A stretch of 63,844 nt of DNA, counting the filler, from Octopus bimaculoides (taxonomy: Eukaryota), in the NCBI RefSeq assembly GCF_001194135.2. It is 8 parts of 6 records of this genome, joined end to end, with 100 filler letters (N's around TTAATTAATTAA, not from the genome) between each part and the next. Parts side by side here need not be neighbours in the genome. Positions count along the whole stretch, not along the records: positions 14,508 to 33,173 come from NC_069004.1; 7 more parts are not named here. One strand, 5' to 3'. The notes under the pieces are model-generated. The model was not told the origin of the DNA, did no database searches, and worked only from the letters and a program-made list of their open reading frames with translations. A program made the position numbers and the translations under genes. Below, one piece after another: positions 1 through 63,844 of this stretch (within the stretch, counting starts at the first letter, position 1; each line of letters begins with the position of its first letter).

Positions 1-26388: not shown

Positions 26389-26669
26389 GTAAGTGATTAT
26401 CTGCCTCCCCCCCTATCGGGAGATTTTTAATCGTTACATTGTTATTACTGTTATGAAATGTTTACACAGATATTTTCTTTGCAAAACCCTTTGTATATCG
26501 TCTTGTGCTGTCCTTTAATGTTTTGAGTTATATTAGCCCTTGTGGCCAATAAAAAGAATTTATTATTATTATTATTTTAACTCAGAATGCAAAAACATGA
26601 AATGCTGCTAAGCATTTCATTCGGTGTAATACCAATTCTTCCAGCTTGCTTTCTTATAACAACTCATAA

Positions 26670-26900
26670 TCGTCTTTATTCTGGATTATTTGAGTCCTTT
26701 CATAAACCAAATGATAATATCAAGTATATAAATATATCATCTAACCATCCACTGTTAATAATACGGGTATTAGTTAAGAGTATTTCAATAAGGATATCTA
26801 AGTTATCTGCAAATAAAGAAATTTTGGAATTACTTGCACCATGTTACAATACTGCTGTAGCTAGGGCTGGATACTGAGAGAAAATTTAATACATACAAGA
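26670..26900 (+). mobile_element. Penelope-like element reverse transcriptase fragment
   Basis: FHKPNDNIKYINISSNHP..II...SISIRISKLSANKEI....Y..A..RAGY matches the PLE RT C-terminal pattern KPN..YI...SNHP...RLS.LS...AL..SGY. Confidence 0.75.
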
Positions 26901-27845
26901 CAGTCATACATAACTCTGCCAATTCTTCCAATAATAATAATACACATTTCACCTGGGAACGATAGTGGCTAAGTGGTGGTTCCACACTCTTCAAACTCCT
27001 GAAACTCTTGAACAAGGGCACCATCACTGGATGCAGTTTGAAGTCGGGTGGCACATAAAATACACCATTTTGAGCGTGGTCGTTGCCAGTACCGTCTGAC
27101 TGGCCTTCGTAGGATTTTCGAGCAAGATCGTTGCCAGTGCCCCTGGACTGGCTCTTGTGCGAGTGGCACATAAAATACACCATTTTGAGCATGGCCGTTG
27201 CCAGTACTGCCTGACTGGCCTTTGTGCGGGTGACACGTAAAAGCACCCACTACACTCTCTGAGTGGTTGGCGTTAGGAAGGGCATCCAGCTGTAGAAACT
27301 CTGCCAAATCAGATTGGAGCCTGGTGTAGCCATCTGGTTTCACCAGTCCTCAGTCAAATCGTCCAACCCATGCTAGCATGGAAAGCGGACGTTAAACGAT
27401 GATGATGATGATGATAACTTAGGACACATGTAATTCATAAATAATTGTTATAATTACATAACAAGAAGTAGTTGTGTATGACATGGGTGTTACATTAGAA
27501 ATATTTTCCAAATATAGGGAATTATAAACTTTATGTGTGTATACGTATACACTATATTAACATATCTATTATAATGTAATAAAAGTGACAGACAACAGGA
27601 CAGACACACACACACATATTCTGTTGCCTGTCACTTTTATCACTTTATAATAAATATATTTATACAATATATTTGCATGGAGCCTGGTGTAGCCATCCGG
27701 TTTCACCAGTCCTCAGTCAAATCGTCCAACCCATGCTAGCATGGAAAGCGGACGTTAAACGATGATGATGATGATGATGATGATATATCTATTATAATGT
27801 GCTAAAAACGACAGACAACCGGATGTGTGTGTGTGTGGTTACATA

Positions 27846-28710
27846 CAGGGTGCGATGGGTAAATTGTGACCATTTTATATTTTTAATTTCACGTGCGCAT
27901 TGTTTGTTTTTGATTTTGTCAACTACACAGTATAGTAGAGTCATTTGGGCACTGTCTGTGAGAAAAACAGCACCGTGACACAATTCACTCTGCCAGAAAT
28001 TTGGAAATGACATGCTGTACTGCTTGGCATTTGCGCCGGAAACTCCAATGCGAACATTTCAGAGTGTTTGGGTGTCAATCTGAGGACATGTACCAAGAGT
28101 GATAAAAATGAAACATCCAGTCAACATCATGGTGTTTGGAGTAATCACTAGTGATGGTGACGGTATGCCTCCATTCATCTTCCCACGCGGCCTCAGACTC
28201 AACATGAAGGCCTACATCAAGTGCTGGAGGAGGTAGTGCTGCCCTGGGTCAAGAGGGTGGCTGCTGGAAGACCCTATGTCTGGCAACAGGACTCTGCACC
28301 ATGCCACACAAGCAGGAGACACTAACCATGGCTGTCAGACAGTTTCTGCAAACACATCACCCCTAACATCTGGCTGCCTAACTCTCCAGACTGCAACCCC
28401 CTTGATTATTATGTGTAGGGCATAGAGCAAGAGACCAACAACACTCTTTGTAACACCAAAGATGAACTGAAGGCAAGGATTATGGCAGCATTCACCAACT
28501 TAAAGGAGACCATCCAGAAGATTTGCAGGAGATTTCGAAATCGTCTGGAGGCTGTGGTTGAAGCCAGTGGTGATTTTATTGAATAAATTTACTCTTTAGT
28601 ATTTTTAAGATATTTTTATGTAATCTTGGTAAATATTTCTGTTAAAATGAGATGTCAGCGTTATTTTCATTTTTGCGTAATTTAGACGACAGTTTATTCA
28701 CCGCACCTTG
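27846..28710 (+). mobile_element. Internally deleted DD37D (maT) element with both TIRs
   Basis: TA|cagggtgcgatgggtaaattgt ... acagtttattcaccgcaccttg; same transposase remnants as 12887-13725. Confidence 0.85.
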
Positions 28711-29809
28711 TGTGTATGTGTGTGTGTGTGTGTGTGTGTCTATATCCTGTTATCTGCCACTTTCTTTTTCTCACTTCCCACTCCTGTCTCACACTAGATT
28801 TTATTTGACTAGAAGTCTCTCTTGCCTTATGTCTGTCTCCTCTCTAACAGGTAACACACACATATATCCAACACCAAGGAAGGTCCTACTATCTGTCCTT
28901 GCCTCCCCCACTCCATCATATTGCCCCCTCCTCTCGTTCTCTATCTGCACAAATACCCTCCTCTTTCAAACATTGGACATTTTATCAATAAAAGGAAGGT
29001 CTTAATCCATGTGTCTCACTCTCTCCCTCTCACTCTCTTTCTCTCTCTCTCTCTCTCTATCATACATACACACACACACACTTTCGCACACTCTCAAACT
29101 CTATCACACATACTCTCTCTCTCACACACACTACCACAAACAGACACGCGTGCACGTGCACTCTCTCTCACAAACACACACACACACTCTCTCTCACAAA
29201 CACACACACACTCTCTCACAAACACACACACTCTCTCTCACACACACTGTCACACATACACATGTACATTATGACAGATACTACTCCCCCTCCGACACAC
29301 ACACCTCACAAACACTACATTCATTCATCTTCTAAAAAGCTCACTGACCTACATTCCTACAGTTTCACACTTATATCTTCATTTGTCTCAATTCTTCAAA
29401 TGAGTCCGTTTTCTCTATCATCATCATCATCATCTTCTTCATTATCATTGCCTTCATCAGCCATAGTCAAAACGGTCGTCACAGGACTATCTTTTACCAT
29501 AGTTCTCTTGGATAATAGTCAACCACAGCTAAACAACAACAACAACATCACAGTCATCACCAGCCCGGTCTGACCACCACTACCAAATAGGTTGAGATGG
29601 TACCCCAATCTGTCCTGGCTACCCAAGACAGGTATGTCTAGATAGTGCTCCAGTCTGGCCAGACCATCGCAGCCAAGTAAGCTGTAGGAATGCTCCCATC
29701 TGATTTCCACAATTAAGTACTCTTTGACAGAAATATGCTAACAGAAGGGGTTAAGACGATCCAAATCAAAATCTTCCATTAGGGTTTCGGGTTATTCTTT
29801 TACTTGTTT

Positions 29810-30186
29810 CAGTTATTTGACTATGGCCATGCTGGAGCACAGCCTTTAGTCGAGCAAATCGACCCCAGGACTTATTCTTTGTAAGCCTAGTACTTATTCT
29901 ATCAGTCTCTTTTGCCGAACTGCTAAGTTATGGGGACCTAAACACACCAGCATCAGTTGTCAAGTGATGTTGGGGGAACAAACAGAGACCCACAAACATA
30001 TATATATATATATACATATGCGATGGGCTTCTTTCAGTTTCCGTCTACCAAATACACTCACAAGGCTTTGGTCAGCCCGAGGGCTATAGCAGAAGACACT
30101 TGCCCAAGGTGCCACGCAGTGGGACTGAACCTGTGACCATGTGGTTGGCAAGCAAGCTACTTACCACACAGCCACTCCTGCGCCTA
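29810..30186 (-). mobile_element. SINE family B
   Basis: Reverse-complement homolog of 18920-19285. Confidence 0.8.
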
Positions 30187-30430
30187 TGTTTTAAACATTA
30201 GCTTAATGAGTGAGCTGTTTTATTGAATTTTTCCAAAATTAATTGACACAAAGGCAGTGTATTTCAACAGTAATGTGGTAATTAAAAGGTTAATTTTGAA
30301 AATTATGAAGAATTTAATAAAAGAACTGTTATATTAAGTTGATATTTGGAAAATAGATTTACATGAAATTTTGATAGAAACTTTTAATTTAGATAATTTT
30401 TATATATTCTATGAATCATTTGATATTTAA

Positions 30431-30650
30431 CCCTTTCGTTACTGTATTTATTTTGAGATGCTCTATATTTCTTTCAATTACTTTAAATATAACAACAAAT
30501 TTAGTACAATAACTTAGTTATCGTTAAGCTAATGTTAGGACCATAAATTGTGACTAAGGTTTGGTGGAAGATTTTAATTCAGAACTTATGGAATCAAGAC
30601 CTTTGTACGACAGAGCCAGAGCCGGTTTCAGCCGGTTGTTAACGAAAGGG
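30431..30650. mobile_element. TTAA-flanked MITE (piggyBac-like termini)
   Basis: TTAA|CCCTTTCGTTA ... TAACGAAAGGG|TTAA. Related ends at ~24627, ~25705 and ~30290. Confidence 0.8.
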
Positions 30651-31319
30651 TTAACTTAAATATGTTCACTGGTTTCAGCTGTTTGGACTACATCTACATT
30701 AGTGTCATCATTTGTTTGTTTTATTTTTTTGTTGTTGTTCTCCTATCACTATGACCTCATTAGTTTTAAAGTTGATTTCCATAATATTATTTACATGTAC
30801 GTGATGCTGCATATTCTCTCTCTCCTCTCTCTCACACAGAGTTGTCTTTTATTTGCTTCAGTCTTTGGTCTGTGGCCATGCTGGGGTAATGCCTTGAAGG
30901 GTTTTAGTTGAACAAATTGACCCCAGTATTTATTGTTAAGCCTCATGTATTTTGTTGGTGTCTTATGCCAAACTACTAAGTTATGGGGATGTGAACAAAC
31001 ACGACTTGTCAAGTGGTGGTCGGGAACAAACACACATGTATACATACATATATACAATAAGCTCACAGTGTCATACATGCACCTATATATATATATACAT
31101 ATTTGTGTGTGTGTGTGTATGTGAACCATCAGGAAAAAATGCACTTGTTTTCACAGCAACCACAAACCGGATGTGTCTATTCACCTCCAACAATAGAGAG
31201 CACTTTCGCTGATGAGTGCAGTGTTACATAATCAGACTGTTACCTAACACTGTTGAAACCCTGGTGTGAAACTGATTGGTAAGATCGGCCATAATGGATA
31301 TTTGATACTGTACACTTTG

Positions 31320-31352
<33 letters not shown>

Positions 31353-31502
31353 NNNNNNNNNNNNNNNNNNNNNNNNNNNNNNNNNNNNNNNNNNNNNNNN
31401 NNNNNNNNNNNNNNNNNNNNNNNNNNNNNNNNNNNNNNNNNNNNNNNNNNNNNNNNNNNNNNNNNNNNNNNNNNNNNNNNNNNNNNNNNNNNNNNNNNNN
31501 NN

Positions 31503-31567
<65 letters not shown>

Positions 31568-31869
31568 TACACACACAGGTGCAGACATGGTTTTTCAGTA
31601 AAAAGTCTGTTTCCTAATCTCATGGTTTTGTGTTCAGCCCTACTGCATGGCACTTTGGGTGAGTGTCCTCTACTATAGCCCCAGGCTGACCAAAGCCTTG
31701 CGAGTGGATTTGGTTGATGGAAACTTAATAAAGCCCATAGTAATTATATATAATATATATTATTTATTATAATAAAGGGTAAAAATCATTAATGATTTTA
31801 CCAAGGGGTCAGTGCGAAAATAAAAAAATTATAGGTGAATTTTACAAATATTAAAATAATTATAATCAG

Positions 31870-32042
31870 AATTATAATAAGGGACTGGCTAAAGGCCTCT
31901 CCACATGCTAGAAATGGATGCTAAAAGATGCTAATACCACAGCCTGTGTTTCATTTTTTTTAGTTTCTAAGGTGGTATTAGCATCATTTGGCATCTATTT
32001 CTAGCACGTAGAGAGGCTTATAGCCAGTCTCTTGTTATAATT
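31870..32042. repeat. Imperfect inverted repeat (71-bp arms, 31-nt loop)
   Basis: 31870-31940 versus the reverse complement of 31972-32042: 9 mismatches and no indels by manual alignment. Confidence 0.9.
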
Positions 32043-32073
32043 ATGTATATAACTATTATAATATTTATATATG

Positions 32074-32105
<32 letters not shown>

Positions 32106-32199
32106 CTTTGCCTATGTGTCTACCTAACCCATGCTGGCATGGGTTGGGTAGACCTTAAATGATAATGATCATGCATACATACATACATACAAATATGTA

Positions 32200-32230
<31 letters not shown>

Positions 32231-32231
<1 letters not shown>

Positions 32232-32394
32232 CCGGAGTAAGCACATAAAATGTGCAACAAGGTGGAAAAAAAGAGTGCTCAAATACCAGAGGTAGAGTAA
32301 TATGCTTAATTTAAAAGCAGCACTGTCCGATGAACGGGAACGTGAAACTCCGAGTAACAGTCTTTTGTTATATTTTCTGCTGCTGTAAATAAAG
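32231..32394 (+). mobile_element. Short non-coding hammerhead-bearing element flanked by (TA)n (Penelope-terminus or retrozyme-like)
   Basis: (TA)n on both sides; arms 32301-32322 and 32378-32399 are mutually complementary around the ribozyme. Its 3' part recurs at 14508-14550. Confidence 0.55.
32322..32361 (+). ncRNA. Minimal type-I hammerhead ribozyme motif (U4C variant)
   Basis: ACTGT-CCGATGA-ACG(GGAA)CGT-GAA-ACTC(C)GAGT-A^-ACAGT: stem I 5 bp, stem II 3 bp, near-palindromic stem III, GUA cleavage triplet. Confidence 0.65.
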
Positions 32395-32552
32395 TATATA
32401 TATATACACACACACACATATATATCATCATCTTCATCATTGTTTAACGTCTGCTTTCCATGGTGGTCGGGTGAGTGAGTATTGTATTGTATTCTTTCCT
32501 TCATGAATGTCGTTCCCGTTCAAACTCAGAGTGGACCTTTATTCTCTTGCAG

Positions 32553-32603
32553 ATATATATCTGGGGAGGCAAATATCACCAGTATCAAATCAAAATAATT
32601 TTG
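32553..32603 (+). CDS. IRAK4: Probable 51-nt linker micro-exon of the IRAK4-like gene (DIYLGRQISPVSNQNNFG)
   Basis: cctttattctcttgcag|ATATA...AATTTTG|GTGAGT; phase 1-1 and open in frame. No homology evidence. Confidence 0.6.
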
Positions 32604-32895
32604 GTGAGTCATTTGGTTTTTTTTTTTCCCCTCTTTTACTTTATATTTCATCATCATCATCCTCATAATATCCATTTCCTGTGCTGGCATGGTTTGAACA
32701 ATTTGACAGGAGCTGGGAAGGCTCAGGGACCACACCAGGCACTCCTATGGCTGGATGCCCTTCCTAACACCAACCACTTTACAGAGTGTGCTGTTCCTTA
32801 CTCTGAGGAATCCTTGAGGTAGCCATAAGCAGTGAACATGCTTTATCAGCATACAACTAGATTTTAAATTTAGATTTAAACTTTATATATATATA

Positions 32896-33173
32896 CTAGC
32901 AGAAATACCCGGCGTTGCCCGGGTTAAAGAGAATAATGAAATCTAAAAACGCCGTCTAGACTACGCATCGTCTTTATATATAGAAATGTATATACACACA
33001 CGCACCCAAACACACGTATATATATGTATATCAATATAAATATATGAAAGTCAATGAAGTTTCGTAAAAGAAGGTGATCATGTACATACTTTCTTGCTGT
33101 TGTGATTATAACACCTCGTTGTAAACAATGTTCCTTGTTTTCCCTTGTGGAGCATATACAAATAGGTTTTTTT
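32896..33173 (-). mobile_element. Helitron 3' end
   Basis: Minus strand CCCGGGCAACGCCGGG hairpin, 8 nt, then CTAG|T; truncated by the spacer. Confidence 0.75.
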
Positions 33174-33273
33174 NNNNNNNNNNNNNNNNNNNNNNNNNNN
33201 NNNNNNNNNNNNNNNNNTTAATTAATTAANNNNNNNNNNNNNNNNNNNNNNNNNNNNNNNNNNNNNNNNNNNN

Positions 33274-33790
33274 TTTGGCTGTCTCCACACGTATACTCGG
33301 CCGGTGGTCGGAAGTAGGGTAAAGGATGACTTGTCTGAGAAAGACTAACATTCTTTCACTGCTCTAGGGACCAATTCTGTAGGTTTTTACTCCATTCTAA
33401 ATGCTTTGCAACCTTTGTTTTTGAAAGTAGTGGTTTTCTGATTGCAGCCCTCCCTTGAAATCTGGTTTTGTGCAGCTCCCAGCAAACAGTTTTTGAGGAA
33501 ACTGTGTTCTTGAGGTGGTCATTAAGCTCTGCAGTAATTTTGGGAGCTGTACTTTGGTGATCCTTTCTAACAATTCACATAAGAGTGCAATGGTCCGTAC
33601 CTGTAAGTTTTGGTTTTCTTCCAGAGTTTTGTTTTGACAAGGAGGTTTTCCCCTCTTTCTCAAAGGCTGTCATTACTTTCGAGAGAGTACTTCTTGATAC
33701 ACCAAACATTTTGGCTGCTTTTGATACGCTAGCACCTGCCATACGAGCACCAACAATTTGAATTCTTTGAAAGTCCGATCAAACTGTCAT
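33274..33790 (-). pseudogene. Tc1-like transposase N-terminal pseudogene
   Basis: MTV*SDFQRIQIVGARMAGASVSKAAKMFGVSRSTLSKVMTAFEKEGKTSLSKQNSGRKPKL...RAAIRKPLL; contains stops and is cut by the spacer at 33273. Confidence 0.85.
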
Positions 33791-33980
33791 TTTAATGAAT
33801 TGTGATTACCTTTTTCCAATGATATCTGAAAAGAAACAGCAATTTTAGCAAAACATATTAAGCAACACTAATAATAAATCAAAAAAACAAAAATAAACAA
33901 GCTTTTGACAGTTTTATAGATATTTCAAAATTATGATGCAAAGTGTTTCTGTTATTTTGTCCAACCCCTGTACATATATA

Positions 33981-34019
<39 letters not shown>

Positions 34020-34321
34020 TAGCATAGGAAACCAACATTACATGGTTATGAATATACATCTGTTTTTGTATACAAAGAAGCATTCAATACCTTTATGTAG
34101 AGATAAAAAATTTATAAATAAATAGTTGATGATTCATTTGAACACTGCTCAGTTTCATTCACACTCACACGCATATTCATATATATGTATATGTGTATAT
34201 ATGTGTGTGTGTGCATATATATATTCATGCACTCACACACACACACATATATATATGAATATATATTATTTTTGTGGTTGTTGTTGTTGTCATTATTATT
34301 ATTATTAATATTATTATTATT

Positions 34322-35750
34322 CACTTAACTTCTCCCAATTTATCTATGTCTTTACTACATCTCAGCTCCATTCTGCAGCTTACAGATGCAACGCTTTCTG
34401 CAGCACATGACTCATTCCAGGTACTGATGGTATCTGAAGACTTCCTAGAAAGTATTTTCAGCTTTTTATACCAGAATATTGCTCCTTGTGATTGTCCCAA
34501 GTGCACCAATCACAATATGTACCACACTCCCTTTTTAGAAGCTCTATAGATTCTTTTCACCTCCAATCTTAAGTCTTGGTTCTTCCCAACTTTCCCATTC
34601 TCTGTTTTCACAATATTTTGGTCTGCAGCTATAGTTACTTTGATGTGGCTCCATTCTTTGAACTCCTTCAGTAGGAGAGTGATATCTGGTCGGTTATGTT
34701 GCAGCCTTTTGTCTGTGTATATTGGCATATCTCATGTGAGTTTCACCTGATCATTCTGTGCTACTCATAAAGGTTTGATTCTCATACCACTTGTTGGAAC
34801 ATTCTAGCCCATACCTCTTTTACAACTCACATTGTATTTGTACTGTTATTTTGTCATGGCGTTCTTTGTACTCCATCTGTACCAGCTGTACCAGGTTCCA
34901 ATCTGATTTGGCAAAATTTCTACAGCTGGATGCCCTCCCTAACGCCAACCACTCCGAGAGTGTAGTGGGTGCTTTTTACATGCCACCGGCATAGGAGCCA
35001 GTCAGGTGGGCCCGGCATTGATCATGTTCAGATGGTGCTTTTTACGTGCCACTGGCACAGAAGGTGCTGGCATCAGCCACGTTCAGATGGTGCTTTTTAT
35101 GTGCCACTTGACTGAATTAATATGTAAAGCTTCTTCTGGAAAAGCAAGAATCGCTCTTTCCATTTCCTTTAAAAAAAAAAACTATGTCAATCATCTCCGA
35201 GATTCTTTATCAGCTTCATATCCACTGTTTGTTGAAAAAACTATCCATGTAGGACTTTCTCTTTCCAATTCATGATCTTTTCTCTGTTAGCCCTCATGTT
35301 GTATTCCTGGAGGGTCTCCCCATTGTAACTGATAACCTTCTCACTCAGTGCAGCCTCCAACATTCTCTCTTCACTATTCCTCAGATAGGCATGTCAGAAC
35401 TTGATCACATTCACATCACTATCTCTTTCAGCCAGTCCCTTTCCACCTTCCTTCCTAGGTAAGAATAGCCTTGCTTCATTACTTCTAGTATGAAGGCACC
35501 CATGCAGAGCCATTACTTCCCTAGTTTTTCTTTCCATGTTGACGAGTTCTTCCTTTGTTCATACCACAATACCTGCATAATGATTTATCACACCTACAGC
35601 CCACATGTTGATGTCTCTAATCAGGTTCCCTCCATTTGGTTTTGACTTACATAACTCATTAACTCCCCTGGTTTATTCAGAAAGAATTTTCTCCTTCATT
35701 TTGGTGTTCAGCATTTGGTCTAGTTATAAAACACCAAGATACTTGTAACC
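34322..35750 (-). mobile_element. Degenerate R4/Dong-clade LINE (RT C-terminus and RLE), interrupted by a SINE at ~34885-35110
   Basis: YKYLGVL..MKEKI...NGGNLIRDINMWAV...ARLFLPRKEGGKGL; HNRPDITLL...KNQDLRLEVKRIY...VIGALGTI. The 3' end abuts (ATT)n at 34291-34321. Confidence 0.8.
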
Positions 35751-36106
35751 CCTTTATGGAAAGGATCTGTTGCAGTGTTGATGAAGCTATGCAGAAGCTG
35801 TTTTGTATATTCGTAAGAGAGAATCAATTGTAGGGAAAATTCTATAGAAGAGTTACAGAACTGTAGACATTTTGAGGTTAGAGATATGAATACAATTAAT
35901 TGCCCTATAGTTTCTGTGACAGATAAGGAGCAGCCTGCTTTTATTCTTTGGAAATGGAATAAATAAAAGACATAAATAATGCTCAAATACATGTGCATGC
36001 ACACACACACATATAGGTATACATGTACATGTTGTCTGTCTATCTATCTATCTATCTGTATCTGTATGTATGTATGTATGTATATATGTATGTATATATG
36101 TATATA

Positions 36107-36226
<120 letters not shown>

Positions 36227-36877
36227 TATGTATATATACATATAAAATATATAGTTTTAGGGAAAATAACCAAGTTTCAAGAACTCATCGATGAAAATCC
36301 ACTATCACATATAGAAAAATTAATGATTAACAGCACAATAAATGAGTATAATATAAAACAAAGTAACTATCATAAGATAAAGATAATAAAATGACTACAC
36401 GTGTTTCATAACTAATTTTCAAATAGAAAGGAAATTTGAATCGATTAAAATCAATTAAAGTTACCGAAAATAAATACTATTCAAAAATGCAGCTAATCGT
36501 CAGGTCGTAAATAGAACAATAATTATAATAAATAAATATATATATCAACCAACAATAAGTACCAAATGAATTTATATAAAATGACCATTACCAACACGGT
36601 CACTACTACTACTATAACCAATAAAAAATGCCCCCCACGTGGACTATTGACACCAGTAAGGAACAATTATGAACTTTTCATTTAATTTCATTTTTTTAAA
36701 TATGTATTTTTGATAAGGTTCGTTTTTACAAGAACTGAAACATGTTAAAAATATCTGACAAAATTTTAAATTAAAATTCATTTTTTATGTATTGGCGTTT
36801 TCAAACTTCTTTTTTTATAAATATATACCCACTCGTATGCCACCTGCACTTTTTTATCAATACTATATATATATGTA

Positions 36878-37743
36878 CTAGCAGAAAGACTGCCCGGAGG
36901 GAGTCACTTGATAATATTTTCATATTTGATATATAATTCATCTAACTATTTCTTTGTATAATAGTGCTCACTTGCCTAGTAAATATTGATTTCATTATTT
37001 TATCATTCATAGTCTCTCTTTCTTAAACAAACATCAAGGTAGTCCAACAACAGAAGGAGAAGCCGTTTGTCAAGTTTTACCTTCCCCTCAAAGCAACATA
37101 GAGATTTCAATTCATCAGCACATGTGTAAGTTTTGCAGTGTTTGTGTGTGTGTGAGAGAGAGAGTGAGAGAGAGAGAGGGGGGAGATCATTGCAAACAAT
37201 GAATGAAATAAACATATGAAAAATCATATAAATAAAAGGGCATTACTACAGATGTATATACCCCTGACTTTGTTGCTTCATAACATCCAGAAAAATGGAT
37301 ACTTTATAACAAAATTTTCTACAAATACCACTTAGATGTTGTGGCTTCAGAGTATATAGGGATTTATAATAATTTTTCTGAGGGGGTGGAGAGAGAGGAG
37401 TTTCGGAAAGTTCACACGATCTGACTTTTTTCCCTTGCAACTTTCAGGAAAATGGGTATCTTTTGATAAAAGTTTATACAAATCCTTTCCAAACGGTATA
37501 GATTACGATTATTAAGAAATTTGTAGGGAAAATATTTTGGGGGATTTTCCCTGTTTTTTTTTTTTTAATGAAATTCTCTACAAATATACCTCAGACTATG
37601 TAGATTCCGAGGACGTAGGAATTTGGGGGCGGAGAACAATTGGGGGCTATTTTTTAGAACTGTTCCCCACTCGCGGCAGTTTCTGAACAAGTCGTCCATA
37701 TTTGTTTCATTTTCTCCGTTTGGTGCGTTTCTGTATCCATAGA
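36878..37743 (-). mobile_element. Candidate non-autonomous Helitron
   Basis: Minus strand A|TC start and CAGCTAG-like ...CTGCTAG|T end sharing ACTAGCAGAAA with 32895; the hairpin is degraded. Confidence 0.35.
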
Positions 37744-38002
37744 TACTGATGCAACAAACAGACTATGAAGGCAAATGAAGCCCTCGCCAGAAAACTCGTT
37801 ATGCTAAAAATAACAGCTAAAGGGTGGTACACAGAAATATGTTAAGACGACTTATCTGTTGCATACGATTTTTTTTTCACTTTAAGTAAATTCCCAAGTA
37901 AACGTTTCTAATAGAAAGGCAGAAGACACCAGAAGCAAAAATAAGGAATATACACGCAGTTAAATATAGAAGTGTAAAGCATAATTTGTCACATAATCTC
38001 TA

Positions 38003-38362
38003 GGATCTTTCTGATTTGACGGGCACCACTTGTTTTCTTAACGAAACACTTTCAAACTTGGGATACTGGTAGAATGTGTCATATAAAACAACTTTTTCTC
38101 TTAGCCTTCTTAACAAAAAATTGAACATCGCAAGTTATTTCATGTTAAAGTTGTCGTATTTCCGTAATTTCAATCAATCACTGACGTCTATTCAGCTGAA
38201 TATAGTTAATGCTGTTTTTGTAGAAATAACTTCGAATATAAAATTTTTTATCTGTTCTATAACACAAAATATACAAGTATACGAAGTTTGAAAGTGTTTC
38301 GGTACCAAAAACACTACATAAAACATAAATGAAAAGTGTTGCCCGTCAAACCAGAAAGATCC
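38003..38362. mobile_element. 360-bp MITE with 23-bp TIRs and 8-bp TSD (Merlin- or hAT-type)
   Basis: TIR GGATCTTTCTG(A/G)TTTGACGGGCA; TSD AATCTCTA at 37995-38002 and 38363-38370. Confidence 0.9.
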
Positions 38363-39532
38363 AATCTCTATAATAATGATGATATTGAATGGAATAATAT
38401 CCGGTTTGAACTTTTTTTTACTTACATGTGTGTGTGTGTGCGCGCGCGCACAAAACGGAGAAAATGAAATAAATACGACGACTTGTTCAGAAACACCGGG
38501 GTGCAGAACAGTTCGCAGCTTGTTTGCGATGTGCTCTGACTTGATAGGAACTAGGAGGATAGTAGGCCAGTCTTGGAGAGAGAGAAAGAGCGAGTAAACC
38601 GTTTCTTAACGTGTAACACATACATTCAATCATTAAAATGCATAGAATACCTTGTTTTATCTGTATACACACATGTATATAGTGGATAATAATTGTGTAT
38701 ATTCTGAGATGTAATTATGCCGTTATCATGGTCATAAATAACAAACACAAGAAAGATGAGAGACTATCGTTCCCTCCTTGTTATTAACGGCTGTTGTTTA
38801 TAATCCATAACGATCATCTCACACCTTATGCTCTAACACCAAGTTAATCCCTTGGTCGTTTATCTTCACTATCTTCATCGTTTCCACGCATTATTCCTCT
38901 TGATTACATTGCCTACCATGTTTATGACTCCTCGGGTGTCATGTACCCTGTCTAAGACAAAACAAAAAAAACGCTTTAAATATTAAATTTCACCAGAAAT
39001 TATGCACGGCATTCGATGGTTTGTTTTCATCTATGTGCTCGTAATCGGCCAATTTGGATTAATACTTGTCAGAGAAATTCATACAGTAAGCCCTTGTGTG
39101 TTAAATGTAAGTATTACCCAAGGTTTATTATATATTTTACGATGTTTTACGAAAACATTTTCGGTATACCACATTTTCATTTCGAAATAGCGACACACAC
39201 TCAGTTATATTCACATGTTCTACCGACTCCTCTTGTCTTCCCATTTTCTATTCGGTAATTTTTCAGAGTACCACCCGCACGATTTTCACTAACTCTTTTA
39301 CTCTTTTACTTGTTTCAGTCATTTGACTGCGGCCATGCTAGAGCACCGCCTTTGGTCGAGCAAATCGAACCCAGGACTTATTCTTTGTAAGCCTAGTACT
39401 TATTCTATCGGTCCCTTTTGCCGAACCGCTAAGTTACCGGGACGTAAACACACCAGAATCGGTTGTCAAGCGATGTTGAGTGGACAAACACAGACACACA
39501 AACATATACACACACATACATACATACATACA

Positions 39533-39566
<34 letters not shown>

Positions 39567-40779
39567 NNNNNNNNNNNNNNNNNNNNNNNNNNNNNNNNNN
39601 NNNNNNNNNNNNNNNNNNNNNNNNNNNNNNNNNNNNNNNNNNNNNNNNNNNNNNNNNNNNNNNNNNNNNNNNNNNNNNNNNNNNNNNNNNNNNNNNNNNN
39701 NNNNNNNNNNNNNNNNNNNNNNNNNNNNNNNNNNNNNNNNNNNNNNNNNNNNNNNNNNNNNNNNNNNNNNNNNNNNNNNNNNNNNNNNNNNNNNNNNNNN
39801 NNNNNNNNNNNNNNNNNNNNNNNNNNNNNNNNNNNNNNNNNNNNNNNNNNNNNNNNNNNNNNNNNNNNNNNNNNNNNNNNNNNNNNNNNNNNNNNNNNNN
39901 NNNNNNNNNNNNNNNNNNNNNNNNNNNNNNNNNNNNNNNNNNNNNNNNNNNNNNNNNNNNNNNNNNNNNNNNNNNNNNNNNNNNNNNNNNNNNNNNNNNN
40001 NNNNNNNNNNNNNNNNNNNNNNNNNNNNNNNNNNNNNNNNNNAAACCATAACTCTAACCCTAAAACCCTAACCCTGAAAATATCAATGGGGGTGGGGGTG
40101 GGTGAAATTTCCGAGGCATCCACCTCACCCCATTCCGTTTTTCGGACCCCAAAAGGGTTTTGTAGCATATTAGGATGTCTCAGGAATTCATTCAACGAAA
40201 AAAAAAAAAAATTTCCAATTAATCCGGGACCTGGGGGGTGGTGGTGAAACATTACCGAAAAATTACCTTTTAAACTTTATATTTACACGTTAATATTTAT
40301 AAAACTAACACACACTTACATACATACATACATGCATGCATGCATACACACACACACACACATTTCAATGTATTTGCTTGACAATCAATTAGCCCCAATT
40401 ACTCGCCTTTATCACTGAGGAAATATTGAATTGACACAAACACGTGCACATTGCGTGTGTGTGTGTGTTTGTGTGTCTGACTACCTGGCGGGCAAACGAA
40501 TAAATATATGTAAATAATATTTCTTCCTTCTTTGTGTATAATAATAAGACACTTGCCCAAACTGAATTACTGGAGTTATTTAATTTTTTGCAGAAAAACG
40601 TTTTAAAAAAAGTTATAGAGGTTTAAAGTTCGATCGTTTTCAGTCAGTCGAGAAACAGGATTGGGAAGCTATCATTTTGTGCGTGACAAAGTAGCACATG
40701 TTGTCAATATTTGTAAACAATGTGTTATATCTCCGTTAATTTCTTTTTCATATAAATAAATCTTATTTAGCTGTTATTT

Positions 40780-41055
40780 TGGTAATTTTTCAGATTGACA
40801 CTCGCACGATCTTCACTAGGGTGTTAGGGTTAGAGTTTTAGGGTCAGAGTTAATGTTTTAGGGTTAGTTTTAGGGTTAGGGTTGGGGTTAGTGTTTAGGG
40901 TTACGGTTACGGACAGGATTCCCTAACCCAAACCCTAAAACCCTAACCGTAACCCTAACCATAAACACTAACCCTAAAACCCTAACCCTGACACTAAAAT
41001 CCTAACCCTAACACCCTAGTGAAGATCGTGCGGGTGTTAATCTGAAAAATTACCA
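40780..41055. repeat. 276-bp palindrome with degenerate TTAGGG/CCCTAA telomere-like core
   Basis: Outer ~54-bp arms differ at 2 positions; TTAGGG-like repeats switch to CCCTAA-like repeats at ~40918. Confidence 0.9.
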
Positions 41056-41970
41056 TTATTTTTAGCACGAAAGTTCTCCGGTAATTTTCTTTCGTGTAAA
41101 TAAATGTTTATGTTAATTTAAAAGAGAAAAACCAGAACGTGTCTGTGGTTTACGGTTGACTACAATTACCAAATTTTAATTACTAATAACCCTTTATTTA
41201 TTGATTTATAGCGAAAATTACTTTCGGAAAGACTTCCTCTCCCACCATTTTCTCCCTTTTTTTTTTNNNNNNNNNNNNNNNNNNNNNNNNNNNNNNNNNN
41301 NNNNNNNNNNTTAATTAATTAANNNNNNNNNNNNNNNNNNNNNNNNNNNNNNNNNNNNNNNNNNNNACCGCCACCATCTTCTCCATTACATCCGAAGCCA
41401 CCCTCATCATTACCTCGGCGCCACCACTACCATTCCCACCATTACCTCTGCCACCAACCTCATCCTTACTCCCCGACGCCACTGCTACCATCCTCACCAT
41501 AACCTCCACCGCCAGCCTCGTCGTTACCACAAACGCCACCGCCACCATCATCCTCAATATTATCACAGTCCCCCCACCATCCCAACTTTCTTCTCCATAT
41601 TTACGTACCACCGTCACAAACAACAACGCGATTCCCACCGCCGCCTGTAATATCGCCACCGTCCACTCCATCTCCAGTGGCCCAACAACAACAACAACAA
41701 CAACAATTACTACGACTACTACTACTACTATTACTACTACGTGAAATACAATAATAACATCCAAGAAAAACAGACACACAAACACACGAAAATACGAAGG
41801 CATCAAGCCATTTCACAAGACAATTGTGTGACAATGTGACAGTTGGATGTGTCACGTATGACAGACAGCTTTTCATGTGATCTCTTCTTCGATGTGGTGG
41901 TCTTCATATATATAAATATATATATGAACCAATTATACACACGTAAAACACAGGCATATAAAATATATAT

Positions 41971-42103
<133 letters not shown>

Positions 42104-42323
42104 GGTGCATATATATGTAAACATTCACATATATATATGTATATATATGCATACATATATATTTTTGTATACATACATATATACATCCACACATATATAT
42201 ATACATACACATACGTATATGTACATATATTCATGCATATGCATATATATATATATGTATATACATGCTGTTTATTATCTTTTATAGTTTATACACACGT
42301 ATTTATGTGTGTATGTATGTATG

Positions 42324-42368
<45 letters not shown>

Positions 42369-42578
42369 CTGATATATGCATGTTAGTTTTTGCGTAAGCG
42401 CACACATACATTAAGGCACAAATTCATGCGGTTATACACTTATTTATATATGTGTATACACACGCACTATATATATCTGCTTATACATACAGACAGATGC
42501 ATATTTCATTGCATTTACTGCTTTACCATATACATGCCATTATATATCCACAATCAATTCTTAAACATAAAAAAACTC

Positions 42579-42599
<21 letters not shown>

Positions 42600-42621
<22 letters not shown>

Positions 42622-42915
42622 TTCCTCGCCATCGTTTGACGACCAATGTAGGTTTGTTTACGTTCCTCTAACTTTGAGGTTCAGCAAAAGAGACCAATAG
42701 AATGAGAAGGAGGGTTAAAAATAAAAGAAACCTCGGCGTAGCTGTGTGGTAAGAAGTTTCCTTCCCGACCACATGGTTTCGTGTTCGGTCCCACTGCGTA
42801 GCACCTTGGGCAAGTGTCTTCTACTATAGCCTTGGGCCAACCAAAGCCTTGTGAGTGGATCTGGGAGACGGAAACTGAAAGAAACCCGTCTCACACACAC
42901 ACACAACGCACGCAT

Positions 42916-42954
<39 letters not shown>

Positions 42955-43100
42955 GTTCGTGTCTGTGTTTGTCTCTCCATCACCAACAGACAGCCGGTGT
43001 TGGTGTGCTTACATCCTCGTAACTTAGCAGTTCGATTCGACTAAAACTTGAAGGCACTGCTAAAGCATGGCCGCAGTCCAATGACTGAAACAAGTAAATG
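42600..43100 (+). mobile_element. SINE family B (partial copy followed by a near full-length copy)
   Basis: Homologous to 18920-19285. Confidence 0.7.
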
Positions 43101-43617
43101 ACACACACACACACACAGAATAGGACAAGTGCGCCTGCGTGTTTCGGCTTGTCTGTTAATCGCAATTTGATCGCCTCTCGTTATTGCTGGTTTACCTAAT
43201 CCCGGATTAACTCGGTTTGAAGCTACATGCAACACAGATTAGCTAATCGCTCGTGTTGACTTCTCGGGACACACAATATGTCTGTGTGTCTCAAGCGCTC
43301 TCCCGCTTCCCCCCCCCCTTTTACGGTCTCTATGTGTATCTTATCTATACAGCTGTCTCTGTCCCTAACAAGTTAGTTCCTTGCCTTTGTGTCTGTCTGT
43401 CTGTCTGTCTGTGTTTCTCTCTCTCTCTCTCTCTTCGTGTCTGTCCAGCTAGCTTTCAATAAAGCCAATTGCATCCATCTAGCTAACCATCTTTCTGACC
43501 GATTGGCTATCTGTTCGTCTATCTGTCTGTCTGTTCGTCCATCTATCTATACATTTATCTACCTGTCTGTCTGCCTGCCCGTCTGTCTGTCTGATTGTCC
43601 GTTTATCCATCTATCTA

Positions 43618-43860
43618 CCACGACGTCTAAAAAACTTTTGAACGTTTCCACTTTTGTAAACCTCCTTTATCATCCTTTTTTGAACACTATTCAATTTTTT
43701 TCTCCGTGTTTTTCTCCTTGTCTCCGTATTCTTTCTGTTGAAGAGCGTAGCTCGAAACGTCAAAGACTTTCCGTATTCCCGAGCGTCATACTAATATATA
43801 CTTTTGTTATTTACACCACCTGTCCTCGTCTGTTGTTATTATTTGTATATTCTCCCTGTA
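43618..43860 (+). mobile_element. Short hammerhead-bearing element in microsatellite DNA
   Basis: Contains motif 43730-43766 and shares the downstream TTCCYGAGCGTC motif with 55511-55751. Confidence 0.5.
43730..43766 (+). ncRNA. Minimal type-I hammerhead ribozyme motif (A6U variant, extra A after A9)
   Basis: TCTTT-CTGTTGA-A-GAGC(GTA)GCTC-GAAACGTC^-AAAGA: perfect stems I and II, ACGT palindrome as stem III, GUC triplet. Confidence 0.65.
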
Positions 43861-43933
43861 TATATGAGTACATATAGGCATATATACATATATACACTCA
43901 TGTATATACACATATATACATATACACATATAA

Positions 43934-43971
<38 letters not shown>

Positions 43972-44128
43972 ATACAAAATTAAGAGGAATGACCACTAAA
44001 GTGGACACCTAATATGCTAAATATAGACGTCTAATCGCCATTACTTCGAAGAGTGTGTTCTCGTGCATATATATATATATCATATATATAAATATCTGTA
44101 GGTGTGTGTGTGTATGGCATATACATAC

Positions 44129-44183
<55 letters not shown>

Positions 44184-44533
44184 CACTCTTTCTTTCATTA
44201 CCACCGCCCCTCTATCCCCCTCGCCCCTTTCCACCCTACTCACTTCCTTTCATCTCTCACTCCCACCTCTCCCTCTATCTCTTCCTCCCGCCCACTCTAA
44301 ACCCCACCTTTCTATAATCCCACACATAAGACTCTCGGACCATGCCAGCGCACTGTGCCAACGATGAAACACAAAACAATTATGGGAAAGTGCTCCTTTA
44401 TGGCCTGGCCTACGATAGCTTAAACGCAAAGACATATAAACTGGCGCTGGGGGGTTATTCTGGTACTGTACCTGTGGGTAGATTGTATTTTGATACCATC
44501 TTAAATACTCGTTTTAAGGGTCAAAACAGATAG

Positions 44534-44564
<31 letters not shown>

Positions 44565-44568
44565 GATG

Positions 44569-44633
<65 letters not shown>

Positions 44634-45211
44634 GTATGTAGATAAATGAATAGATGCTATGATATTGATAGTATATTGGCTGGGAAGCAACCTGACAAAC
44701 CACTACCACCCCCACCACGTACAACACCAAGAAGAGCAAGACCAAGAACGGCTCCTAACTCTACCACAATAACCACCACCAGCACCACCACCGCTACCAC
44801 CACCGGCGCTAACGCCAGCCACTTCATGACCACCACCACCGTTAGCCATCTACTAGGTGAGAGCAAAATCAGCTTTAATTATCGAAGGTTATTGTCGAGT
44901 AATTAACAAGTAAATCAACTCTGTTAATGATGGACATGACCTGAAGAGGGCGCTGAGATCAGATTCAATGGGTTTGGAGTTTGTTAGGTCAGGATTGTGG
45001 GGTCAAAGGTGAGAGGGGTTCAGGTGTATATAATGATGAGCCTAGGTGATAAAATAGGGGAGAGAAAAGGAGGCAGCGAGGATATATAACTGTGCGCGTG
45101 TGTGTGTGTGTATAAATGATGTATAATATCTAGTATAATTTTTCGAATTAATATGTATGTATACGTATGTATGTATATGTGACATATATGATTGTGTGTG
45201 GACCTGTGTGA

Positions 45212-45258
<47 letters not shown>

Positions 45259-45477
45259 GTGTTGTGCGTATGTGTATATGTATGTCTAGGCTTATATCTA
45301 CACACACACAGACATATACACCCTGTCACATATAGGTAGACAGATTCATTGATAGAAAAATATAGGGAGATAAGGACATAGTGTGTATATTTTATATATA
45401 TACACGGTGTGTATATATACATTTTATATATATATAGGTAGACAGATAGATTAGATAGATAAGTAAGTCGACAGAAG

Positions 45478-45537
<60 letters not shown>

Positions 45538-48500
45538 NNNNNNNNNNNNNNNNNNNNNNNNNNNNNNNNNNNNNNNNNNNNNNNNNNNNNNNNNNNNNNN
45601 NNNNNNNNNNNNNNNNNNNNNNNNNNNNNNNNNNNNNNNNNNNNNNNNNNNNNNNNNNNNNNNNNNNNNNNNNNNNNNNNNNNNNNNNNNNNNNNNNNNN
45701 NNNNNNNNNNNNNNNNNNNNNNNNNNNNNNNNNNNNNNNNNNNNNNNNNNNNNNNNNNNNNNNNNNNNNNNNNNNNNNNNNNNNNNNNNNNNNNNNNNNN
45801 NNNNNNNNNNNNNNNNNNNNNNNNNNNNNNNNNNNNNNNNNNNNNNNNNNNNNNNNNNNNNNNNNNNNNNNNNNNNNNNNNNNNNNNNNNNNNNNNNNNN
45901 NNNNNNNNNNNNNNNNNNNNNNNNNNNNNNNNNNNNNNNNNNNNNNNNNNNNNNNNNNNNNNNNNNNNNNNNNNNNNNNNNNNNNNNNNNNNNNNNNNNN
46001 NNNNNNNNNNNNNNNNNNNNNNNNNNNNNNNNNNNNNNNNNNNNNNNNNNNNNNNNNNNNNNNATATATATATATATATATATACGTTCCTACATTGTCC
46101 ATTGCAATGAATGACATTAAAATTCGATTATGCTAAATAATAACCGATTGATTACATCGACAGGTGGCGCTGGGGTTCCTGCTGTAGCGGTGGTGGATGC
46201 GATGGTAGAGATGATGGCGATGGGTGATGGCAGTAGGTACATCGAAGATGAACGTATTGGGGGTAATGTGATGATGATGATGGTGTTGGTGGTGGTAGTG
46301 ATAGTATTAGAGTTGTTGTGGATAGTGATGCTGTGGTGGTGATGATGCAGGTCTTAACGATAGCCATCCAGGTAGAGGCACAGTTTTTGGTCATTCATGG
46401 CCGAAGAGAGTCTTTACCCATTACCCCCCACTCCCACGCATATATGAGGAATGAGTTCGATTCCCGGACTGGGCTGCGTGTTGTGTTCTTGAGCAAGACA
46501 CTTTACATCACGTTGCTCCAATTTAACTACAGCGTCGATACTGGTGTGTGCATATGAATAATGTTGTTTTCGCATGTGCATATATGTACACAGATATACA
46601 GGCAGGCATATAGACATATATACACGTACACATACATACGTACATAGATACACACATACATGCATTTATATTTGCATCCACACACATACATACAACTGCA
46701 CATATACATATAGGCACACACTTACACACAAATGCATACATACATGCATGCATACATAATACATGCATACCCACACATACGTACGGACATACATACATAC
46801 ATATGCACACAAAAACGTACATATATACACACATACATGCATACACATATATACACATACATACATACAAACAGTCATATATACACGCATACAACGCGAT
46901 ATACACAAACGTACACACTTAGACACATACAGAGACCCACACAAACATACATGCATACATCGATACTAAGTTATACACACAAATATACATGCATACACNN
47001 NNNNNNNNNNNNNNNNNNNNNNNNNNNNNNNNNNNNNNNNNNNNNNNNNNNNNNNNNNNNNNNNNNNNNNNNNNNNNNNNNNNNNNNNNNNNNNNNNNNN
47101 NNNNNNNNNNNNNNNNNNNNNNNNNNNNNNNNNNNNNNNNNNNNNNNNNNNNNNNNNNNNNNNNNNNNNNNNNNNNNNNNNNNNNNNNNNNNNNNNNNNN
47201 NNNNNNNNNNNNNNNNNNNNNNNNNNNNNNNNNNNNNNNNNNNNNNNNNNNNNNNNNNNNNNNNNNNNNNNNNNNNNNNNNNNNNNNNNNNNNNNNNNNN
47301 NNNNNNNNNNNNNNNNNNNNNNNNNNNNNNNNNNNNNNNNNNNNNNNNNNNNNNNNNNNNNNNNNNNNNNNNNNNNNNNNNNNNNNNNNNNNNNNNNNNN
47401 NNNNNNNNNNNNNNNNNNNNNNNNNNNNNNNNNNNNNNNNNNNNNNNNNNNNNNNNNNNNNNNNNNNNNNNNNNNNNGGTGGTGGTGGTGGTTGTAGTGG
47501 TAGATGTGACAGTGGTGCCGGCGGTATTAATGGTAGTAGTAGTGGTGGTGGTGGTGACGATGATGATGGCGGTGGTGGTGGTGGTGGTCGTCGTAATGTT
47601 CTTATGTTGAATGGTGGTACGTGTTTGCGTTGTAGTCGCATTCGTACTGATTGTGATGTATTTATGATAGTTTGATGATGATAATGATGCTCTGTCGAAT
47701 GATCCCAAGCTCAAATTCAAGCGCTGAAAGATACTGCGTGCGAATAAATTGCAGTCTTAATATTATTCAACTACTACCGTAGTAGAATGATACAAAATGT
47801 CATTGTTATAAACCTATTTGTAACAGTTTTCCTCTGAACGTCCAAAGCATTTTCATAAATGTGTTCGAAACATCCATCTTCAGTCTTTTAGTTACCCCTG
47901 GTTTCATACATTCTGATTTATATAAAGCTTTTCTTTCGTAAGTCCCGAGTGACTCTCTGGTGATTGATAAAAAAACAGAGAAACAGATTTGGGAATATGT
48001 ATCAAATAAGCTGCACGGATTCCATGAAAATAATTCCAGTGTATTGCGCGATACACCGGACAGGCAAAGAGTTAATATAAAACTAAATCGGCCGATTAAT
48101 TTGCGAATCACTTCATAGGCTGGCAACAAGAGGAGGTGGGTCCAAAAGACAACAACAACAACAGCAAAAACAGCAACAAAGAGCGCAAGAACAATCACAC
48201 CCTGTGTGTGCATCCAGCGCTGCACGATCGTCATCATCATCATCATCATCATCATCATTTTTTTTTTCCCTTTTTTTCTCCCTTTTTCGCCACAGAAAGA
48301 CCTTAAACGCCGTCTCTAATTACGCATTGATCGGGGTAGAATGACGGAAATTGTGTGACACCACGCCCTTCTATATAACACTGGGAATTCACTCAANNNN
48401 NNNNNNNNNNNNNNNNACAAAGAAACGAGAGGAGGGGGGAGGGAGGGAGGCCGGGGAGGGAAAAAATGGCTGCCAAAATAAATAAATAAGGAAATGAATA

Positions 48501-48551
48501 AGTAAATAAACTAACAAGAACCATATTGTCAGAATTTTGTTTGTTTTCCAC

Positions 48552-48582
<31 letters not shown>

Positions 48583-48654
48583 TCCCTTTTACTCTTTTCT
48601 CTTGATTGTTGCAGTCATTTGACTGCGGCCATGCATATATATATATATGTGTGT

Positions 48655-49040
48655 ATATATAGGCGCAGGAGTGGCTGTGTGGTAAGTAGCCTTCTTACCA
48701 ACCACATCGTTCCGGGTTCATTCCCATTGCGTGGCATCTTGGGCAACTGTCTTCTTAGACGGAAACTGAAAGAAGCCTGTCGTATATATGTGTATATATA
48801 TGTGTGTGTATATGTTTGTATGTCTGTGTGTGTATATGTTTGTATGTCTGTGTTTGTCTCCCCAACATCGCTTGACAACCGATGGTGGTGTGTTTACATC
48901 CCCATAATTTAGTGGTTCGGCAAAAGAGACCGATAGAATAAGTACTAGGCTTACAAAGAATAAGTCCTGGGGTCAATTTGCTCGGCGAAAGGCGGTGCTC
49001 CAGCATGGCCGCGGTCAAATGACTGAAACAATTAAAAGAG
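48655..49040 (+). mobile_element. SINE family B
   Basis: Homologous to 18920-19285. Confidence 0.8.
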
Positions 49041-49085
49041 CATATGGAGAGTGAGAGAGAGAGAGAGAGAGAGAGGGAGAGATAA

Positions 49086-49138
<53 letters not shown>

Positions 49139-49544
49139 AACAATATAATTATATGTGGATATACAAATATACGTGTGTTTGTGTGTGTGTGTATGCTTTC
49201 ATTCACATGCAATCTTGCACATGCAATCTACCTGCCCAACTAGCTTGCTAGCTTGCCAGCTGTCTTGCTAGTTAGCTATCTGTTGTCAATCTTTATATCT
49301 TTAAAATCTAGCTTGTTAGGTATCTATGTGTCTGCCTGCCAGCCTGTCGGTAGATCTGTCTGTCTGTGTGTCCTCACAACGTGTCTCCATCCCTCATTAA
49401 AATCTCGCTGCCTTCCAGAAACAAACAATAAGCGCTGTGCCTCCCTTAAAAAGTTTTTTTGCAACACACATACACACATCAGGTCATAAACTGACACGTA
49501 TACATACACATATTTACGTATAGGTACACACACATACACACTCG

Positions 49545-49575
<31 letters not shown>

Positions 49576-50494
49576 GCATATATTGGCAGATATCTTCATA
49601 CATATGCATAAACATACATATATACATACATATGCATACATATAAATATATATACGAATATACATATCCACATACACGTATATATATACACACACACACA
49701 AATACAGAGACACCACATGCACTACCACCCAAGCACACCCACACGTCCTTCCTCTTTGTCTCTCTGGATTTTACTCCCACCGTTGTTCCTTAACCCTTCC
49801 TTCAGAGCTCCGAGAGGTTTCGCCTGAGAACAGGAACCTTCCGCTGGTGCTGCACAGCGTGGTGTGGTCTCATTTCATTGGTGGCGGCGTAAATCGTGAA
49901 TGGTTGTAGTGGCGGCTTGGTTTGATGGCGTGGTGGTGATGACGCTGTGTGCTGGTTAGGTTCTTTTAAGTGTGTTCTACGTTGTAGCAGTTTTGGCGGC
50001 GTGATGTGATTATGATAATGGCGGTGGTGAATAATTTATTTTATTACTAGAAATGGTTTTGACATTCTCGTACATTCTCTGGTATTTTTCCTATTGTTTG
50101 AAGTGAGATTATAATCTCTCCAGATCAGATATTTAAAGCGTATTCGTTGTGGTGTGAGCATCGTGACAACATCTCCTAGTTTTTGTTAATAAGGAATATT
50201 TGCTCCCTAAATGTATTTGTATATCATTTGCTAAAACTAAGAACCAAATTAAATTTCTTTCCAATTACACCCACCCTAATGTCTTCAATAGCTTCACACT
50301 TGATATGTTATATATAACAGCCAAATGAGTCTCATATTACAGTATGCAGTTTGAGAAGAAGGAAAAAAATCGATACATTTGGTAAAGTAAAAGAAAGTCT
50401 CTACAAAGACATGCTAATTACGGATGGAACTGTTAAGAAATGAAATTCTTTGTTATTGTACGGCTGATGGAGATAAATGAAACTGTACCAGTAA

Positions 50495-50650
50495 TAATGG
50501 TTTCAAATTTGATACAACGCCAGCAATGTCGGGATTGTAGGTAAGGCGATTATACTGACCCGAGTATGTGACTGGTATTTAATTTATCGATACCGAAAGG
50601 ATGAATGGCAAAATAGACTTCGGCGGAATTTGAACTCGGAACGTAAAGGT
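50495..50650 (-). mobile_element. SINE family A, partial
   Basis: GAAAGGATGAATGGCAAAATAGACTTCGGCGGAATTTGAACTC. Similar partial minus copies at ~53750-53830 and ~62372-62525. Confidence 0.65.
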
Positions 50651-50888
50651 GGAATACTCCCTCGCAAAAGACGACGTGTGAACGTTCAGGTTTCACTAAG
50701 CAACCTTTACAAAGGATTCGTTTATAGTGATCAAATGATTGAAACAAAAGAATAAAAAAGAATATATATATATATATATATATATATANNNNNNNNNNNN
50801 NNNNNNNNNNNNNNNNNNNNNNNNNNNNNNNNTTAATTAATTAANNNNNNNNNNNNNNNNNNNNNNNNNNNNNNNNNNNNNNNNNNNN

Positions 50889-50933
<45 letters not shown>

Positions 50934-50935
<2 letters not shown>

Positions 50936-51415
50936 GGCGGCAAGCTGGCAGAATCGTTAGCTCGACGGGCGAAATGCTTAGCGGTATTTCGTCTGCCGCT
51001 ACATTGTGAGTTCAAATTCCTCCGAGGTCGACTTTGCTTTTCATCTTTTCGGGATCGATGAAATAAGTACCAGTTGAACACTGGAGTCGATGTAATCGAC
51101 TTATTCTCTCCCCAAAAATTGCTGGCCTTGTGCTAAAATTTGAAATTATTATTATTATTATTATTATTACTGTTATTATTATTACTATCATTATTATTAT
51201 TATTAAGGCGGCGAACTGGCAGAATCGTAAGCCCGCTGGACTGCTTAGCGGTATTTCGCCCGTCGCTATGTTGTGCGTTCAAATCCGTCGAGGTCAACTT
51301 TGCCTTTCATTCTTTCGGGGTCGATAAAATAAGTACCAGTTACACACAGGGGTTGATATAATCGAATAGCTCCCTTCCCCAAAAATGTTCAAGGCCTTGT
51401 GCCTAGAGTAGAAAT
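50934..51415 (+). mobile_element. Two SINE family A copies, each preceded by (ATT)n
   Basis: ATTATTAAGGCGGC heads at ~50934 and ~51205. Confidence 0.8.
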
Positions 51416-52153
51416 AATAATAATTATTATTATTATTATTATCCAATATACAAACTTTTATAGTTTCATGGAAGCTTTGTGGTGTACAACTTATTCTAAA
51501 TGTTTCATTAAAATATAGAGAATGTCCGTAGTTTATTACGTAACTTATCATTGATATATGTAATACAATATAATATGACATAATATATGGACCTATATTT
51601 GAAATTTCTAATTCTCATTCTATTATTTCATTTCATTTTACCAATATGTAACGCAATATGTCATTGTATTATTTTAAAAACAATCCTGGACAGACGGACA
51701 CACACACACGCACGCACACACGCACACGCACACGCACGCACACACACTCACACACACACATACATATATACCAATTATATTACTAGTATAAATTAAGTCT
51801 TTCACTTATTTGGTTTTAAATCGAAAAGCTTCATTTGGGTTTTTTTTAACATCTAGATATCAAATTTAAATGTAAGATGTTACCATACCATCAACCACAT
51901 TCATATTAATTTGATGGAACGGTTTCGCACCAACCTATTTTATATATAAATTCAATAAATCAAATCCGTTTTATGATATGGCATTTCTCTATTTATTACA
52001 CGTTTTGTATCAATATAATTTGAAATTTTGCAACGAAACGGAAAACTTATTATAATACTGCAAGTTTGAATATAATGTTCTTTAACTTATTTTCAATTTT
52101 ACACTTTCTACATTTTATTTATTGTAAGCATCCAATATACAATTACATATCAT

Positions 52154-52185
<32 letters not shown>

Positions 52186-52494
52186 TATATACGCAGGTGT
52201 GGCTATGTGTGTGTTAAGTTTGGTTCCCAACCACGCGGTTCCGAGTTCAGCGCCACTGCGTGGCACCTTGGGCGACTGTCTTCAACTGTAGACTCGGGCT
52301 GACCAAAGCTTTGTGTTTTGCTCGAGAGACAGAATTTACGGCCCGGGAATCGAAGCCNNNNNNNNNNTCAACTGTAGACTCGGGCTGACCAAAGCTTTGT
52401 GTTTTGCTCGAGAGACAGAATTTACGGCCCGGGAATCGAAGCCACTATCTCGCGATCATGAGTGTAATATCCTAACCATTAGGTCACGCGCCTT

Positions 52495-52544
<50 letters not shown>

Positions 52545-52546
<2 letters not shown>

Positions 52547-52858
52547 CCGGCACACCGTCGGTTACGACGATGAGGGTTCCAGTTGATCCGATCAACGGAA
52601 CAACCTGCTAGTGAAATTGACGTGCATGTGACTGAGCACTCCACAGACATTAACGTAGTTCTCAGGGAGATTCAGTGTGACACAGAGTGTGACAAAGCTG
52701 GCCCTTTGATATACAGATACAACTCATTTTTGCCAGCTGAGTGAAACTGGAGTAACGTAAAATAAAGCGCCTTGCTCAAGGACACAACGCGTCGCCGGGA
52801 ATTGAACTCACAACCTTGCGATCGTTAACTGAATACCCTAACCACCAAGCCACACGCC
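52545..52858 (-). mobile_element. tRNA-derived SINE, family D-related
   Basis: Minus strand A box TGGCTTGGTGG, B box GAGTTCAATTCCC, then GCGTTGTGTCCTTGAGCAAGG. Confidence 0.7.
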
Positions 52859-53240
52859 TTTACATGTGTGTATACCGTGGCAAAATTCATTCTACTAAAG
52901 AGCTATATCATTATTTGAATCCATTACTCAATAATTTAACTCAATAATGCCCATGTCGGGCCTTCATAAACTTGGAAACTAAATCTTAAATTTGAATTTC
53001 TCACTGATCCTTACTTACCCATTTTGACCTTGTGATCGTTAGCCGAATATTATAACCACCAAGCCACACACCTTTACGTGTGTGTATACCGTGGTAAAAT
53101 TCATTCTACTAAAGACCTATATCATTATTTGAATCCATTACTCAATAATTTAACTCAATAATGCCCATGTCGGGCCTTCATAAACTTGGAAACTAAATCT
53201 TAAATTTGAATTTCTCACTGATCCTTACTTACCCATTTTG
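52813..53240. repeat. Direct tandem duplication, 214-bp unit
   Basis: 52813-53026 and 53027-53240. Confidence 0.9.
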
Positions 53241-54659
53241 AAACAACATGTCGTTTTTAAACCCATCAGTTTTATAGACGAATCAAACGAATTAAGTCTT
53301 TAACTGATGATGTGCCACTAACTTGAATGTACTAGATGTGGTCTAACTGTTGGTTAGACTGTACTAGACCGTGGTCCAACTGTTGATCATATTATATAAT
53401 TCAGATAGTTTACACTTACCTATTAGCTGTCAGTAAAACTTAAAGACGCACGTTCTAATTATTGAGCAATTTGTTGGCTATTTATTGATGTATCTGTGTC
53501 TATATATGTTTGATGGTAGTGGTGGCGGTGGTGGTATACTGCTGTTGCCGAGTCTTGATCACGTTGTTGTAGGAGCACCATTGTTATTAACGGTGTATCT
53601 TGGGCATTTTAAACCTGAAAGAGCCAATCCGTCTCCAGGTTTGAACACAGCAGCAAAGAGAAAGACACAGACGGACAGACAGACAGAGGGGTCTGAACAA
53701 GCAACAAAGAGAAAGAGAGAAAAAAAAGAAAAGAGAAAGAAAGACTCGACACCTAGTACTTGAATCGCATTTTATTTATCGACCAAGAAAGGATGAAAGG
53801 CAAAGTTGAACAGGGTGGGATTTGAACTCAAAGTATAAGGAGTCGAAACAAATAGAGACAAAACATTCAATACAACGATTTAACCATCTCGTTGACAATC
53901 GACTCACTGCATGTGTTTACACATACTTCATAAAACTCCATTTCATTTTTAAACTTATTTTATGATATTTATTTCATAATATTTAAGTAATCATATTTCA
54001 TTATTAAACTATTTTATTTTTATTTTAAGCATTTCTTGCAGTAAAAGGCCCTTATTTCCACCTCCTTTCTCAATCGTCCCCTCTTGTAATAAAATATTCT
54101 CTTCCACTATTATTCCTCAATTTCATTTTCACAAGTGGTTTTTTATTGCAATTCTTCTAAGTCGCCAAATGAAACCGTAATAGTCGTAATTTTATACTGT
54201 CTCTTCAATAGGACTTACGAAGGCAAACTGACTATGAAGAAGTGATGCAGAGTTTTGAAATCTTGAATGCATGAATTTCAAATCCTCTTATTAATAACTG
54301 CGCTGTTTCTTTCCCAGTAAACTGACATTTGGCAGTTCAAAGAACGCTTCAAAAGTAACTCCTAGTAACTCAGAACATGTGGTTGGGAAGCAAACTTCTT
54401 TATTTCTTTCTCTATTTCTTTTAAATTGCCATAAAGGCATTACACAGAGGGGGACACTACAACACATGTGGGGACATATAACAAATAAAAATATAAAAAT
54501 AAAATATGATATAATGAATGACACATGAAAATGAACATTATTCTGTTGAAATAAATTATCCACAAGAAAAATTGCAAATACAAATATTGGTTTCCCGAAA
54601 AAATGGGAAACCTATAAAGAGGTTTTCCTCTTGCAGAAGACAGTAATATATATATATAT

Positions 54660-55324
54660 ATATTTTTTTTTTTAATTGGGTCCAATAATCAGTTCAAATC
54701 CCACACCCGTTCAGGGGAGGGGCACAAAAATAGTCTAGAAAGACTATATACAGTCACAATGGCCAACAGACACAGTTCAACAATAACAAATTATAAAATT
54801 ATAAAATTATTCCCCGGAAAAAACCGGGGAACAAGACAGTTCAACAATCGTTCAACAACAAATCTTCAGTAATAAAATCCATAGATAATCCAAATAATGG
54901 AACGAAGTAATAGCAACAATACAGCAAAACGCTTACCGAGAAGAAAAACACGTCCAAACCGTAGTAAGGGAAGCAAGCTTCTTTTTTTCATTAAAATTGG
55001 CCATAAAGGCCTCATACAGAAAAAGGAAGCTGCGGGCTGGACATAGACATAATGTTATTAATGGAAAAATGATGATTAATGAATAAATGGGGGGAAGCAG
55101 CGCCCGCCGACTGTCTGATCCCCGAAAACATTGTTCTCTTATGAGGCAACAAGCCCCTTACACTGTTCATAATGTTCATTGATACAAAAAAGGAGGCGAT
55201 ACGCCTCTTACTTTGATTAAACAAAATGAGGTTTCAAACCCCTCCTCAATTCATAACATTGAGGCTTTCCAATTTCTATCCATATTCTTCCTCAATATCG
55301 CTTGTGACCCCATCTTCCGCCATC
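54660..55324 (-). mobile_element. Possible degenerate LINE 3' end (L1/Tx1-like) with A-tail
   Basis: Unique sequence ending on the minus strand in ccaatt-A10 then (TA)n; only weak frameshifted protein resemblance. Confidence 0.3.
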
Positions 55325-55510
55325 NNNNNNNNNNNNNNNNNNNNNNNNNNNNNNNNNNNNNNNNNNNNTTAATTAATTAANNNNNNNNNNNNNNNNNNNN
55401 NNNNNNNNNNNNNNNNNNNNNNNNAAGCAACGATATAATGGGACCCAGTTGTATCTCCTCAGGTGACTTACAATTGCTGCCCCGTTAGTACACACACACA
55501 CACTCACATA

Positions 55511-55751
55511 TATATATTCCAATATATGACCGCGTGTGTATCGTTGGCGGGGCGATATTCTTTCTCCGTCTTCCCTTATTTGGACTTTTCCTATATTTCT
55601 GACGAAGATCTCCGATCGAAACGTTAAATCTTCTTTCCTTTCTTTCCTTTCCTGAGCGTCCAATAACACTGTACTTATTCCACGTCATCACGTTCTTTTT
55701 TGGGTGTTTTTTCGTGTTTCTTCTTGCTTGTTCATGTTTAAATTGACTATA
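55511..55751 (+). mobile_element. Short hammerhead-bearing element flanked by (TA)n
   Basis: Contains motif 55595-55629, followed by TTCCTGAGCGTCC; (TA)n on both flanks. Confidence 0.5.
55595..55629 (+). ncRNA. Minimal type-I hammerhead ribozyme motif (consensus core, extra A after A9)
   Basis: ATTT-CTGACGA-A-GATC(TCC)GATC-GAAACGTT^-AAAT; ACGT palindrome as stem III, GUU triplet. Confidence 0.65.
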
Positions 55752-57969
55752 AATATATATATTGCGTCATCCCATAAACCTTGCGTTTTTTTATACTTTT
55801 ATTTTTCAAAATAGGTAAAAAGAGCTCCTTTTTAAATCTAAAATATACTCTCCTTTATTTTCTACAATGCTCTTCTATCTATCTGGTAGACATACAAGGC
55901 CCCTCTTCCAAAATTCACTTATCGTCAGGAAAAAACACTCTCCCGTGCACGCGCGTACAGACACTCTCATGGTTATATGCATNNNNNNNNNNNNNNNNNN
56001 NNNNNNNNNNNNNNNNNNNNNNNNNNNNNNNNNNNNNNNNNNNNNNNNNNNNNNNNNNNNNNNNNNNNNNNNNNNNNNNNNNNNNNNNNNNNNNNNNNNN
56101 NNNNNNNNNNNNNNNNNNNNNNNNNNNNNNNNNNNNNNNNNNNNNNNNNNNNNNNNNNNNNNNNNNNNNNNNNNNNNNNNNNNNNNNNNNNNNNNNNNNN
56201 NNNNNNNNNNNNNNNNNNNNNNNNNNNNNNNNNNNNNNNNNNNNNNNNNNNNNNNNNNNNNNNNNNNNNNNNNNNNTAAATCTAAAATATACTCTCCTTT
56301 ATTTTCTACAATGCTCTTCTATCTATCTGGTAGACATACAAGGCCCCTCTTCCAAAATTCACTTATCGTCAGGAAAAAACACTCTCCCGTGCACGCGCGT
56401 ACAGACACTCTCATGGTTATATGCATGTACAGGACACCACTACAAACAGACACACTGATGTAAACACGCACACACACATACCTGTACTCACAGATATACA
56501 CACGAAAGCATGCATATATATAGACGTACTCTCACATGCACGCATCCACAACCATTTTCATACATACACATATATACACATTGGTAAACAACAACAGATA
56601 CACATCCGAACCCCAGATTTACGCAGTTTATTTTTAGCATGAGCCCTAATCTCTCATTGTATCACAAATACGCACACAAGCACACACTCTCTCCCACAAC
56701 TGCTTGCACACACACACACACACACATACACACACAGGCATGCATGCAAACACAAGCATGCACAAGCATCCTCACGTGCACACAGCGATACACTAACACA
56801 TTAATTAAACATATCATCGGTCATGCACACACACACACACACACACACACACGCATGCACAGATACACACACACACACATACACACACACATACACACAC
56901 ACATGCTTATATATTTACTTAACTGTGACTACGTAATACACACTCACACACACTGCAAGCACGTACGCATCCACATCTGATAAACACACACACATACACA
57001 CATACACACATACATACACGCGTGCATACGAACAGTCACAACTCTGACAGGAGCTTACACACACCTACCACATACATACAGACACGCACACATTCATACG
57101 CCTAACACACGTGTTCGCGCGTGCGCGCGCACACACACACACACACACGCACACACATGCACAAACGCACGTTCAAATGCACACAAGGATACATGCAACA
57201 CATTCATACCCAGCATTCTCATGCACGTGTGTACGCATACACGCGCACATATTCACACGCGCGCACAAAGACACACGCGCGCACAGACACACGCATTAAC
57301 ACGCACATACACACACACATCACACGCATGTTCTTATACACACAAGAGAAATATACACACAAAGTTACGCGTATACACCGACTCACATACACATACATAC
57401 AGACACACACACACGTGCACACACACACACACANNNNNNNNNNNNNNNNNNNNNNNNNNNNNNNNNNNNNNNNNNNNNNNNNNNNNNNNNNNNNNNNNNN
57501 NNNNNNNNNNNNNNNNNNNNNNNNNNNNNNNNNNNNNNNNNNNNNNNNNNNNNNNNNNNNNNNNNNNNNNNNNNNNNNNNNNNNNNNNNNNNNNNNNNNN
57601 NNNNNNNNNNNNNNNNNNNNNNNNNNNNNNNNNNNNNNNNNNNNNNNNNNNNNNNNNNNNNNNNNNNNNNNNNNNNNNNNNNNNNNNNNNNNNNNNNNNN
57701 NNNNNNNNNNNNNNNNNNNNNNNNNNNNNNNNNNACACGCGCACGCGCGCGCTCACACATACGCATACACAGGCATCTATGCATACGTATGGCTCCCCTG
57801 CGTTGTTATGGTTACTATTTATGCGCCACAATGCATAACGTTGCCATGGATACCTGCTGTCTGTTCACACTACACAAGATGGCTCTGGATGTTGATGGCG
57901 GAAGGGGTGGGGGAGGGTTGTTGTTGCTATAGTAACTTTATCTCTTCCCGGTCGACATACTGCCAACAT

Positions 57970-57980
57970 CTCGTCTCTTT

Positions 57981-58027
<47 letters not shown>

Positions 58028-58600
58028 CCGTTACTTTCCTTCTTTTTTCTTTCTTTCTTTCCTTTTATCTTTCTTTCCTTTTATCTTTCTTTCCTTCTTT
58101 CTTTCTTTCGTTCTTTCCCTCATTTTCTTTCCTTCCTTCCCTCCTTCTTCTGTCTTTCTTCCTTTCTTTCTTTCCTTTTATGCTTCTTTCTTTCTTTCCT
58201 TCTTTCTTTCGTTCTTTCCCTCATTTCCCTTCCTTCCTTCCCTCCTTCTCTCTGTCTTTCTTCCTTTCTTTCTTTCCGTTTATCTTTCTTGACGTCTTCC
58301 TGTCTCTCTTTCGTTCTTTCCCTCCTTCCTTCCTTCTTTCTTTCTTTCTTTCTTTCTATCTTTCCTTCTTTCATTGTTTCTTTCTGTTTATTCTTTCTAT
58401 CTTCCATCCCGTCTTTCTCTTCTTTCCTTCCCTTCTGCTTCTTTTTCTTTGCTTATTTTTCTTCTTTGCCTTCTTTCCTTCCTTCTTTCCTTCTTTCTCT
58501 CTAACCTCTCCCCCTTTGTCTGTCTCACTGTTCCTATCTCATTCTTCATCTCTCTCGCTCTCACATCACTTTTCCCTTGTACCTCTATCTCTCTCCCTCT
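57970..58600. repeat. (TTTC)n polypyrimidine low-complexity tract
   Basis: Directly visible. Many other (TA)n, (CA)n, (TATG)n, (GATA)n, (GA)n and (ATT)n microsatellites occur throughout the window. Confidence 0.9.
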
Positions 58601-58915
58601 CACCACACAATATACTTAAAAGGAAAACAAACGCATGCACAAAATATTTTTCCCATGTGTTCTGAAATCAAATCCCAACGAAGCCGACTTTACATTTCCT
58701 TCTCCGGGGGTTCAACAAAAAAACCTCTAACATCAAAAGATTACTATGACATCAGCAATATACAAGCCCACAGAAACACACCAACACACAAACACACACA
58801 TATTTATACCACAAANNNNNNNNNNNNNNNNNNNNNNNNNNNNNNNNNNNNNNNNNNNNTTAATTAATTAANNNNNNNNNNNNNNNNNNNNNNNNNNNNN
58901 NNNNNNNNNNNNNNN

Positions 58916-58993
<78 letters not shown>

Positions 58994-59172
58994 GTAAGAA
59001 AATACAGGACGATCGGTTATGATTTTATTCAACACATTCCCCTCTCAGATTCACACATTTTTGCAGCAGTCCTTCAATTTTTCTAAGGCCTGCAAAATAA
59101 TTCACAAAGCTAGGTTTCCAGCCAGGCCTTTCGCGAGACCCTTCAAGCCAGTAGCTTTTCAGCACACTCTCG
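58994..59172. mobile_element. Mariner-derived MITE remnant (one TIR)
   Basis: Ends in aagccagtagcttttcagcacactctcg|TA, which reads TA|CGAGAGTGTGCTGAAAAG on the reverse strand. Confidence 0.45.
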
Positions 59173-60313
59173 TATATATGGTGGGCTTCTTCGCAGTTTT
59201 TGTCTACCAAGTTCACTCACAAGGTATGGGTTGATCCGAGTCTATAGTGTAAGATACTTCTACGCGGTGCTGCGTAGTAAGACTGAACCCAAAACCACAT
59301 GCTATAAAGCGACCTTCGATCTGGTTACGATGAAAGGCAAAGCTGAACTCAGAGCGATGAGGAACAAAACATTGTCCTATTTTCTAATGTGTCTGCAAGT
59401 CGCCGCCCGTTAGTTGGTGTCGATATAATTGCAGTTGATACTACACGTGGTGTTGATATTCCCGCTTTTTTATCATGCACGTGGGGATAACGCTTTTACA
59501 TTTATGTTGTAGTTGGTGCTGATATTGTTGCAATTTGTGTTGATATTGTTGCAACTTGTGTTGTAATTGGTGTTGATATTCTAACAATTCATGTTGCAAT
59601 TGATGACACTGTGGCAATTTCTAACGCTGTTGGTGCAACAATTTATGTTGCAGGAATTGATGTCCTTATTGTAGTCTGTGTAGATATTGTAGCAATTTAC
59701 ATACATACATATATATATATATATANNNNNNNNNNNNNNNNNNNNNNNNNNNNNNNNNNNNNNNNNNNNNNNNNNNNNNNNNNNNNNNNNNNNNNNNNNN
59801 NNNNNNNNNNNNNNNNNNNNNNNNNNNNNNNNNNNNNNNNNNNNNNNNNNNNNNNNNNNNNNNNNNNNNNNNNNNNNNNNNNNNNNNNNNNNNNNNNNNN
59901 NNNNNNNNNNNNNNNNNNNNNNNNNNNNNNNNNNNNNNNNNNNNNNNNNNNNNNNNNNNNNNNNNNNNNNNNNNNNNNNNNNNNNNNNNNNNNNNNNNNN
60001 NNNNNNNNNNNNNNNNNNNNNNNNNNNNNNNNNNNNNNNNNNNNNNNNNNNNNNNNNNNNNNNNNNNNNNNNNNNNNNNNNNNNNNNNNNNNNNNNNNNN
60101 NNNNNNNNNNNNNNNNNNNNNNNNNNNNNNNNNNNNNNNNNNNNNNNNNNNNNNNNNNNNNNNNNNNNNNNNNNNNNNNNNNNNNNNNNNNNNNNNNNNN
60201 NNNNNNNNNNNNNNNNNNNNNNNNNNNNNNNNNNNNNNNNNNNNNNNNNNNNNNNNNNNNNNNNNNNNNNNNNNNNNNNNNNNNNNNNNNNNNNNNNNNN
60301 NNNNNNNNNNNNA

Positions 60314-60760
60314 TTAAGAAACGTTAGCACGCCGGGTGAAATGCTTAGCGGTATTTTGTCTGTTTACGTTATGAGTTCAAATTCCGCCGAAGTCGACTTT
60401 GCTTTTCCTCCTTTCGGGGGGGGGGAGGGGTCGATAAATAAAGTACCAGTTGCGTACTGGAGTCGATCTAATCGACTGGCCCCATCCCCTAAATTTTCGA
60501 GCCTTGTGTCTAGAATAGAAAAGGATATTGTTACAATTGTTGTTGCTACATTATAGCTATTGTTGCTGACGGCGGCGAGGTGGCATAATCGTTAGCAGCA
60601 TTTTTTTCTGGCTTTTACTCTCTGAGTTCAAATAGCGTCGACGTCGACTTTTCTTTTTATAATTTGAAGGTCGATAAAATAAGTACTAGTCAAGCACTGG
60701 GATCGATGTAATCGAATATCCCTCTCGCCCCAAAATTTCAGGCCTTGAGCCTATAATAAA
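60314..60760 (+). mobile_element. Two SINE family A copies
   Basis: GAAACGTTAGCACGCCGGG...GAGTTCAAATTCC and a second head at ~60570. Confidence 0.75.
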
Positions 60761-61165
60761 AAAAATATATTGTTATTATTCTTATTTTTAATTAAGATAT
60801 TATCATGTATGTTGTACATTCATTTATATTTTGTTAGTATTGTTTTCATTGCCATTGTAGTTGTTGCTTCTGTTATTGTTGGTGTTGTTGTTATTGTTGT
60901 TAATCAGCTAAAAAAGATCCCTCATGCTCCTTTAATCGTGTCCCTTAATTGATGATGAAAATGAAGAATAAACACAGACATAACGGAGAGTTGTTTGCGT
61001 GTGGGCGGCGATGGTGGTGGTTGTAGTGGAGGTGAGGGCGAGGAGAAATAAACGATAACAGAAATATAGAAAAATAGATGACTAAACCTTAGTAGCTCTA
61101 TCAGCATTTACACATATACATACATATTATACATGTATACATGTGTGTAAAAGGCAATAATATAT

Positions 61166-61226
<61 letters not shown>

Positions 61227-61360
61227 TACACATGCGCGCAAACACACACACACGCACACATATAATACATATATATATATATACATATATACATATACAC
61301 ACACTCATACACACACACGTAAATGTAGATAGATTGGCATATATATATATATGTACTTGC

Positions 61361-61391
<31 letters not shown>

Positions 61392-61700
61392 GATGTATGT
61401 ATGTATGTATGTATGGATGGATGTATGTATGTATGTATGTATGAATGTATGTATGAATGTATGTATGTATGTATATTTTGAATATGTGGGTGTGAGCACG
61501 TCTTTTGTCTCGTGCCGAAGAAAGATGACAGATGGAGTTAGCTGAGAGCAAGCTGCACAGCGATCACCTCCACACCGCCTTGTTAAAGATATCTTTACAG
61601 GCTGTGACCTCAATCGATGGAAACGAACGGAGCAAACAAACAAATGAAGACGTTAATTTACGAGAGCGAGATATAGAGATAGAAATAGATAGAGAGATAA

Positions 61701-61734
<34 letters not shown>

Positions 61735-62693
61735 AGAGATACATAGGAAAAAAAACAAAAAAAACAAATGATTGCTAAGGAAACATGGAGAGAACAAGAG
61801 ATAGACAGATATAGGTTTGTATGTGTAAAGAGAAAAGAGTTAAAGGAAAAGGTTGGGAAAGAGAGAGTGAAGAAACTGAGAGGGAGAGTGAAAAGAGCAG
61901 CGTGTTTACTTAACAGAAGAACAGCGGCCTTTAAGATATCACGGCTCTTTGAGATTGCCAGACACAATGGCACAGAGTTATTGGCAAAGACATGAAACTG
62001 ACGGACTGCGTGACGTCGATACGTTTTCCGTCATCTTTTGTTTAGTTTTTGTCTCAAGGATATCTTTACTTCCCTCCGTAAATTATTGTGAATTGCCTTT
62101 AACCGGAGATCGAAACCGGAACGAAATGCTCGTGTTTAGAATACTTTGCAGACAGCATTCCCAAGAATAAGGAAAATATTATACTCATTCTTATCTGTTT
62201 CATTCACGAAAATACGGTTGTTTGGACAATTGATAATTGCATAACAGAATCGAATTAGTGTTACTCACACTTCTGTTAAAACTCATCGGCTTTCGTTATG
62301 TCTTTCTCTCTTTATGTGTGTCTATATGAGTGTATGTATTATGTATATATGCATATATATGTTAATTTCAAAAATTTGGCACAAGGCCAGCAATTTTGAG
62401 GGAGAAGGTAAGTCAATTACATTGACTTCAGTCCTCAAATTGTATTTAGCTTATCGACCCCATAATGATGAAAGGCAAAGTCGACCTAGGAGGAATTTGA
62501 GGAAAGAACGTAAAGACGGACGAAAATACAACAGAATAGGAGACCTATATTGGATTATGTGCGGGATTTTTTTAAAAATCGCTATTACATATANNNNNNN
62601 NNNNNNNNNNNNNNNNNNNNNNNNNNNNNNNNNNNNNTTAATTAATTAANNNNNNNNNNNNNNNNNNNNNNNNNNNNNNNNNNNNNNNNNNNN

Positions 62694-62737
<44 letters not shown>

Positions 62738-62922
62738 TGTTAAATACATGCACATATAATGAATCATAATAAATTTTTTGGTAGGCAATCCAAGAATTGT
62801 AAGGTGTTTTTAAAGAAATATTGAATATAAATAATCATGTTTGCCAAAATATAATTTACAAAACTTCAAGCCTCTTAAGAAGATTTTTATGCATATTACC
62901 ATGCTTATTATTGTTATTATTA

Positions 62923-62959
<37 letters not shown>

Positions 62960-63041
62960 CGATAAAAATGTACCAGCTAAGACTGATGTCAATCTATTAA
63001 ACTAACCCCTCCACACCAAATTTGTGCCAATAGTAGAAATG

Positions 63042-63112
<71 letters not shown>

Positions 63113-63374
63113 TTTATTATTATTATCACGTAATGTATTCTATTTGCCAGAAGAAAATTGAAGTTTGTAACAGAAAAATAAACAACACATTATCTGATGA
63201 TTCGTACTTGTTTATTAATTGAACTCTCGTTAATTAATATAATGCTCGTTAATTATCTATGTATTAGTTAATTAGAAATCAGTAGAAAGAGAGAGACAGA
63301 ACAGGAACGCTTAACGGCTAAAAATATGTGATGTAATGAGCAAGAAAAGATAAAACAAGTTTGAGGAAAAGAGT

Positions 63375-63409
63375 CTACACGTTTCGGATGTCAGTCCTTC
63401 ATCAGAAAA
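63375..63409 (-). ncRNA. Decayed hammerhead-like motif
   Basis: Minus strand CTGATGA-A-GGA(CTGACA)TCC-GAAACGTGTA. The core is intact but no stem I partner is visible. Confidence 0.35.
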
Positions 63410-63844
63410 TGGAATGGAAAAGAAATTATAAGATAAGGTGGTGAACAAAAAGGAAAAAAAAGTAGATACAATTCTCTAGAGGTGAGTAATAGAAGAGTTT
63501 AAAAAAGTAAACAAAATAATCTCCAAAACAAGCAATCTCTCTAAAAAAAGAAATGATATTTTTGTTAAAAATATATTTTTGCTAAGTCTTAACAAAATAT
63601 GTAGATTTTCCAGAATAAAACAATGTTTAGTGAATATACGAATGAATATTTTTGGTGAAATAAATATAGAAAATAAAAAAAAAATAGAAAATGAAAAATA
63701 TAAATAATACACGTGTTATAAAAGCTGAGGTGTAATAAGAGATTAGAATAAACGAAGTCGAATGATGTTGAGGAAAAGAACGCCCCAGCATGGCCACAAT
63801 CTAACGGCTGAAGTAAGTAGAAGATACGTATGTGTATAAACGCA

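What the first reader, a model, noticed from the sequence alone, without database searches (positions are those of the whole stretch)
32322..32361. Sense-oriented hammerhead motif in an IRAK4-like intron, ~190 nt upstream of a micro-exon
Seen: ACTGT CCGATGA ACG-GGAA-CGT GAA ACTC-C-GAGT A^ACAGT on the same strand as the gene, extended by long-range pairing of 32301-32322 with 32378-32399. The core carries U4C and an A-U closing pair. Inference: it could cut the nascent pre-mRNA, affecting inclusion of exon 32553-32603 or producing truncated death-domain-only transcripts. Dimer dependence may make it weak.
Basis: partly seen in the sequence, partly recalled or inferred. Interest (0 to 1): 0.7.

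Follow-up and report, generated by a model that had tools for sequence, protein, structure and literature searches.

The report
Weak hammerhead-like motif in an intronic repeat
A 40-base sequence that looks like a minimal self-cutting "hammerhead" RNA really is there, but it sits in a short repeated element inside a microsatellite, has a weakened core, and is most likely an inactive passenger, not a regulator of the immune-kinase gene around it.

Summary
My descriptor scan expects about 0.01 motifs this good per piece. The closing stem is in the strongest 1.2% of same-geometry positions. Neither figure is significant on its own at genome-scan scale; together they make pure chance less likely.

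The motif is not free-standing. It lies near the 3' end of a ~163-bp element (32232-32394) embedded in a TA microsatellite. A second copy of the element's 3' part, cut by the piece edge, is at 14508-14547 and also ends ...AAATAAAG + (TA)n.

This best fits a solo copy of a hammerhead-bearing short retroelement of the Penelope-like-element / retrozyme kind.

As a ribozyme it looks poor:
- U4C in the core and A-U instead of G10.1-C11.1.
- Helices II and III are only 3 bp.
- Helix III forms only between two copies.
- The hammerhead fold is strongly disfavoured against competing folds.
- No Rfam hammerhead model matches, even at E<=10.
- There is no tandem partner.

The host gene does encode an IRAK4/Tube-type death domain. 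The micro-exon is plausible but unverified. A splicing or truncation role has no support. No related sequence could be retrieved from any collection, so the family assignment is inferred. Low interest.

The parts
32232..32394 (+). Putative short interspersed element copy (~163 bp, 38% GC) that carries the motif. Its boundaries are inferred.
   Evidence: It is preceded by (TG)n(TA)n ending at 32231 and followed by (TA)n(CA)n(TA)n from 32395. The 3' boundary AAATAAAG|(TA)n is shared with the second copy. The 5' boundary rests on the microsatellite flank only.
32322..32361 (+). Hammerhead-like motif. Helix I 5' strand 32322-32326; core CCGAUGA 32327-32333 (U4C at 32328); helix II 32334-32336/32341-32343 with loop GGAA; GAA 32344-32346; helix III segment ACUCCGAGU 32347-32355; A17 at 32356; helix I 3' strand 32357-32361.
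   Evidence: Read directly. It is the only hit of the descriptor scans, with 0.01-0.02 expected per piece. No Rfam hammerhead match.
32300..32321 (+). 5' arm of the closing stem that extends helix I.
   Evidence: Pairs with 32378-32399 in the MFE and centroid folds. The duplex is -18.9 kcal/mol, in the 1.15% tail of the piece.
32362..32377 (+). 16-nt one-sided internal loop (CUUUUGUUAUAUUUUC) between helix I and the closing stem. Part of it forms a competing hairpin with the helix I 3' strand.
   Evidence: The MFE fold pairs 32354-32360 with 32365-32371 instead of forming helix I.
32378..32399 (+). 3' arm of the closing stem. It contains AATAAA and the 3' end of the element.
   Evidence: It is conserved in the second copy.
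14508..14547 (+). Second copy of the element's 3' part (from the cleavage-site position to AAATAAAG), cut off by the piece edge and followed by a long (TA)n.
   Evidence: One search gives the sequence; blastn 32363-32400 vs 14516-14553, 92% over 39 nt, E 2.6e-09. One search gives the alignment.
32196..32231 (.). Upstream microsatellite (TG)n(TA)n, the likely target of insertion.
   Evidence: TRF rows 32196-32216 (TG) and 32216-32231 (TA); sequence.
32395..32423 (.). Downstream microsatellite (TA)n(CA)n(TA)n.
   Evidence: Sequence.
21897..22075 (+). Death-domain exon 1 of the host gene (ATG at 21897, donor CA|GTATGT).
   Evidence: for the sequence. Joined with exon 2 it gives Pfam Death_2 4.9e-10 and the IRAK4 death domain 5.9e-07.
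22861..23021 (+). Death-domain exon 2 (acceptor ...ttgtcag|G, donor AAAAG|GTAAG, ends in phase 1).
   Evidence: for the sequence; for homology.
32553..32603 (+). Candidate 51-nt exon. It is unverified.
   Evidence: Pyrimidine tract plus CAG acceptor and a G|GTGAGT donor. It is open in the one frame compatible with exon 2 (…VDVLK-DIYLGRQISPVSNQNNF). It matches no repeat in the piece. No transcript or homology support.

Best explanation
The motif is the hammerhead module of a short, non-coding interspersed element (~163 bp, 32232-32394) that inserted into a TA microsatellite. The insertion lies about 9.3 kb downstream of the death-domain exons of an IRAK4/Tube-like gene, on the same strand.

The best-fitting kind is the hammerhead-bearing retroelements of animals: Penelope-like elements (PLEs) and their non-autonomous derivatives (non-LTR retrozymes, SINE-like elements). 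In those elements a type-I hammerhead has a short helix I, an internal loop 1, a closing stem and a short palindromic helix III. It processes multimeric element transcripts by pairing two copies through helix III.

Here there is a lone copy. It carries U4C, an A-U pair at 10.1-11.1, 3-bp helices II and III, and a competing hairpin that captures the helix I 3' strand. I therefore expect little or no self-cleavage of the host pre-mRNA. The copy is a tolerated passenger, not a regulator.

Shown: the motif, the closing stem, the second copy, the microsatellite flanks and the death-domain gene.

Inferred: retroelement ancestry, hammerhead ancestry of the family, and inactivity.
For: - The motif has 10 of 11 core positions and three uninterrupted helices. 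It is the only hit in the piece and 0.01 are expected.
- There is an independent closing stem of -18.9 kcal/mol, in the 1.15% tail (z = -3.0). This gives the layout 'helix I - loop 1 - closing stem' drawn for PLE minimal hammerheads (PMC4209133).
- The helix III segment ACUCCGAGU is nearly self-complementary. It does not fold alone (0.0 kcal/mol), but two copies pair at -7.8 kcal/mol (8 bp plus a C.C mismatch). This matches the palindromic, dimer-type helix III of metazoan type-I and PLE hammerheads.
- It lies in a repeat. A second copy of the 3' 39 nt is 92% identical with the same end, AAATAAAG + (TA)n.
- Copy 1 has TA repeats on both sides. PLEs show insertion bias for microsatellites, (TA)n in Naiads, and a 30-40-bp 'tail' at the ends of insertions (PMC8557442; PMC11167929). 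Here 38 nt separate the cleavage site from the element's end.
- Most PLE-type hammerheads occur as dispersed single motifs, not in full elements.
- For weak activity: U4C lowers activity considerably in vitro (PMC3088659). The probability of the hammerhead fold is 4e-3 for the 40-mer and about 1e-6 in context. There is no tandem partner. PLE minimal hammerheads cleave poorly even as dimers.
Against: - No Rfam hammerhead model reports it, even at E<=10.
- Features reported as typical of PLE minimal hammerheads are missing: the G10.1-C11.1 pair, an unpaired nucleotide between 9 and 10.1, and a 6-8-bp helix II.
- Every helix is at the minimum length, which is also what a chance match looks like.
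- There is no reverse-transcriptase or GIY-YIG remnant and no tandem arrangement in the piece.
- Only one complete copy is visible. The second copy is cut at the cleavage-site position, so it cannot be checked for the core.
- No related sequence was found in any collection I could search. Family consensus and covariation are unknown.
- The inverted-repeat shape with TA flanks also fits a MITE.
Confidence: 0.5

Rival explanations
1. Chance resemblance. The ~100-nt hairpin (32300-32399) is a property of an unrelated repeat, for example a MITE-like DNA element with imperfect terminal inverted repeats inserted at TA. Its 30-nt loop merely happens to resemble a hammerhead core with minimal helices.
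For: - The arms form a 22-23-bp imperfect inverted repeat flanked by TA-rich sequence.
- All helices are at the descriptor's minimum, there is one core mismatch, A-U replaces G10.1-C11.1, and no Rfam hit appears.
- The chance rate of about 0.5 per Mb means that many such motifs exist in a large genome.
- About half or more of such a genome is repeats, so lying in a repeat discriminates little.
Against: - The joint chance of motif (0.01 per piece) and closing stem (0.0115) is about 1e-4 per piece if the two are independent.
- The near-palindromic helix III and the helix I / loop 1 / closing stem layout are specific to metazoan type-I hammerheads.
- 67 nt of non-repetitive sequence lie between the upstream (TA)n and the left arm. 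That fits a 163-bp unit better than a 100-bp MITE, but it is not decisive.
- The motif is unusually CpG-rich for this CpG-depleted piece: 4 CpG in 40 nt, which only 1.2% of windows reach.
Confidence: 0.3
2. One reading: a functional, sense-strand intronic hammerhead. It cleaves the nascent IRAK4-like pre-mRNA and thereby tunes inclusion of exon 32553-32603 or produces death-domain-only transcripts.
For: - It has the same strand as the gene and lies 192 nt upstream of a candidate exon with good splice sites.
- Intronic type-I hammerheads conserved in amniote genes are a precedent (PMC6155905).
- A natural U4C hammerhead keeps enough activity in vivo for viroid infectivity (PMC3088659).
Against: - It lies in a dispersed repeat within a microsatellite.
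- The hammerhead fold is strongly disfavoured.
- Helix III needs a second copy and none is nearby.
- No Rfam match to HH9, HH10 or Hammerhead_1.
- No conservation evidence is obtainable.
- Retrozyme copies are reported as depleted from introns in Xenopus, which suggests that active ones there are harmful rather than recruited (bioRxiv 10.64898/2026.07.22.740005).
- The exon itself is unverified.
Confidence: 0.04
3. A member of a currently active hammerhead retroelement family. This copy is one of many recent insertions whose hammerheads (with C4 as the family's own variant core) work as dimers in multimeric transcripts made elsewhere in the genome.
For: - All 11 helix base pairs are intact and only one core position deviates.
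- CpG content is high in a CpG-depleted background, which suggests little decay.
- The two copies are 92% identical.
- A-U at 10.1-11.1 would need two substitutions from G-C, so it is more likely ancestral to the family.
Against: - No tandem copies are present here.
- Only two copies are seen, one of them partial.
- No family data could be retrieved.
Confidence: 0.12

Closest known systems
Minimal type-I hammerheads of Penelope-like elements (Cervera & de la Pena 2014, PMC4209133)
   Same: - Type-I topology with a 5-bp helix I followed by an internal loop and a closing stem.
- A near-palindromic helix III that can only form between two copies.
- Occurrence as a dispersed single motif and low expected activity.
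- Microsatellite context, and about 38 nt from the cleavage site to the element's end, comparable with the 30-40-bp PLE 'tail' (PMC8557442, PMC11167929).
   Different: - Helix II is 3 bp, not 6-8 bp.
[quoted passage not shown]
- A-U replaces the highly conserved G10.1-C11.1, and the core has U4C.
- No pLTR, reverse-transcriptase or GIY-YIG sequence is visible nearby.
Non-LTR retrozymes of metazoans (Cervera & de la Pena 2020, PMC7229834; Li et al. 2026 bioRxiv 10.64898/2026.07.22.740005)
   Same: - A short, non-coding, AT-rich unit (163 bp, 38% GC) carrying one type-I hammerhead-like motif.
- 'Solo' monomers of such families are described.
   Different: - Retrozymes are defined by tandem arrays of >=2 units, each with a hammerhead. 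Here there is a single unit.
- Unit lengths reported are about 170-400 bp.
- Canonical retrozyme hammerheads have 6-bp helix I, 4-bp helix II and loop 1-loop 2 contacts that are not recognisable here.
Intronic hammerheads conserved in amniote genes (RECK and others; reviewed in PMC6155905)
   Same: Sense orientation inside a protein-coding gene, type-I topology, and presumed descent from retroelement hammerheads.
   Different: - Those have canonical cores, are active, are single-copy and are conserved across orders of animals.
- This one has a variant core, lies in a repeat and has no conservation evidence.
- Rfam HH9/HH10 models do not match it.
SINE-like hammerhead elements of schistosomes (Sm-alpha / Sj-alpha; reviewed in PMC6765202)
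   Same: A short, non-autonomous interspersed element with an internal type-I hammerhead.
   Different: - Those carry a pol III promoter and a canonical, active hammerhead.
- No tRNA-like part is detectable here.
- The core is variant.

Membership tests
Hammerhead ribozyme (type I) | Conserved core nucleotides C3, G5, A6, G8, A9, G12, A13, A14, the A15.1-U16.1 pair, and H17 (not G) | tested here: met
   All are present at 32327-32333, 32344-32347, 32355 and 32356.
Hammerhead ribozyme (type I) | U at core position 4 | tested here: not met
   C at 32328. U4C is a known natural variant that considerably lowers activity in vitro (PMC3088659).
Hammerhead ribozyme (type I) | Three helices radiating from the core, with helix I open | tested here: met
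   Helix I is 5 bp plus a closing stem. Helix II is 3 bp plus a GGAA loop. Helix III is 3 bp as a monomer or 8 bp as a dimer. All are at minimal length.
Hammerhead ribozyme (type I) | G10.1-C11.1 pair closing helix II (highly conserved, not absolute) | tested here: not met
   A32334-U32343. Its conservation is stated in PMC4209133.
Hammerhead ribozyme (type I) | Match to the curated covariance models (Rfam Hammerhead_1, _3, _II, HH9, HH10) | tested here: not met
   No hit at the gathering score on the piece. No hit at E<=10 on 501 nt or on 101 nt.
Hammerhead ribozyme (type I) | The catalytic fold is accessible to the RNA | tested here: inconclusive
   The nearest-neighbour model gives -2.7 kcal/mol for the three-helix fold against -4.7 kcal/mol MFE for the 40-mer. 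The fold probability is 4e-3 alone and about 1e-6 in 111-401 nt of context. Tertiary contacts and co-transcriptional folding are not modelled.
Hammerhead ribozyme (type I) | Site-specific self-cleavage 3' of position 17 | not testable with these tools
   Needs in vitro transcription or RNA-end mapping.
PLE minimal hammerhead | Location in the pseudo-LTR of an element encoding RT and GIY-YIG endonuclease, or in a truncated copy of one | tested here: inconclusive
   No RT (YxDD) or GIY-YIG motif was found in six frames of the piece, by regex only. Most such motifs are reported as solo copies. No family members could be retrieved.
PLE minimal hammerhead | [quoted passage not shown] | tested here: not met
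   Helix II is 3 bp with no bulge.
PLE minimal hammerhead | Short helix I (4-5 bp) with loop 1 and a closing stem; palindromic helix III / loop 3 allowing a dimer | tested here: met
   5-bp helix I, a 16-nt one-sided loop and a closing stem of -18.9 kcal/mol. The helix III duplex of two copies is -7.8 kcal/mol with one C.C mismatch.
PLE minimal hammerhead | Insertion signature: microsatellite target and a 30-40-bp tail | tested here: inconclusive
   (TA)n lies on both sides of copy 1 and 3' of copy 2. 38 nt separate the cleavage site from the element's end. Two copies are too few to define ends. The correspondence to the PLE tail is my inference from PMC8557442 and PMC11167929.
Non-LTR retrozyme | Tandem array of at least two units, each with a type-I hammerhead | tested here: not met
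   There is no direct or tandem repeat of the unit around 32232-32394. The other copy is 17.8 kb away.
Conserved intronic hammerhead (amniote type) | Conservation at the orthologous intron across species, with an active canonical core | not testable with these tools
   No orthologous locus could be fetched. The core is not canonical.

The most novel reading that the evidence does not exclude
A retroelement-derived hammerhead with a C4 variant core has been recruited in the sense strand of an intron of an invertebrate IRAK4/Tube-like gene. It cleaves the nascent transcript at a low rate or only under some condition (for example when partner copies are transcribed and supply the dimer). This shifts output towards death-domain-only, decoy-like isoforms of an innate-immunity kinase.
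Probability: 0.03. Interest if true: 0.65.

Novelty: new member of a known kind. Interest (0 to 1): 0.18.

Why it matters
If the main reading is right, this is one more dispersed, probably dead copy of the hammerhead-bearing retroelements that are already known to litter many animal genomes. It matters for annotation: it is a repeat, not a regulatory RNA. It also shows how often relaxed hammerhead descriptors fire, at about 0.5 chance hits per Mb. It would matter more only if the family turned out to use C4 and A10.1-U11.1 as its normal active core, or if the copy were conserved in the orthologous intron. In that case it would be an invertebrate counterpart of the amniote intronic hammerheads, whose function is still unknown.

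Tried and rejected
1. Rfam at the gathering score and at E<=10. There was no hammerhead hit. The hits near 32165-32254 are microsatellite artefacts (mir-3149, mir-297 models).

2. Looking for relatives elsewhere. All searches came back empty:
- the protein search with the death domain;
- exact-product look-ups for two ORFs, which might have extended the piece and shown the whole second copy;
- DNA pattern scans with the hammerhead segment and with the conserved 3' tail in viral contigs, metagenome contigs and prokaryotic genome contigs.
These collections evidently do not hold this animal or its relatives. For that reason I ran no further search on translations of the repeat.

3. Kinase exons downstream of the death domain. 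No HRDxK, DFG, GxGxxG, APE or VAVK motifs occur on the + strand of 23025-33173.

4. A PLE coding remnant near the element. None was found by motif regex.

5. A tRNA-derived SINE head. ARAGORN found nothing.

6. A looser 'minimal hammerhead' descriptor. It added only two overlapping hits inside a (GAT)n run at 25566-25609, which I rejected as low-complexity artefacts.

7. A mariner-like transposase remnant at about 28125-28560 (+), seen by eye. Pfam did not confirm it.

8. The paper by Lunse et al. on PLE hammerhead dimers and the EMBO Rep paper on intronic hammerheads are not held in the library.

Full report

Yes. One search shows 32322-32361 (+) = ACTGT CCGATGA ACG GGAA CGT GAA ACTC C GAGT A ACAGT, exactly as reported. 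In hammerhead numbering this reads:
- helix I (5 bp, ACUGU/ACAGU);
- C3 C4 G5 A6 U7 G8 A9;
- helix II (A10.1-U11.1, C-G, G-C, loop GGAA);
- G12 A13 A14;
- helix III starting with A15.1-U16.1;
- A17, so cleavage would fall between 32356 and 32357.

Ten of the eleven conserved core positions are present. Position 4 is C instead of U.

The reported long-range pairing is also real. The minimum-free-energy and centroid folds of 32295-32405 pair 32300-32322 with 32378-32399 (-26.7 kcal/mol, z = -3.0, none of 200 shuffles as stable).

One detail needs correction. ACUC-C-GAGU cannot close on a 1-nt loop. As a monomer helix III is at most 3 bp with a 3-nt loop, and the 9-mer is predicted not to fold at all (0.0 kcal/mol).

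**2. Is it more than chance?**

I wrote a descriptor just loose enough to admit the candidate: helix I 5 bp, helices II and III >=3 bp with 3-10-nt loops, G-U allowed, <=1 mismatch in the 11 core positions, and H17.
- On both strands of the piece it finds only this site, also when 2 mismatches are allowed.
- In 300 first-order Markov simulations of the piece the expectation is 0.01 hits, and 0 with an exact core.
- A looser 'minimal hammerhead' descriptor again finds the candidate, plus two artefacts inside a (GAT)n run. Its expectation is 0.02.

A rate of 0.01 per 18.7 kb is about 0.5 per Mb. A single such motif is therefore not significant in a scan of a large genome.

Independent support comes from the closing stem. 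The duplex of the 22 nt upstream with the 40 nt downstream is -18.9 kcal/mol. That is reached by 1.15% of 2434 positions of identical geometry in this same microsatellite-rich piece. If the two features are independent, the joint chance is about 1e-4 per piece.

**3. What surrounds it?**

The motif is not in unique intron sequence.
- Immediately upstream of 32232 lies (CATA)n(TG)n(TA)n. Immediately downstream of 32394 lies (TA)n(CA)n(TA)n.
- The very first bases of the piece, 14508-14547, are a second copy of the 3' part. AACGGTTTTTTTGTTATATTTCTGCTGCTTTTAAATAAAG is followed by a long (TA)n, against AACAGTCTTTTGTTATATTTTCTGCTGCTGTAAATAAAG + (TA)n at 32356-32394 (blastn 92% over 39 nt, E 2.6e-09).
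- That copy begins, because the piece begins, at the position equivalent to A17. Whether it has the core cannot be seen.

The motif therefore belongs to a dispersed repeat whose 3' end is ...AAATAAAG abutting a TA microsatellite. In copy 1 the unit delimited by the microsatellites is about 163 bp with 38% GC.

There is no tandem copy, no tRNA-like head, and no reverse-transcriptase or GIY-YIG motif in any frame of the piece.

Further out, the element and its microsatellites are bracketed by two tail-to-tail fragments of another abundant repeat with an (ATC/GAT)n tail (32126-32173 and 32424-32462). This is a nest of repeat insertions.

**4. The host gene**

ORF fragments at 21897-22075 and 22861-23021 (+) have canonical splice sites. 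Joined, they give a 113-residue death domain: Pfam Death_2 (Tube death domain) E 4.9e-10, the IRAK4 death domain of PDB 3MOP E 5.9e-07, and Tube 2.4e-06. 'IRAK4-like' is justified for the death domain.

No kinase signature occurs on the + strand between 23025 and the end of the piece. That the element is intronic is therefore an inference from the usual death-domain-plus-kinase architecture.

The 51-nt candidate exon 32553-32603 has a pyrimidine tract plus CAG acceptor and a G|GTGAGT donor. It is open in the single frame that continues exon 2, which ends in phase 1, giving ...VDVLK-DIYLGRQISPVSNQNNF. It matches no repeat in the piece. It is plausible but unverified.

**5. Would it work as a ribozyme?**

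Probably barely or not at all as it stands.
- U4C 'considerably decreases activity in vitro', although a viroid carrying it remains infectious (PMC3088659).
- The 10.1-11.1 pair is A-U, not the highly conserved G-C (PMC4209133).
- Helix II has 3 bp.
- Helix III does not form intramolecularly, but two copies can pair through it (8 bp plus a C.C mismatch, -7.8 kcal/mol). This is the dimer-dependent design known from newt, viroid and PLE hammerheads.
- No partner copy is nearby.
- The nearest-neighbour model gives -2.7 kcal/mol for the three-helix fold against -4.7 kcal/mol for the 40-mer's MFE. The hammerhead fold has a probability of 4e-3 in isolation and about 1e-6 within 111-401 nt of context. 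There a hairpin (32354-32360 with 32365-32371) captures the helix I 3' strand, and CCG of the core can pair with CGG of helix II. These models ignore tertiary contacts and co-transcriptional folding, so they indicate rather than prove.
- No Rfam hammerhead model reports the site at the gathering score or at E<=10, even when only 101 nt are searched.

**6. What is it most likely?**

The combination is the published picture of animal hammerheads in Penelope-like elements and their non-autonomous derivatives:
- type-I topology with a short helix I, an internal loop and a closing stem;
- a near-palindromic helix III;
- a short non-coding AT-rich unit that occurs as dispersed single copies.

These features are described in PMC4209133, PMC7229834, the bioRxiv preprint 10.64898/2026.07.22.740005 and the review PMC6765202.

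PLEs also show an insertion bias for microsatellites ((TA)n in Naiads) and leave a 30-40-bp 'tail' explained by internal initiation of reverse transcription (PMC8557442; PMC11167929). Both copies here end against (TA)n, and 38 nt separate the cleavage site from the element's end. I treat this last correspondence as suggestive only.

Several traits reported for PLE minimal hammerheads are absent: helix II of 6-8 bp, the extra nucleotide after A9, and G10.1-C11.1. The tandem arrangement that defines retrozymes is also absent. I therefore file it as 'works like / probably derived from' this kind, not as a demonstrated member.

My estimates:
- about 0.5 for a solo, probably inactive copy of a hammerhead-bearing retroelement;
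- a further 0.12 that the family is still active elsewhere with this variant core;
- 0.3 for a chance motif in an unrelated hairpin repeat or MITE;

**7. Organism**

I could not identify it with the tools.
- The protein search with the death domain found nothing.
- Exact-product look-ups found nothing.
- DNA pattern scans of the viral, metagenome and prokaryotic collections were empty.

The draft-assembly N runs, spliceosomal introns and an IRAK4/Tube death domain indicate an animal. From memory only, the repeat and microsatellite texture reminded me of cephalopod genomes. PLEs are annotated in Octopus genomes (PMC13282606; PMC8557442). None of the argument depends on that guess.

**8. Comparison with the known, and novelty**

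The closest known systems are PLE minimal hammerheads, solo retrozyme monomers, schistosome SINE-like hammerhead elements and, for the genic context, the conserved intronic hammerheads of amniotes (PMC6155905).

Nothing here lies outside those kinds. At most it is a new family member with an unusual (C4, A10.1-U11.1) core.

Interest is low. It would rise only if a family alignment or an orthologue comparison showed constraint on the motif, or if cleavage were demonstrated.

Noticed in passing
window 32126-32173 and 32424-32462; also 20506-20680, 23344-23531, 25401-25583, 27239-27421, 27678-27784, 32643-32789: An abundant interspersed repeat with an (ATC)n/(GAT)n microsatellite end ('...CATCATCATTGTTTAACGTCTGCTTTCCATGGTGG...') occurs at least eight times in both orientations. 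Two fragments sit tail-to-tail around the hammerhead-bearing element and its microsatellites.
   Followed up: partly
window 16104-16493, 20955-21097, 21235-21620, 26090-26273 (+) and 23637-24319 (inverted): A ~220-bp SINE-like family (GGCAGCGAGCTGGCAGAA.CGTTA.CATGCC.GGCGAAATGCTTAGCGG...GAGTTCAAATTC...) occurs in many copies. Some are in tandem pairs about 220 bp apart, and copies are 60-85% identical (families D7, D10, D15, D19). ARAGORN calls no tRNA in them.
   Followed up: partly
window ~28125-28560 (+): A frameshifted, stop-containing remnant that looks by eye like a Tc1/mariner-type transposase C-terminus (...YVWQQDSAPCH...SPDCNPLDYYV...). Pfam gave no hit at E<=0.01 for the stitched fragment, so it is unconfirmed.
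   Followed up: partly
window 15812-15999 and 16010-16197: A 188-bp direct duplication at 99% identity, separated only by a 10-N gap. It looks like an assembly artefact at a scaffold join, not a biological tandem repeat.
   Followed up: no
window 17160-17560, 24662-25234, 31353-31502, 16000-16009: Runs of N (401, 573, 150 and 10 bases) show that the piece comes from a gapped draft assembly. The gaps are flanked by (TA)n or (CA)n microsatellites. The top 'inverted repeats' I1-I6 are artefacts of N runs.
   Followed up: no
window 32322-32361 versus the whole piece: The piece is CpG-depleted (observed/expected 0.46), but the 40-nt motif holds 4 CpG (o/e 1.62). Only 1.2% of 40-nt windows in the piece have that many. 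This may mean a young insertion or constraint on the helices. One of the CpGs is created by the U4C change itself.
   Followed up: partly
window 32165-32254: Rfam E-value hits to mir-3149, mir-297 and similar models (E down to 5e-05, far below the gathering scores) are produced by the self-complementary (CATA)n(TG)n(TA)n microsatellite. They are not miRNA genes.
   Followed up: yes
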